The translations under genes and the position numbers were made by a program. From IMG/VR virus record IMGVR_UViG_3300006810_000004, positions 1 through 57,977 of that record: a stretch of 57,977 nt of DNA; one strand, written 5' to 3'. This stretch comes from a virus (taxonomy: Duplodnaviria; Caudoviricetes). The first letter of the stretch is position 1. Every line of letters begins with the position of its first letter. Below, one piece after another: positions 1 through 57,977 of this stretch. The notes beneath the pieces are model-generated. The model ran no database searches. It saw only the letters and a list, made by a program, of their open reading frames with translations, and was not told the origin of the DNA.

Positions 1-94
1 TCTGCAAATGCAGGTACGTCTGCACCTTCTTGGTAACCCCAAATATAGTAATTTGTACTATCTTTAGCTAAAATATTAATTTCAAACAAACCAA
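1..94. repeat. 94-bp exact terminal overlap (copy 1), marking a circular contig
   Basis: Bases 1-94 are identical to 57884-57977, and an ORF reads through the junction. Confidence 0.97.
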
Positions 95-500
95 AGTCTG
101 TAAGAGTTAAGCTTGAGTTAGAGTTTCCATCTGAATAAACAGATACGTTGTCAGCATTTGAATCTAAGTGAACAATACCGCCAATGAAAAAATTAGTATT
201 ACCAGGTGTTAAAATAATTAAATTTTCTGCTTCTTCTGCAGCTCCACCGTAAATTAATTTGTAAGATTGACCTGCAACCGGGGCAGGTAAAGTAATTGTT
301 CTATTAGCTGCAAGTGCAGGAACTACAAGAGTTCTTCCACTGTCAGTTGCTGCATCAAGAGTTTTGTTTTCATCACCTAGTGCTACAGGTGCATCACCCA
401 TAGTTATAATTTCAGTAATCACTCCTGTAGAAGTGTTTTTACTAACTGTTTTAATTGTGCTTTCAGATCTAACTGGACCTGAAAAAGTTGAATTAGCCAT
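1..500 (-). CDS. Virion structural protein (168 aa) spanning the circular join: 500->1 then 57883->57877
   Basis: Hand translation MANSTFSGPVRSE...VPAFADQ*; GAGG SD upstream; open through the join to TAA at 57877-57879; directly after the capsid gene. Absent from the ORF track. Confidence 0.85.
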   Translation of the reverse strand, partial: MANSTFSGPVRSESTIKTVSKNTSTGVITEIITMGDAPVALGDENKTLDAATDSGRTLVVPALAANRTITLPAPVAGQSYKLIYGGAAEEAENLIILTPGNTNFFIGGIVHLDSNADNVSVYSDGNSNSSLTLTDFGLFEINILAKDSTNYYIWGYQEGADVPAFA

Positions 501-509
501 TTTTATTTA

Positions 510-578
510 CCTCGTAGTTATTTATATACTGTCTCTACGTCGTCTGCTAGGTCAGTCAGTATATTAGTTTTCCTAGTT
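510..578 (-). ncRNA. Structured cis-RNA downstream of the major capsid gene (candidate Mu-gpT-DE-like motif)
   Basis: Minus strand: closing stem AUAUACUG/CAGUAUAU, inner hairpin CUG-ACCUAG-CAG, loop CCUAG complementary to upstream CUAGG, and CGUAG complementary to CUACG beside the SD. Confidence 0.6.
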
Positions 579-581
579 TTG

Positions 582-603
582 TATGGGGGCCGAAGCCCCC
601 ATA
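582..603 (-). terminator. C(UUCG)G tetraloop hairpin after the capsid gene (stabiliser or weak terminator; no U-tract)
   Basis: TATGGGGGC-TTCG-GCCCCCATA, 9-bp perfect stem. Confidence 0.65.
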
Positions 604-613
604 TTAAAGTTTA

Positions 614-1519
614 TTATGCTCCAGGGGAACCGAAAATACCTCTAAAGTCTGAGAATCCAAATGAATATCTCTCTCTAGCTTTGTATTTCACGTTGCCTGT
701 TTCAAAGTCGCCTTCCATTTTAGTTTGGATGGCTGCTCTTTGAAAGTGCTTTAACCCGTTAGGTGCATCAGTCTTGATAAAGAACGCGTCTGTATCAGTT
801 AAGTAGTTATTCACTACGTAACCTTATGGAATCATTCCCATGCTTCCAACTGCGTTGATATGGTTATCTGAAGTTCCTACTCTTTGATTAGACTTCATAA
901 GTCTTTCAGCAGTGAATTGAAGATTAACTGGAATAATTAATTTACTACCGTTAAGAGCGACTTTTAAGCCTCTGTCATCAGTAATTCCAGCAATGTCAAT
1001 TAATGCTTGCTCAAGAGATGTCTCGTTAAGATCAGCTGCAGTAGCTAACTCATTCGATACAGTTCCGCCAGTTGTAGGGTGGTCAGTAGCACAAAGCTCT
1101 ATACCATCTCCACCTGTAAAGCTACTGTTAAACGCATTATTTAATACGTTAGCTGCTTTAACTTGCTTGGCGTTACTCATTGAACGGGCTAATGCCTTAG
1201 TGTAACGAGAACTGATTTTGTCATAAAGGTTATCCTCTACGGCTTCCTCAGTAATTGCGAAAGCTAATGCTACAGTTTCGTGTGTATAGCGAGCAGTGAA
1301 AGACTCAGTAGCGTCATCAAAATTAACTGATCCACCTTCTGGTTTTACCTGTGCTGAACCGAAACCGGAAAGCATTACTTCTTCTTCAAATGCACGATCA
1401 GAAGTTTCTGTATCAAAAATTTCTGTGTGCTGGTTTTCATATCGGTCATACTCTAACCCAAACAAAGCGTTAAGGCCTGGTTCAAGTTCTTTGACCAATT
1501 GTGATCTAGATATTGCCAT
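614..1519 (-). CDS. Major capsid protein (Mu gpT-like, 301 codons), interrupted by one in-frame TAA at 824-826
   Basis: MAISRSQLVKELEPGLNALFGLEY N-terminus and KARERYSFGFSDFRGIFGSPGA C-terminus are in one frame; ORFs 824-1519 and 614-814 join as MIP*GYVVNNYLTD. Confidence 0.92.
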
Positions 1520-1531
1520 GTTATTCTCCTA

Positions 1532-2098
1532 TTACGCTAATGCTGTGGTTAATAAATAAGAATGCTCACCAGTGTTAGGTATAACGTAAACATTAACGTT
1601 TGCTGCACCTGTATCACTGTTGCTTGGATCCTTAGAAATACCAATTTGTTTAAATTGTCCGGATGTTGTTACTGTAGAAGTATCTAACTCTTGAGTTGAT
1701 CTGCCAGAAAGGTCACTTCCACCTGTATTGACTAGATCAAAACCACCAAAGTTCATAGCTGCTGTACCAGTTCCATCATGTTGGACTTCGAAGACGATTC
1801 TTGGATCGTCGTACACAAATGCAACAATATCAGAAGCATTTGTGCTTGCTGGATAATGATTGCTAAATGTTGGTTTACCAGTAGTAGGGTGTGTGAAAAA
1901 ACATCCACCAAAAATACCTAAAACTACGTTACCTGCTGCTGCGGCTTCAATACCACCAGCAGTCACGGCAAGAACAGCTTGACCTTGATAGATCGATGTG
2001 CCGTAGTTCGCTGCAATTTTGTATTCGTTTGTTCTTACTTCCCCACCACTAAGATGTCTTACCGGTTTAAAACCGAAAGCTGCGTCTTTATTTGCCAT
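1532..2098 (-). CDS. Capsid-associated/decoration structural protein
   Basis: 188-aa ORF immediately upstream of the capsid gene; Gly/Ala/Thr-rich. Confidence 0.7.
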   Translation of the reverse strand: MANKDAAFGFKPVRHLSGGEVRTNEYKIAANYGTSIYQGQAVLAVTAGGIEAAAAGNVVLGIFGGCFFTHPTTGKPTFSNHYPASTNASDIVAFVYDDPRIVFEVQHDGTGTAAMNFGGFDLVNTGGSDLSGRSTQELDTSTVTTSGQFKQIGISKDPSNSDTGAANVNVYVIPNTGEHSYLLTTALA

Positions 2099-2144
2099 CT
2101 TGTTATGTCTCCATTTATATAGTTAGTCCGATGGCAGAAAAAAT

Positions 2145-2627
2145 TTAATCGTCTTTTCTGTTACCACCGAAGGTTACACGACTTTGCCTTTCAGGTTTAC
2201 TGATTGGCATACTAGGGTGTTGTTCTCTTAAGAGATCGTTTTCTAAAGCTGTTTCCTTATCTCGTGTTTGTTGTTCGAAATAAGCTTTACGCTCTGCTAC
2301 GATTTCTTCTGGAATCTTAGCTAGTATTAAACCACCAACTCCTATTACACCTTTATATTTGCCTTCCTGTATAGTTGGATATGAAGCTGAATGAGCATCT
2401 GCTCTTACAAGTTCAAAGCCTTCTCTTAATCGAGCAGAAAGATTTTTGTTATCTTCTTGCCCTAAAGTTTCGGCTCTTATCCATCTGTGTTTATACCCAT
2501 CTGGTGCAGGCGGTGCATCAAGTGATGACGGGGGTGCCCAAGGTTTCCTTCGAGTCGTTTGTTCTCTGGATTGAGCAGCGCGTGGAGTCTTATTGTTTGT
2601 TTCTTTTGTTATATCATTCATATGCAT
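2145..2627 (-). CDS. Conserved head-module protein
   Basis: PPAPDGYKHRWIR motif; lies between scaffold and capsid genes. Confidence 0.7.
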   Translation of the reverse strand: MHMNDITKETNNKTPRAAQSREQTTRRKPWAPPSSLDAPPAPDGYKHRWIRAETLGQEDNKNLSARLREGFELVRADAHSASYPTIQEGKYKGVIGVGGLILAKIPEEIVAERKAYFEQQTRDKETALENDLLREQHPSMPISKPERQSRVTFGGNRKDD

Positions 2628-3571
2628 TACTCCTTCACGTATTTCGCATATTCTTCTAGTGGCACACCTAATTTTTTAGCTATTGCTACCTGAGAGGGTG
2701 TGAGTCTAACAGTTTTGCGTCCAGTTCTTGAGGTCCTAGTAGCGGATGCAACAGTCTGAACGGGTTTGTTGCTTCCCTGGACTTCCCCACCATCATTAAA
2801 TTTGTGAGGGAATTCTGTTCTGATGCGTTTATCAACTTCATCATAATACTCATCTGAAGTAGGATCATATCCTTCTTGTTCGACAAGTTTTTTGTGGATA
2901 CCGAATGAAGCATAAGTCATTGTTTCATCTTTACCAAACCATTCGTTCTTTTCAGCCCAAGCTTCAGCACGAGGGTCTGGTTTCGGTGTCGCTACATTAT
3001 TTTGTACAGGTTGTTGCACTACTTGTCCAGCGTTATCTGCTTGATCAGCGGTGGTTTTTCTTTGTACTTCAGTAGCTTTAATACGTTCTTCTTCAATTGC
3101 TAACTTAGCAAGAAGCTGATTAGCACTTACTTGAGCATCAATATCTCCTTTAGCTACAGCATTTTTTAAATTGTTTTTTGCTGATTCTAATTGAGATTGT
3201 ACTCTTCCTGTAAACTCATTAACGTATCCGTCATCTAATTCTTTAAATTTACCTTCAAGAGAATCTTTTTCTTCTTTAATCTTTTGAGCAAACTGAACTG
3301 CCGCTTGTTCTCTTCGTTCTGCTTCACGAATTTTATAAGTTAAACGATCAATTCTTTTTTTAACTCCATCGCTATATTCTTCTCTTTCGTCTTTTACTTC
3401 TTCTTTAGCTTCAGTGTTTTCTTTTACTTCAATTGCTTCTGATTTTGTTTCTTCAACTTTAGAAACATTTTCTTTATCTTTTAACTCAATATCAACAGAG
3501 TCTCCTCCGGTATCTAATTCTACCATAGGGTCTGCCTTATTGGTTTCTATTTGTGTTTGTGGTTGTTGCAT
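2627..3571 (-). CDS. Putative capsid scaffolding protein
   Basis: Charged coiled-coil; C-terminal LTPSQVAIAKKLGVPLEEYAK helix; position in head module. Confidence 0.7.
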   Translation of the reverse strand: MQQPQTQIETNKADPMVELDTGGDSVDIELKDKENVSKVEETKSEAIEVKENTEAKEEVKDEREEYSDGVKKRIDRLTYKIREAERREQAAVQFAQKIKEEKDSLEGKFKELDDGYVNEFTGRVQSQLESAKNNLKNAVAKGDIDAQVSANQLLAKLAIEEERIKATEVQRKTTADQADNAGQVVQQPVQNNVATPKPDPRAEAWAEKNEWFGKDETMTYASFGIHKKLVEQEGYDPTSDEYYDEVDKRIRTEFPHKFNDGGEVQGSNKPVQTVASATRTSRTGRKTVRLTPSQVAIAKKLGVPLEEYAKYVKE

Positions 3572-3586
3572 GGTAATCCTTCCATG

Positions 3587-4006
3587 TTAGTGAGTTACTG
3601 CTGATAAAATATCTTCCGGACTATTTACTGTCCCTAGTATTTCATCATCATTAAGTATGCGCAATTCTCCTCCATCTATATTAAGACGAGAACCAGCGTA
3701 TCGGGCAAAAATCACCCAATCTTTTTCTTTGCACCAAGGTCCGTTTGGATATTTAATTTTATCATCATAAGCATCTGGTCCAACAGCCATAACTAAACCT
3801 ACGTTAGTTGCAATCTGACTATCTTCTACAGTTTTATCTGATAATAAAATACCGCCTTTAGTTTTACTTTTAACTTTGTAAGGTAATACTAAAATACGCC
3901 ATCCTGTTGGTACGGGTAATTTTGATTTTTCTAAGACTTCTTCTTGTTCGGCTTTTTCTTTCGCACGTCTTTTAGCAACGTGCTCTGGTAGTATTAAGTT
4001 AGTCAT
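3587..4006 (-). CDS. groES: Co-chaperonin GroES (Cpn10)
   Basis: PTGWRILV...KTKGGILL...GLVMAVGP...FARYAG...ILNDDEILG. Confidence 0.93.
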   Translation of the reverse strand: MTNLILPEHVAKRRAKEKAEQEEVLEKSKLPVPTGWRILVLPYKVKSKTKGGILLSDKTVEDSQIATNVGLVMAVGPDAYDDKIKYPNGPWCKEKDWVIFARYAGSRLNIDGGELRILNDDEILGTVNSPEDILSAVTH

Positions 4007-4196
4007 TTTGCTCCTGTTTCTTTTTTAGCAGGTCCGAGAGTTCCTGTTCTAAGTAGTTTAATGTATCAAGTTGACCTAAATGATTTTGATAATCATTCCA
4101 GTCCTTGACTTGATTACTAATTATTATATCAGTAATTTGTTTTTGTCTAGTTCTAATTAAACGAAACATTTTGTCCGCTAAATAAATACTATCCAT
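3999..4196 (-). CDS. Hypothetical protein
   Basis: 65-aa ORF tightly coupled to its neighbours. Confidence 0.75.
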   Translation of the reverse strand: MDSIYLADKMFRLIRTRQKQITDIIISNQVKDWNDYQNHLGQLDTLNYLEQELSDLLKKKQEQND

Positions 4197-4582
4197 TATT
4201 TTTTAAACAGCTTTGCAGCTCCTTGTGCTCCCTTAATACCAAAACTGGCAGAAATCGCAATATATAATAAATTGTGATAATACGATGGTAAATCTTGTAA
4301 GGCGAGAAAGCCTTTATGAATATGTTCTTGCCAAGGCGTGAATACTAATACGGCAGGTAAAAGTAAAACTATTAAACTTACCTCGTCTTTCCACGATCCT
4401 TTCATTTGGTCTACTGCAGATGCTTCCCAAGCAACTTTACCTGCGATTTGATCTTCTTTTAATTTCTGAGTTGCTTTTATAGTTGTAAGTTTTAATTCTG
4501 TCTTAGCTTTTTTAGTTTCTATGTATCCACTGACGGCGTTGCTAGCAACGCCCATCAATGGTTTTAATAAAAGAGATAACAT
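4196..4582 (-). CDS. Putative holin (3TM / GTA-release holin-like)
   Basis: Hydrophobic segments; SWKDE motif and ISASFG C-terminal helix. Confidence 0.6.
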   Translation of the reverse strand: MLSLLLKPLMGVASNAVSGYIETKKAKTELKLTTIKATQKLKEDQIAGKVAWEASAVDQMKGSWKDEVSLIVLLLPAVLVFTPWQEHIHKGFLALQDLPSYYHNLLYIAISASFGIKGAQGAAKLFKK

Positions 4583-4707
4583 TAACTAAGTATCTTTGAT
4601 AAGATTACTACAACGACTACAGCAACAACACCGGCTTTAATCCAGTCTGACATACCCCAGTCATTCCATTCTTTAATCCATCCCCAAATATCTTTTAATA
4701 GTTTCAT
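4582..4707 (-). CDS. 41-aa single-pass membrane peptide
   Basis: MKLLKDIWGWIKEWNDWGMSDWIKAGVVAVVVVVILSKILS*; TAATG overlap with the holin start. Confidence 0.7.
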   Translation of the reverse strand: MKLLKDIWGWIKEWNDWGMSDWIKAGVVAVVVVVILSKILS

Positions 4708-4712
4708 TTTAC

Positions 4713-4751
4713 TTACCTTCCTAAACACTGACCATCACAACATTCACACAT
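4713..4751 (-). CDS. 12-aa Cys-rich micro-ORF MCECCDGQCLGR
   Basis: Strong AGGAGG SD a few nt before the ATG; fills the intergenic gap. Confidence 0.45.
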   Translation of the reverse strand: MCECCDGQCLGR

Positions 4752-4764
4752 ATCAGTTCCTCCT

Positions 4765-4983
4765 CTAATGAACAGTTACTCTTGCATATGACACTTCTGC
4801 ATCATTTGCAAATAATTCTAACATTGTTTTTGTTTCTTTCACACCTAAATTATCCTGATAAATTTTCTTAGCAGCTACAATTAAAGCAGCACTAAGTAAT
4901 AAAGGATCTCCTACGTATTGTTCAATAAACTCATCTACTTCATCTAATGCCGATTGTTGTTCAATCATAGTTTTCTTTATCAT
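4765..4983 (-). CDS. Hypothetical protein
   Basis: 72-aa ORF in operon. Confidence 0.7.
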   Translation of the reverse strand: MIKKTMIEQQSALDEVDEFIEQYVGDPLLLSAALIVAAKKIYQDNLGVKETKTMLELFANDAEVSYARVTVH

Positions 4984-5172
4984 TTATTTACCTTTTGATT
5001 TTTTACCTGCTTTTTTCTTATTTATCATACCGCCATCTTTAGCATAAGTAGGTACGGAGGTTCCTTGTAGCTTTTTCTTTACATTTTTAACATTATCTAC
5101 TTTAAATCCCATTTTTTTTCCATATTTTTTCTTTAGTGCTTTTCTTAAGCTTGCGGACATTCCATTTGACAT
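4984..5172 (-). CDS. Small Lys-rich protein with YAKDGG motif
   Basis: 62-aa basic ORF after the portal. Confidence 0.7.
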   Translation of the reverse strand: MSNGMSASLRKALKKKYGKKMGFKVDNVKNVKKKLQGTSVPTYAKDGGMINKKKAGKKSKGK

Positions 5173-5175
5173 ATT

Positions 5176-7584
5176 TTAACCTCTTTTCCCTGCTAAAGCA
5201 GTTTCAGAACGCAACATTGCTATATCTTCTTCACTTTTTAGCTTCTCTTGTTCTGCTTGATCCTTTTGTTCTAGTTTTTCTCCCTCAAAACCTAGCTTTG
5301 CAACGTCTAATTGTATTTTTTGCTCTGCTAATTGTCTATTTTGGTCAATTTCTTGTGCTCTTAAGTTAATTTCTTGTTGTTTTAGGTCAATAAGAGGGTC
5401 TTCGTCTTTTCTATTCATAAAGTCTTGCTCTTCAGCAACCATATCGTTAGTCATTTCAGTAATTTTATCTGCAATTTCCTTCTCATTCTGCATTTGGAAC
5501 TGCTGCATTAACTCTGGAGGTAGTTGACCACCGAATTGCGCTGCTTGTTCTTCCATAAGTGGAGCATTCTTTGCTTCAATCTCTTCTCTTGCCATTAATG
5601 ATATATGTTCTGATATATGAGATTGCAAGACACCCATTGTAGGAGGGTTGTTAGCAACTAAAAAGGAACTCATAAACGCTCTGTGAGCATTAATGTGTGC
5701 TTCGTGTGCCTGACCAGGAAAGGCTTGAAGTTTCATCATCTGTAAAGCCTTAGAATTCTCCATACCGGGATCTTCAGGTTGCGGTTGAGCAGGTTTTTGT
5801 AATAATTTGTCTACATCTCTTACTCCTAGTGCATCATACATACGTCTGTAAGCTTCATACATGTTGTGCATTTCAGGATTAGAAGTTGCCATTTGTAATT
5901 GCGTTTGAGCAAGGGTAACTCTTTGAGACATAGAGAATATATTTGGATCTGATACAGGTAAGATATCTACTCTCTCATCAAAGTCTGCTTGTTTAATTGT
6001 TCTGTTACCACCTAAAACTGCATAAGGATATTCCTGTGGAAGACTCTCAGCAAAAACTTTTGCTAGTAATTTAAACTCTAACTTTTGTCCGTGGTGTAAT
6101 CTTTTATGAATAGCATTCATAACTTTTGTACCACGTTCCATGATAGCCATGGTAGTACCAACAGGATTAGCTTGTGAACCTTCGCCCATCTTGTTATCTG
6201 CAATCGAAGCAAATCTTCTACCTGCATCTACAACAAATCCTAGTAGTGCAAATAAAGTTTGACTTGGCTCTTTATAAGGAATCAACATTAAGGATTCACG
6301 AATAGCACCACCCGGTGCATCTACATCTCTAAACTCACCAGGCTGTAAAGGTTGATCGTCATCTCTAACTCTAAGTCCTCTCGCTTTAAAACCTGCAGGT
6401 AAGTTTGATAAGGTACCAGCATCAATAAGTTGTCTAAGCGCAGACGTTGCTGTTCTTGATAGACCACCCAACATATGAATAAGACCAAAGCCATAAAATC
6501 CAAGACCCGGTAAAAATTTATAATGAACAAAGTATTGTATTTTTTTACGAAGAGGATCACCTTCTTTGTAGTTTCTATATATAGCTAAAACTTTGCCAGA
6601 CCCTTCATCAATAGTTACAACATAAGGAAGTCTAATACCTGTAGGCTCTCCTGTTTTTTGATCTTTATCTTCAAAGCCAATTATGTCTAAGTCACAGTGA
6701 AATTCTAAAATAGAAATCTCTTCTGCATTGAGAGGCTTATCGACTCCATCTAACTCGTTGTATTTATCTTGAGCATCGGATACAGAATCATCATAAGATG
6801 TTTGAATATCTATATCTCTATATAGTCCACTGAACTGTTTCTTACGTAACTCATTGCTCATCATCTTCACAACGTGCACAAGTCTTTCACAAGAATTTAA
6901 ATCTGTAGTTCCGTAAGGTACAACAACTTCTTCTGCAGGTACAAATTTAGAAACTGCTCTTCCTCTAACTTCATCGTAATAAACTTTTTTGAAGGCACTT
7001 CCGGCTAACGGTAAATGAAATAACATTTGATCTAAATCTTGATCGTACTCTTCCATCTCATAAGAGATTTGATAGTTCATAAATTCTTTAACACGTTGCG
7101 ATTGTGCTTCTGACTCAGGAGTTATCTCTCCTACAATTTGTGTACGAACAGGTCCTTCTGGTGGTAGTAGTTCTTTGTAAGCTTGCGCTTGAAATTGTGT
7201 TACTGTTTCTGCAAGGAGAGGATGAGTAACACCTGATGCGTTAGCAAAAGGTTTTGTTCTATCTTCATATTTAAATCCTAATAAGTCTAATCCATCTGTA
7301 TAAGTTTTTAACCAATCACTACGAGCATCTTTATCGTGGTCATAGTCACTTGTAAGACTTGATGAGATTTGACTTAGTTCACCGTCTTCTAAAAGTTCTG
7401 CAAGGTTAGCGTAGAATGTTTCTTGGTCCGCGGCCTCTGGAGCAGGGTTCACGATCGCCGAACCATCGTCCAGCATCATCGCACCAGCTTCCATCTCAAC
7501 CCCAGGAAGTTCTATTTGAGATTCGTTACCTGCCTCTATTTCTAATTCTATATCTTCGGTAGGGTTGTTTTTTTCTATAGCCAT
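5176..7584 (-). CDS. Portal protein
   Basis: 802 aa; HPLLAETVTQFQAQAYKELLP, GSAFKKVYYD, LRQLIDAGTLSNLPAGFK; Gln-rich helical C-terminal barrel. Confidence 0.92.
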   Translation of the reverse strand: MAIEKNNPTEDIELEIEAGNESQIELPGVEMEAGAMMLDDGSAIVNPAPEAADQETFYANLAELLEDGELSQISSSLTSDYDHDKDARSDWLKTYTDGLDLLGFKYEDRTKPFANASGVTHPLLAETVTQFQAQAYKELLPPEGPVRTQIVGEITPESEAQSQRVKEFMNYQISYEMEEYDQDLDQMLFHLPLAGSAFKKVYYDEVRGRAVSKFVPAEEVVVPYGTTDLNSCERLVHVVKMMSNELRKKQFSGLYRDIDIQTSYDDSVSDAQDKYNELDGVDKPLNAEEISILEFHCDLDIIGFEDKDQKTGEPTGIRLPYVVTIDEGSGKVLAIYRNYKEGDPLRKKIQYFVHYKFLPGLGFYGFGLIHMLGGLSRTATSALRQLIDAGTLSNLPAGFKARGLRVRDDDQPLQPGEFRDVDAPGGAIRESLMLIPYKEPSQTLFALLGFVVDAGRRFASIADNKMGEGSQANPVGTTMAIMERGTKVMNAIHKRLHHGQKLEFKLLAKVFAESLPQEYPYAVLGGNRTIKQADFDERVDILPVSDPNIFSMSQRVTLAQTQLQMATSNPEMHNMYEAYRRMYDALGVRDVDKLLQKPAQPQPEDPGMENSKALQMMKLQAFPGQAHEAHINAHRAFMSSFLVANNPPTMGVLQSHISEHISLMAREEIEAKNAPLMEEQAAQFGGQLPPELMQQFQMQNEKEIADKITEMTNDMVAEEQDFMNRKDEDPLIDLKQQEINLRAQEIDQNRQLAEQKIQLDVAKLGFEGEKLEQKDQAEQEKLKSEEDIAMLRSETALAGKRG

Positions 7585-9107
7585 TATCTAATCTTTCTTG
7601 TCAATTGATTGATGTCCATAATACCGCCTTGATTCATTTCTGTAAAGGTTCCGTTTTTTCTTGGAATCATAGTAGGGGTATATGTTTCATCAATATATCT
7701 TTGTTCTCCAGGTGAAATGTATTTAGGTATGAACTCTACTTCTACATCATCTCTACTGCCAAAAGTATTGTTTTCTACATATTTTGTTCCTAGATATTTA
7801 TCGAACATAAAAGGTGTAGCTTTAAATGTAATACCATCAGGTGTTGTTATATAAGCTCCTGATTCAATTAATTCTTCTTTTCTGACTCCAGATGCATTAA
7901 GCCTATCCAAAGGTAAAGGATTTTCTATTGTTCCTAAATTTCTATCTTTAGTTAAAAAAGATGTTACTTTTTCCATAATACCTTCAGGGTCAGCTTTTCT
8001 TATTATCTCTCTTACTTCTAACTTTTCTTTATCTCCTACTAAAGTTCCATTACGCGTTCCTTCTTGATAACCCATAATAGGTCTTGTCATTTTGTTAATG
8101 TCCATCATTCCTCCTTGGTTCATTTTATTTTTCATCATTGCAATTTCATTAATTGCTTCTGTGTCTCCTTCAGCTAATTTTTCACCAGCCTCTTCAAAAG
8201 CTTTCTTGTTTGATTTAGTTCCTTTATACATGTCGAATCCTGTACTAACAACCCCAAGAGGCCCCGCAGCTTTTGCTATCACAGGCAGACTACTTACTAA
8301 TGCAGCTAATATAAGTCTTGCTCCTACTTTATCACCTATTCTAGCAAGCCTTTGTGCTTCATTCAGCATTATATTTTTTACAAACCCTGCTTTACCTGTT
8401 AACTTGCCACCTGCTTCTTTTAATTCTCTATCAACAGCTTTAACAAAATTTTTGGTATCTCCTTTAACAACATATCCTGAAACTTTTTCAAAAATAGGAT
8501 CAAAGACTTTTGTGTTTAATTTATACTTTTTGCCATCAATAACTAATTTGGATTTATCTTTTTCTCCGGCTTCAGTAAACATAGTTTTTAATACATTTTG
8601 ATTACCTGCCATAGCTTCAGAAACATATTTACTTCTTAGTTTTTGATAATCGGGATTAGCTCCTAAAAAAGAAGCACTTTGAGTAGCTGATGAAGCGGCA
8701 TCATCACCTAATGATCTAGCATAATTGATGACATTATCTAAGTAGTTCTTTGCTCCTTTAGCACCAGAGCCTTCTTTTAACTCAGGCATTCCTGAACCTA
8801 CATTAACTGTTTTTACTCTTCCTTTGTTTTTAATCTCTATCTCATCGTCTGCAACATATTTTCTATTTACATCTCTATCTACATTATCATAAGCAGCTGA
8901 TCTTCTTGAACCAGGTTGTTCAGACTGAGCATCTTCAAGTCCAGGGCCTACCTGATCTGGTCCCATACCAACAGAAGAGGTGCCTCCTCCTAATTCATTA
9001 ATTAATGATCCAAGATATTTATTATCTTTAAACATATCGAGAGCTGACTTAACTTCACCACCAGGTGCCATTTTGATAGGCGACGTCATTTCGAAAATAC
9101 TTTTCAT
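7584..9107 (-). CDS. Putative internal virion/core protein with repeated MNQGG motifs
   Basis: 507 aa between TerL and portal; MAPGG plus a duplicated MNQGG-x-MDINxxTR. Confidence 0.65.
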   Translation of the reverse strand: MKSIFEMTSPIKMAPGGEVKSALDMFKDNKYLGSLINELGGGTSSVGMGPDQVGPGLEDAQSEQPGSRRSAAYDNVDRDVNRKYVADDEIEIKNKGRVKTVNVGSGMPELKEGSGAKGAKNYLDNVINYARSLGDDAASSATQSASFLGANPDYQKLRSKYVSEAMAGNQNVLKTMFTEAGEKDKSKLVIDGKKYKLNTKVFDPIFEKVSGYVVKGDTKNFVKAVDRELKEAGGKLTGKAGFVKNIMLNEAQRLARIGDKVGARLILAALVSSLPVIAKAAGPLGVVSTGFDMYKGTKSNKKAFEEAGEKLAEGDTEAINEIAMMKNKMNQGGMMDINKMTRPIMGYQEGTRNGTLVGDKEKLEVREIIRKADPEGIMEKVTSFLTKDRNLGTIENPLPLDRLNASGVRKEELIESGAYITTPDGITFKATPFMFDKYLGTKYVENNTFGSRDDVEVEFIPKYISPGEQRYIDETYTPTMIPRKNGTFTEMNQGGIMDINQLTRKIR

Positions 9108-9109
9108 AA

Positions 9110-9610
9110 TTATTTTCTAGCTTTGCCGTATCCTCTTTGTGCTAGTCTACCAGCTACTTTAGATTTTTTCTTTTTAACTTCTCCACCGTGCTTGTACTTT
9201 TGTACAGCTTCAGAGTCACCTTTACGTACTGCTCCACCTTTATTTAGAAGTTTTGGTTTTACTCCACCAGTTATTGGTTTTCCGTTTTCATCAAATCTTA
9301 AAACAGGAAATCCTACACCAGGTTTTTTTTCCTTTAGTTCTTGAAATTTTTTTTGTTTTTCCATCTTCTTTTCTTCTGCAGGTACTAAACTTTTTAGTTT
9401 TTCCAGAGTTTCCTTAGAAGGTGCTTTTCTCCTTGGATCCCCTGTAGCAGGATTTGATTCAAATTCTTTTATCTTTTCCATAGACTCCTTTATAGACTCT
9501 TTAAGTGCTTTTATATCAAAGGCACTGGCTTGACCTCCTACTTCCTTAAGTCTTTCTCTAAGGTTTCCTAATTTTTTTTCTTCTTTTAATTTTTTTGCGT
9601 TTTCACTCAT
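9110..9610 (-). CDS. Basic protein with NKGG/KHGG motifs (putative virion core)
   Basis: 166 aa; ends LAQRGYGKARK. Confidence 0.65.
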   Translation of the reverse strand: MSENAKKLKEEKKLGNLRERLKEVGGQASAFDIKALKESIKESMEKIKEFESNPATGDPRRKAPSKETLEKLKSLVPAEEKKMEKQKKFQELKEKKPGVGFPVLRFDENGKPITGGVKPKLLNKGGAVRKGDSEAVQKYKHGGEVKKKKSKVAGRLAQRGYGKARK

Positions 9611-11052
9611 TAGTAATACTCCATTGGTTCCTTGATCCGTGGTTCATCGTGATAGTCATCTGGGAGTTGTACAAAGTTTCCTTGTCGGTATCGCATAAGA
9701 GCTTGAGTTGTTGAATCAACGTAGTCATCATGATCTCCAAAAGGGAATGCCGCACATTCCTCTATTACTTCTTCAGCCCACCTTTCATCAGGATACCACA
9801 CTTGTCCTGACTCAAACATAGGCGCAACTGAGTTAACTCGTACGTGTTTATCTTGTCCTCTACTAGGAGTATAATTCACGACGGGTATTCCGATGGATCT
9901 TAACTCATCTGTAAGAGGAAGTCCAGAGGCTTTTGCTTCAATAATCACGGTCTCCGGTTCCCAGTATTTGTACTTTTCTAAAGCTCTTTGTTTTAATTCT
10001 ATAAAGTCCCAACGACTTTTTTCTGCATCTAGTAATATTATTTGCGGGGTTCCTTTTTTTGGATGACTGAACACGCCCCATGTTGTGATCGCTGAGTAGT
10101 CCGCGCTTTCTTTTTTACTGAACGCGGTATCATAAGATTGGATCACGTGCATAAGATCAGGGATGTCGTCTTCTTCCCACATCTGCCACCATTCTCTTTT
10201 GATAATAGATCCTTCTTCAGATGTGGGATTTTGTTGCCACTGTGCTTGCCATTTTTGCTCGGTTAACGAAGCACGGGTAGCTTCCAAAGATTCAATATCC
10301 CAATATTCTGGCCAAATAGGTTTGTTACTAGGTAGGATTGCAGGAAATTCTACAACCTCCCATTGGTCTGCCTTGGGATCTTTTGATTGTGCATCAATCA
10401 ATTTACCTGTTAGATCTTTCGTGGACCACCGTGTCATTACAATAACGATTGCTCCACCTGGCTGTAAACGTTGACGAGGACCAGAAGTGTACCACTCATA
10501 AGCATTGTCCAGAGCAGTGGCAGAAAGGGCGTCTTGCTCACTGTGCGGATCATCAATGATAAGTAAATCTGCACCACGACCAGTAATAGCACTGCCAACA
10601 CCAGCAGCGAAATATTCTCCACCATGATTTGTTTCCCATCTTCCAGCAGCTTTACTGTCTGCGGATATTTGAACTTTGTCAAAGAGTTGTTGAAAGAGTA
10701 CGCTGTCAATTAGATGTTTCATCTTTCTACCGAATCGAACAGCTAGTTCAGTTGTGTGTGTAGTCTGAATAATCTTGAGCTTTGGATTATTTCCAACTAG
10801 CCACGCCGGTAGGAGGTAAGATGCAAACTCTGACTTAGTATGCCGGGGAGGCATGTTGACAATAAGTCGGTTTGTTTTTTTATTCTTGATTGCTTCAAAA
10901 TGTTTGGCAATACTTTTGTGATGGTACCCGGAAATAAATTCTGGCCACACGTGTCTGACAAAAGGGATAAAGTTCTTCTCGGCAGCTTCTAGTTTTTTAA
11001 GATGCTCAACAATTAGCTGTTCATGTAATTCGGCTTCACTTTGACTAGTCAT
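9610..11052 (-). CDS. terL: Terminase large subunit
   Basis: Walker A-like MPPRHTKS, Walker B LLIIDDP, VMTRW, nuclease SYDTAF and HDDYVDS. Confidence 0.96.
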   Translation of the reverse strand: MTSQSEAELHEQLIVEHLKKLEAAEKNFIPFVRHVWPEFISGYHHKSIAKHFEAIKNKKTNRLIVNMPPRHTKSEFASYLLPAWLVGNNPKLKIIQTTHTTELAVRFGRKMKHLIDSVLFQQLFDKVQISADSKAAGRWETNHGGEYFAAGVGSAITGRGADLLIIDDPHSEQDALSATALDNAYEWYTSGPRQRLQPGGAIVIVMTRWSTKDLTGKLIDAQSKDPKADQWEVVEFPAILPSNKPIWPEYWDIESLEATRASLTEQKWQAQWQQNPTSEEGSIIKREWWQMWEEDDIPDLMHVIQSYDTAFSKKESADYSAITTWGVFSHPKKGTPQIILLDAEKSRWDFIELKQRALEKYKYWEPETVIIEAKASGLPLTDELRSIGIPVVNYTPSRGQDKHVRVNSVAPMFESGQVWYPDERWAEEVIEECAAFPFGDHDDYVDSTTQALMRYRQGNFVQLPDDYHDEPRIKEPMEYY

Positions 11053-11061
11053 TGTATCTTT

Positions 11062-11090
11062 TTTATATATTATTAATTGGGAGAGTCAAC
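11062..11090 (-). promoter_or_regulatory. Sigma70-type promoter for the terL/late operon, very short leader
   Basis: GTTGAC-N17-TATAAA ending 9 nt before the ATG; TCTCCCA in the spacer. Confidence 0.5.
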
Positions 11091-11360
11091 GTTTGAAATT
11101 TTTATAATTTTTTTTAAGAAATCAATAGGGGGCCTATTTCCTGTATTTAGGGTCCGTATGATTTTGGACGGTAGTGTTTGTCTGGAACAGGGGGTATAGT
11201 AAAAAAAATTAAGAACCTATTATTCTATTTAGGGGGCGCGGGGGGCGTGTACGGGGGTCATTCATATATGAGTACCTGGAATTCATATATGAAAGTTGCC
11301 TGGACGAACCTGGGGGACAAACAACCAGGAATAAAAAACCCCACAGCTCCGACCACGCAT

Positions 11361-11395
11361 AAAAAAACCCCGCATGAAATTAATCAAGCGGGGTT
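11361..11395 (-). terminator. Rho-independent terminator closing the early operon
   Basis: AACCCCGC...GCGGGGTTTTTTT on the minus strand, after the DUF3846 gene. Confidence 0.8.
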
Positions 11396-11423
11396 CATGT
11401 TCCTTAATTAAAGGTTATTGATA

Positions 11424-11669
11424 CTACCAGTTGCGACCGCAACCTGATGCAAAGTAAATAGCATTACCCATTATTGTTTGACCCGCAATAAGGGACGCGC
11501 CAATATTAAGAGGCAGACCTTTAAGTAATCCCTCTTCGTCTACCAGTAACTTACCTAGACCTTTAGGTAATCTTACTACTTCAACATAACCGCCAATTAT
11601 TTCTTGGGCTTCGCGTAGATCGATCTTTTCCTTTTTATCTTCTACTACTTTTAAGATAGCTTCTTGCAT
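11424..11669 (-). CDS. DUF3846-family protein (start revised from 11684)
   Basis: LREAQEIIGGYVEVV...LLVDEEGLLKGLPLN...IMGNA; GGAG SD precedes the ATG at 11669. Confidence 0.8.
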   Translation of the reverse strand: MQEAILKVVEDKKEKIDLREAQEIIGGYVEVVRLPKGLGKLLVDEEGLLKGLPLNIGASLIAGQTIMGNAIYFASGCGRNW

Positions 11670-11694
11670 AGTTATATTCTCCATTTCTATAATA

Positions 11695-11723
11695 ATTATA
11701 TATTAATGAGATAGTGGAACAAG
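11695..11723 (-). promoter_or_regulatory. Early promoter CTTGTT-N17-TATAAT
   Basis: Consensus -10; TATCTCA in the spacer. Confidence 0.7.
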
Positions 11724-11811
11724 GATAATATAACGGTGGTGCCTCTCCACCGAACAAGGCTAATATTACGACGAGCTCCGCGATATGCTTTTTGTAAATT
11801 TTGAATAAGGT

Positions 11812-11861
11812 TAGAGCTGGGGGTAGAGCGAGGCTTAGAGCTGGGTCTAGACCCAGCTCTA
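11812..11861. repeat. Four 12-bp TAGA(G/C)C units ending in a perfect 26-bp palindrome (11836-11861)
   Basis: TAGAGCTGGGGG/TAGAGCGAGGCT/TAGAGCTGGGTC/TAGACCCAGCTC. Confidence 0.85.
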
Positions 11862-11875
11862 TGATTATTAGTTAA

Positions 11876-12919
11876 TTAAGCAACAAGAGATAAGGCAGTA
11901 TTCATAGCCTTAGTTTTTACATTGTCGATACCATTGCTAGTAAAAGTATTTTTTAATCTAGCGCTAGTGTTATCGATACCGCCTCTTAAATGATCTTCAT
12001 TATAAGTAACACAATTAAATGCTTTCCATAATGTATCATTACGAACCGCGTTCCCTGTATTTTGAAGTTTGAGAGTTTTACCGTTGCTCTCAATGCAATC
12101 ATTCCAAATACCGTAACATCTTTTTATTTGTTGATTACCTGATAAACCATTAAAAAAAGAATAATCTTTTTTACCGTGTTTATCGAACTCAGATACTAGC
12201 TCTTTGTTCCCGTAAACCAAAATAAAATACTTTAATAGATCTTGCTCTTTAAGTTGAACTCCATCAAGAGCTAGAGCTTGGTCTTTGTATTCTTCATTTG
12301 ATTTAAGCGCCATATCAATTCTATTTTTAATCAAGTTTTCAAGATTAGAATTAAATTCTATTCTATGAGTAATTGAAACCATGAATTGATCATTATCTTT
12401 AAGCGCCTGCATATAAGTATTGGAACACCAAATAGAGATATTAGTGGTATTAATTTTGGTTTTATCTCTACCAGTGTGAAAGTTGCTAAACATTAAATAG
12501 TTTTTAACAACATCATCACCAATATTAAATGAACCGTTTGTATTAGCTAAAAAAGTAATAGCTTTGTCATTGTCATAACTAAAACAATGTTCAAAATGAA
12601 TACCAGCTTTTTTAGAAAAATGATCTCCCATTTCTGCAAGTTTGTTATTTTGCATTGGGTGATACTGATTAGTTAAACCGCCAACTAAAATTTCTTTTTT
12701 ATCTTTTACAAGATTAAAGAATTTGTCAGATGTGATTGTTTCACCATCGTGAGTAGATTGAGCTGGGGTCATTTGAACATTCCAATCCAATCCCGCATTA
12801 TTCATAAGTTGTGAACAATCCATTTTTTCACCGACGGCGCTAAATTGAGACAATCCCTTTTTAGTTAAATCTAAAAGAGATGTCCATTTGTAGTTTTCGA
12901 TTTTTTGGTTCATAGGCAT
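11876..12919 (-). CDS. DUF932-family phage/plasmid protein (start revised from 12934)
   Basis: AGLDWNV, YHPMQN, YLMFSNFHTG, IWCSNT, TLWKAFNCVTYNEDH; SD before the ATG at 12919. Confidence 0.8.
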   Translation of the reverse strand: MPMNQKIENYKWTSLLDLTKKGLSQFSAVGEKMDCSQLMNNAGLDWNVQMTPAQSTHDGETITSDKFFNLVKDKKEILVGGLTNQYHPMQNNKLAEMGDHFSKKAGIHFEHCFSYDNDKAITFLANTNGSFNIGDDVVKNYLMFSNFHTGRDKTKINTTNISIWCSNTYMQALKDNDQFMVSITHRIEFNSNLENLIKNRIDMALKSNEEYKDQALALDGVQLKEQDLLKYFILVYGNKELVSEFDKHGKKDYSFFNGLSGNQQIKRCYGIWNDCIESNGKTLKLQNTGNAVRNDTLWKAFNCVTYNEDHLRGGIDNTSARLKNTFTSNGIDNVKTKAMNTALSLVA

Positions 12920-12944
12920 AGTTATATTCTCCATTTCTAATAAG

Positions 12945-12973
12945 ATAATATATAATTGGGATACTATTGCAAG
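12945..12973 (-). promoter_or_regulatory. Early promoter CTTGCA-N17-TATTAT
   Basis: TATCCCA in the spacer; same architecture as the other early promoters. Confidence 0.65.
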
Positions 12974-13006
12974 TATTATTTAACGGTCGTAGAATAATGA
13001 TTATAG

Positions 13007-13185
13007 TTAGAATGATCGTGATGATACGCGCTACATATCTTCTACTACCCTCGCAAACCAAGATCTCTCTATTTTTAGCAAACTTATAAACTCTATAGCG
13101 TTTACAAATCGTTTTCTGAGTATATATCATTTCAACTCAACCACTGGCTTCATGATTTCGGGCTCACCGTTCACGATCATTCTAA
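13007..13185 (-). ncRNA. Candidate ~180-nt structured ncRNA
   Basis: Exact 15-bp inverted repeat (13007-13021 / 13171-13185) closing internal stems with G-U pairs on the minus strand; promoter-like CTTGAA...TATTAT immediately upstream. Confidence 0.55.
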
Positions 13186-13247
13186 TTATAATATCGAAAC
13201 ATTTTCTATTTTTTCAAGTTTTTATTCAACGGTCGTAGAATAATGAT

Positions 13248-13508
13248 TTATTTTAAAACGGGATTGAATTTCTTAATATTAAAACTATCTATCAAAGATT
13301 GCATTTCTTTTTTTTTTTCTTCATCTTCCATAGTTTTAATGACGGTCGCTAGATCAGATATTGCTTTTTGATATCCGCCTAAATAAGACTCATTATTTGA
13401 ATAATCTGTATGATCATAATGTCTATCATCTTTATTATCCATTATTTCTTCTTCCGCTAATAGATTATTTTTCATTCTATTTATAAGTATTGCTAATTTT
13501 TCGTTCAT
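13248..13508 (-). CDS. Hypothetical early protein, probably leaderless
   Basis: 86 aa; CTTGAT-N17-TATTAT ends 6 nt before the ATG and there is no SD. Confidence 0.75.
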   Translation of the reverse strand: MNEKLAILINRMKNNLLAEEEIMDNKDDRHYDHTDYSNNESYLGGYQKAISDLATVIKTMEDEEKKKEMQSLIDSFNIKKFNPVLK

Positions 13509-13556
13509 GGTTTTATAATATATAAATGGGATATTAAATCAAGTTTTTATTTTGGA

Positions 13557-13594
13557 GACCGCGATCAGACTATGCAAGAAAACTGACCGCGGTT
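13557..13594. terminator. GC-rich stem-loop between early cassettes
   Basis: ACCGCGGTCAG...CTGATCGCGGT 11-bp stem on the minus strand. Confidence 0.55.
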
Positions 13595-13606
13595 ATTGGT
13601 TTGATT

Positions 13607-13684
13607 TTAAATTAATAAATAAAGGATTGGTGCAAATACGGCGGTCATGATAACCACCGCTATTAGTAATTCGCTATTGTCCAT
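13607..13684 (-). CDS. 25-aa membrane micro-peptide
   Basis: MDNSELLIAVVIMTAVFAPILYLLI*; TAATG coupling and GGTGA SD. Confidence 0.6.
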   Translation of the reverse strand: MDNSELLIAVVIMTAVFAPILYLLI

Positions 13685-13833
13685 TATTTATCACCGTTGG
13701 GATCTTCTTCTTGTGTCCAATATTCATACAACTCGTCTATAGTTTTTGTATCTGCTTTCGATATCCATTTCCAAGAATTGTTGTGTTGCTTTTCTTGTTT
13801 TACTATAAAATCAATTTTTTGTTTTTTGTCCAT
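13684..13833 (-). CDS. 49-aa hypothetical early protein
   Basis: MDKKQKIDFIVKQEKQHNNSWKW...PNGDK*; TAATG overlaps at both ends. Confidence 0.7.
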   Translation of the reverse strand: MDKKQKIDFIVKQEKQHNNSWKWISKADTKTIDELYEYWTQEEDPNGDK

Positions 13834-14033
13834 TATTTATCACCGTCGGACTTTTCTAAATGCTCGTAAGTATAATCATAATTATGGTTTGATATATTAA
13901 TTATCCTATCCTGTGAGCTTTGCATTTTTTCAACGTCTTTTAAAATACCCTCAAGTACCTTGCCTAGTGAATTAATGCCGTGTTTTTCTTTTGCTTCTTT
14001 TTCTTCTTGCCATAGTGCTTTAATATTTTTCAT
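13833..14033 (-). CDS. Hypothetical early protein
   Basis: 66 aa; AGGAAGG SD and upstream promoter. Confidence 0.75.
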   Translation of the reverse strand: MKNIKALWQEEKEAKEKHGINSLGKVLEGILKDVEKMQSSQDRIINISNHNYDYTYEHLEKSDGDK

Positions 14034-14062
14034 TTTTTAAGTCCTTCCTATATTATCCCATA

Positions 14063-14091
14063 ATCTTATTACTTAAATAAGAAATTGTCAA
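14063..14091 (-). promoter_or_regulatory. Early promoter TTGACA-N17-TAAGAT
   Basis: Perfect -35; followed by TATGGGATA; 20-bp identity with the site at 15177-15196. Confidence 0.7.
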
Positions 14092-14470
14092 GCGCTTTAT
14101 AATTATATTTTACACCGACCGTCGGAGAAATATCCAACAAACAGGGAACACGGTCAACGGGACTTGATGAAAGGTCAGCGCCTTTGTCACCGTCGTACAG
14201 TTTGATCGTTCTTCGTTCGATGTGCTTGATCAAGTAATAATTTTTACCACCGTTGGAAAAGTTGTTATAATTCCATGATATTTGCAACGGTGATATATTA
14301 ACCGAATTCATTTTGATACATTTTAATTCAAGCCATATAGGTCTTTTATTCTTAATTCCATATAAATCAGGAACGCCCCCGCCGTGGCGGTTTTCTACTC
14401 GTTGCCAAAAAGCGCCTTTGATATTTTTAATAATATCACGCCCAAAAAGGCTTTCAGGCTTGACCGTCAT
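14069..14470 (-). CDS. PD-(D/E)XK nuclease / Holliday-junction resolvase-like (VRR-NUC-like)
   Basis: PES...RVEN...GVPDLYG...WLELK...SPLQISW. Confidence 0.8.
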   Translation of the reverse strand: MTVKPESLFGRDIIKNIKGAFWQRVENRHGGGVPDLYGIKNKRPIWLELKCIKMNSVNISPLQISWNYNNFSNGGKNYYLIKHIERRTIKLYDGDKGADLSSSPVDRVPCLLDISPTVGVKYNYKALDNFLFK

Positions 14471-15156
14471 TTCCCAATATCTCCCGCTATATGATGCCTT
14501 ACAAATTGCCCATAAGGTAAAGTTTTAACCCATTGTGTTAATTTCACGGCGTCGGTTCTATCCTGTTTTTGCTTTGAAGTATCCGACCAAGCAAAGCGGG
14601 TGAAACCTTGCCCCGCATAACAACCGCCCTTTTCAGATTTTCCTACTTTCTTTTTTTGGCTACCGTGAGCAACAAACTTAATAATATAATTTCTTTTTAT
14701 CCTAGCGCAAAGAGGTTCACCACTACCGCAATTTTGACAAGTGATTTTTTTATTATCTTCGGCGGGACATTTTACAAACTTAACGCCGTTAATAATATCA
14801 ACTTTGTCGGACATTGTAGCGGGTGCTGTATAAGTAGTTTGGTGACCGTTATGGAAACTGTTTAGAGCTTGAACGACTGTATCAGCAGAATAATTTATCA
14901 CCGTTTTATTTTCTTGATTGCTTGGAATATTTTTATAATCAAAATGAGTATATGTCCACGCCTTGCCCCTTTTTGGGACTGCATTAATTAAAGCGTTTAA
15001 ATATTCTTTGTCTATTTTATTTGATGAATTGTCAGCGTCAGGGTTTAAAGAACACGAAGCGGGACAAGTTGAGTACATAGAAGCCCCCGCCCTGTATGTG
15101 GTCGCGATAGCCCCCGTTTTTCTATTAGATGATAAATTAACTAATTTTAAAGACAT
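14467..15156 (-). CDS. Cys-rich putative Fe-S protein (gp88 / radical-SAM-like phage family)
   Basis: SNRKTG, TCPASC, WTYTH, CPAE...TCQNC...LC, GGCYA, RHHIAGD. Confidence 0.6.
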   Translation of the reverse strand: MSLKLVNLSSNRKTGAIATTYRAGASMYSTCPASCSLNPDADNSSNKIDKEYLNALINAVPKRGKAWTYTHFDYKNIPSNQENKTVINYSADTVVQALNSFHNGHQTTYTAPATMSDKVDIINGVKFVKCPAEDNKKITCQNCGSGEPLCARIKRNYIIKFVAHGSQKKKVGKSEKGGCYAGQGFTRFAWSDTSKQKQDRTDAVKLTQWVKTLPYGQFVRHHIAGDIGK

Positions 15157-15187
15157 GGTTTTTTATTCCTTTCTTAATTATCCCATA

Positions 15188-15216
15188 ATCTTATTATTAT
15201 ATGATAACTTGTCAAG
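15188..15216 (-). promoter_or_regulatory. Early promoter CTTGAC-N17-TAAGAT
   Basis: Matches the alphaproteobacterial CTTGAC -35; followed by TATGGGATA and an AAGGA SD. Confidence 0.7.
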
Positions 15217-15220
15217 CCAT

Positions 15221-15427
15221 TTAATAATATATTTTTGTTTTTTCTTCGACTTCAATAAGTTCTTTAGAAAGATCATCACAAAAAATTTCAATGTTAGCTT
15301 TTTGCAACGGGTTTAGTGTTGGGTTATTTATAACTATATTTAATTTTATTAAAGCTTCTTCTATTTCATCATATAATTGTGAATTGTCGTCAATTTCTTG
15401 TTGTATTAATTCGCTTACTTTTCCCAT
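15221..15427 (-). CDS. Hypothetical early protein
   Basis: 68 aa with AAAGGA SD. Confidence 0.75.
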   Translation of the reverse strand: MGKVSELIQQEIDDNSQLYDEIEEALIKLNIVINNPTLNPLQKANIEIFCDDLSKELIEVEEKTKIYY

Positions 15428-15456
15428 TTTTGTCCTTTCTTAATTGTTTATTTATA

Positions 15457-15564
15457 AAGAGATGAAGGGCTTTTAATTTGACATAGCTAATAGCTTTTTA
15501 ACCTACTTCAAAAACCTTTGGAGCGAATTTAAAAGGTATAACCCTACACACTCTCTCATCTCTT
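15457..15564 (-). ncRNA. Candidate structured RNA domain C (108 nt)
   Basis: Closing stem AAGAGAUGAG/UUCAUCUCUU with inner hairpins ACCUUU/AAAGGU, UUUUGA/UUAAAA and AGCU/AGCU. Confidence 0.5.
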
Positions 15565-15567
15565 AAC

Positions 15568-15669
15568 ATAAACACAGATCAACCTTAACGCCACACCTAG
15601 AGGGTTAATTAAGTAAGTTCCACCGTCAGTAAAGACGGGTGCAGTCGTGCCATTACATTCTGTGTTCAT
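15568..15669 (-). ncRNA. Candidate structured RNA domain B (102 nt)
   Basis: Closing stem AUGAACACAGA/UCUGUGUUUAU with inner CCGUC/GACGG and UUAACC/GGUUGA stems. Confidence 0.55.
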
Positions 15670-15678
15670 TATAGAATA

Positions 15679-15772
15679 CAAACCTAACACTTTCGCCACC
15701 TAGTCGCACACCTTACAAATTCTCGCCGTCATGTGTTCAGCAACGCCACTTATGTAAGTAACGCTAGGCTTG
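15679..15772 (-). ncRNA. Candidate structured RNA domain A (94 nt)
   Basis: Closing stem CAAGCCUAGCGU/GUGUUAGGUUUG (several G-U pairs) with inner UACUU/AAGUG and GUUGC/GCGAC stems. Confidence 0.55.
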
Positions 15773-15798
15773 GTTGCTACTAAAGATTTAATATTCAT

Positions 15799-15890
15799 AT
15801 CTTATATATATGAGATAAAAGTAAAATGTCAACCCTTAAAATAAAATTATTTTATTCTTGTATTATCCCATATTAATATTATATAAATAA
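15799..15890. promoter_or_regulatory. Divergent early promoter pair
   Basis: Minus: TTGACA at 15827-15832 with TATCTCA in the spacer. Plus: CTTGTA at 15857 with TATCCCA in the spacer. Near-palindrome ATCTTATATATATGAGAT at 15799-15816. Confidence 0.65.
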
Positions 15891-15977
15891 TTAAGAAAAT
15901 GTTTTCTAGGGGTAAGTAATAAACGGAGTTATTCGGCTTACTTATCCCGACCGCGTAGAAATTAGAAAGGACTAAAA

Positions 15978-16148
15978 ATGAGTGATTTACAAATGGAAGA
16001 ATTTAAAGAGCATATGCAAAATGAATTAGCTGATATGACGGTTAATGATTTTACTAATCTAATAGATAAACATGATTTAGGAATAGCAGAACTTGATGCA
16101 ATGTTTTATGACTTACTAGAGATACTAGTAAAAGAAAGGTCTAAATAA
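15978..16148 (+). CDS. 56-aa acidic hypothetical protein
   Basis: MSDLQMEEFKEHMQNE...KERSK*; AAAGGA SD; TAATG overlap with the next ORF. Confidence 0.75.
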   Translation: MSDLQMEEFKEHMQNELADMTVNDFTNLIDKHDLGIAELDAMFYDLLEILVKERSK

Positions 16149-16450
16149 TGAATAGAAAGGAAAGTATTATACAAGACATAAGAGATTTAAGAGACGATGA
16201 CTCTCATGTATGCCCCGCTGATAAAGATGATTACTTAGAATGTACTTGTACAAAGTATGATCATGTTATTGACAAGTTGGAGAACTTTACAACTGAACTT
16301 AAAGATAAAATAATTAATTTAAGTATATCAGTTGCTTGTATGATTGATGACATAGATGAGGTCAAACAAAAAGATGTAGAACATATACAAGACTTAACAA
16401 CTCAACTTGAGAATATAGTTGACTCTAATACAGAAAAGAGGTGGGACTGA
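16148..16450 (+). CDS. Hypothetical protein (HxC...CxC)
   Basis: 100-aa ORF in a coupled operon. Confidence 0.7.
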   Translation: MNRKESIIQDIRDLRDDDSHVCPADKDDYLECTCTKYDHVIDKLENFTTELKDKIINLSISVACMIDDIDEVKQKDVEHIQDLTTQLENIVDSNTEKRWD

Positions 16451-16566
16451 TGAAGATTGAACCTAAATCAAAAGACTGTGTCTATATAACAATTAATGGT
16501 TGGGTTTATTATATTGATGACTCGACAGGTGATAGAATAATGAAAAAATGGAGGGACAAAGAATGA
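16450..16566 (+). CDS. 38-aa hypothetical protein
   Basis: MKIEPKSKDCVYITINGWVYYIDDSTGDRIMKKWRDKE*; overlapping start/stop codons on both sides. Confidence 0.7.
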   Translation: MKIEPKSKDCVYITINGWVYYIDDSTGDRIMKKWRDKE

Positions 16567-16973
16567 CTAACAAAGATAGAGCAGAAAAAATACAAAGATT
16601 ACTTGGTCTACAAGATGACGGTAAAGCAGAGTATGCAAGAGTTGCAGACGTAATTTGCGATTTAAGACATTATTGTGATTTGCATAAAATTGATTGGCAA
16701 GATGAAAAGTCTATGTCATATGATTTTTATGACGCAGAGACTTATCAAGAAGTACCTTTGACTAAAAAAGAAAGCATAATTATAGCTAGTCAAGACTATC
16801 TAAGGGTTCGTTTGCCTTTTGATTATGACACATGGACAAAAGAGGTACTTCTAAAATATATACAATCTAATTTATTTGGTGAAACCTATAAACCCACTAC
16901 TGAGGATGCAGAAGAATTTTGGGAAATTATTTTAGACAAGGCAAATTGGTATGAAAAAGGGGTGCAAGAATGA
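16563..16973 (+). CDS. Hypothetical protein (start revised from 16548)
   Basis: GGAGG SD before the ATG at 16563; ADVICDLRHYCD motif. Confidence 0.7.
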   Translation: MTNKDRAEKIQRLLGLQDDGKAEYARVADVICDLRHYCDLHKIDWQDEKSMSYDFYDAETYQEVPLTKKESIIIASQDYLRVRLPFDYDTWTKEVLLKYIQSNLFGETYKPTTEDAEEFWEIILDKANWYEKGVQE

Positions 16974-17007
16974 TTGAGTGGATTATGGAATTATTAAAAG
17001 ATCTTAT

Positions 17008-17029
17008 TGATGGGGATTAATCCCCATCA
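17008..17029. repeat. Perfect 22-bp palindrome at the convergence of two transcription units
   Basis: TGATGGGGATTAATCCCCATCA. Confidence 0.85.
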
Positions 17030-17072
17030 TGCTCTATGGTAGTGACTTCCATACCGATAGATTCACCGTTCA

Positions 17073-17504
17073 TTATGTTTTGGCTACAACTTCTTTTAGC
17101 TTTGCTTCAAGTTCGGGCCTCGACATATTATCTAGAGAAGCAGTTACAACTTCCTTTCGATCTACATAAAATCCTGCCAACTGACCACGTCGGTATTCTG
17201 CTACAATCGCAGGACCTAGTTGACCATTCTCAACTGCTTGTTCTCTTAGTCTAGCTAATTCTCTAGCGTGTTTAACAAAATCAATTTTACTAGCCTCCGC
17301 ATATTCTTTTTGCAAAAATTCAATCGCTTCTACAACTTTAGGAAACATCTTAGGATTGCGTAAGTTACAAGCCATTTGAGTCGCTGAGTTCTCAGAGTAA
17401 CCCGCTTGTTTTGCACAGTCAGTAGGAGTCATCCTCCCATTTTCTTTTACAAAAGTAAGAACAAAAGCTCTTTGTTTTGGTGTTAATTGTTTATCAATAT
17501 CCAT
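17073..17504 (-). CDS. terS: Terminase small subunit (C-terminus possibly frameshifted; may extend to 17017)
   Basis: LTPKQRAFV...TDCAKQAGYS HTH; AIVAEYRRGQLAGFYVDRKE oligomerisation region. Confidence 0.85.
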   Translation of the reverse strand: MDIDKQLTPKQRAFVLTFVKENGRMTPTDCAKQAGYSENSATQMACNLRNPKMFPKVVEAIEFLQKEYAEASKIDFVKHARELARLREQAVENGQLGPAIVAEYRRGQLAGFYVDRKEVVTASLDNMSRPELEAKLKEVVAKT

Positions 17505-17589
17505 AATTATTATTTACTATATATACATAGAAAGTAAATATATATAAAAAAAATGTATTTCAATGAAAAAACCTCAGTCTGTAAGACTG

Positions 17590-17726
17590 CTACTATTGTT
17601 GTATATCAACTATTCTAGAAATCATCTATCCCAAGGTTACGTAACCTGAAACACAGACGTAACCTAAAACGTAACCCTACTATTGTTGTATATCAACTAT
17701 TCTAGCCTAAAGTTACGTGGTTACGT
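17590..17726. repeat. Repeat cluster: two exact 29-bp direct repeats plus six ACGTAAC/GTTACGT units (candidate ori or pac)
   Basis: CTACTATTGTTGTATATCAACTATTCTAG at 17590-17618 and 17677-17705; palindrome AGGTTACGTAACCT at 17634-17647. Confidence 0.85.
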
Positions 17727-17801
17727 CAAATTCACGATATTTCAGAAATATTTTTTTCATTTTACTTTTGAAACATCTATATAAACTGATAATATGTAAC
17801 C

Positions 17802-18065
17802 ATGAATAGAAATGAAATAGAAGAATTTTACGGGGACGACGAACCAGATATACTTTTTGCAGATGGATTTGACTCTGCAATTTTGGGCGTGGTCCAAGAT
17901 CCGTGGCACGAGAACACTACACGAGTTCTCTACAGTATAGAACTTATATTAAAAGAACTTATGGGCGATAATGAAATGACCTATGAAGATGCATCAGAAT
18001 ACTTTGAATTTAACATCAGAGGCTCTTATATGGGAAAATACACACCTTTATTTCTAGATACATAA
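17802..18065 (+). CDS. Conserved phage hypothetical protein
   Basis: ADGFDSAILG...EYFEFNIRGSYMGKYTP. Confidence 0.8.
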   Translation: MNRNEIEEFYGDDEPDILFADGFDSAILGVVQDPWHENTTRVLYSIELILKELMGDNEMTYEDASEYFEFNIRGSYMGKYTPLFLDT

Positions 18066-18071
18066 CTAATC

Positions 18072-18362
18072 ATGAGCGAAAAATTCAAAAATCCAATTTC
18101 GGCCCCGTTAGTCTTAATCGAATGGTTTGATGCAAAAGATGGAGATACAGGTTGGCATCCTGTAGAAGAAATCTTTCTTGAAGAATTAGCCACTTGCCAA
18201 TCGGTCGGTTGGCTGATAAAAGATACAAAGTCCCAAATAACTATTATGAGTGATTACTGTGAATACAACGAAGAGAAAGATGGCGGTAGACACATAACCA
18301 TTCCGGGAAGTTGGGTAAACAAGATTATATATTTAGAACAAAAAAAGGAGACAGAGAAATAA
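18072..18362 (+). CDS. Conserved phage hypothetical protein
   Basis: IEWFDA...GW...SVGWL...TIP. Confidence 0.8.
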   Translation: MSEKFKNPISAPLVLIEWFDAKDGDTGWHPVEEIFLEELATCQSVGWLIKDTKSQITIMSDYCEYNEEKDGGRHITIPGSWVNKIIYLEQKKETEK

Positions 18363-18363
18363 G

Positions 18364-18798
18364 ATGGATATGACAAGACTTTTAAAATCAGTGCGTGACC
18401 ATGAAGGGTATCGCAATAAGGTGTATTTAGACACGCTAGGCAAGAGAACTGTGGGCGTCGGCCACCTTTGCGTGGAAGACTTTTGGGAAGATGATAAAGA
18501 GTACGACGAAGAGTTTTTAATGGAGACTTTAGAAAAGGATTTAGAGAACGCTATCTCAGGTGCAGAAGAATTGCTTGGTGAGTACACGGTCCATGATCAG
18601 TGTAAAGAGCTTATTGTAGAAATGGTATTTCAAATGGGTAAAACAGGTGTGTCTAAGTTCCCTGCTATGTGGAGAGCGCTCAAAGAATCTACACCGCCAG
18701 ATTATAAAACGGCGTCAGTTGAGATGCTTGACTCCAGATGGGCCAAACAAACTCCTCAAAGAGCCAAAGCCATGGCTAAAAAGATGTCTCAATTATGA
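18364..18798 (+). CDS. Endolysin, T4-like lysozyme (GH24)
   Basis: HEGYRNKVYLDTLGKRTVGVGH (E-x8-D-x5-T); EMLDSRWAKQTPQRA. Confidence 0.92.
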   Translation: MDMTRLLKSVRDHEGYRNKVYLDTLGKRTVGVGHLCVEDFWEDDKEYDEEFLMETLEKDLENAISGAEELLGEYTVHDQCKELIVEMVFQMGKTGVSKFPAMWRALKESTPPDYKTASVEMLDSRWAKQTPQRAKAMAKKMSQL

Positions 18799-19049
18799 AA
18801 AAATTTATACATATAAATCAACTTAAAATAAGATCAAATAAAAAACACAACACTAACGAACCTGTCATTACTTGTAAGACCTATAAGTCAAATGACTATG
18901 CTCATAACTTAGAAATCAAAGACAAAGACGATGTCACCGTGGCTAAAATAGTTTACTCACCTGAGAAGCCACTGTCTTGTGGTGCAAAAGTGTGGATTGA
19001 AACTAATGAAAAAATTGTTTTAGACAACGGTTTGTGTTTGGATAAATAG
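18795..19049 (+). CDS. Conserved phage hypothetical protein
   Basis: IHINQ...PVITCK...PLSCGAKVWIET. Confidence 0.8.
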   Translation: MKKFIHINQLKIRSNKKHNTNEPVITCKTYKSNDYAHNLEIKDKDDVTVAKIVYSPEKPLSCGAKVWIETNEKIVLDNGLCLDK

Positions 19050-19688
19050 ATGTCCTTTTTAGTAGCAAACGTACCACCTGTAAAAGTATGGATTAAAAAA
19101 CAATATCTCTACGATCATCAAAAAGGCCACGGAGAATATGTAGAAGGCGTTTGGGCAACAGTCAAATCTATACAAGGCAGAGCATTATACTTTGAAACAT
19201 ATATACCTGAGTACGCTGCGTTGTATGACAAGTTACCTATTAGTGCTTTTGTAAGTTCTCCTGATGTCAAAGAAGATTTACCTTTAGAAGAATTAGAACT
19301 ATGGGACGCGTTCAGTTATCATATCACAGTGATAGAAAAAACAACTGTACCTCCAAGAGCAAAGTATTTGTCACCTTCTAAAAATTGGTATAAGGGAGAA
19401 TATTTGTTTACGATAGATAACTGTCACGCTGATCATAACTTACCTAATATCAATTATTCGCAAGTGCCAGAAGAACATAAATCATTTAATATTCTAGAAT
19501 TAGAAAACGGCCACTTCGCCGCTCAACCTAACAATAGAACACTATTTTATGACAAGTCCTTGACTCCATCAGAACCAAAGCAACCTGACTTTAAAGTATC
19601 TACAATAGAATATAATGTAGAATCAGTTAGTAAGTGGACGGCGGGCGATGATTCTAATTACTTCTACACATTTAAAGAACAGAAGTAA
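19050..19688 (+). CDS. Conserved marine-phage hypothetical protein
   Basis: RALYFETY...YDKLPISAF...LWDAFSY...YLFTID...AAQPNNR. Confidence 0.85.
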   Translation: MSFLVANVPPVKVWIKKQYLYDHQKGHGEYVEGVWATVKSIQGRALYFETYIPEYAALYDKLPISAFVSSPDVKEDLPLEELELWDAFSYHITVIEKTTVPPRAKYLSPSKNWYKGEYLFTIDNCHADHNLPNINYSQVPEEHKSFNILELENGHFAAQPNNRTLFYDKSLTPSEPKQPDFKVSTIEYNVESVSKWTAGDDSNYFYTFKEQK

Positions 19689-19690
19689 AA

Positions 19691-19885
19691 TTACATACTT
19701 CTTCTTTGATAAGTCTTTGGAAACTCATTATAGCTTAGATATTCTTTTAAAGCCCAACGCCAATCTTTACCATATTCTGCCTTACAATAGTTAATAAGGT
19801 CCTGTTGCGGGTCCTTATTGTCAGCAAACAAGTTGCTAAAGAAGTTTAGAAAGTGGTTCTTAGCACTGTTTGTGAGATTCATCAT
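19691..19885 (-). CDS. Hypothetical protein
   Basis: 64-aa ORF convergent with the previous operon. Confidence 0.6.
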   Translation of the reverse strand: MMNLTNSAKNHFLNFFSNLFADNKDPQQDLINYCKAEYGKDWRWALKEYLSYNEFPKTYQRRSM

Positions 19886-19950
19886 ACAAGAGAATATAGG
19901 TATGAATTTTTAATTTACTTTTGTTATTTTGATATAGCTGATGTGTTATT

Positions 19951-21957
19951 TTAAAATTTTATAAAGTCATCGTCATTTGAAAGCTCATCTTTTTTGCCAC
20001 CTAATCTAGTTTTATCACTAAATTTAAAAAGCTCTTTGTCTACAAGTTGACCCTTTGTAGCATCTTTAATCATTTCTCCTGTGAAAGGATCAAACACACG
20101 AACTGTGTCTGTGTCTAATTTTTTAGTATTAACAACGATTTCATTCTCAGCTTCTTTTCCTCTCATTACTAAATCTTTAGCGTTGATGTAAACTTCTTGT
20201 AAAACTAAATTATTTCTATTTTTACCTAAACCTTCACTGTAATCTATTAAATTATGAAGACTTAAAGCCCGTTCAGGATCTAATGAATAAGAATTTATAT
20301 CTTTTTCTAATGAAGGCATACCTTTTCTGTAAGCTTCCATATCACCACGAACTAAACGATAAGCCGGAAATGTTTCTCCTAAATGTTCTTTTGCAGATTC
20401 TTGAATTAATTTTTTATACTCAGGGTAATAAGAAAGTTTCTTTAGCTTTTTAAAAGCGTCTGCATTTCCTAAATCTCCGACTCCTCCATGATATTGATTT
20501 TCATAAAATTCATGAGCGGGTATGTTTTGTCCATACTCATATTTTTGATTTTCTGGTTTATTTAATTCTTTAATGTCAAACATTACATCAATATTATTAG
20601 AAGCGTCATAAAAAGATTCTTTTGCCTCTTCTGTACCAAAATATGTTTCTTTTTCTTTATTTTGAATTTGTGATTCTAAAATATCTTCTAAAGGATTTTC
20701 AGTAGTCTTTTTTGGTTCAACTTTTTTACCATCCCCCTCATATCCAAGAAATTTTATTCCTGATGCAAAGCCACCATCTTCATTTTGAAATAAACTTGTT
20801 TTCATTAATTTTTCTCCTAAATTTGCAATAGATTGACCGTGAGTATAAGAACCTTGTGTATAATCAATATATTCTTGTGATTCTACACCATCTGGTATAT
20901 TTATAACACTTGCCTTTACATGAACAGGAATATATTTATCAGGATCTAAATTTTCAAAATATTTAGCTCTATGTCTTCCTTCATGATGCGTCACTTTAAA
21001 GTCTCCAGTATTAAAATCTTCGTGCATATCTAATGTAGGAATTGAAATACCTGTTTTATTTTTTTCATATAGTTCAAATGCTCGGTCATTTCTGTCTATC
21101 ATTTCTTCTTCCGAAAAGGATAAACCTTTAGCTAATCTTAAAAAATCTCCAGGTTTCATGTAAGTTAGAACATATTTAGCTGTATTGGTATATGCTCCAG
21201 GAAAACTATCACCCGACTCTGACCAAAAATTGTTTGCATAAGGGGCATCAAGAACAAACTGTCCTCTTTTTTTATCTTTTTCTCTGTAATCTATATTAGG
21301 ATCTCCTACACTTCTTTCTAAAGCTTCTCCAAACACTGCGTCACCTAAATTTTTATCTTCTTTAAGTTTATCGATTACCATTTGATTATAATTTTCTGCC
21401 ATATTAATAAATTTATCATTTATATCTTCTTCTGACTTTTGTATAAAATCAGAAACCTTAGGTGGTGCAGGCATAGGTGTAACATTACTGTAGTCTATGT
21501 TTTTTTCTTCAGGGGTAGATAAAAGTCCTGGAAGTTTTTCAGGGACAGGTGTTATTAAAGGGTCTGATTTAATATCATCAGCAAAAGTAGTTTGTTTCCC
21601 TAATCCTCTATTAAATTCTGCTTGTCTATCAATATCATCTTGATCAGGTGAAGACCAAATTCCCCTTGGTGTACTAGTAATTTTATTCAGAATAGAGGTC
21701 AGATTACCCCCTCTTAAAATACTATAGATATCGTCAATCGGAATGTTTATTAATTTATTATCATCTTCTATTTTACTTTCTAAAATATCTTCTAAAGGAT
21801 TTAAAGAATAGGAAGCAGGATTTATTAAGGATGACAAGCCCTCTTTTAAGTATTCTAGACCTTTAGGATCTGTTTGAGAAGCTACGGCTGCTCCTCCTGC
21901 TAATAAAGGAAGATATCTAGCTATTCCTTGTAATGGTAATGATACTAATGGCCCCAT
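19951..21957 (-). CDS. Multidomain (polyvalent) protein with ParB/Srx-like and putative ADP-ribosyltransferase domains
   Basis: VTHHEGRHRA (ParB-like GxHR); C-terminal YR...SYS...ENE (R-S-E ART-like); duplicated NPLEDILES linker. Confidence 0.55.
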   Translation of the reverse strand: MGPLVSLPLQGIARYLPLLAGGAAVASQTDPKGLEYLKEGLSSLINPASYSLNPLEDILESKIEDDNKLINIPIDDIYSILRGGNLTSILNKITSTPRGIWSSPDQDDIDRQAEFNRGLGKQTTFADDIKSDPLITPVPEKLPGLLSTPEEKNIDYSNVTPMPAPPKVSDFIQKSEEDINDKFINMAENYNQMVIDKLKEDKNLGDAVFGEALERSVGDPNIDYREKDKKRGQFVLDAPYANNFWSESGDSFPGAYTNTAKYVLTYMKPGDFLRLAKGLSFSEEEMIDRNDRAFELYEKNKTGISIPTLDMHEDFNTGDFKVTHHEGRHRAKYFENLDPDKYIPVHVKASVINIPDGVESQEYIDYTQGSYTHGQSIANLGEKLMKTSLFQNEDGGFASGIKFLGYEGDGKKVEPKKTTENPLEDILESQIQNKEKETYFGTEEAKESFYDASNNIDVMFDIKELNKPENQKYEYGQNIPAHEFYENQYHGGVGDLGNADAFKKLKKLSYYPEYKKLIQESAKEHLGETFPAYRLVRGDMEAYRKGMPSLEKDINSYSLDPERALSLHNLIDYSEGLGKNRNNLVLQEVYINAKDLVMRGKEAENEIVVNTKKLDTDTVRVFDPFTGEMIKDATKGQLVDKELFKFSDKTRLGGKKDELSNDDDFIKF

Positions 21958-22076
21958 AATTTACTTTTAGCATAAAATATAGCAATTGACTATCCTATAT
22001 ATAAAAGAACTTGATCCCATGGCCGTGATCGTTATATAGTGGTCGCTTTCACTATTCACAAAATTAAGGAGATACC

Positions 22077-22244
22077 ATGACCGAAAAAGACTTGCACAAA
22101 ATGATTTGTTACCTAGCAGACAAGGTAGAAAAACTAGAAAAAAACCAATGTAAATGTCAATCTACAGACGAAGCAAAGCCTAGCCCTGTTCAATATACAA
22201 CAAATTATGATGAAAACGACGAGTGTGTAAGCTGTTCTGCCTAA
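22077..22244 (+). CDS. 55-aa protein ending in an RNR-tail-like DENDECVSCSA
   Basis: AAGGAG SD; own CTTGAT...TATATA promoter; hand translation; absent from the ORF track. Confidence 0.75.
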   Translation: MTEKDLHKMICYLADKVEKLEKNQCKCQSTDEAKPSPVQYTTNYDENDECVSCSA

Positions 22245-22339
22245 CGATTTCTGCGTAATCGACGACGGTTGCGTCTTTTCTTAGACCCTACCTTACGACG
22301 ACCTTTATGATTTTTTCTTTTAAGAACTGCCTTGCTCAT
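22241..22339 (-). CDS. 32-aa Arg/Lys-rich peptide
   Basis: MSKAVLKRKNHKGRRKVGSKKRRNRRRLRRNR*; ATGA overlap with the upstream gene. Confidence 0.65.
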   Translation of the reverse strand: MSKAVLKRKNHKGRRKVGSKKRRNRRRLRRNR

Positions 22340-22530
22340 GTATTAGGAGTATTACCCAATGCATAATTTTCTACTACAATGAGCGCTCTAAAATAATCTT
22401 TTTCCTTAATAGGTAATCTTTCCCAATCATCGTATCTAAATTTTTTACTGACACTGATAAACCGTAGGCGTTTGGCCCGTTGATCGAGATCAGTCTTTTG
22501 AGGATACTGAGGATGAATATCTGTAATCAT
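22336..22530 (-). CDS. Hypothetical protein
   Basis: 64-aa coupled ORF. Confidence 0.7.
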   Translation of the reverse strand: MITDIHPQYPQKTDLDQRAKRLRFISVSKKFRYDDWERLPIKEKDYFRALIVVENYALGNTPNT

Positions 22531-23189
22531 CCATGAACACCTTTAATAGGCACACTAGAATTAAACTGTATGTTAAAAGCCATGGATCGTCTTTCTCCTT
22601 CACTTCTAAATGGGTAGACTTGATGAGCTAACCAACTAGGAAACAAATAAAAATCTCCTACTTCCGGTTTTACTAAATAACTATGCCTTGAGAAAGTATG
22701 AGGAAGAGATCCTAAGAACTCTAAACATCCGACGGTGGCATGATGATCTTCTTGAGCGTATTCTTCTTCTAACTTATCGGGAACTTTTAAAAAAGCTACA
22801 CCTGAAAGATTAGAGTCATGAATGTGAATAGGATTAAAGTCTCCTTGATATTGACTAACAACCCAACTTGTAAGAGATAATGAAGTCCCTGATGGAACTG
22901 CACCAGGTACAATTTTATTGACATACTCTTGAGCTAAAGCTACATAAAATTGCTTGAGTCCCGGAATCTTATCTTCTGAAATCTTTATCTCTTTTTTAAC
23001 GTTACCTGCTAGATTTTGACTGTAGTCATACTCTTTGGATAAGTCTTCACTATTTAAAATCCTATCAGATTCTTTATTTATATTTTCTACGTAAAAAGCA
23101 GGGAGTTTCGTTTTTAGTATACTAGGTCCAAATGGTTGATAAATTTCATAACTTAATTTGTCGTCACTTTTCTTTTTTTCTTCAGTCAT
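22527..23189 (-). CDS. 2OG-Fe(II) oxygenase superfamily protein
   Basis: NPIHIHDSNLSGV...FPSWLAHQVYP...RRSMAFN. Confidence 0.9.
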   Translation of the reverse strand: MTEEKKKSDDKLSYEIYQPFGPSILKTKLPAFYVENINKESDRILNSEDLSKEYDYSQNLAGNVKKEIKISEDKIPGLKQFYVALAQEYVNKIVPGAVPSGTSLSLTSWVVSQYQGDFNPIHIHDSNLSGVAFLKVPDKLEEEYAQEDHHATVGCLEFLGSLPHTFSRHSYLVKPEVGDFYLFPSWLAHQVYPFRSEGERRSMAFNIQFNSSVPIKGVHG

Positions 23190-23400
23190 CTAATCTACTT
23201 AAATCCCTTCGTAGTTCTGTAATCTCATCTGCATGTTGTATCCAAAGTTTTCTTCCTTCGGTTACAATCATGTCCCACTCTTCCGCAAGAAAGATTTTGT
23301 CTTCGCCTTCCAAATAGGAAACGCGGACGTGTTTACGGTCATCTTTTTTAAAGCGTATAACTGCACTAACTATTTTGTTTGTAACGTCCGTTGTTAACAT
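23182..23400 (-). CDS. Hypothetical protein
   Basis: Coupled ORF; start uncertain (23400 or 23409). Confidence 0.65.
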   Translation of the reverse strand: MLTTDVTNKIVSAVIRFKKDDRKHVRVSYLEGEDKIFLAEEWDMIVTEGRKLWIQHADEITELRRDLSRLDD

Positions 23401-23545
23401 CTTGTTCAAATCTATCTACTAAAAATAGTATTAGACCACCCATGGATAAATGCTTTAATTCAGGCACTTTTGCTTTAACTTCGTTTGCTAGTTCGTAGGC
23501 TTCTTTCTTGACGGCCACAGATTTATATTTTGTAATATCTGTCAT
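23366..23545 (-). CDS. 59-aa putative ribbon-helix-helix DNA-binding regulator
   Basis: MTDITKYKSVAVKKEAYELANEVK...LSMVGLILFLVDRFE: beta-strand then two helices; GAAGGG SD; own promoter upstream. Confidence 0.6.
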   Translation of the reverse strand: MTDITKYKSVAVKKEAYELANEVKAKVPELKHLSMGGLILFLVDRFEQDVNNGRYKQNS

Positions 23546-23628
23546 TTTCTTCCCTTCTACTACATATAGTATGTATTTTCATATAAGCCCATATATATAG
23601 GAATAGTATGGGAAAATCAAGGACTAAT

Positions 23629-23865
23629 TTAAGCTCTTTCTCCGGTTAAAATATCCTCTATAAGGTAGGAAGACACACAAGTAAATTCTACGGCGGTTTT
23701 CGTATCTTTATTTAGATCTGAAAACTCTTCTTTATAGATTTGTATCTGTTGAAAACAAGTATCATAGTTGTAGTAAACTATTTCTGAGGCCATTCTTACA
23801 CATTGATCTTCTACATTCAAAGAACCTTGAATACATAAAAATCCTATCATAAAAAATTTAAGCAT
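23629..23865 (-). CDS. Small Cys-containing exported/membrane protein
   Basis: Hydrophobic N-terminus; four Cys. Confidence 0.65.
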   Translation of the reverse strand: MLKFFMIGFLCIQGSLNVEDQCVRMASEIVYYNYDTCFQQIQIYKEEFSDLNKDTKTAVEFTCVSSYLIEDILTGERA

Positions 23866-24134
23866 TAGTCCTCCTTATCAATATAAATTAGTTCAACTTT
23901 AAGTTTGTTCTGTTCCGTGGTCGTTGTTCTATTAATCTTTGTCCCTACCTTACGATAACTGATAGTCTTGACATCAATAAATCTTACTTCCCCTGTCTCT
24001 TGATTTACTAAAACTAAATCAATTGGACCTATGGCTGACATATTTTTAAATACCATATAGCCTTCTTTCAAAAACTTTATGACAGCTTTAAATTCGCTTA
24101 TGTCTCCGATTACTTGCTTTGGATCTCTCCCCAT
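23865..24134 (-). CDS. PD-(D/E)XK endonuclease (Hjc-like)
   Basis: GDISE...GYMVF...PIDLV...IDVKT. Confidence 0.8.
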   Translation of the reverse strand: MGRDPKQVIGDISEFKAVIKFLKEGYMVFKNMSAIGPIDLVLVNQETGEVRFIDVKTISYRKVGTKINRTTTTEQNKLKVELIYIDKED

Positions 24135-25975
24135 GACGGACCTATCTCCATATCCACTTTCAGTGGTACTTTAAGTTCAACCGTTTCTTCCATCATTTTC
24201 CTAATCTTGATGGCTTGCTCTTCACTTTCAATTGATACATTCAATTCATCGTGAACTTGTATATGTGATACTATACCTTCTTTATATAAATCAACCATAG
24301 CTTTTTTTGTCATGTCCGCAGAAGACCCTTGAATCAACCTATTTAAAGCTTTATAAGTCCATGCTCTTTTAAGGTCTTTTCCATATTCTCTCTCAGCGTC
24401 TGCTAAAGATAGTGACTTATGTATACCAAATGCTCTCGGTTCCCATAAATCAAAACGACATTTTCTACCTAATAAAGTTCTAAGATATCCTACACTGTCC
24501 GCTTTCTTCGTAGCTTCTTGCATAAGTTGTTTTACGAAAGGAACGTTACCATGAAACTTAGCAAACAAATCTTCTGCTTCATCTGGATTTAAACCCAACT
24601 GACTAGCAAGTTTACCTTTACCCATTCCGTACATCATACCTAAATTAATTGTTTTAGCAGAGGATCGATCAATCCCTGCCATGTCTGCAACTGCTTGATG
24701 AAAGTCAGGGTCCTCTGTTTTGTAAGACTCAATAACTTTATCAGCACCTTTTAAACCACCTTGTGTCAAAGCTGCAAAATGCACTAACACTCTTGGTTCT
24801 TGTTGTGAATAATCAAAACAACCCCACGTACAGTCTTTCTCAGGAACAAAAATAGATCTAATCATTGGTCCGAGTTCCTTGTTTCGTGCAGGAATTTGTT
24901 GAAGGTTCGGGTTACTATAACTAAATCTACCCGTGACTGTACCACCTTCATCACTTCTCATTTGATGTATCTCTGCATGAATCTTACCTTTGTAAGAATG
25001 CTTTAAGATTGTATCTATAAAAGTTGTTCTCGCTTTGTTAATCTCTCTCGCATTAGCTACAATACGTGCAAAAGGATTCCTATGTGTTACTAAAAAGTTT
25101 TTATCAAACTTAGGTTGACCAGACTTTTCTGTTCTTTCATAAGGTATGTTGAGTTTATCAAAAGCTTTAGCGATACTTTTTGCTGCCCATATATCTACCT
25201 CAAATCCGCTGTCCTGTTTAATGCGAGACAGAAATGTTTTCTCTCTTTTCTCTAAACTTCTTTTGATAGAATCAGCCTTCTCAAGATTAACACAAACACC
25301 TTTCCATTTCATATCTAACAAACAAGGAAACAACTCTGTTTCTAAATTAAAGACACTTGTCAATTCTTGTTTAATAATTTCTGTTTTGAAGTATTGCCAT
25401 AGTTTCAAAGTCAGATCGGCATCTTGTTCTGCGTAAGGACCGACATACATAGGCGGCAACTTATACATTTCACCTTTAGCATCGACACCCCATTCCTTTG
25501 CCGCTTCATACAATAAACCTTCTGACTTTGAATCTTGTAAGTATTCTTTTCCTAATTCATTTAAAGAATATCTAAATCTATTTTCATTAATTAAAGGTGC
25601 AGCAATTAAAGTATCTATAATTCTTCCTTTGACTTCTAATCCCCACCAACGTAACCAACCTACGTCATACATAGCATTGTGAAAAACTTTATCACAAGGC
25701 AAGTCTAATATCTTTTTTACCTGTCTTTTAATGATGTTCTCATCAAAATTACCACCACCTTCATGACGTATAGGGAAGTAACCTTTCCAACCTTCTACAG
25801 CAATAGCAATACCTGCAATGTAACCATTACCAATCGCCCAACCTGGCCCCATACTTTTAATACCTGGATCATTTGTTTCTAAGTCAATTGCAATTTCTTT
25901 TGCATCAGATAAATCCGGAATATTTTCTGGAGGTAGCCATTCACTTGGCGGTTGAAATAAAGGTATCTGTGTCAT
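24110..25975 (-). CDS. polA: DNA polymerase family A with 3'-5' exonuclease (Leu762 type)
   Basis: ExoI IDLET, ExoII FHNAMYD, ExoIII YAEQD; motif A DYSQQEPR, motif B RSSAKTINLGMMYG, motif C QVHDEL. Confidence 0.97.
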   Translation of the reverse strand: MTQIPLFQPPSEWLPPENIPDLSDAKEIAIDLETNDPGIKSMGPGWAIGNGYIAGIAIAVEGWKGYFPIRHEGGGNFDENIIKRQVKKILDLPCDKVFHNAMYDVGWLRWWGLEVKGRIIDTLIAAPLINENRFRYSLNELGKEYLQDSKSEGLLYEAAKEWGVDAKGEMYKLPPMYVGPYAEQDADLTLKLWQYFKTEIIKQELTSVFNLETELFPCLLDMKWKGVCVNLEKADSIKRSLEKREKTFLSRIKQDSGFEVDIWAAKSIAKAFDKLNIPYERTEKSGQPKFDKNFLVTHRNPFARIVANAREINKARTTFIDTILKHSYKGKIHAEIHQMRSDEGGTVTGRFSYSNPNLQQIPARNKELGPMIRSIFVPEKDCTWGCFDYSQQEPRVLVHFAALTQGGLKGADKVIESYKTEDPDFHQAVADMAGIDRSSAKTINLGMMYGMGKGKLASQLGLNPDEAEDLFAKFHGNVPFVKQLMQEATKKADSVGYLRTLLGRKCRFDLWEPRAFGIHKSLSLADAEREYGKDLKRAWTYKALNRLIQGSSADMTKKAMVDLYKEGIVSHIQVHDELNVSIESEEQAIKIRKMMEETVELKVPLKVDMEIGPSWGEIQSK

Positions 25976-26268
25976 TTATTTTCTTTATTTATTTTTGACA
26001 CTCTATCATCTATTTCAATCTCTGCTGCAATAGCTGCATATCCTGCAATATCTATATAAGAATCTTCTTTATGTTTTGTCTTCAATCTAGCTATCTTAAG
26101 TAATATCATACAAATAGCTACATCATGTGCTGAAACAGGGTGCCCTAAGTATTCACTCCATAGATTAGCTATGTTTGTGTGAGTTGTAATTTTGTTACCA
26201 TAATCACTAGCTCTATCACCTTGTATAAGTTCTTTTGCTATCTTTAATATATTATCACTCACTGACAT
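25972..26268 (-). CDS. DUF6378-like all-alpha (NTP-pyrophosphatase-like) protein
   Basis: DRASDYG...IANLWSEYL...DVAICMILLKIAR...DSYIDIAGYA. Confidence 0.75.
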   Translation of the reverse strand: MSVSDNILKIAKELIQGDRASDYGNKITTHTNIANLWSEYLGHPVSAHDVAICMILLKIARLKTKHKEDSYIDIAGYAAIAAEIEIDDRVSKINKENK

Positions 26269-26437
26269 CGTTTGACTCCTTTATGTTTTGTATATCTTGT
26301 TTAAGTGTCCTTAGTTCTATCTTTAAAATTTTTAAACGGTCTAAGATTTCTTCTTTTGTTAATGTAAAAGATAGAGATAACAAAATAGTCATTTTTTTAT
26401 CTGTTACTTCTAACTGTTTTAGTAATACGTCTTTCAT
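26255..26437 (-). CDS. Hypothetical coiled-coil protein
   Basis: 60-aa coupled ORF. Confidence 0.65.
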   Translation of the reverse strand: MKDVLLKQLEVTDKKMTILLSLSFTLTKEEILDRLKILKIELRTLKQDIQNIKESNDVSE

Positions 26438-27969
26438 TAAAATGCCTCCGAAAACTCTCTGTTTGTTTTAGATCTAACTATGTTGAGACTTTTCTTTGCT
26501 CTTGTCATACCAACATAAAAGACTCTTCTTTCTTCGTCTTTATCTTTCCAATAAGACTCATCTGTTCTACGAGATAAATCAGTCAACAACATAACGTTGT
26601 CTGCCTCTCCACCTTTGGCTCCGTGTATCGTGGACAGTTTAATCTTCGGAGAGTAATCCAGATTCTGTCCACGACGGAGTACCGCGCGAATATAGGAGGA
26701 CTTAATGCGCGGAATACTGTCTAATGCTTCAAACCAAGGTAAGTTACTATCAACTTTTAATCCGTGATTCGTGGTCAGTGTTTCGTAGTCATACAACGCT
26801 TCTCTGTCTGCTTTTTGCAGTGTCTTATGACCTTTCTCTACTGACTTATCTACATGTAAAAAATAATAAAATTGTTTTACTTCTTTATAGGTAATCTTTT
26901 CACCTTTACGAATACTCTCCCAAGATTTAATACCTTTTAATACTCTGCTATCTACAGAAGTAGTATTATTCCTGGAGTAGTAATAACCATTTAATTTTAA
27001 ATTTTCTTCTAACTTATCAAGAGTATATTTATTACGAGCAAGAACCAACCAATCACCCTCTGTCAACTTATTCAACTGCTCTGTAGGGTAATAATTAATC
27101 TCTCCTTCTTCTTCTCTAGCTGACCATTGCTTATCTACACGTTCTTTTACTCTAGAAATAAGATCAGTTGCTTTCTTTTGAATTTTTAAAGGTAGTCGAT
27201 AAGACTTATCTAATATCTTTCTTTCGCCCTTCATGTTAATTAAAAACTCAGGTCTAGCACCTGCCCACTTAAATATGGCTTGGTCATCGTCTCCTGCAAT
27301 ATAAACTCTCTTTGTTCTTTGTGCTATTCTGTCTACCATTTGCCACTGTAACCAACTTAAGTCTTGTGCTTCATCTATAATAACAACATCAAACTCAGGC
27401 ATCAAGTCTACATCTCTTTTATTAAACTGAATAAGCATATCAGTGTAGTCATATTTCTTTCTTGGAAAGATACCACCAAACTTATACTCATATAGACCTC
27501 TTTCTATATAATCTAATTTTAACCAACCACCTGGTAAATGCCCCGTCGTGGGATTATCAAACTGTTGCTTTGCCGGAATACCGTTAATTTTTGACAGATC
27601 TATTATTCTTGTAAAGACATCATCAGGTAGGCCTGCTCCATATTTTTCTACTTTTTTATTAGGGTTACTTAATTTAATTTGCAATTTATTTGACAAAAAA
27701 GAATAGTCATCATCATTCATAACATCTTCTTCTCTCAAACCTAGTTCTCTATATGCCAAACTGTGAAGTGTTCTAAAGTGTCTAAAGTCTTTTGTGTCGT
27801 AGTTAAAAGTATTAGCAGCTCTACTAAGAGCTTCCTCTGCTGCTTTTTTTGTAAATGCAAAGTAACCAATCTTGTTAGGTGCTACTCCATTCTTTAATTC
27901 TTTTTCTACTAATTGTAATAGATAAGTTGTTTTACCTGTTCCTGGAGGACCAAAGATTATATTTCTCAA
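26437..27969 (-). CDS. uvrD: UvrD/Rep-family SF1 DNA helicase
   Basis: GPPGTGKT, TLHS, IDEAQD, GDDDQAIF, STIHGAKGGEA, YVGMTRA. Confidence 0.95.
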   Translation of the reverse strand: MRNIIFGPPGTGKTTYLLQLVEKELKNGVAPNKIGYFAFTKKAAEEALSRAANTFNYDTKDFRHFRTLHSLAYRELGLREEDVMNDDDYSFLSNKLQIKLSNPNKKVEKYGAGLPDDVFTRIIDLSKINGIPAKQQFDNPTTGHLPGGWLKLDYIERGLYEYKFGGIFPRKKYDYTDMLIQFNKRDVDLMPEFDVVIIDEAQDLSWLQWQMVDRIAQRTKRVYIAGDDDQAIFKWAGARPEFLINMKGERKILDKSYRLPLKIQKKATDLISRVKERVDKQWSAREEEGEINYYPTEQLNKLTEGDWLVLARNKYTLDKLEENLKLNGYYYSRNNTTSVDSRVLKGIKSWESIRKGEKITYKEVKQFYYFLHVDKSVEKGHKTLQKADREALYDYETLTTNHGLKVDSNLPWFEALDSIPRIKSSYIRAVLRRGQNLDYSPKIKLSTIHGAKGGEADNVMLLTDLSRRTDESYWKDKDEERRVFYVGMTRAKKSLNIVRSKTNREFSEAF

Positions 27970-29480
27970 AATGGTGCTTCCTGTTCCAAACTTGGTAAAT
28001 CTAAAGATTGATCTTCTTTCTTTTTATAAGGCACATACCACATATACACTGTTTTATTCTTAACTTTCTTTCTTGTGTCCCCACCACCTAGCTCTCTAAT
28101 ACGAGCACTCATTTGAGTTGTAGAAAAATCTTTAAATCTTTTCTTATCTAAAAAATCTTGCAAAGAGTCCATTCTAAAAAAGGCGCTTTCATTTTCAAAC
28201 CATGCTTTACCTATAAATATTTCATCTATATCCATAGCCGCTCCTTGATCATCTAAGAATGATTCTAGTAAGGTGTCAAACCTACCTTCTTTTCTAATTT
28301 CTTTAGGCATCTCTATAACTTCTACGTCGTTAAGAAGTTGTTGTAATCGTCTAGTCCAATCATTACCATTCATAGGATTAGGAATAATATTAAGATGATC
28401 CATACAAGCTTTCCTAAATTTGTTTTGATCAAACAACTGATCTGTTTCTAATACAATTCTTTTACCGTCTACATTTAAAAACCAAACTGATTGATCACTT
28501 TGATATTTTGTTAAATCAGAAAAACTATGTTCAAAAGAATCACCTATACCAAACTTTCTAGTTTTACAAACTATAGGAGAACAAACAGAACACATAGGTT
28601 GGTCTTTGCATTTAAATTGATAATCTTTCTTTTCGTGTTGTCTAACTGTCTTCTGTACTTGATCTGATCCTAAAGGATTCTCCATATATTTATAATTAAA
28701 TTCATCTATTTTCTTTTTCCATTCATCCGGCCACTTCTTTTTTGCGTATACTGCATATTGATATAAAGTATTATCTCTTCCACCTTCAGGAATACCTTGA
28801 GACATCAACGTTGCTAAACAAGGAGGACCATCATCTAACTGACTAACTTCTTTTTTTCTTTTTACTTTAAAAGCTACTAAGTCTTCTTCATTAGTACAAT
28901 GAGTATCATAGAGTTCATAAAACTCTTCTACAGTGGCGGCTGTTCCGTCGTCCTTGAATGCATATCTATTACTATCATCACCGTTGTGGTAAGGTAAGTT
29001 TAGAAAATTACCTGTATCTCCTCTATCTGCTTTGATCTCTATTTGTTTTGGAAATATTTCACAATTTGCATATCCTATTTCTGCAGACCATTCTAATAAT
29101 TTATCTCTAACTAATCTTGCTTGAACAGGTTGTTTTAAAAATATAAATACATGTGCTCCTCCACTTTTTGAACGACACATAACTAAAGGTAGTTTAAGAT
29201 TTCTTATACCTGTAACAATTTTTTTATAATCTAAAGGATAGACATCTATATCTATACAACCCCACCTACAAGTGGAGTCATCCATAATAGGTATAATACC
29301 TAAACTGGGGTCTTTACCTGCTAAATGATCAACCCACAATCCATCAGTGACTTCTTGTTTTGTTATAAAAGCTTTACCGGATACCTTGCCGTTATCTTTT
29401 TGTCCTTCACTTTTATACTGACCATAGGCTCGTTCCAACCCACTAAAAATCTTTTTAAATTTGTTTACTCTCTCATCCAT
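27966..29480 (-). CDS. Primase (AEP/PrimPol-type with C-terminal PriCT-like region)
   Basis: WGCIDID, RSKSGGAH, EIFPKQ, GNFLNLPY, PPCL...EGGRDNTL. Confidence 0.85.
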   Translation of the reverse strand: MDERVNKFKKIFSGLERAYGQYKSEGQKDNGKVSGKAFITKQEVTDGLWVDHLAGKDPSLGIIPIMDDSTCRWGCIDIDVYPLDYKKIVTGIRNLKLPLVMCRSKSGGAHVFIFLKQPVQARLVRDKLLEWSAEIGYANCEIFPKQIEIKADRGDTGNFLNLPYHNGDDSNRYAFKDDGTAATVEEFYELYDTHCTNEEDLVAFKVKRKKEVSQLDDGPPCLATLMSQGIPEGGRDNTLYQYAVYAKKKWPDEWKKKIDEFNYKYMENPLGSDQVQKTVRQHEKKDYQFKCKDQPMCSVCSPIVCKTRKFGIGDSFEHSFSDLTKYQSDQSVWFLNVDGKRIVLETDQLFDQNKFRKACMDHLNIIPNPMNGNDWTRRLQQLLNDVEVIEMPKEIRKEGRFDTLLESFLDDQGAAMDIDEIFIGKAWFENESAFFRMDSLQDFLDKKRFKDFSTTQMSARIRELGGGDTRKKVKNKTVYMWYVPYKKKEDQSLDLPSLEQEAPF

Positions 29481-29487
29481 GTTTTAT

Positions 29488-29511
29488 AAAAAAAGGGGGC
29501 CGAAGCCCCCT
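29488..29511 (-). terminator. Rho-independent terminator with UUCG loop after the SSB-like gene
   Basis: AGGGGGC-TTCG-GCCCCCTTTTTTT. Confidence 0.88.
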
Positions 29512-29517
29512 AAATAT

Positions 29518-30300
29518 TTAAAATGGTGTGCTTGCTGAAGAAGGCGCGTCTTCTTCATACTTAACTTTACTTTCACCTTTGCTTACACTCTCGTCAAATA
29601 ATTTTGCCTCAGAGTAATAATTAGCATTCGTTAGTTGCTCTTCAATAGTGATTTCCCAACCATGCCAATTACCTTTATCGTTTCCTTCTTTAACAGTTTT
29701 TAATCTGTAAAAGAAAGCGTAAGAAGGAGGTGTAAATAAGCCATTCTTACCTTCTAGTTTTTGTGTTTGTCTCACGGTGTTCCACTTCTTAGACTTTTTA
29801 AGTTGTGTACCCTTCATAGTAATAACTGCCGGAGTTGTGACACCATTTTCTCCTACTACAAGAATAAAATGATTACCACAAGTTTCGATATAATTACCGT
29901 TTTCTAAACGATCTTTATTGTTATCATCGCGAGTTGTTTTGGTAAGAATGTCACTGCTTGCACCATAAATATTTACAGGTGCACTTGTGCCTTGACCTCT
30001 ATCTGTCCATTCTACGTACTGTCTTTCGTAAGCGCAGTGTAGAACTCTAATGCCTTTTAATCCATCGTACAGTTCATTAGTCACTGTATTATAAATCATA
30101 CCTGCTTTTGCACCTTCAATAGTCTCAATCTCAGGTGACAAAGCCATAAGGACTTTTATTCTAGGTGTCGCTAGATCATCTTGTGTAAGATTTTCTAGAC
30201 CCTTACTTGCATCTTTTTCCATCATAGAAATATCCAATGCAGGTAATTTACTTTCGGCTTTCTTTGCAACTGCTTGTTGCGTTGGTTCTTGGTTCGTCAT
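29518..30300 (-). CDS. Single-stranded DNA-binding / replication accessory protein
   Basis: 260 aa in the replication operon; NDKGNWHGW; acidic tail ending PF; followed by a strong terminator. Confidence 0.7.
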   Translation of the reverse strand: MTNQEPTQQAVAKKAESKLPALDISMMEKDASKGLENLTQDDLATPRIKVLMALSPEIETIEGAKAGMIYNTVTNELYDGLKGIRVLHCAYERQYVEWTDRGQGTSAPVNIYGASSDILTKTTRDDNNKDRLENGNYIETCGNHFILVVGENGVTTPAVITMKGTQLKKSKKWNTVRQTQKLEGKNGLFTPPSYAFFYRLKTVKEGNDKGNWHGWEITIEEQLTNANYYSEAKLFDESVSKGESKVKYEEDAPSSASTPF

Positions 30301-30312
30301 TATATGCTCCTT

Positions 30313-30873
30313 TTACTTTTTACTTATTTTGGTTTCGGCGCCAACGAAGACTCCGAAGGTTTCCATGGGCAACTCACTACCTTTAGTGACTTGCTCACGC
30401 ACGAACGCTTTTAGTGTCATAGGTTCTACCCAAACTTTTTGTTGTGGTTGTAACCCTAACCCTTCGACTTTATTTAAAAAGTCAGAGGCAGCATTGTCTT
30501 CCCCTTTTCCGAACGTAGCGGAAACTTGATTTTTGATAAGATCACCATGACCGTTATCACGTAGCCACTGAAAAGCTACTTCTCTATGTTTGACAGGTAT
30601 AGAAGCTTGTATCAGTTGTTTAACTTTTATAACTTCACCACTGTCTAAGCTAATACTCTCTAATCCTAATTCCGACATTTTAGCAGGAATTATTTCTTGT
30701 GACAATTTTCTTTTAAGATTAGATTTAGACTTCAACTGTAACTCTAGCTGATCAATTTCTTCATCTATTCTCACTTGTTGAGAGCATAACTCTGATAACT
30801 CTTTTAAAGAGTCATCTTTAATATTAGGTGATTTTATGTCACCCTCCATTTGGTCTAATAAACTATCCATCAA
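30313..30873 (-). CDS. Conserved replication-module protein
   Basis: IIPAKMSELG...AFQWLRDNGHGDLIKN...VEPMTLKAFVRE. Confidence 0.8.
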   Translation of the reverse strand: MMDSLLDQMEGDIKSPNIKDDSLKELSELCSQQVRIDEEIDQLELQLKSKSNLKRKLSQEIIPAKMSELGLESISLDSGEVIKVKQLIQASIPVKHREVAFQWLRDNGHGDLIKNQVSATFGKGEDNAASDFLNKVEGLGLQPQQKVWVEPMTLKAFVREQVTKGSELPMETFGVFVGAETKISKK

Positions 30874-31189
30874 TTTCTCCTTTCTGATATAAGTCTACTT
30901 CTACGGGATAATATTTAAATTCCATCTTATCCCATTTTAAACATTTAAAGAATCCTCTATTATTATCAGCAGCGATAGAACAGGCTATGCCTATTACAAC
31001 AGGATCACCTGCTAATAATAAATAGTCATCATCATTAAAATCTTTTAATTTCTTTTTTAGTCTCTTAGTTGTAGGTCCTGAACTCAACACTACTTGAGAA
31101 CCCTCTGGCATAAGTAATTGTAACTTACCAAAACGTTCAGCGTCTAATACATTTCTGCCTCTAACTTCTTGGACAACGTATACAGTCAT
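30863..31189 (-). CDS. Hypothetical protein (start revised from 31234)
   Basis: AAGGAG SD before MTVYVVQE; DYLLLAGDP motif. Confidence 0.8.
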   Translation of the reverse strand: MTVYVVQEVRGRNVLDAERFGKLQLLMPEGSQVVLSSGPTTKRLKKKLKDFNDDDYLLLAGDPVVIGIACSIAADNNRGFFKCLKWDKMEFKYYPVEVDLYQKGEIDG

Positions 31190-31204
31190 TCTTTCTCCTT
31201 TGTA

Positions 31205-31252
31205 TTTATCCCAATATAATGATTGACAAAACAAATTGCAAGTATTATTTTT
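31205..31252. promoter_or_regulatory. Overlapping divergent promoters for the replication operon and the SNF2 helicase
   Basis: Plus: TTGACA-N17-TATTTT. Minus: TTGCAA-N17-TATATT followed by GGGATA. 16-bp identity (31235-31250) with the early promoter at 12966-12981. Confidence 0.7.
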
Positions 31253-31277
31253 AAAATAATTCTAAGAAAGGAATAAA

Positions 31278-32729
31278 ATGGATTATAAATTTAAAACAGA
31301 GCCTTATGAGCATCAATTACAAGCTTTAGGGGCTTCACATAATAAAGAAAATTTTGCCTTACTTATGGAAATGGGTACAGGTAAATCTAAAGTATTAGTA
31401 GATAACATAGCTATGTTATATGACAAAGGTAAGATTGATTCTGCTTTGATTATTGCACCTAAAGGTGTTTATAGAAACTGGGAAAAGCAAGAGATACCTA
31501 TTCATTTACCTGATCATGTAAAACATCAAATGATTATTTGGTCACCTAATAAAACTAAAAAACAAGAAAAAGAACTTAATAAATTATTTAAGCATGAAGA
31601 AGAACTTATGATTTTTATTATGAACATAGAAGCTTTTAGTACAAAAAGAGGTACAGAAATGGCTGAGAAATTTTTGTTAAGTCATCATTGTTTAATGGCT
31701 ATAGATGAGTCTACTACTATTAAGTCTACCACAGCATCAAGAACTAAAAATATTTTAAAGCTAAGAAAATTAGCTAAGTATAGAAGAATTCTTACAGGTT
31801 CTCCTGTCACTAAAAGTCCTTTAGATTTGTTTACTCAATGTTATTTTTTAGATCCTTATCTATTAGATTTTCAATCTTATTATTCTTTTAAATCTAGATA
31901 TGCTGTTTTAAAAAGACAACATATGGGAAGTCATTCTTTTGATCAAATCATAGGGTATCAAAGATTAGATGAACTTAATCATAAGTTAAATCAATTTTCT
32001 TTTAGGGTTTTAAAAAAAGATTGTCTTGATTTGCCTGAAAAAGTTTACACAAAAAGATATGTAACTATGACTACAGAACAAAATCAAATATATGATCAAA
32101 TGAAAAATCATGCTTTATCTCATTTAAAAACAGGGGAAGTTGTAACTGCAGCAAGTGCTTTAGCACAAATGATTAAGTTACATCAAATAACTTGTGGTCA
32201 TATAACTACAGATTTGGAAGAGCATGATATTCGTATTCAAGAAATTCCTCACAATAGAATCAATGTTTTAAAAGAAACTTTACAAGAAGTTGATGGTAAA
32301 ATTATTATATGGGCTACATATATACACGACATACAAAAGATAAAAGAAACTTTGGAAGAAGAGTATGGAGTCAATTCAGTTGAAACATTTTTTGGTGGTA
32401 CTGCATCTGACGACCGTCAGGAAATAGTAGGTAAATTTCAAGACATGGATAGTGAACTTAGGTTCTTAGTAGCAAATCCTAGAGTAGGTGGCTATGGATT
32501 AACTTTGACAGCTAGTCATACAGTTATTTATTATTCTAATAATTATGATTTAGAAGTCCGAATGCAATCGGAAGATAGAGCGCATCGAATAGGGCAAGTA
32601 AATAAAGTTACTTATATAGATCTTATGGTAGAAAAAACTGTAGATGAGTTAATTATAAAGTCTTTGAGAAATAAAATTAATTTAGCTAGTCAAGTCTTAG
32701 GTGAAGAGTTTAAAAAATGGTTGGTATAA
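31278..32729 (+). CDS. SNF2-family SF2 helicase
   Basis: MEMGTGKS, IDES, LTGSP, GGYGLTLT, QSEDRAHRIGQ. Confidence 0.95.
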   Translation: MDYKFKTEPYEHQLQALGASHNKENFALLMEMGTGKSKVLVDNIAMLYDKGKIDSALIIAPKGVYRNWEKQEIPIHLPDHVKHQMIIWSPNKTKKQEKELNKLFKHEEELMIFIMNIEAFSTKRGTEMAEKFLLSHHCLMAIDESTTIKSTTASRTKNILKLRKLAKYRRILTGSPVTKSPLDLFTQCYFLDPYLLDFQSYYSFKSRYAVLKRQHMGSHSFDQIIGYQRLDELNHKLNQFSFRVLKKDCLDLPEKVYTKRYVTMTTEQNQIYDQMKNHALSHLKTGEVVTAASALAQMIKLHQITCGHITTDLEEHDIRIQEIPHNRINVLKETLQEVDGKIIIWATYIHDIQKIKETLEEEYGVNSVETFFGGTASDDRQEIVGKFQDMDSELRFLVANPRVGGYGLTLTASHTVIYYSNNYDLEVRMQSEDRAHRIGQVNKVTYIDLMVEKTVDELIIKSLRNKINLASQVLGEEFKKWLV

Positions 32730-33209
32730 TTATTTCATGTTAGCTAGTGGATTAGCTAAAGTTTTTTGAATGGTATCCCTTACTTTTTCTTCTAATTCAA
32801 CCATGTCTTCTTTAATATCTTTAATTGCATTCTTAATATCAGCTTGATTCTCACGAGAATCTTGTTTTTGATTTTGCTCTACGTCTTCAATTATAGATTC
32901 AACTCTTCTTAAATCTGTACGAAGATCATTTTTTAATTCGTTGGCTACGTCAGAAACAAGTGAAACTTCACTTAGTAACATAGTCATTTCTTGCATAATC
33001 ATATCTACTTCGGTTTGTAAGACTTCTAATTTTGTCTCAAATCCACTTAGGTCAGGAGCAGAATAATTCAACATGGTTTGCTTCATGTCTTGATAATCCT
33101 TGAACGCAACAAAGCCTCCGTACAAAGAACCAATAAGAGTTCCAAGAGCAAGTAAGATACCAAAGACCTTACCTCCCTTAAATTTTAATCCACCAAATTC
33201 AGCTTCCAT
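32730..33209 (-). CDS. Membrane-anchored coiled-coil protein
   Basis: N-terminal TM helix, long heptad region, ends LANPLANMK. Confidence 0.75.
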   Translation of the reverse strand: MEAEFGGLKFKGGKVFGILLALGTLIGSLYGGFVAFKDYQDMKQTMLNYSAPDLSGFETKLEVLQTEVDMIMQEMTMLLSEVSLVSDVANELKNDLRTDLRRVESIIEDVEQNQKQDSRENQADIKNAIKDIKEDMVELEEKVRDTIQKTLANPLANMK

Positions 33210-33346
33210 TATTTACCTTGTCCTCTGTATTTTTTGTATGAGCGTCTTTTATGTTTGTTCATTGCTGACATTTTCATACGACCGTTACCAATAGAAGTTC
33301 CTTTAGGCTTGTGCTCTAAATTACTTACTATAGTTTGTTTTGCCAT
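33209..33346 (-). CDS. 45-aa basic protein ending KKYRGQGK
   Basis: Hand translation MAKQTIVSNLEHKPKGTSIGNG...; TAATG overlaps on both sides. Confidence 0.75.
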   Translation of the reverse strand: MAKQTIVSNLEHKPKGTSIGNGRMKMSAMNKHKRRSYKKYRGQGK

Positions 33347-34929
33347 TATTTATATTGTGCGTCTATCATTTGATCGTAAACAGTTTTACTACCGCCAAAT
33401 AATACGTATCCAGCTATATTATTATCAGAAATCGCTGTGTCAGGCAATGTATCATTATTAAAAAAACCCTCTATATTAGGTATGCTTTGTTGTACATCAA
33501 AAAAGTCTTTTGAATTACTTAATATATTCATAACTATTAAAGTTTTAATTTGATTACCTGCCTCGTATCTGCCTTTGTCACCCATGTTTTTAACTATTTT
33601 TGTAGCTGCTTTTTGTTTAGCTGTAGGTTCTTTTTTAGGTTCCTCAACTTCTTTCTCTACTTCTTCAGGCTCGGGTTCTTGTTCTGGTTCGGTTTCAATT
33701 TCTTCTGCCTCTTGTTTTGTTTCTTCAGGTTCTGCCTCCGGTTCGGGTTCCGTGGTCTCTGGCTCAGGTTCCATTTCAGGCTCTTGTATGTCTTCTTGAG
33801 CGGTCTCGGGTTCAGGTTCAGTAGACTCATTATCCATAGTAGTCTCCACAATAGGCTCTTCTGTTGACTCAATATTTACTACCTCCATTTGTTCAGGTTC
33901 TGGAATATCCATCTCCATTTCAATATCCATTTCAACTGAAGCCACTGTTATTTCCATAGGCATTTCCATATCCATGTCCATGTTTGTAGGCACCATAACA
34001 ATGTCAGGCATATCATATTCCATATTCATATCCATATCCATTTGAAAATCCATTTCAAACTCTTGCATTTCCATTTCTACAGACTCAAAAGAAAATTCTT
34101 CTACAGGTGCTTCTATAGCTTGAAAGGTAAAATCATCTGTAACTTCATTATTATCAAATATCATTTCTGCAACATCGTTAGCATCTTGACCGTAGTCTAA
34201 AACTAAAAACTCTTCAAGTTCTTGTATCTGTTGATTAACAATTGTAGTTACCACGTTGTAAAGTATATTGATCGAAACGTCATCAAAGACTGGTCCTACG
34301 GCAAGAGAAATATCACGCCCTCCTACCTCAACTATAATTTTATTTAGAAAGCCAGAGAAATCGAAACTACCGGAATACTGTTGGTAGCCTGATGTAACTC
34401 CAGATTCAGATAAGATATCAGTTCCTGTAAAAACTTCAGTATTTCCATATTTTCCTGTTACATGCATATAGATACGATCAGAGGGATCTTGTTTATCTAC
34501 TTTAATTGTATAATTAGTTTCACCACCATGTGTAATTGTTAAATCAGATATGTCAATAGTATTGATAAAAGTTGTACCCATACCTGTAACACCCATAGTA
34601 GAAGTTGTATTTCCACTACCTGTAATTTGTGCACATTTATCAGTACCTAAACCATAACAAGAATTACCTGTAGGCATACTAGCAGGTCCTTCGCCTCCCC
34701 AATCAGAATCCATATCACCTTCTTTAGTAGAAGTTACATAACCATTAGAGCCATCTAATAGGTCTCCTGAATCTTGATGAGTAACTATAGTGTCTGTTAT
34801 TTCTGAGCCTGATGCTTCACTAGTTGTACCTGGCGTACAAAGACCAGTTGTTTCTGTAGTGCAAACTGCGTAAAGATTAGAATAGAAGCAGGAGAGTAAT
34901 ACCACCAAGAATATATTTCTTAATATCAT
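33346..34929 (-). CDS. Signal-peptide-bearing, highly acidic exported protein (start revised from 34995)
   Basis: MILRNIFLVVLLSCFYSNLYA signal; beta-rich domain; Met/Glu/Asp and Pro-Glu low-complexity linker. Confidence 0.75.
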   Translation of the reverse strand: MILRNIFLVVLLSCFYSNLYAVCTTETTGLCTPGTTSEASGSEITDTIVTHQDSGDLLDGSNGYVTSTKEGDMDSDWGGEGPASMPTGNSCYGLGTDKCAQITGSGNTTSTMGVTGMGTTFINTIDISDLTITHGGETNYTIKVDKQDPSDRIYMHVTGKYGNTEVFTGTDILSESGVTSGYQQYSGSFDFSGFLNKIIVEVGGRDISLAVGPVFDDVSINILYNVVTTIVNQQIQELEEFLVLDYGQDANDVAEMIFDNNEVTDDFTFQAIEAPVEEFSFESVEMEMQEFEMDFQMDMDMNMEYDMPDIVMVPTNMDMDMEMPMEITVASVEMDIEMEMDIPEPEQMEVVNIESTEEPIVETTMDNESTEPEPETAQEDIQEPEMEPEPETTEPEPEAEPEETKQEAEEIETEPEQEPEPEEVEKEVEEPKKEPTAKQKAATKIVKNMGDKGRYEAGNQIKTLIVMNILSNSKDFFDVQQSIPNIEGFFNNDTLPDTAISDNNIAGYVLFGGSKTVYDQMIDAQYK

Positions 34930-35434
34930 TATGTCCTTCTTTTTTAGGTTCTTCTTTATTTTTTTGTTGTTCTTCTGTTTTAGCCATAGCTGCAAATACT
35001 TGACTACCTTCAGGTACCATGTGAGGATTATCTAACCAACCTTGTTTGGCTGAGTCGCCTATGGAACCCATGTACGGACAAAAACTGGCTGACATCCACA
35101 TTGCATCAAAAATTCTAGGGTCTGCGCAGAGCGTAGCAACCGCAGCTACTCGCATATTCATACCAAATAAACTACGAGCTAGCTTAATCATTTCACAATT
35201 TGTGTCTTTGATTGTTATACCTGAACTAATACCTAAGACTTGAGTTTGTACACTTCCTGAATATCCACTCGTACATACATCACTATTATTAACCACAACA
35301 CTTGGGCTATTTGCTGTAGGCGGTGTATTGTTTGTTACAACGGTTGATGATACGGTATTTGAGTCTGCTGCATGTAAATCTACAAAAGTAGCTGTTGCTC
35401 CAAATACAAATAATATAGTTAGTAATAGCTTCAT
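34877..35434 (-). CDS. Signal-peptide-bearing Cys-containing protein
   Basis: MKLLLTILFVFGA; PPTANSPS...DVC...NCE...AAVATLC...CP. Confidence 0.75.
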   Translation of the reverse strand: MKLLLTILFVFGATATFVDLHAADSNTVSSTVVTNNTPPTANSPSVVVNNSDVCTSGYSGSVQTQVLGISSGITIKDTNCEMIKLARSLFGMNMRVAAVATLCADPRIFDAMWMSASFCPYMGSIGDSAKQGWLDNPHMVPEGSQVFAAMAKTEEQQKNKEEPKKEGHNDIKKYILGGITLLLLF

Positions 35435-35589
35435 GAATTAAAAGATATTCTTTCAAATGTAATCATAAATAGAATCCAACAAACAATAAGTAATGTTATT
35501 AAAGAAGCTACAGTGTCCATTTTTTTAATATTTTCGATTACCTCGTATATAAAAGTTATACATTTATGAACAAATATTGAAATTTCCAT
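35431..35589 (-). CDS. 52-aa membrane peptide
   Basis: ...VASLITLLIVCWILFMITF; ATGA overlap with the next gene. Confidence 0.55.
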   Translation of the reverse strand: MEISIFVHKCITFIYEVIENIKKMDTVASLITLLIVCWILFMITFERISFNS

Positions 35590-35799
35590 CTATCTAATAG
35601 GATCTTCAAGAACTTTGATCATATACTCTTCCATCCATATAATTTTTTCTTTTATAATAGCTACGTCTGTTTTCATGTCTGCTATATTACTGACTTCTTT
35701 TTCTAAAGCTTCAATTTTGTTATTAAACGTTCCGTATAAAACTCCGACGGCGAGTATCATAGGGAAAAAAGAAACTATGTACCTAACATCAACTTTCAT
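35590..35799 (-). CDS. Small TM plus coiled-coil protein
   Basis: 69 aa; AGGAG SD. Confidence 0.7.
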   Translation of the reverse strand: MKVDVRYIVSFFPMILAVGVLYGTFNNKIEALEKEVSNIADMKTDVAIIKEKIIWMEEYMIKVLEDPIR

Positions 35800-35800
35800 T

Positions 35801-37186
35801 TTATCTCCTTGTTGTGTTAAAGAATTGATTTAAATAATTATAGTAGTCTCCAAAATTACCGGGTGCAAAACCTCCTGGTAAATTAGGTGCAACCTGAGGT
35901 ATTCCTAGTTGTGTGTATTGATTTGTTTTTTGATCTCCTGAAATAATAGGCAAAGTACCTGTTATTGGATTACCTGCTGTTGGCGGAGGAGTAGGAAGTC
36001 CAGGTAAAACAGGAGAAGGAAAAGGTTTTGCACCTGGAGGTGGAAGAACAGGAGATGAAGAAGCTGTTGCAACAGGGAACTCTCTACTTTCTCTACGTAA
36101 AGTTTCTCTAGCTCTTGCAATTTCTCTTACTAAACCTTCATTACCTGCGTTAGAACCTATATCCATTTTTGCTAGTGTTTCTAATTCTTGTTGCGTCCTT
36201 GGTTTAAAACCAAATCCACTTTCAGCAACATCACCATAATAAGTTGATGGATTAAATGTTTGTAAAGATCCTACTCCAGTTTTACCTAAAAGTTTCATTG
36301 CATCTGTTTGAGATAAGTAATCATCTGGCATTCCAGATAAACCAATACTTTGCAAAAAATTATACTCAGGGTTATTTTGTACTTGTTGTAAAATATCTTG
36401 TATGTATTGATCTTCAAAGTCTCCTATGCCTCCTCCTTCAGAAGTACCAACATTTGGTAAAAAGGTATCTTTTGCGATGTCTAATTTTTTTTGATCTTCA
36501 TCACTTAAACCCTCTCTCCAATCATCACTACGAGTTAAATAATACGTTAAACTTGATTGCTCTTGAATATTTAAATTTTTACCATCTTTTAATTTTTCTT
36601 CTAAATTTTTAAAAAACTCTTTCTGATTAGCACCAGAAAAAGCACCAATTAAATTACTAAATACTTTAGAATAGGTTGCACCTGGAAGTAAGTCTTGCCA
36701 ATTAAATTTAGATTGTTGACTTGGTAATATTCCATATTTAGCTAAGTTTGTTTCATTTAAAGTGTTTGCAGAACCACTTAGATCTTCTAAAAAATCATCT
36801 GATAAATTATCAGAACCTCCAGCAATAATTCTTTGTTGTGATTCAGGTTCTGATACTACACTAGACCCTGTTCTATCTCTAAACTCTTGTCTTTTATCTC
36901 TACCTGATTGTTTTGAAGTATCTATACGACTGGATGGTGTTTTAAAATTTTTTACTTTTTCAGAATAGGCTTCCTCTTTTCCTCCACCATCAAGACTCAT
37001 AATACCTTCTGGACCTTTATTAGGTTTACCTTTCATAGATCCGTGTATGTTTGCTTTTACAAGCATGTCTATTTCTGGTTGAGTTATATAAGCTAATTTA
37101 GTTGGTGGTGATTCAGGGCTTGACTGCCATTCTCTTGGAGCAGTTACTTCTTGAACTTTTTTTTCTAAATAATTAATTATACTCAT
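35801..37186 (-). CDS. Putative internal virion protein
   Basis: 461 aa; N-terminal LAYITQPE module; Pro-rich C-terminus. Confidence 0.65.
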   Translation of the reverse strand: MSIINYLEKKVQEVTAPREWQSSPESPPTKLAYITQPEIDMLVKANIHGSMKGKPNKGPEGIMSLDGGGKEEAYSEKVKNFKTPSSRIDTSKQSGRDKRQEFRDRTGSSVVSEPESQQRIIAGGSDNLSDDFLEDLSGSANTLNETNLAKYGILPSQQSKFNWQDLLPGATYSKVFSNLIGAFSGANQKEFFKNLEEKLKDGKNLNIQEQSSLTYYLTRSDDWREGLSDEDQKKLDIAKDTFLPNVGTSEGGGIGDFEDQYIQDILQQVQNNPEYNFLQSIGLSGMPDDYLSQTDAMKLLGKTGVGSLQTFNPSTYYGDVAESGFGFKPRTQQELETLAKMDIGSNAGNEGLVREIARARETLRRESREFPVATASSSPVLPPPGAKPFPSPVLPGLPTPPPTAGNPITGTLPIISGDQKTNQYTQLGIPQVAPNLPGGFAPGNFGDYYNYLNQFFNTTRR

Positions 37187-40100
37187 TACAATACCCTCTG
37201 TGTTGCTTTCATCGTGTTCATTATACCACCTTTTGCAGCGAATGTAATCTCTCTTGGATTATTACCAAAGAGCTGTTGTCCACGGTTCATGGTGCTTGGA
37301 TTCACAGCAGCCATTCCTGGTGCTGAGTTCATTACAGGACCCGCTGAAGAACTTCCTATTGAAGAAGGTGAGACTGAAGAACTTCCTATTGAAGAAGGGG
37401 GCATTGTATTGATTTTAGACACTGGTGAAATTACATTTGTATTAGATAAACTAGATTGTGGATTTACATTAAGTAATTTTTTTTCATTTTTATTGTTTAT
37501 CGCTTCTTGTATAAGACTATCATTTTCATCAAAACCTTTTTCTGACTGAGTTCCTATTGTACCATTCATCTTAGCAAGGTATCCATAAAGGTATTGAAGA
37601 TCACCCATAGAGGCTTCTCCTCCTTTAGTCATTTTAGCTATAATGTTACTTAATTCAGGTTCATATATCATATCTTTTAATACTAAGTTATAATTTTTCT
37701 TTCCAAGTGTATTAAAAAAACGCCCTAATGTTTCTGCAACTACAAAGTTAATACCTGTTCTACCTGAAGCTACAGCGAAACTACGAGACATAACTGCAGG
37801 AATGTCTGTTCCAAAAGTTTCTTTCATTTGTGTTGCAGGAGCTGGAAGAGCGGAGCCTGTTGGTTTATCTACCAAATTAACTTTCTTTAAACCTTTTAAA
37901 ATTAATTGTAAATTTTTATATTGATCTTTATAAGCAGGGCCTGCTTTGTTAAATAATACTTCTAATGATTTTTTGTTATCAATTAAAAAATTATTAAGAT
38001 TTCTAAGCTCTGTAGTATCAATTGTTCCTGTTTTTTTATTGATTCTTAATTTTGTAAACTGTTCTAAAACAGATTTAACCCAAGCATCTCCTGCTTCAAA
38101 TTTCATTACTTGCTCTGTTACATTTTTCATAACATTAGGATCTTTAATAGCCGCTTGAACATATTCATCTGCTGATGAAAAATTAAGTTTTTTTGAACCT
38201 GTTTGTCCTAAATATGAAAAAGCTTCTTTTAATTGTTCTTGATCAACATATTTTTTTCTATTTTTTAAAGTATTTAATCTTGTTGCAATATCTGTAATAG
38301 CTTTTGGAGAATTTCTAAGCATTGACACAAACTCAGGAGCAACTTTACTAAAACTTTCTAACACTGACCCATGCAATACTAAAAATCTTTTAAGTTTATC
38401 TGTATTTATTAAATTTGTTTTAGGATCTAATGATTTACTAATAATACGATCAAGAATTGAATTTTGCATATTAGTAATAGCGTCTGCGTTGTCAGAAAAA
38501 ACTTTAGTAAATGTGTCCATTGCTTCAACATTATTAGCTTGAAAAAATGAATCTGCTACAGCCTCATCTTTAAGTTGATAGCCTGTATTAGTTTGATTTT
38601 TACTTTTAACTAAAACACCTTTTTCAAAAGTATTTATATATGTATTTAAATTATCAAAGAATGTTTCTGTCGCTCTTGAAAACTTATCTCCAGATTCTCC
38701 TGAACCTTTTTGAGTTAAAAAAGGAAGTTTAACGTCTTGTAAAGTATCTTGTAAATTTTTCTCTAGCTGATTTTTTAACAAACTTCTCATTTCTGTAATT
38801 TTTGATAGTTTAATTGTATTCTCTATTCCAGATTTTCCAAGTAAACTTGATTCTTCTTTACCAAGAGAAAGCCAAATATCAAACATATCTTGATTTGTAA
38901 AATTTTTTATTGGAGGAATAACTTCAGTACCTGTGATATTTCCTAAATCATCAAAAATAGCTCTTTCAGTAGGAAAATAATCTTCCATTATTTTAGTAAT
39001 AGGGTTTATACTAGAAGGATCTGTACCTGTTTGAAATTCTCTTGATGAGGATATACCCACCAAATCATCTAAAATTTTAGGATCAGCATTTAATTTTGCA
39101 GCTGGAATTTTATCTAAAGAATCTAAAACAACTTTAGCTTCGCTATCTGCTGTAGTTTCTATAATATTTCTTAAGTTACTTCCACTTTCTTTTGCAGTTG
39201 TGCTAGGTAATAAAGATTCTGTTTCTTTAACTTGATCTGTTTCCTTAGCTAAAATTTGTTCTCCTATTTTTTTTGAAGTTTTATTAAGTTGTTCTTTTTT
39301 AACATCAAGAATATAACTTATATTTTTTTCAGTTTCAGGTATTTGTTTGTCAAGTGTTTCGTCCAATATATCGACATTTTTAGTTCTTCTAACTATAAGA
39401 TCATCTAATTCTTTACCCACTGCATCAGCTTCTATTTTTGATTGTGTTACAATAAGAGAAGGAGACTCTGACTGTTCAGCAATGCTTAATTTAAGATCCC
39501 CTGTCTCAGTTTTTTTTGTTAAGTCACTTATTTCCTTAGACTCATTTAGATTTTTTGTAAATTCTGTTTCAGCTTTTTTAACAGCATCATCAAACTCAGC
39601 TTTAGTAGTAAGAGCTTGATCACTAAATAAACTTTCTTTAATAAACTTTATTGCTTTTCTTTCTTGTTTTTTCTCACTACGTGTCTTAAGTTTTTTTATT
39701 ATAGCTTGAGCACCTTTAAAAGGATTTAATACTGATGTAACTGCATTTATAGTTTTTTTAGGAGAAAAAATAAAAGGGAGTGTCGCTGTCGTAGCACCTG
39801 CTAATCCTCCTGTAAGATCTAAAGGAATCACATCCAAATACCCTGGTGCTCCTGTTTCACGAGCAGCATCCTGTATTGCTGTACCTACATTCTCACCTGC
39901 AGCATAGCCAGTTATTGCAGCAGCGTCTGTTGCCACGGCTCTACCAGGATTTTTAACATAAGTATTTAAAATATTCTTAACACTATTATTTAATACAGTT
40001 CCTAATTCTTTTACTTTACCACCGGCTACATTCATCACTGGTTGAAAACCTTGAACACCTTTTCCTAAAGCAGTTGCAGAAGGAGCAAACATCAGTGGTA

Positions 40101-40578
40101 AGAATTTTACCAATTCTTCGCCTGCTTGATCTGCTATGCTTTGTCCTAAACCTTCAGGTGTAAAATTCGGATCTACAAAAGCATCTTGTCCAGGAATTAT
40201 TTTTTTTGTAAATAAATCTTCAATTGTATTCGAAACTTTTAATTTTAGGTTTTTTTCTTTTTGAAGATATTCATCTAAATCTCCCACAAAAAAAGATGTC
40301 ATATCAAGCGTGTTGGCTATTTCAGGAATAACAGCTTGTAAAATGTTTTTAAATTCTTTATTAAAACCATTTGTAAAAGCTGCAAAATTACTTTTCTTTT
40401 TATCGCCATTAGCTTTTAAATCATATTGTGTTAAACCTTGAGTAGTTAAATATGTTTCAATATCAGTTTGAAGATCACCCATATCCATATTTTTTTCTTG
40501 AGCAACCGTTGCCATTTTTTTAATAACTTCTTTAGCTGTAGTAACTTTAGCTTTTAACTCGTTGTCTTGTTCAGCCAT
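37186..40578 (-). CDS. Large internal virion / DNA-ejection protein
   Basis: 1130 aa, predicted helical; podovirus ejectosome position; C-terminal FAAKGG. Confidence 0.7.
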   Translation of the reverse strand: MAEQDNELKAKVTTAKEVIKKMATVAQEKNMDMGDLQTDIETYLTTQGLTQYDLKANGDKKKSNFAAFTNGFNKEFKNILQAVIPEIANTLDMTSFFVGDLDEYLQKEKNLKLKVSNTIEDLFTKKIIPGQDAFVDPNFTPEGLGQSIADQAGEELVKFLPLMFAPSATALGKGVQGFQPVMNVAGGKVKELGTVLNNSVKNILNTYVKNPGRAVATDAAAITGYAAGENVGTAIQDAARETGAPGYLDVIPLDLTGGLAGATTATLPFIFSPKKTINAVTSVLNPFKGAQAIIKKLKTRSEKKQERKAIKFIKESLFSDQALTTKAEFDDAVKKAETEFTKNLNESKEISDLTKKTETGDLKLSIAEQSESPSLIVTQSKIEADAVGKELDDLIVRRTKNVDILDETLDKQIPETEKNISYILDVKKEQLNKTSKKIGEQILAKETDQVKETESLLPSTTAKESGSNLRNIIETTADSEAKVVLDSLDKIPAAKLNADPKILDDLVGISSSREFQTGTDPSSINPITKIMEDYFPTERAIFDDLGNITGTEVIPPIKNFTNQDMFDIWLSLGKEESSLLGKSGIENTIKLSKITEMRSLLKNQLEKNLQDTLQDVKLPFLTQKGSGESGDKFSRATETFFDNLNTYINTFEKGVLVKSKNQTNTGYQLKDEAVADSFFQANNVEAMDTFTKVFSDNADAITNMQNSILDRIISKSLDPKTNLINTDKLKRFLVLHGSVLESFSKVAPEFVSMLRNSPKAITDIATRLNTLKNRKKYVDQEQLKEAFSYLGQTGSKKLNFSSADEYVQAAIKDPNVMKNVTEQVMKFEAGDAWVKSVLEQFTKLRINKKTGTIDTTELRNLNNFLIDNKKSLEVLFNKAGPAYKDQYKNLQLILKGLKKVNLVDKPTGSALPAPATQMKETFGTDIPAVMSRSFAVASGRTGINFVVAETLGRFFNTLGKKNYNLVLKDMIYEPELSNIIAKMTKGGEASMGDLQYLYGYLAKMNGTIGTQSEKGFDENDSLIQEAINNKNEKKLLNVNPQSSLSNTNVISPVSKINTMPPSSIGSSSVSPSSIGSSSAGPVMNSAPGMAAVNPSTMNRGQQLFGNNPREITFAAKGGIMNTMKATQRVL
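37344..37398. repeat. In-frame tandem duplication (25 bp, period 30) encoding PSSIGSSS twice
   Basis: CTGAAGAACTTCCTATTGAAGAAGG at 37344 and 37374. Confidence 0.85.
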
Positions 40579-42353
40579 TATTCAATATCCACAGGAACGA
40601 TGGTTGCATCTTTACCCTCTGGAAAGGGTAAAGCTCCGTAATCACCAAAGTTTATGCCATATGTGTTACCTAATTCAATAAGTATCTCATCATTGTTTTT
40701 TAACATAGAAGGTTTATTCTCAGTTTTCCATTTTTTAATTTTTGCATCCATTTCAGCATAATTATTACTGGTTTCAGCAAACAATACTCTTTGTTTTTTA
40801 AGATCGTTAATATATTTCATATTTTCAAAAGCTAATGCATTAGCTTGTGGGTTTTTATAAATACTAAACAAAGATTTTAAAAGCATTTGTTGTTCAAAAT
40901 TACTAGCATTACCTTTTATAGTTTCTTGCATTGCTATCGCTACTGCGTTTTGCAGTCTAACCATTTCGGTTCCTTCTACTGGGTCTAATAAAATATCTCT
41001 ACCAGGAAATAATTTATTAGCTATTGCAGGAATATTCACACCTGAAATATCCATAAATACATCAAACACAGGTTTTATAGCTCCTCTAACAGGACCAGTA
41101 CCTGAATTTTTATTAAAAGTTGCTTGAGCAAGTTCTAATTGAGTAGAATAATCCTCAATAAAACCAACATCTTCTCGTATAGTTGCTACAAAATCCGACC
41201 AGTTTTTTGCGTCCTCTTTTGCTCCTGGATCTACTAGCATTAACTTTCTTAAATAATCAGCTCGATCTACTGCATTTAATGATTCAAGATCAAATTCTCC
41301 ATTTTCTAATAGCTTCATTCGTGATTCATATAAAGATATTGCTTTTAACAGTCTTTCATCACCTGTCTTATCACTGTGAAATGCATTCAGAGTTTCTTCC
41401 ACTGTAGAACCTCTAGCTATTAATTTACCGTTAGAATCATAATATTCTTCACCAGGACTTAAAGTTGCATACTTTAGCTCTAATTTTTCTTTAGCATCCA
41501 ATTGAGCAATAACTTCTCCAGTTGAACTAAAAGCTGTTTCGCCAGGTTTTAGTTTAATAATTTTGTTAGTGTCTGTTTTATTTTCTGCTAATATGGTTTC
41601 ACCATCAGAGCTATAAGCTATTTCGCCAGGTTTTAATTTAATAACTTCATCATTAGGATTAGGAAGATAAGTAATTTGTTCTCCTTTATCATCGTATAAA
41701 GCTTCTCCGGGATTTAATGTGTATAACTTTGAAATAGTGTTATCAACTCCTTGAGCAACAAGAGTACCATCACCATCTACTAATTTTACATTAGGGTTAA
41801 CTGTATATAATTTTTTATCTTTTTCAATTGATTGAGTTTCATACTTTTTTTCATATTGTCCTGTATCAGGATTGTACTGCAACAAACTTTCACCTGCCTT
41901 CATTACAATAGGGTCTATTGTTTCGGGTTTCTCAAAAGCTTTAGTTAATGCTAAATTTTTTATAGCAGCTTCGGGGTCCGTGGCATCATACTCTTGTTTA
42001 TTTTTTAAAGCTTGAGCAAATAAAGGACTTGAAGATTTAAGACTTTCACCAGCAATTTCTAATCCTCCACCTAGTCCACCTTGCATAGATTTACCAGACA
42101 TCAAACCTCCAAAAAAGTCTAAGGCCGCAGGAGCTATGTTTTGAAATTTGTTAAAGGGTTGTCTTTCTTGTACAACGTCCATAGAACGTAACTCATCTAA
42201 ATAAGTATTGTATCTATCTACTCTATTTGATGCTTCTCCACCTTTATCAAACTTTTGTACAGGTTGATTGACTAGACCAGATGTAATACCGACACCTCTT
42301 GAAGACATTACTCGTCCACCTCTATTAAATAATCTTCTGTTTAATACACTCAT
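40578..42353 (-). CDS. Internal virion / ejection protein with LxPGE beta-hairpin repeats
   Basis: 591 aa; RRLFNRGG N-terminus; about six LxPGExxY-xxxG repeats. Confidence 0.7.
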   Translation of the reverse strand: MSVLNRRLFNRGGRVMSSRGVGITSGLVNQPVQKFDKGGEASNRVDRYNTYLDELRSMDVVQERQPFNKFQNIAPAALDFFGGLMSGKSMQGGLGGGLEIAGESLKSSSPLFAQALKNKQEYDATDPEAAIKNLALTKAFEKPETIDPIVMKAGESLLQYNPDTGQYEKKYETQSIEKDKKLYTVNPNVKLVDGDGTLVAQGVDNTISKLYTLNPGEALYDDKGEQITYLPNPNDEVIKLKPGEIAYSSDGETILAENKTDTNKIIKLKPGETAFSSTGEVIAQLDAKEKLELKYATLSPGEEYYDSNGKLIARGSTVEETLNAFHSDKTGDERLLKAISLYESRMKLLENGEFDLESLNAVDRADYLRKLMLVDPGAKEDAKNWSDFVATIREDVGFIEDYSTQLELAQATFNKNSGTGPVRGAIKPVFDVFMDISGVNIPAIANKLFPGRDILLDPVEGTEMVRLQNAVAIAMQETIKGNASNFEQQMLLKSLFSIYKNPQANALAFENMKYINDLKKQRVLFAETSNNYAEMDAKIKKWKTENKPSMLKNNDEILIELGNTYGINFGDYGALPFPEGKDATIVPVDIE

Positions 42354-43330
42354 TAGCCCATCAATGCTCCGAGGCCTACGCCAGCACTACCAATAGCGCC
42401 CGCTGCTTGTAAATAAGGATTACTTGTTGGCATTGGAGCTACAGTTTGTGTTGCTGTACCTATTCCTGGTGTTAGCTGTTGTAGTGTTTGTGAACCAAAT
42501 GATAATCTTCTGTAAGGCTCCATCATTGCATTAAGTTGATTTTGATAACCTGTGTTAGCAGAACTTTGAGCTAACTGTTGTTGTAATCCACCAATGCCTA
42601 ATAAACCAGAAACATCTGTTGCCTGTTGTTGCTGTAGCTGACTACCTAACCCTGCCATTTGACCACCAATACCACTTGTTGCTTGACCTAGTTGACCAAA
42701 AGCAGATCCTGCTTGAATACGTTGTGTATTAGCTGCTTGACTTGCCGCTTGAGCTTGTTGATAATTTTTAGATAAGTCTTCAAATATTCTTCTTGATTTT
42801 AAATCTTGTGTATTTCTTTGTAGCTCTGATTCTTGTAAAGCGTATCTTTCATTTCCGAAAGCACCTACTTTATTAGCTTGAGCAGCAAGCCCTTGACCAG
42901 CCATGGCTGATTGTCTATCAATTTCTTTTAGTGCTTCATTAGTAACGAGCTTTTGATAAGGGTCCATGAACTGAGACATACGATCTGCAGTTGGTTCAAA
43001 TTGAGCACCACCTATTGTCTGTACACCTGCGCCTAATGTTCCGAGAGCCGCGGTCTGTCCTGCTTGGCCCGCTTGTAAAAATGGTTGATAAGATCCTAGT
43101 CCTTGACCTTGTAAATTAAAAGCTGCTTGTTGAGTTGGTGTAAAACCAGCCACCTCTTGTCCAGGTATTTGCATAGGAGCTTCTAAAGTTCCTGTTACAG
43201 GAGCAGTATAATCTGCATCCCCTTCTTGACCAACTTGTTTAACTCCAAATAAAGTATTTAATAATTGTTGTTGCCTGTCTGTTAAAAACTCAGGGTACTT
43301 TTGTTGTACTATTTGTTCTTGTGTTGCCAT
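42353..43330 (-). CDS. Gln/Gly/Ala-rich pilot/ejection protein
   Basis: FMDPYQKLV, GAFGNER, hydrophobic Gly-rich C-terminus. Confidence 0.7.
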   Translation of the reverse strand: MATQEQIVQQKYPEFLTDRQQQLLNTLFGVKQVGQEGDADYTAPVTGTLEAPMQIPGQEVAGFTPTQQAAFNLQGQGLGSYQPFLQAGQAGQTAALGTLGAGVQTIGGAQFEPTADRMSQFMDPYQKLVTNEALKEIDRQSAMAGQGLAAQANKVGAFGNERYALQESELQRNTQDLKSRRIFEDLSKNYQQAQAASQAANTQRIQAGSAFGQLGQATSGIGGQMAGLGSQLQQQQATDVSGLLGIGGLQQQLAQSSANTGYQNQLNAMMEPYRRLSFGSQTLQQLTPGIGTATQTVAPMPTSNPYLQAAGAIGSAGVGLGALMG

Positions 43331-43331
43331 A

Positions 43332-44510
43332 CTACGCTACTCTTCCTTCAAATTGATCCATCATTTCATACATTCTTTTTGCTCCTTCTCGGCGATCTCC
43401 ATCACCAGCTCCTCTAACCGCTTGAGCAGTCATTACAAATTCACCGTCACTTAGCATAGCAGGAATAGAATCAGAAGTCTCTGTTCCCGGTCCTTCAGAC
43501 ATACCACCATCAGCTCTTAAATCCATCACTCCACCATCAGCTGCATATTTTATTGTTGCAGGAGCATCATATCCTGGACCTAAAGTATCGCTTATTCTTG
43601 CCACAGAAAAGTCTTGTGATTGTTGTTCGTCGTCTGTTGTTTGATCTATTAGTAAACCAAGAGCCGCGGTGCTTAGTCCGTAGAGAGATGCTAACTCTCC
43701 TATAGACATTCCTCCAAGTAATCCTTTTTTAGCTTCTTTTCCTATTAATTCTTGAATATTTATTCTCTCTTGTGCGGTAAGAGTTTTAGGGTCTATACCC
43801 ATTTTTGTAGCGTAATCATCTATACCTTGAGCTGAATTATTACCGAAAGCAGTATCAGTGCCATCAGAAAAAGGATTAGCTTTAAAGTTATCAAAAAAAT
43901 CCATTCCTGATTTTGTACCTCCCCCATCAGACTTCATACCTAAAATTCTTTTACCTATATTCAAAGGATTATAAGATCCTTCTCCTTCCATACCATAAGC
44001 GCCTCTAGCTCCTGTACCTTTAAATAAGCCTTGTCCGCTCGCATAATTAGAAGCTACACCAGATAAACCACCACGTAGTCCCATTTGTAATGCTTGATTA
44101 GGATCACCAGGGTTTTCTCTTTTAAATGAGCCAAGTCCAGCACCTACTGCGGCACCCGCAACTGGACCAAACATAGCACCTGCAATAGGTGCTGCATAGC
44201 CAGAGATATCTCCAGCTGCTTTCTTAAGTCTTTTAACAATTTTGTTTAAGAAAAATTCAGGTTGTCCTGTAACAGGATTGATAGAGTTGAGTTCGTTACC
44301 TACAATATAACGACCGGGATCAATGCCCATATCTACCATACTTTTAAATAATCTTTTTTTGAGAACTGGGTTACGATCAAGAACTTCCATTGGAACAACT
44401 GTCTCACCTTCGGCAGCATGCACAATATATGTATCTTCATATCGGCCTAGTCCGCCAATATTAGAAACAAACTTTTGAAAGTCTTTTAATGATTCTAGTC
44501 CCTGCTGCAT
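43332..44510 (-). CDS. Internal virion protein with GRxxDT...INPxTGxPEF and GPGTxTSDSIPAMLSDGEFV modules
   Basis: Both motifs are visible in the translation; YAADGG and RADGG precede the C-terminal module. Confidence 0.7.
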   Translation of the reverse strand: MQQGLESLKDFQKFVSNIGGLGRYEDTYIVHAAEGETVVPMEVLDRNPVLKKRLFKSMVDMGIDPGRYIVGNELNSINPVTGQPEFFLNKIVKRLKKAAGDISGYAAPIAGAMFGPVAGAAVGAGLGSFKRENPGDPNQALQMGLRGGLSGVASNYASGQGLFKGTGARGAYGMEGEGSYNPLNIGKRILGMKSDGGGTKSGMDFFDNFKANPFSDGTDTAFGNNSAQGIDDYATKMGIDPKTLTAQERINIQELIGKEAKKGLLGGMSIGELASLYGLSTAALGLLIDQTTDDEQQSQDFSVARISDTLGPGYDAPATIKYAADGGVMDLRADGGMSEGPGTETSDSIPAMLSDGEFVMTAQAVRGAGDGDRREGAKRMYEMMDQFEGRVA

Positions 44511-44511
44511 G

Positions 44512-44763
44512 TTACTTCATGACCTCTCCAAATATATCTAGGCTATTAACCTGTATTGCGACATCTTTTTTAATATCGTCTTTTTTAGTGGAAGTTGCAG
44601 GATTCTGAATGTCAGCTTCTGCTTCAGCATCATCTTTATATTCGTTTCCTGTTTGCGCATTGTAGACTTTTTCAGTAGATTTAACCTTAATATTATCAGG
44701 TGTTTTCTTACCCGCTACAACAATCGTATCCTCATTTGTACCCATTTTTTGCTCCTTTTGCAA
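44512..44763 (-). CDS. Hypothetical protein
   Basis: 83-aa ORF; start uncertain. Confidence 0.7.
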   Translation of the reverse strand: MQKEQKMGTNEDTIVVAGKKTPDNIKVKSTEKVYNAQTGNEYKDDAEAEADIQNPATSTKKDDIKKDVAIQVNSLDIFGEVMK

Positions 44764-44770
44764 TATAATT

Positions 44771-45052
44771 TTAGCAGTTCCACTTTCGTAAAGACTTGTT
44801 AATCCTTGAGTTCGGATCCTTTGCAGTCTTGGAACTAGTTAGTTTTTTCTTCATGCCAGTCATTCTAGCACAAAAAGATTTACGTCTACTAGCAGCTTTT
44901 GAGCCTGCTTTCAGTTTAGACGGTTTAGTTGTAACAGCAGTTTTTAGTTTTGATCCGGGGTTCGCGGCACGATAAGAAGCAACACCTTTGCGATTTAAAC
45001 CGCCAGATTTACTTTTACCTTCTTTACGTTGCCATGCTGCTGTCTTAGCCAT
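44771..45052 (-). CDS. Small basic protein (GGLN...RRKSFCARM...LRKWNC family)
   Basis: Motif pattern familiar from marine phages. Confidence 0.8.
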   Translation of the reverse strand: MAKTAAWQRKEGKSKSGGLNRKGVASYRAANPGSKLKTAVTTKPSKLKAGSKAASRRKSFCARMTGMKKKLTSSKTAKDPNSRINKSLRKWNC

Positions 45053-45318
45053 TATGTTTTTTTTGTCCTTTTCTTAGCAAATGTTGCGGCTCTTGATGGT
45101 GTAGGACCAGTATTTGATTTAGCTTGTTTTCTTCTTACTGCTCCTGCTTTTTGTCCTTTTGACATCGCCCTAGCTTTAGCTATAGGTACACACTTAGGAT
45201 ACTTTTTTCTTTTTTCGCCACCACTTCTACCACATTTAGGAAAAGACCCATCGGACTTTTTATTGGCTATATCTACCCAATTTTCTTTGACCCAAGATCT
45301 TAATCCTTTTTTAGCCAT
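45052..45318 (-). CDS. Small basic protein (LRSWVKENWVD...CGR...YPKCVP family)
   Basis: Motif pattern; TAATG coupling. Confidence 0.8.
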   Translation of the reverse strand: MAKKGLRSWVKENWVDIANKKSDGSFPKCGRSGGEKRKKYPKCVPIAKARAMSKGQKAGAVRRKQAKSNTGPTPSRAATFAKKRTKKT

Positions 45319-45590
45319 TACGCTCTTTTAGTTTTTTTACGTTTCTTTTTCATAATAGCGCCACACCCTTTAGCTATTCCGCCTTGACTGTAACTAGAAA
45401 CTTTTTTTCTATCTTGTGATATTTTATTAAAGTCAACGACTTCACCGCCTGCTGCCATTTTTTTCTTTTTTCCTCCTGGTTTAATTTTTCCTGAACAAAC
45501 ACGACTACCATACATATTAGCATAAGCTGAAGGATAAACATCAAACTTACGTTTTGCTGCGGCTTTACCTTTTGCACATAATTTAGCCAT
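45318..45590 (-). CDS. Small basic protein (KFDVYPSAYAN family) with xxGG motifs
   Basis: Motif pattern; TAATG coupling. Confidence 0.8.
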   Translation of the reverse strand: MAKLCAKGKAAAKRKFDVYPSAYANMYGSRVCSGKIKPGGKKKKMAAGGEVVDFNKISQDRKKVSSYSQGGIAKGCGAIMKKKRKKTKRA

Positions 45591-45784
45591 TATTTTTTCT
45601 TTTTCTTTTTCATCTTAGCAGCAGTGATAATATCACCTCTGGTTATTTTTTTAGGATCTCCATACATAGCAGCAAGTTTTTTGTTTTTTACTTTTGTAGT
45701 TTTTTTAGCTTTACCACCATCTTTGTACATCATTCCGCCACCCATCATTTTTTTAGGCATCTTCTTTTTTTTCATTTCATTCAT
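45590..45784 (-). CDS. Small Lys/Met-rich protein with MMGGG and YKDGG motifs
   Basis: AAGGAG SD; KITRGDII motif. Confidence 0.75.
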   Translation of the reverse strand: MNEMKKKKMPKKMMGGGMMYKDGGKAKKTTKVKNKKLAAMYGDPKKITRGDIITAAKMKKKKKK

Positions 45785-45799
45785 AGTTTACTCCTTTGA

Positions 45800-46180
45800 T
45801 TAAGCATTAGTTATTTCTAATACACTTATTATAATACTCAAGTCTCCACCGTTTTGCGCTTGAGCTTTTATAATTTCTGATTCTTTTACTATTAGTGGAG
45901 TTGATGCCGCCACTACACTATCAGAAGTGTCTTGTGCCATATTACCGGTCGCAAGAAGTTCTTGAGATCGTTTAGCTTCTATTGGTCTATCTGTTTCTAA
46001 ATTATAACTGACGCCACTACTATCTACAAGAGATAAAGACACAGTACAGTTATTATTAATGTCTTTGTTAGATACACGAATAGATTTAACAATAGCTGAA
46101 GTTGCAGTAGGTACTGTATAGACAGAAGTCAAGGCTGTGGTGCTTAAATTGACTTTATAATTTGTATAATTATTTGCCAT
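45800..46180 (-). CDS. Virion structural protein
   Basis: YTVPTATSAIVKSIRVSN; beta-rich 126 aa. Confidence 0.7.
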   Translation of the reverse strand: MANNYTNYKVNLSTTALTSVYTVPTATSAIVKSIRVSNKDINNNCTVSLSLVDSSGVSYNLETDRPIEAKRSQELLATGNMAQDTSDSVVAASTPLIVKESEIIKAQAQNGGDLSIIISVLEITNA

Positions 46181-46351
46181 TTAAGAAAGAAACCAAGTAA
46201 TCTGTTCGTCTTCGTTGCGAAGAGTTTCTGAAGTATATGTATTATTTAACACAAATATCATTTGTTCTAGTGTTTGAATAAGAGTAGCCATTTGAGATTG
46301 ATTATACTCTTGAGTAGCTTGAGGTAATATAGGTGTTGTAATTTTAGCCAT
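46181..46351 (-). CDS. 56-aa tail-module protein
   Basis: MAKITTPILPQATQEYN...ITWFLS*; GAGG SD; TAATG overlap. Confidence 0.75.
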   Translation of the reverse strand: MAKITTPILPQATQEYNQSQMATLIQTLEQMIFVLNNTYTSETLRNEDEQITWFLS

Positions 46352-48219
46352 TAACTACCTCTTTTTCCATCAGGTTGCATATCAACTCTTAATGTTCCAT
46401 ATCTCCAATTTTCACCAGTAGCATTACTTTCAAGTTTTAAAGAAAGTTGTCTTCCTCTAATTCTTGTATCTTGTTTAGTTGTACTAGTTGTAATTTCAAA
46501 AGGACCATGGGTTGTTTGAGTAGCTGAAGGATAAGGTCTTGTTTGCATTGTAATATCTACATTACCTACTTGATTTTTAAAGTCAGGTAGAATTCTTCTT
46601 ATTGACATAAAGTTATCTCCTTCTCCTATATCAATATCACCAGATTCTATAAAAGCTACCATTGCACTACCGTCGTCATCAGTGCCTGTTTCTTGAGCGT
46701 AGATAAAACTACGACCTGTTTTAAGACCTTGAACAGTAGGAGTTGCTGTAGCAGAACTGCCTGCAACAAATTGAGAAGCATAAGGAACAGAATAAATACT
46801 ACTATTACTCCATGTAGTTCTATCCAAAGATCCTACATACCATAAATTTTCTAAATAATTATATACAACTTGTTTATTAATAACGTTAGAAGTTGAATCT
46901 GCATAGAACCACATAACTTCATTATAATCTGCGTTTGAAGCACAATAAACTTCTGTTAGAGAAGAAGGTGAAATAGAATCAAAAACATGATCTTGCACAC
47001 TACAAGGTATTTTTTTAACAGCACCATCATATAAGAAGAAAGAATCATTACCCATCCAATAAGCAATACCGTTTACATCAACTGCTGCGTTTAATCCTAC
47101 AGCACCACAATTCGAACCTAATTGTTTAAAACCAAAAGTAAGAGGAGGACCAATAAACTGCATTTGATACAAGGCAGTATCTGTCCAAATAAGAATAGCA
47201 CCTCTACTTCTTACAGCTGCTTGAATTTGATTACCTGCTGTTAGTCTGTGACTACCTGCAGTGTTAATAGAAGAAGGAGTCCATTCGTTTTGATTTTCTT
47301 GAGTAGACCATCGAATAAACATACTATCTTGAGTAGAGGTATCTCCAATAGTTGTTTCTGTTCCTAAACAAATAACGTGACGATCATCACCTGAAACTAA
47401 CATTAATCTAGTTTTTGTAGGAGCTGTAGAAACCTCTGTTACAGATGATCTATTGCTTGATAAACCAGCTGAAGTATCCCAATAAGACAATCCACCATTA
47501 AATTGTTGTGATAAAACATCTTCTCCCCAGTTGTCCAAGGACCATTTTCCTGCTTCCAATAACACACCAGAAGCGCCTGTCAAACCTTCTCTAGATGTAT
47601 CCCAAGTTGAGTCTCCCCAAGTACCAGCACCCCAACCATATCCTAGTAAAGAAGTTGCAGGACCTGTATTAAATTGATAGGAAGCATTAGCAGTGGCTCC
47701 TGTAGCTGTTGAAGTAGCTGCGGCAGGTGCTTCTATAGTATATGTATCCGTAGTGGGGACAGTTAATATTTCAAACTCTCTTTGTAAATTAGCTTGAGTT
47801 ATTCCCCCTACAGCAGCACTCACAGTTGCAATCGTTACAAAGTCCCCTATGAGCGCCCCATGAGACGCGTCTGTCACAGTGACAGTAGATGATTCATCAG
47901 TTACAGCAAACTGTGTAATGTTGCCCGTGCCTGAAGCACGTATAGGGGAAATGTCAGCATAGTTATTTTCAGAATATGCATACAACTTTTTATTAGTTCC
48001 ATACACAGCATATTTAACACCATCTAAACTTGAATAAGTTAGAACAGCTCTTACTGCTCCAATGATTCCGTCTTGTGTTACTTTAGACCAGCCACCTATT
48101 TTTTCAGGTAGTCCATAACGAAATCTTACGTTGTCACAATCCGACCATTTACCCTCTGCGCCGTATTCAGTATTCTGCTTATCTATACCTGGTGCAAATT
48201 GCAGTTTTGTTAACGGCAT
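46351..48219 (-). CDS. Tail nozzle / stabilisation protein (P22 gp10 / T7 gp12-like position)
   Basis: 622 aa; DCDNVRFRYGLPEKIGGW, FIRWSTQEN, ESGDIDIGEGD, beta-propeller-like repeats. Confidence 0.75.
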   Translation of the reverse strand: MPLTKLQFAPGIDKQNTEYGAEGKWSDCDNVRFRYGLPEKIGGWSKVTQDGIIGAVRAVLTYSSLDGVKYAVYGTNKKLYAYSENNYADISPIRASGTGNITQFAVTDESSTVTVTDASHGALIGDFVTIATVSAAVGGITQANLQREFEILTVPTTDTYTIEAPAAATSTATGATANASYQFNTGPATSLLGYGWGAGTWGDSTWDTSREGLTGASGVLLEAGKWSLDNWGEDVLSQQFNGGLSYWDTSAGLSSNRSSVTEVSTAPTKTRLMLVSGDDRHVICLGTETTIGDTSTQDSMFIRWSTQENQNEWTPSSINTAGSHRLTAGNQIQAAVRSRGAILIWTDTALYQMQFIGPPLTFGFKQLGSNCGAVGLNAAVDVNGIAYWMGNDSFFLYDGAVKKIPCSVQDHVFDSISPSSLTEVYCASNADYNEVMWFYADSTSNVINKQVVYNYLENLWYVGSLDRTTWSNSSIYSVPYASQFVAGSSATATPTVQGLKTGRSFIYAQETGTDDDGSAMVAFIESGDIDIGEGDNFMSIRRILPDFKNQVGNVDITMQTRPYPSATQTTHGPFEITTSTTKQDTRIRGRQLSLKLESNATGENWRYGTLRVDMQPDGKRGS

Positions 48220-48227
48220 TGAAGCTC

Positions 48228-49229
48228 CTAGTTAGTTGCGTAGAATGGCATCCAGTAATCAGTGCCATTAATATTGACACGGATATGTCCTGTTAAAGAT
48301 CCTACACTTGTATCAGTTGTAATACTCTTAGTTTGATCTGAAGCACTTGTGCCATCAAATCTAATAAACTCTTGATCTGTATCATCTTGGTCTAATGTTA
48401 AACAAGCTATAGCACCAGAAGTGTTTGCTTGACTGACTGTTACTAATGCACTTGTTGGTGAGCTTGTGCCAAAACCAATTTTATCTGCTGACCCATCTAT
48501 AAAGAAAGCATGTGTTAAAGTATTTGTTTCTGCTCTAAAATCTACTGAAGCACCTGAATCATTAAAAGTAAACCCACCCCCATCAAAGTCAATGGCTCCT
48601 GTTGCTTTTACACCACCAACAACATGTAGTTCTGTTGAAGGAGAAGCTGTTTTTATACCTACTCTATCATTACCTGCATCAGTGAAAAATAAGTTTGCAT
48701 CACCATTACCTTCAATACGAAAGTCTAAGTCAGCACTTGATTCGTTAAAGACAAAAGTACCACCGTCGAGAGAAGTGTTACCTGACACTGTTAATGTTCC
48801 ATTAGCTTTCAAATTACCAGCGTCGGCCAAAACATCAAACATTGTAGAACCGTCGGAATAAAGTATATGCTTAGATCCTGCTACTAAATTTGTTGCTGTA
48901 CCGCCCGCAGGTTTAAAACCTAAACTGTGAGTTCCCATAGTGGTTGCGTTATCGACTATATACCAAGTCTCTACAGCTTCGCATTGCATTGTTGTATTAC
49001 CTGATAAGGTACCTGTTAATTTTATAATAGCATTACTTTGTTCATCTGCAGTCGTACCATCAGAGGCAGTTAAAGAATCAGTTGTGCTTGCGACTGCAAC
49101 AGCTACATATCCTTTAATTGCTGATTCTACTTTTTGTAAATTATTGTTTGTAATAGTACCCCAAGTTCCAGAGTTTTCTCCAGTCGCTTGAATTTCTAAA
49201 TTTAAAATTGATGAATACGTTGATGCCAT
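48228..49229 (-). CDS. Tail fibre/spike-like structural protein
   Basis: GENSGTWGTITN N-terminus; repeated DFRxE / RVGIxTxSP fibre motifs. Confidence 0.7.
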   Translation of the reverse strand: MASTYSSILNLEIQATGENSGTWGTITNNNLQKVESAIKGYVAVAVASTTDSLTASDGTTADEQSNAIIKLTGTLSGNTTMQCEAVETWYIVDNATTMGTHSLGFKPAGGTATNLVAGSKHILYSDGSTMFDVLADAGNLKANGTLTVSGNTSLDGGTFVFNESSADLDFRIEGNGDANLFFTDAGNDRVGIKTASPSTELHVVGGVKATGAIDFDGGGFTFNDSGASVDFRAETNTLTHAFFIDGSADKIGFGTSSPTSALVTVSQANTSGAIACLTLDQDDTDQEFIRFDGTSASDQTKSITTDTSVGSLTGHIRVNINGTDYWMPFYATN

Positions 49230-49238
49230 ATTTTAATC

Positions 49239-49706
49239 CTATCCTACGTCATCCAATAATGCAGCTACAATACAAGTAGCACTTGCATCTCCTGCATCAC
49301 CTATATCTGAACTAATAGCATGGATGTCTGCTACAGTTGCGTTAGGTAATCTTCCAAACCATGATTGACTTGGTCCTATAAATATTCCATCAGCTAGATT
49401 ATTAGCTGCTGTTCCTGCATCTATTGATAACATAATGCCGTCTGTGGTGCTAGTATTTTTAACAAATAAAAATTTAACTTTGTCTCCTGTGGCTATTGCT
49501 GTCGGAGCTGTATCTTGATCTACTGCCGTATAATCTAAAAAATGACCTGCTATGAGGTCAGCACTTGTCGTGGTTACTTCAGTCTTCTTATAATACCATT
49601 TATCATTGACATCATCAGGGGTAACTGTCATAGATCCACTAATTGTGGTAGCTATCTCATCTGGTAATAATGTTACTGATAAGCTTACTGTTGCGTCATT
49701 GGCCAT
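49239..49706 (-). CDS. Virion structural protein
   Basis: 155 aa; Ala/Thr/Asp-rich; tail module. Confidence 0.65.
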   Translation of the reverse strand: MANDATVSLSVTLLPDEIATTISGSMTVTPDDVNDKWYYKKTEVTTTSADLIAGHFLDYTAVDQDTAPTAIATGDKVKFLFVKNTSTTDGIMLSIDAGTAANNLADGIFIGPSQSWFGRLPNATVADIHAISSDIGDAGDASATCIVAALLDDVG

Positions 49707-50095
49707 TAATCTGTGCTCCCTGGTTCTACATCAATCCATGTAGCGTCTGCTGTGTCGTCTACTTCATTCCATAAGAAAAAATTAGGTGATCCTACAGAAA
49801 ATGAAATTAAATTTTGAAATGCATCACCAAATGCTGTTTCATCTCCCAATCCTACAGTAATTTGTCCTGCAGTGCTAGTAGTAACATTAGCATCAGCAGC
49901 CACAGTTTCAGTGCCTATCGTAAAGCTTGCTGATACAGTAGTAACTGCAAATGTTGCCGCGCCTATTACAGATCCTAAATCATCAACACTAGCACTTAAA
50001 GAAACACCACTAACAAATGGTGATCCTACATTTTGAACTGCTCCTCCTCTAACTGAGGCAATTCCAAACTCTGATATTGATCCGTGACCTAACAT
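49706..50095 (-). CDS. Virion structural protein
   Basis: 129 aa; tail module. Confidence 0.65.
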   Translation of the reverse strand: MLGHGSISEFGIASVRGGAVQNVGSPFVSGVSLSASVDDLGSVIGAATFAVTTVSASFTIGTETVAADANVTTSTAGQITVGLGDETAFGDAFQNLISFSVGSPNFFLWNEVDDTADATWIDVEPGSTD

Positions 50096-51157
50096 TTATC
50101 TTGCCGTTGTCGGCACTCCTTTACTACTAACAAATGGGTTCTCTGCAAAAGCCATGTAAACAAATGTTTGACCATTTGTATTATAACTTGCACCATCACT
50201 TCTTACTTTAAAACCATTACTACAAAAATCACCAAAGGTACTAGTTGCTTCAGCATCAGTTGCTTCTGCTTTAACATATTTACTAAATGGGTTAGTGGGG
50301 TTTCTTGTACCATCAAATATAAACCATTCTCTACCACTAGATGTTCCTTTTATCATGACCCAAGCAGGTTTAAATCCTGTATACACAAATGGTCCGTTTG
50401 TACTACCATTACCAACATAGCTGCCGAATTTTGAGTAGCCTTGTTTTTCTGCAAAACTATAAAATACATATGAGCCACCATTTGTATTTAATCTATCGTT
50501 ATTAGTTACACCACCTACAGTAAAGACACTTGAAGTTGGAGATGTATCTCCATAAAAACCAAAATCTTCTTTAGCATCTGTATTATTTAATCTTAATCCA
50601 TGTGTATTTCCAATAGATTCATGATAGACATTCCAAGCATCTGCTGCATTTAACTTTTTTGTAATATGTAATTTAGGTACTGCACCTAATCCATGTCCTA
50701 CTGTTAATTCACTACCTGTACCTGTATATGTTCCAATACTAAATCCTGCTTCTTGATTTACTTGTAGATTAACAGTAATAGAACCATCATCATTATCAGC
50801 TTTTGTTCCGCCATTACACTTCCATTGCCATGCTACAAAGGTTTGACTATCACCATTAGTATTTCTTTGATTTGCAGGACCTACTGTAAAACCATCAGTA
50901 TCGAAAGAAATAAGGTCTTTAGCAGTATCTGCAGTATTAAATTCTGCAACATCTGCTTCACTACCTAAACTTTTTGCTCTACCTCTTGTACTATCAAACA
51001 AAGCATGAGTTGATGTTGAACTTCTTCTTTTTATCCAAATCCAATCAGGTGCTATAGTAGCATTACCTTGACTAGTTACTGCTAGGGTAGAACTATTACC
51101 ACTATAAGCTGCTGCTTGAAAATATTCTGATGGGTCGTCTATATCTGTATAAGCCAT
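50096..51157 (-). CDS. Tail/receptor-binding-associated beta-repeat protein
   Basis: Repeated YxGNG...PDWIWIKRR...GF...YVAW/YMAF units. Confidence 0.75.
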   Translation of the reverse strand: MAYTDIDDPSEYFQAAAYSGNSSTLAVTSQGNATIAPDWIWIKRRSSTSTHALFDSTRGRAKSLGSEADVAEFNTADTAKDLISFDTDGFTVGPANQRNTNGDSQTFVAWQWKCNGGTKADNDDGSITVNLQVNQEAGFSIGTYTGTGSELTVGHGLGAVPKLHITKKLNAADAWNVYHESIGNTHGLRLNNTDAKEDFGFYGDTSPTSSVFTVGGVTNNDRLNTNGGSYVFYSFAEKQGYSKFGSYVGNGSTNGPFVYTGFKPAWVMIKGTSSGREWFIFDGTRNPTNPFSKYVKAEATDAEATSTFGDFCSNGFKVRSDGASYNTNGQTFVYMAFAENPFVSSKGVPTTAR

Positions 51158-52539
51158 TATCCAAACTCCGCTAAATTTTTAGTGTTAAGTGCAAAATAAC
51201 CTGATGGTGGTGCATATTTAAATAAACCTTCACCATTAGCATCTGTATTTCCTGCTGAAGAAATTTCTCCTGCAAAAGTATCGTCTGCACCAAAGTTAGT
51301 ATTGTAGGTTACTGTTGAACTTCCTTGACCATTACTTTGTGCAAAAACATAAAGAGCATTGTCAATATCAATTGTTCCTTGACTTGCGTTATTTTTATAA
51401 AATGTAACAGTATTTTGTGCTGTGTCTAAATCTAGTGCTATTGCCATTATGTCATCTACTGCCCAAGTTGCACCATAAGAAGCACCTCCCGGAAGTTTTG
51501 TAGCATTCATTACATAACCATGACCAGAGCCACCATTTTGTGATTCATCTAGTTGTCTCTGACCATCAAAACCATCTACAGTAGATATACCTATCATTGC
51601 ATTACTTGCTGTTTTTGCTGTGCAAATCATTTCAACATACCATTTACCCTTTTGTACTGCTATGGAACTTCCTGCTGTACTTGCGTTAGTACAAACTGTT
51701 TTTAAATTACCTTCACTAAATGCAACTGTAGTTGTGTCTGTTAATAAAGGATTCATAGTAGCAAAATTATTAGTAGGTGTATCTATCATTACATCTGTTG
51801 CTGCAAGATTAGTTACTGCCCAATGATGGTCATTACCTGAAGTATCTGCACCTATACCACTAGAGTTTTGACTTGTACCTGTTTCTTTAAACTCTAAATA
51901 AAAACCATTAGTCCCATAACTACCTGTGTAGGCTTTTGGTATCCAAACACCATTGTCATCAGTCTCAGCGAAGTCTGTTGGTGCTTTTGCAGCACCATCT
52001 ACAAGATGAACTTCTGTTAGGTATGCATCAAGGTAGCTACTTGAATTATAAGATGACTGACTTCCTATAGTATGGGGAGCTGTATTATTAACCGCAAAAT
52101 CATCATTTTGACTAGGATTATTTCTTTGAGAAAAATCTGTAATTTGTGTTCCGTTTACATATAACTTTATTCTGTCATTAGCAGTGCCATTAGTTGTATC
52201 TATTGCAAGAACAATATGATACCAAGCACTTGGGTCACGAAAAAGTCCTGTTGTTAAGAAGTGATTATAAGTCCAACCAGTAAGACATAACTGGTCATTA
52301 ACAAAAGCTAAACCTTGCCAACCTGTATTAGCATTTGCTCCATAAGCTAGAAAAATCATTTGATTTCCTGATGGTGATAGATTTGCTCTTTTAAGCCAAG
52401 TGCTAAAGGTAAAAGTTTTACGATTACCAGCACTAGATGGAGTTCTTCTTAAATCAGCACTATCATTATCATTAAACCTAAGAGAATTATCTATTTCATA
52501 TCCACCACTAACTGAATTAGCACCTAAGATATTAACCAT
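51157..52539 (-). CDS. Concanavalin-A-like (LamG) plus SPRY-like tail protein
   Basis: SLRFND, TFSTWLKR, RDPSAWYHIV, GKWYVE, FYKN, FKYAPPSGYFALNTKNL. Confidence 0.8.
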   Translation of the reverse strand: MVNILGANSVSGGYEIDNSLRFNDNDSADLRRTPSSAGNRKTFTFSTWLKRANLSPSGNQMIFLAYGANANTGWQGLAFVNDQLCLTGWTYNHFLTTGLFRDPSAWYHIVLAIDTTNGTANDRIKLYVNGTQITDFSQRNNPSQNDDFAVNNTAPHTIGSQSSYNSSSYLDAYLTEVHLVDGAAKAPTDFAETDDNGVWIPKAYTGSYGTNGFYLEFKETGTSQNSSGIGADTSGNDHHWAVTNLAATDVMIDTPTNNFATMNPLLTDTTTVAFSEGNLKTVCTNASTAGSSIAVQKGKWYVEMICTAKTASNAMIGISTVDGFDGQRQLDESQNGGSGHGYVMNATKLPGGASYGATWAVDDIMAIALDLDTAQNTVTFYKNNASQGTIDIDNALYVFAQSNGQGSSTVTYNTNFGADDTFAGEISSAGNTDANGEGLFKYAPPSGYFALNTKNLAEFG

Positions 52540-53153
52540 TATACTACCTCGTCTGGAAATTCTCCAAGTGGTCTTGATGTAACTCCATCACTATCTGTTG
52601 TGTATTCTAATAAAGTAATTAAGGCTTCAACATTTGCACAACCATCTATAGCTGTTTCCATAGCATTAACTTTTGTTCTTACTGCTGCTCTATAAGTTGC
52701 AATATTACTTGGTACAGAATAATCAGAAACATCTGCTGCTTTGATTACATACCAATCAGTATTTGATAATAGTCCTGCTGCTTGTGCGTTGAATTGATTT
52801 TTATAATTAGTCTTTAATCCATAAGTAACAATTTGGTTTCCGTCACTATCTAATAATGGGTCGCCATCTTCATCTACTTCATTAACATCTGCAATAGCTT
52901 TAGCAGTTGCTGTTCCATAACTACCTGTAACTTTACCACTACCAAACGCATAAGTTATATTTGTATTAATATAGAATGTTTCATCTTTTCTATTTGTTTC
53001 ATCTATCTCTACAGTATAGATACCAATGGCATTTCTTTCTGCCTCTGTCCATAAACTATAAATAGCTTTTGGATATAAATTATCCCCTATTTGTATTCCT
53101 TTATTTCCTTTTGGGAAACTTGTTATACTTCCTGATATTACTTGTGCAAACAT
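52539..53153 (-). CDS. Tail-fibre assembly/chaperone-like protein
   Basis: LWTEAERNAIGIY; LLSNTDWYVIK...YRAAVR. Confidence 0.7.
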   Translation of the reverse strand: MFAQVISGSITSFPKGNKGIQIGDNLYPKAIYSLWTEAERNAIGIYTVEIDETNRKDETFYINTNITYAFGSGKVTGSYGTATAKAIADVNEVDEDGDPLLDSDGNQIVTYGLKTNYKNQFNAQAAGLLSNTDWYVIKAADVSDYSVPSNIATYRAAVRTKVNAMETAIDGCANVEALITLLEYTTDSDGVTSRPLGEFPDEVV

Positions 53154-53160
53154 ATTACTC

Positions 53161-55098
53161 CTATGATAAAGTTAAATTTAAATTTCTACCAACTTCTAAC
53201 CATTTAGAACCATTGTATCTAAATACAAATAAATCCCCTTTGCTAGCTGTTGTTGTTAATGTGGGTGCTGTGTCACCTGTAAATTCATAGACTGCGTTCC
53301 ATGTAATTGTTCTTGAACCTGTACCATCTTGTATTAATAGTAAAGATACAAACTGTCCTGCTGCAGGTGTAGTACCACTTGGTGCAGATATAGTTCTATT
53401 ACCTGCCATTGTTAATTTAGCTACAGGAGATGCAATAACATCCCAAGCAACAGTCGCTCCATCAGTTAATGTATCTTCTGTATAAAGTGCTGCTCCAGAT
53501 ATTTTTGTTAATCCATTAGCATCTGCTGTATAAACTTTAGAAGCTGCTGTTGTTCCTAATGTAGCTAAGTCTGAATAATTTAATTCTGCTGCTGTTGATG
53601 TAACATTTGTACCACCAATATCAAGAGTAGTCATTTGAACTTCTCCTGCAACAGTTACTAAGTTAGCCGCTACAGTTATTAAATCAGTATCATCAGCATG
53701 TCCTATTGTTGTGCCATCAATTAAAACATTGTCAATATCTAATGAACCACCACTAATTAATCCTGTAGTTGTTATCGTTGATGCACCTGTATCTATAGTA
53801 CCAAATCCTGAAGTTATAGAACCAGAGTTTAATGCTCCTGTTGTTACAATATTTGAACCACCTACATTATGTCCTGCAAAATAAGTAGAAACAGTATCGA
53901 CATTGGTCATACGCATTGTACCTGCGTCATTAATTAATATACCATCTCCACTTGCTACTGCTGTAGTGCCTCTTGAAGTACCACCATCAATTAAATTTAT
54001 TTCTGTAGCTGTTGATGTTACTGCTACATCTTCATTTATTTTTGGTGAAGTTAAAGTTTTGTTTGTTAAAGTATCTGTTGTTGCTTTACCTACTAATGTA
54101 TCAGTAGCTGCTGGCAGTGTTAAAGTAACATTACCAGAAAAAGCTGAGTGAGCAGGAGCTTGAATTTGTGCATAGTGTGCGTTTGATGATTCACAGTAAA
54201 ATCTGACTACAGACTGTGCTCCAGCGTTTTTAACATCAAGAACACCACCATTAACTGTTAGATCGTCTCCAACACTTATATCACCAGTGACTGTTAAAGA
54301 ATCTACAAAAGCATCTTTCCATCTAACGCCTGTAGATCCTAGATCTACATCACTATCTGATTGTGGACCAAATATATTGTCACCAAGATAAACTTGTTCT
54401 ACGTTTGCTGCATAAAAATGTATTTCATCGGCAGTTTCAAAATCTATTTTTGTTTGATCATCTTCACCTATTTTAATATCTGTAGCTAGTAAAGATGTGA
54501 TTGTAGTTTGAGCTGCACTAAGAGCTAAATCAATTGTATTATCGGCATCTTGATATGTGACTGTAATACCTGTTTCAGTATTACTACTAAACATAGCACC
54601 TGTTGTATCTGATATTACTTCAGCTAAAGTTGTACCATTAACTGTTATAGCATCCGCTTCTAATGTGCCATCAATGTCTGCATTACCAGAAATATCTAAA
54701 GTTGCTGCATCTAATTCACCAGATGCTGTAAGATTTGTAACACCTGTTACAGCACCACCAAAAGCAACATTATTACTTCCATCTTCAAATATTAATTTAC
54801 TTGCAGGTAGAGTACAAAAAACATCTTTAGTGCCTGAACTAAAATTAACAGCACTATCACTGTTAGAGCTAGATATTACAGTAGTTCTTGCTAAATCAGA
54901 ACTGTCTCCATCTAAAGTTCCAAGTCCTACTTCAAACTCTGCCTGGTCTTGGTGTGCTATACAATAATATACTGTATTAGAATTACCAATACCTGCAGCA
55001 AAAGTTTCAAAACCTGTTACAGCGCCACCAAGAGATACAGTTCCTGTACCTGTAGTGGTTGTTGTTTCTTTTACACGATCATTAATGACTAATGCCAT
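53161..55098 (-). CDS. Tail fibre protein
   Basis: MALVINDRVKETTTTTGTG N-terminal attachment; TLTNKTLTSP and TSTAAELN fibre repeats; QDGTGSRT C-terminal domain. Confidence 0.85.
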   Translation of the reverse strand: MALVINDRVKETTTTTGTGTVSLGGAVTGFETFAAGIGNSNTVYYCIAHQDQAEFEVGLGTLDGDSSDLARTTVISSSNSDSAVNFSSGTKDVFCTLPASKLIFEDGSNNVAFGGAVTGVTNLTASGELDAATLDISGNADIDGTLEADAITVNGTTLAEVISDTTGAMFSSNTETGITVTYQDADNTIDLALSAAQTTITSLLATDIKIGEDDQTKIDFETADEIHFYAANVEQVYLGDNIFGPQSDSDVDLGSTGVRWKDAFVDSLTVTGDISVGDDLTVNGGVLDVKNAGAQSVVRFYCESSNAHYAQIQAPAHSAFSGNVTLTLPAATDTLVGKATTDTLTNKTLTSPKINEDVAVTSTATEINLIDGGTSRGTTAVASGDGILINDAGTMRMTNVDTVSTYFAGHNVGGSNIVTTGALNSGSITSGFGTIDTGASTITTTGLISGGSLDIDNVLIDGTTIGHADDTDLITVAANLVTVAGEVQMTTLDIGGTNVTSTAAELNYSDLATLGTTAASKVYTADANGLTKISGAALYTEDTLTDGATVAWDVIASPVAKLTMAGNRTISAPSGTTPAAGQFVSLLLIQDGTGSRTITWNAVYEFTGDTAPTLTTTASKGDLFVFRYNGSKWLEVGRNLNLTLS

Positions 55099-55111
55099 TT
55101 AAATTTTTCTC

Positions 55112-55543
55112 CTATGCTAATCTTAGTATAGCGTTACTTGCATCTGCAGTTGGAAACTGAATTGTAAAAGTTCCACTTGTAGATGTCTTGTCTCCACCAA
55201 AATCTAAAACAGCTACTGCTTTGTTAGAATCAGAGCTATTATAAATTAAAGCTCCCCTTGCAGTAATTGTTGCAGATGTAAATGATATATCAGCAAAATC
55301 ACAAATTGCAGTAGTACCTGATGTTGTCGGAGTTACACTTGTTAGTGTTCCACCACCAGAACTATATGTTCCAGAATTAGATACTTCATTACTTGTGCTA
55401 AATGCTGTTGTTGAAGCATCTAAAGAAGCTGAACTTGTGTAGAGCGCGATTTTAAAAGTGTCACCCGAGGTTGCAGTAAAATTATGCGTACCCACAAGTA
55501 ACTCTTGTTTAAAACTTGTGCAAACAGCTTGAGTTATTGACAT
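55112..55543 (-). CDS. Tail structural protein
   Basis: TSFKQELL...FKIALYT...ARGALIYN...VLDFGGDKTS. Confidence 0.75.
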   Translation of the reverse strand: MSITQAVCTSFKQELLVGTHNFTATSGDTFKIALYTSSASLDASTTAFSTSNEVSNSGTYSSGGGTLTSVTPTTSGTTAICDFADISFTSATITARGALIYNSSDSNKAVAVLDFGGDKTSTSGTFTIQFPTADASNAILRLA

Positions 55544-55555
55544 TGTTTATCCTCC

Positions 55556-56236
55556 TTATGGATTTTTTGATTGCAAAGGTGTTCTTAAAGCACCGTGCAT
55601 GTATTCATCTCGTCTGTGTCTTCCTTGTTGCTCAATAACAAGTTCTTGAAGAGCACGTTGATAAGATTGTTCATATAATTGTAGCATTTCTGCCGGGCCT
55701 TTTAAAAATTTAAAGGCTTCTGCAAGACATCCGTATAACAAACAACTAGGAGCATTATTTCCTAAAAAACTTGTTGTATTACTAGAAGATAGTCTTGTAG
55801 GTAATCTAGTAATTCCTAATTCGATATTATAAGCAAGATCTGGCGTAGGCGCAACATAAATTGTGTTGTGATCCCACCAAGCCCAATATCTTGGAGCGGC
55901 GGTTTCAGTTCTATCTGGCCAATATTCATTCATATAAGTTATATCTCTTTGTTCCAAAAAAGATCTAACAGTGGAACTTGTTGAAAAAATATTAACACTT
56001 CTAACAGTACCTAAAGAAGTAGGATCTGGAGTCAGTCCACCAGGTAAAGATAAAAAAGCATTACTTGCTACTAAATTGGCGGATTGATTGGACTTAAAAA
56101 CATCTAAGTCTACATCTCGAAATATTCTATTTTCTGTGTGTTCAATAAAATCATTAACAATAACATCTGTTAAAACAGTGTTATCTACTTCACAATACTC
56201 TCTTATCTGTGTAACTAATTCACTATAGGTTGTCAT
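55556..56236 (-). CDS. Head-tail adaptor / tail tubular protein A-like
   Basis: MTTYSELV...ENRIFR...APTPD...LLYGCLAEAFKFLK. Confidence 0.75.
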   Translation of the reverse strand: MTTYSELVTQIREYCEVDNTVLTDVIVNDFIEHTENRIFRDVDLDVFKSNQSANLVASNAFLSLPGGLTPDPTSLGTVRSVNIFSTSSTVRSFLEQRDITYMNEYWPDRTETAAPRYWAWWDHNTIYVAPTPDLAYNIELGITRLPTRLSSSNTTSFLGNNAPSCLLYGCLAEAFKFLKGPAEMLQLYEQSYQRALQELVIEQQGRHRRDEYMHGALRTPLQSKNP

Positions 56237-56556
56237 GATACACTCACTAAAACTTTTCCTAAATTAACACCAACTATTGTCGAAACTTTACTTTCAGGTA
56301 TCATTGAATCATTATATTCAAAAAACCCAGAACCACCAACAAAAACTGTGGTAGGCTCAATTCTTGATGGTCTTGCGTTTTGAAGACTTTCTTTATCTAT
56401 AGATTTTTTGGTTCTTTCTAATTGAGGATGTTTAGATTCAAACTCGGATTTATGTACGAATAAACCATTCCATTCTTTTACCATTTCTTTGTAAGGAAAT
56501 TCCATACCACTTCTATCTGAAATAGCTTTTGCATATTTACCTACTGCGTGGCCCAT
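56233..56556 (-). CDS. Conserved neck-module protein
   Basis: AISDRSGMEFPYKEMVKEWNG...FESKHPQL. Confidence 0.75.
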   Translation of the reverse strand: MGHAVGKYAKAISDRSGMEFPYKEMVKEWNGLFVHKSEFESKHPQLERTKKSIDKESLQNARPSRIEPTTVFVGGSGFFEYNDSMIPESKVSTIVGVNLGKVLVSVS

Positions 56557-57224
56557 TAGATATAGCCTCTCTCAGGTGTTGCATAAAAACTAGAACGAGG
56601 TCTATCTTCTTCGGAAGCACGTTGCCATTCTTCATCATAAATTTGTTTTAATAAAGGAGTTCTTTCAGGAGATTTTTTAACAGAAAGATAATAAGCTAAT
56701 CCTGAAACGAGACATGGTAAAAATCTAGTAGGGACTTCTAATTCGTTAGTATAATTTCCTGCATCTTGCATTTTAGTCAAAGCATAATATTTAAAACTAT
56801 GCGCTCCATCCGGAGTAGGGTATAAATATAAAACTGGAGCAGAAACATTTCTTTCTACAAAAAATTGTACTGGAGTTCCTCCTGTAGATTTATTAGATAT
56901 ATTTAGATATTCTGCTCTGCTAATACGATCTACTTCTATATCATTACTTGTATTATTTTCAGTAAAAACTACAGCTTCTAAAATATCAATAACATCTGTT
57001 CCTAAAGTGTAGTTAGTTGTGTTAGCTGTTAAAGTTTGAGTTCTAAGTTCTACGGTCCAAAGATTAATACCTCTATTAGACCATTCAGCTAACATTATAT
57101 TTAAAGATCTTCTAGCCGTTTTTAAATCATATCCTGAACGTGAGTTTAAACCACATCTTTCAAAAGACTCTTCTATTACCTCATCGACATCTAAATCAAA
57201 TGCATTTGTTCCTGAAGTAGCCAT
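56556..57224 (-). CDS. Head-closure / adaptor protein
   Basis: MATSGT...ARRSLNIMLAEWSNRGINLW...RFLPCLVSGLAYYL. Confidence 0.75.
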   Translation of the reverse strand: MATSGTNAFDLDVDEVIEESFERCGLNSRSGYDLKTARRSLNIMLAEWSNRGINLWTVELRTQTLTANTTNYTLGTDVIDILEAVVFTENNTSNDIEVDRISRAEYLNISNKSTGGTPVQFFVERNVSAPVLYLYPTPDGAHSFKYYALTKMQDAGNYTNELEVPTRFLPCLVSGLAYYLSVKKSPERTPLLKQIYDEEWQRASEEDRPRSSFYATPERGYI

Positions 57225-57397
57225 TATTTACCTACTTTTTTCATTGCTTTTTTATGAGCTTTTGCAAAAGTCTTACCTTTTTTCATATCTTTTTTCATAG
57301 AAGACATGTGTTTTTTAGTATGCTTTTTAGAATGTTTTTTTAAAGTTTTCTTTTGACCTTTAGATATTTGTTGAGGCATAGAAGATCTCCTAATCAT
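57224..57397 (-). CDS. 57-aa Lys/His/Met-rich basic protein
   Basis: ...KTLKKHSKKHTKKHMSSMKKDMKKGKTFAKAHKKAMKKVGK*; TAATG overlaps. Confidence 0.7.
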   Translation of the reverse strand: MIRRSSMPQQISKGQKKTLKKHSKKHTKKHMSSMKKDMKKGKTFAKAHKKAMKKVGK

Positions 57398-57399
57398 TA

Positions 57400-57819
57400 T
57401 TAATAGATTTTTTGAAACTCTGCTATTATTGTATACATGTTACCTGAATCAGCGGCTCCTGGTACCACAAAATTAACATCACTTTGATTACTATTACTAG
57501 ACTTGTCTGCTGGTATTCCACCAAATTCTCTAAAATCCCAATAACCTGCTCCTGTTAAACCAATGATAGGAATATCACCATCTGAATCTTCTTCATCCAA
57601 ACGAGCATAAGAGTCTCCTCCATCTCCGCCTTGACATGAATACCAAACTCTAAGTAATCCTAAATGTGCCACTGCAGTTCCATCTTGTCTAGCAGTCAAT
57701 GCTGATACATCACCAAAAACTGTAGTGGAACCTGTTCCGTCTGATTGATTGACTATTTTAATTACGACACGATTGTCGTTTTGTTGTAGGATTGTTGGTC
57801 CTGTTACTGTGTCTGCCAT
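57400..57819 (-). CDS. Virion structural protein
   Basis: 139 aa; GGAGG SD; WDFREFGGIP. Confidence 0.75.
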   Translation of the reverse strand: MADTVTGPTILQQNDNRVVIKIVNQSDGTGSTTVFGDVSALTARQDGTAVAHLGLLRVWYSCQGGDGGDSYARLDEEDSDGDIPIIGLTGAGYWDFREFGGIPADKSSNSNQSDVNFVVPGAADSGNMYTIIAEFQKIY

Positions 57820-57844
57820 TTGTTTCCCTCCTTAATTAAGAAAC

Positions 57845-57866
57845 AGTGTGGGCCGAAGCCCACACT
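57845..57866 (-). terminator. UUCG-tetraloop hairpin / terminator
   Basis: AGTGTGGGC-TTCG-GCCCACACT followed by GTTTCTT. Confidence 0.75.
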
Positions 57867-57883
57867 TTAGTTAATGTTATTGA

Positions 57884-57977
57884 TCTGCAAATGCAGGTAC
57901 GTCTGCACCTTCTTGGTAACCCCAAATATAGTAATTTGTACTATCTTTAGCTAAAATATTAATTTCAAACAAACCAA
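57884..57977. repeat. 94-bp exact terminal overlap (copy 2)
   Basis: Identical to bases 1-94. Confidence 0.97.

Follow-up and report, generated by a model that had tools for sequence, protein, structure and literature searches.

An accessory non-coding cassette of HTVC023P-type pelagiphages, closed by a long stem and carrying a widespread phage hairpin, may act as an early small RNA

What is a 179-nt segment with mutually complementary ends doing between a promoter-like site and the next gene of a phage? An earlier note, made from the letters of the window alone (the window being the whole stretch of viral DNA analysed, 57,977 nucleotides), had proposed a stand-alone RNA gene in a promoter cassette of its own, bracketed by repeats and resembling 6S RNA. 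SAR11 phages are among the most abundant viruses on Earth, and a literature search for non-coding RNAs of these phages found no publication; PMC9599517 makes no mention of promoter, noncoding, intergenic, hairpin, tRNA or RNA polymerase. The window, a viral record of 57,977 bp, is complete and has direct terminal repeats. Its TerL shares 61-67% identity with TerL of the Pelagibacter phages HTVC027P and HTVC023P, and its minus strand carries nearly all genes. On that strand the locus runs from an 86-aa ORF through a 21-bp repeat, a promoter-like site (promoter P1), the 179-nt unit, four bases, the second 21-bp repeat and another promoter-like site (promoter P2) to a DUF932 gene (Table 1). No Pfam or PHROG family matched the 86-aa ORF. 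For DUF932, the literature search found no function; there is no solved relative, and its neighbours in the Atlas are other DUFs. An origin of replication at the element was considered and rejected, since the skew does not turn at 13 kb and phages can do without the unit.

Table 1. Positions of the element, its parts and its neighbours in the window.
Feature	Position	Strand	Remarks
86-aa ORF, upstream of element	13248..13508	-	belongs to variable block
Direct repeat 1, 21 bp	13228..13248	-	directly after 86-aa ORF stop, upstream of promoter P1; exact copy
Promoter-like site P1, TTGAAA-18-TATTAT	13188..13217	-	10/12 in consensus scan; consensus match only
Non-coding element, 179 nt	13007..13185	-	homologs in L056, L086 (=L101), L071 (~L104), near-identical L103
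Closing stem P1, 5' arm TTAGAATGATCGTGA	13171..13185	-	exact complement of 13007-13021
Hairpin H1, UGAGU / loop UGAAAUGAUAUAU / ACUCA	13117..13139	-	sole copy in this genome; exact 17-mer
Hairpin H2, GAUUUGUAAAC / loop GCUAUAGA / GUUUAUAAGUU	13081..13110	-	compensatory changes vs L056/L086/L071 type
Closing stem P1, 3' arm TCACGATCATTCTAA	13007..13021	-	outer end is a recombination boundary
Direct repeat 2, 21 bp	12982..13002	-	native upstream part of DUF932 promoter module
Promoter-like site P2, TTGCAA-16-TATTAT, of DUF932 gene	12945..12972	-	9/12
DUF932 gene, 352 aa, downstream of element	11876..12934	-	Pfam PF06067, E 1.1e-17; phrog_1221 (unknown function)

The anatomy drawn in the earlier note is exact, both for the direct repeats that bracket the unit and for its 15-nt complementary ends. 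The repeat (AATCATTATTCTACGACCGTT) is present in exactly two copies in the window, where shuffled sequences are expected to hold none even allowing three mismatches. As DNA, the inverted repeat is 22 nt long with one mismatch, and reaches 7 nt into the -10 box. The location of the unit in the early or hyperplastic region of the phage, bounded by a repeated promoter module, was also borne out: a module of about 75 nt that includes the first six codons (MENITM) stands before DUF932 and before the next gene, upstream of 11684, and recurs in part at promoter P1. It occurs without the element in relative L105, and in a more diverged version in L003.

The promoter-like site that the note had seen upstream of the unit is there, yet such sites are abundant in this DNA (55 versus 34 ± 5.7 expected in 8 kb in the consensus scan). 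The start predicted for promoter P1 (~13181) would fall within the 5' arm, and its -35 region is common to L002. The -10 hexamer stops 2 nt (window) or 5 nt (L086) short of the 5' arm. A formal promoter scan next to the element passes in two of four lineages (window and L086), and finds no site adjoining the element in L056 (TTGACT, 15-nt spacer, TATAAC) or in L104. In the lineages described below, a separate DUF932 promoter module lies between element and gene in the window and L086, and in L071 and L104 a terminator-like hairpin, read by eye, precedes the element (8 pairs, weak T run).

Pattern scans of viral and metagenome collections with the core, with both arms, or with the core plus its 3' flank returned the same four lineages each time: the window (with the near-identical L103), L056 (= L102), L086 (= L101) and L071 (close to L104). 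They hold five distinct element sequences and are all relatives of HTVC023P-type pelagiphages, in which the element always occupies the final stretch of the early region, ahead of the terminase. Beyond the outer ends of the arms the lineages are no longer similar, and each has a different sequence upstream of the 5' arm. L056 and L086 have a single blastn match at E<1e-5, namely the 5' portion of the element, 113 nt long and 94.7% identical. The note's reading of the unit as a non-coding RNA gene is supported in that the unit is discrete and conserved in four lineages, with similarity stopping at the arms and no conserved ORF. Downstream, L086 and L071 again have a DUF932 gene, and in L056 the 3' arm directly abuts AAGGAG and an 80-aa ORF; the L056 element would be a 5' leader, and the element may thus be either a stand-alone gene or a leader. 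Among GenBank phages, blastn found nothing resembling the element. Searches with the 15-nt arm alone gave 33 contigs, all chance matches to a single arm except L056, and the arm-gap-arm pattern gave nine, of which six were chance matches in GC-rich coding DNA and three were true members. The element is present once in the complete 57,977-bp record, and each of these three true members has one arm pair.

The element is not a fixed part of these genomes. It is absent from all 24 relatives fetched through the DUF932 protein, most of which have an intrinsic terminator in its slot followed by the same type of promoter (terminators in L003, L004, L006, L009 and L014); L105, a further relative that lacks the element, has a terminator there too. 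L003 has a homolog of the 86-aa ORF and then a terminator in place of the element; in the window there is no terminator between the 86-aa ORF and the element. L105, 95.8% identical in the terminase region, is without the 86-aa ORF, the element and DUF932, and its similarity to the window resumes at 13006, one base outside the 3' arm. One contig of sequencing run X4 joins 13006 to 13546, and this run gives almost no cover of the element (almost none over 13005-13111), which runs X1 and X2 do cover. Since it is absent from the DUF932 relatives and from the closely related L105, the element is an accessory cassette. Judged from these alignments and contigs, it is polymorphic in natural populations, with a recombination boundary at its 3' end.

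We then considered how the unit folds. On the minus strand its predicted folding energy is -49.0 kcal/mol (z -3.53) and on the plus strand -34.3 kcal/mol (z -2.65), in agreement with the note's assignment to the minus strand. The minimum-energy fold is a multibranch loop closed by stem P1. Comparison with shuffles, the check that the note had named, supported the unit as a whole but not its interior: without the arms, the z-scores against dinucleotide shuffles in five family members were -0.52 (window), -0.07, +0.03, +0.83 and -0.36. The interior being no better than shuffles, the folding-energy signal comes from the closing stem alone, and the GCCC/GGGU and AAGCCAG/UUGGUUU stems proposed in the note are left with no support of their own; AAGCCAG/UUGGUUU is absent from the minimum-energy fold. 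Two further ideas on the interior were set aside. In every lineage helices P2 and P3 are possible, but they arise from non-homologous segments, lack energy support and are not claimed. Nor do we claim a pairing of the H1 loop with the sequence preceding H1, which had seemed to be conserved among family members (A-U, G-C and G-U pairs, with a mismatch in L056), because pairing between flank and loop is not enriched across 36 contexts of the same hairpin: within 70 nt it is not above shuffles (upstream mean 5.64 vs 6.33 in shuffles).

Comparison between lineages gave a different kind of support. For closing stem P1 and H2, covariation was counted by hand, in a register of our own, over about three independent lineages, and is suggestive, not statistical. 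In the closing stem, an 11-nt core (AAUGAUCGUGA) is invariant in all five sequences, while the interior differs by about 26%; at its outer end, L086 and L071 show a double change from G:C to C:G and a change from A-U to G-U. H2 differs between the window and the type found in L056, L086 and L071 by two double changes from A-U to G-C and one single change, with no pair broken, the helix having 11 bp in the window and 5 + 5 bp around a 1x4 internal loop in the other type. H1 has four pairs that are invariant in the element family, and its otherwise invariant loop core carries a U-to-C change in L056 and L086. The two hairpins described in the note, UGAGU/ACUCA and GAUUUGUAAAC/GUUUAUAAGUU, are accordingly backed by comparison with relatives and not by energy, and among the interior helices it is to these two, as far as the alignments indicate, that comparative support is limited. 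The invariant core of closing stem P1 points to a sequence-specific constraint, which a role at the DNA level would explain too.

H1 is one example of a hairpin found widely in phages, whose stem varies with covariation and whose loop reads UGAAAUGAUA(YAY). We defined this class by the loop core UGAAAUGAUA followed by YAY, closed by a U-A and a G-C pair and extended by further complementary stem on the transcribed strand; H1 has the exact 17-mer, three further pairs and one G-U. Its 21-mer core occurs in 37 viral contigs, 32 of them a single group of close relatives of the window's phage in which GGGGAGU-loop-ACUCCCC and then a U run lie 13 nt after the major head gene. The 17-mer (GTTGAAATGATATATAC) was found in 95 viral contigs and 60 distinct flank contexts. 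At least three extra pairs form in 40 of the 60 contexts, compared to 9.8% with flanks re-paired at random, and at least five in 22 of them (3.6% at random). Each of the first three stem positions shows all four Watson-Crick pair types. Mean helix length rises from 2.87 to 3.78 if G-U is allowed, and to 2.97 if A-C, the wobble of the other strand, is allowed instead; because G-U lengthens the helices and A-C does not, the hairpin acts on the strand equivalent to the window's minus strand. Contexts with no stem lie mostly inside long ORFs and represent chance background.

Stemmed copies are found in two kinds of place, which speak for a role of the hairpin as RNA. Some lie 13-27 nt after the stops of major head genes (phrog_371, phrog_1328, phrog_10, phrog_138). 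In one capsid family the hairpin is present in 14 of 56 distinct 3' tails, and all 14 variants keep the loop core TGAAATGATA (core UGAAAUGAUA), the last three loop bases varying as YAY; pair U2:A16 is changed to G:C in L184, L185 and L196. Two complete relatives have exactly one copy each, behind the capsid gene. Other copies belong to tRNA arrays, co-oriented with the tRNAs in 12 of the 12 loci examined. These contigs are mostly large (many >100 kb), and the hairpin sits within an unannotated stretch of about 300-500 nt that shares further conserved blocks; nothing like this tRNA-array RNA was found in GenBank phages. One further stemmed copy follows a terminase gene. With a query of 41 nt around H1, the only hits were chance matches within coding genes. 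In a scan of bacterial genomes, six contigs were recovered: two, L115 and L117, represent contexts of the hairpin, of which one adjoins tRNAs, and the remaining four are coincidental, three in a recJ-like frame of related Desulfobacterota and one in another coding frame. Against Rfam 15, the window, the family members and the hairpin loci matched only tRNAs and one group I intron, none at the hairpin.

On balance, the element probably functions at the level of RNA. Our specific proposal is more tentative, and we would place it somewhat short of even: an accessory early small RNA that works through a partner of H1. The element would be an accessory non-coding transcription unit of HTVC023P-type pelagiphages, transcribed on the minus strand from an early-type promoter whose TATTAT ends 2 nt before the 5' arm. 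The predicted RNA would be about 160-180 nt long, with its two ends paired in the 12-17 bp stem P1, which would close a largely unstructured interior presenting H1 and H2. Because the stem of H1 is free to vary while its loop UGAAAUGAUA(YAY) is invariant and unpaired, we take the loop to be the putative recognition site of a trans-acting partner, protein or RNA, placed on strongly expressed phage RNAs; this partner would probably be a host factor, since the phages that carry the hairpin are unrelated. Early in infection, the RNA might hold or titrate this partner, or recruit it to the transcript, and closing stem P1 might serve as a protected 5' end and possibly as an RNase III-type processing site. 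In an alternative form, the cassette may be the leader of an early message and work through the same partner of the hairpin. As for expression data, X1 and X2 are probably DNA and X3 is the sole true RNA run, all of them as contigs, which show neither ends nor levels. X3 contributes a single contig (12765-13015), with DNA carry-over possible; it overlaps the element by 9 nt and runs from inside the 3' arm across promoter P2 into DUF932.

Could the unit instead encode a protein, or imitate a cellular RNA? The note had pointed to an overlapping 89-aa ORF as the possible real gene. This frame lacks conservation, since L056 and L086 have ACG in place of its ATG and it closes there within 14 codons. 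The longest frame that the family shares, beginning MIVNG, is open in L056 (36 aa) and L086 (40-46 aa) and could be a small protein gene, possibly leaderless, that became a pseudogene in the window; over its first 29 codons, window and L056 differ by six synonymous third-position changes and several conservative replacements. However, it is broken by an in-frame TGA in the window and L103 and by a +1 shift in L071, the 10:4:10 distribution of substitutions over codon positions between window and L056 is not significantly uneven, and it has no Shine-Dalgarno site, whereas neighbouring genes have GGAG. Among L056, L086 and L071, a 65-nt stretch is almost invariant at all codon positions, and the changes are concentrated in one short segment, most of them non-synonymous. 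A database of 5.8 billion clusters held no homolog of 25-81 aa sharing three 5-residue words. Coding by the element is thus unlikely from what the frames suggest, and a small protein gene of this kind very improbable. For a 6S-like decoy of RNA polymerase, a reading that seems to us extremely improbable, one can cite the size of 179 nt and the long closing stem. 6S RNA is a rod with a closing stem, a large central bubble and a terminal stem; it binds sigma-70 RNA polymerase and serves as template for product RNA. The element shares with it a length of about 180 nt, ends paired in a long stem and, in our proposal, the holding of a cellular factor, but it has a multibranched fold in which helices enclose no central bubble, its interior is not stable and shows no energy signal, and it is confined to few phage lineages and dispensable in close relatives. 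The Rfam covariance-model check for 6S gave none at the gathering score over the whole window and none among the five hits at E<=10 in 12700-13500, and no other Rfam model matched the element at E<=10. The resemblance drawn in the note did not survive these comparisons.

Two other explanations were weighed. The element could be a cis-acting part of the neighbouring messages, either a 5' leader or the 3' tail of the 86-aa gene, that stabilises, processes or insulates early mRNAs; closing stem P1 would then protect the 5' end or provide a site for RNase III, and the role of H1 would be the one it has behind capsid genes. We hold this to be on the unlikely side, even though it accounts for the L056 3' arm being followed at once by AAGGAG and the 80-aa ORF, for the lack in the window of the terminator that element-less relatives have in this slot, for the 3'UTR being the commonest context of the hairpin (13-27 nt after capsid stops), for the X3 contig that runs from the 3' arm through promoter P2 to DUF932, and for the position upstream of DUF932 in two of three independent lineages. 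The separate DUF932 promoter module that intervenes in the window and L086 and the variation of downstream genes between lineages speak against it, and the terminator-like hairpin read by eye before the element in L071 and L104 fits a unit of its own. A role at the DNA level, on the other hand, stays alive as a rival because of the invariant stem core and the inverted repeat that extends into the -10 box: the cassette would be a MITE-like mobile or recombination module, or a pair of protein-binding sites, moved at promoter modules and with no RNA function. That the arms are better conserved than the interior (core invariant in 5/5), that similarity between lineages stops exactly at them, that two variants have a breakpoint at the 3' end (13007), that the inverted repeat reaches into untranscribed DNA, that direct repeats of 21 bp and promoter modules present three times flank the unit, and that its presence varies between natural populations all agree with such a cassette. 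Of the hallmarks of MITEs, terminal inverted repeats are present, with arms of 13-15 bp in all four lineages, but there is one copy per genome instead of many and no target-site duplication common to the lineages (the flanks of window, L056 and L086 differ). Element-less variants also lack the neighbouring gene and offer no clean empty site, no transposase was found among eight neighbouring proteins scanned, and the compensatory changes of H2 and the H1 class, with G-U pairs on one strand, would be needless for a DNA site. We consider the DNA-level cassette improbable.

Known systems resemble the proposed early small RNA in part. The Correia or nemis elements of Neisseria are co-transcribed with their neighbours, and their repeats pair in the RNA to give an RNase III substrate; like them, the element is a short non-coding unit bounded by inverted repeats, and unlike them it is single-copy in each genome, lacks a duplicated target site and has an interior that is conserved and contains covarying hairpins. 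PeSL (promoter-early stem-loop) cassettes occupy hyperplastic regions of T4-type phages. There too, repeated promoter modules flank small early cassettes that come and go between close relatives, whereas the cargo here is a conserved non-coding unit with a long-range stem and not an ORF. H1 has a partial parallel in boxB of lambdoid nut sites, a sequence-specific loop on a free stem, soon after an early promoter and read by a trans-acting protein. H1 likewise has a sequence-specific loop on a free stem shortly after a putative early promoter, and a trans-acting reader is proposed here; it differs in having a loop of 13 nt instead of 5, in occurring also behind capsid genes and in tRNA arrays, and in that no N-like protein is known here. 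Retron msr-msd RNAs combine flanking inverted repeats with an adjoining reverse transcriptase gene; the inverted repeats are present at our locus, but no RT domain was found among the eight neighbouring proteins scanned, and a retron non-coding RNA was rejected.

The hairpin links three previously unconnected settings: the tails of capsid mRNAs, tRNA-array RNAs and a putative early small RNA. Our literature search found the loop sequence in no paper and returned one unrelated 12-mer match. According to parts of PMC10690425, that study reports 8,495 candidate structured RNA models from IMG/VR intergenic regions, and its motifs share with the H1-type hairpin the data source and the character of short covarying viral motifs, some with terminators and some near tRNAs; those parts of its main text mention no capsid-3'UTR hairpin. 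PMC12379486, in part, covers only Rfam ncRNAs in cellular genomes. The H1-type hairpin thus apparently is undescribed, as far as these partial texts go, and may already be among the 8,495 models. A bolder and rather unlikely conjecture is that the hairpin, on any stem and with loop UGAAAUGAUA-YAY, is a novel RNA module, shared widely among phages and recognised by a single conserved cellular factor: phages would place it behind their most expressed late gene and in a large unannotated tRNA-array RNA, and the cassette would be a portable early small RNA that presents the hairpin in trans and captures or redirects the factor before the late genes. An RNA cassette that is portable, driven by a promoter and variably present among near-identical phages would be a candidate device for host takeover or counter-defence, and the 13-nt loop provides a short, exact bait with which to fish out its partner. 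At the post-capsid place where the 32 close relatives carry the hairpin, the window itself has a plain GGGGGC-UUCG-GCCCCC hairpin.

Within the one capsid-gene family compared, 3' tails without the UGAAAUGAUA hairpin have a different conserved hairpin (UUUCACCURGU..GUCCYAGGAAAUUU) ahead of the terminator, and the same slot therefore holds two alternative modules. In the tRNA arrays, a conserved, unannotated RNA-like stretch lies between the tRNA genes; most of the contigs concerned are large (many >100 kb). The blocks common to this stretch include YAUGGCUGW, the hairpin itself and CGUUAUAG...ACGUUARAU, and an Rfam search of the stretch returned zero family matches, even at E<=1. The 21-mer core of the hairpin also matched three Desulfobacterota genome contigs (L113, L116 and L118), in each case within a recJ-like reading frame (..EYISFQLAPRLNAAGRM..) and on the opposite strand; we rejected these matches as coding coincidences.

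Promoter modules of the window are themselves repeated. One of them takes in the leader of the gene that follows together with its first six codons, which is why the DUF932 and DUF3846 genes both begin with MENITM; this module is likely to be a substrate for cassette shuffling. A second module, which resembles an early promoter (TTGACA ... TAAGAT TATGGGATAATA), occurs three times.

Location of repeated and conserved features in the window and in other contigs
Feature	Location	Position relative to gene
Promoter module with leader and first six codons	window 11666-11740, 12916-12990, 13188-13248	
Second early promoter-like module	window 14034-14080, 15159-15205, 15855-15890	
UUUCACCURGU..GUCCYAGGAAAUUU hairpin	L206, L208, L211, L214, L219, L220, L230, L244, L247, L259 and others	within the 130 nt after capsid stop
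RNA-like stretch of tRNA arrays	L121:567-1032, L122:787-1326, L130:1628-1973, L157:596-1057, L137 ~2850-3350, others	between tRNA genes

In the close relative L002, the DUF932 promoter is preceded by a strongly structured unit of ~230 nt (L002:2505-2745), different from the element and closed by a 13-nt inverted repeat. Its folding z-score was -4.45 for the gene strand, compared with -5.39 for the opposite strand, and it had no match in Rfam. Another copy of the promoter module, in the contig L105 (~96% identical in the terminase region and lacking the element), is immediately preceded on its 5' side by a 9-nt unit (TCTATTAAT-like) repeated five times in tandem (L105:3040-3085).

Finally, the major head gene of the window (632-1528) is split in this record by a GAA-to-TAA change, which places an in-frame TAA at 824-826 (minus strand), where six relatives encode Glu (IPEGYVVN). 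This stop may stem from an error in sequencing, may mark a defective variant or may be read through.
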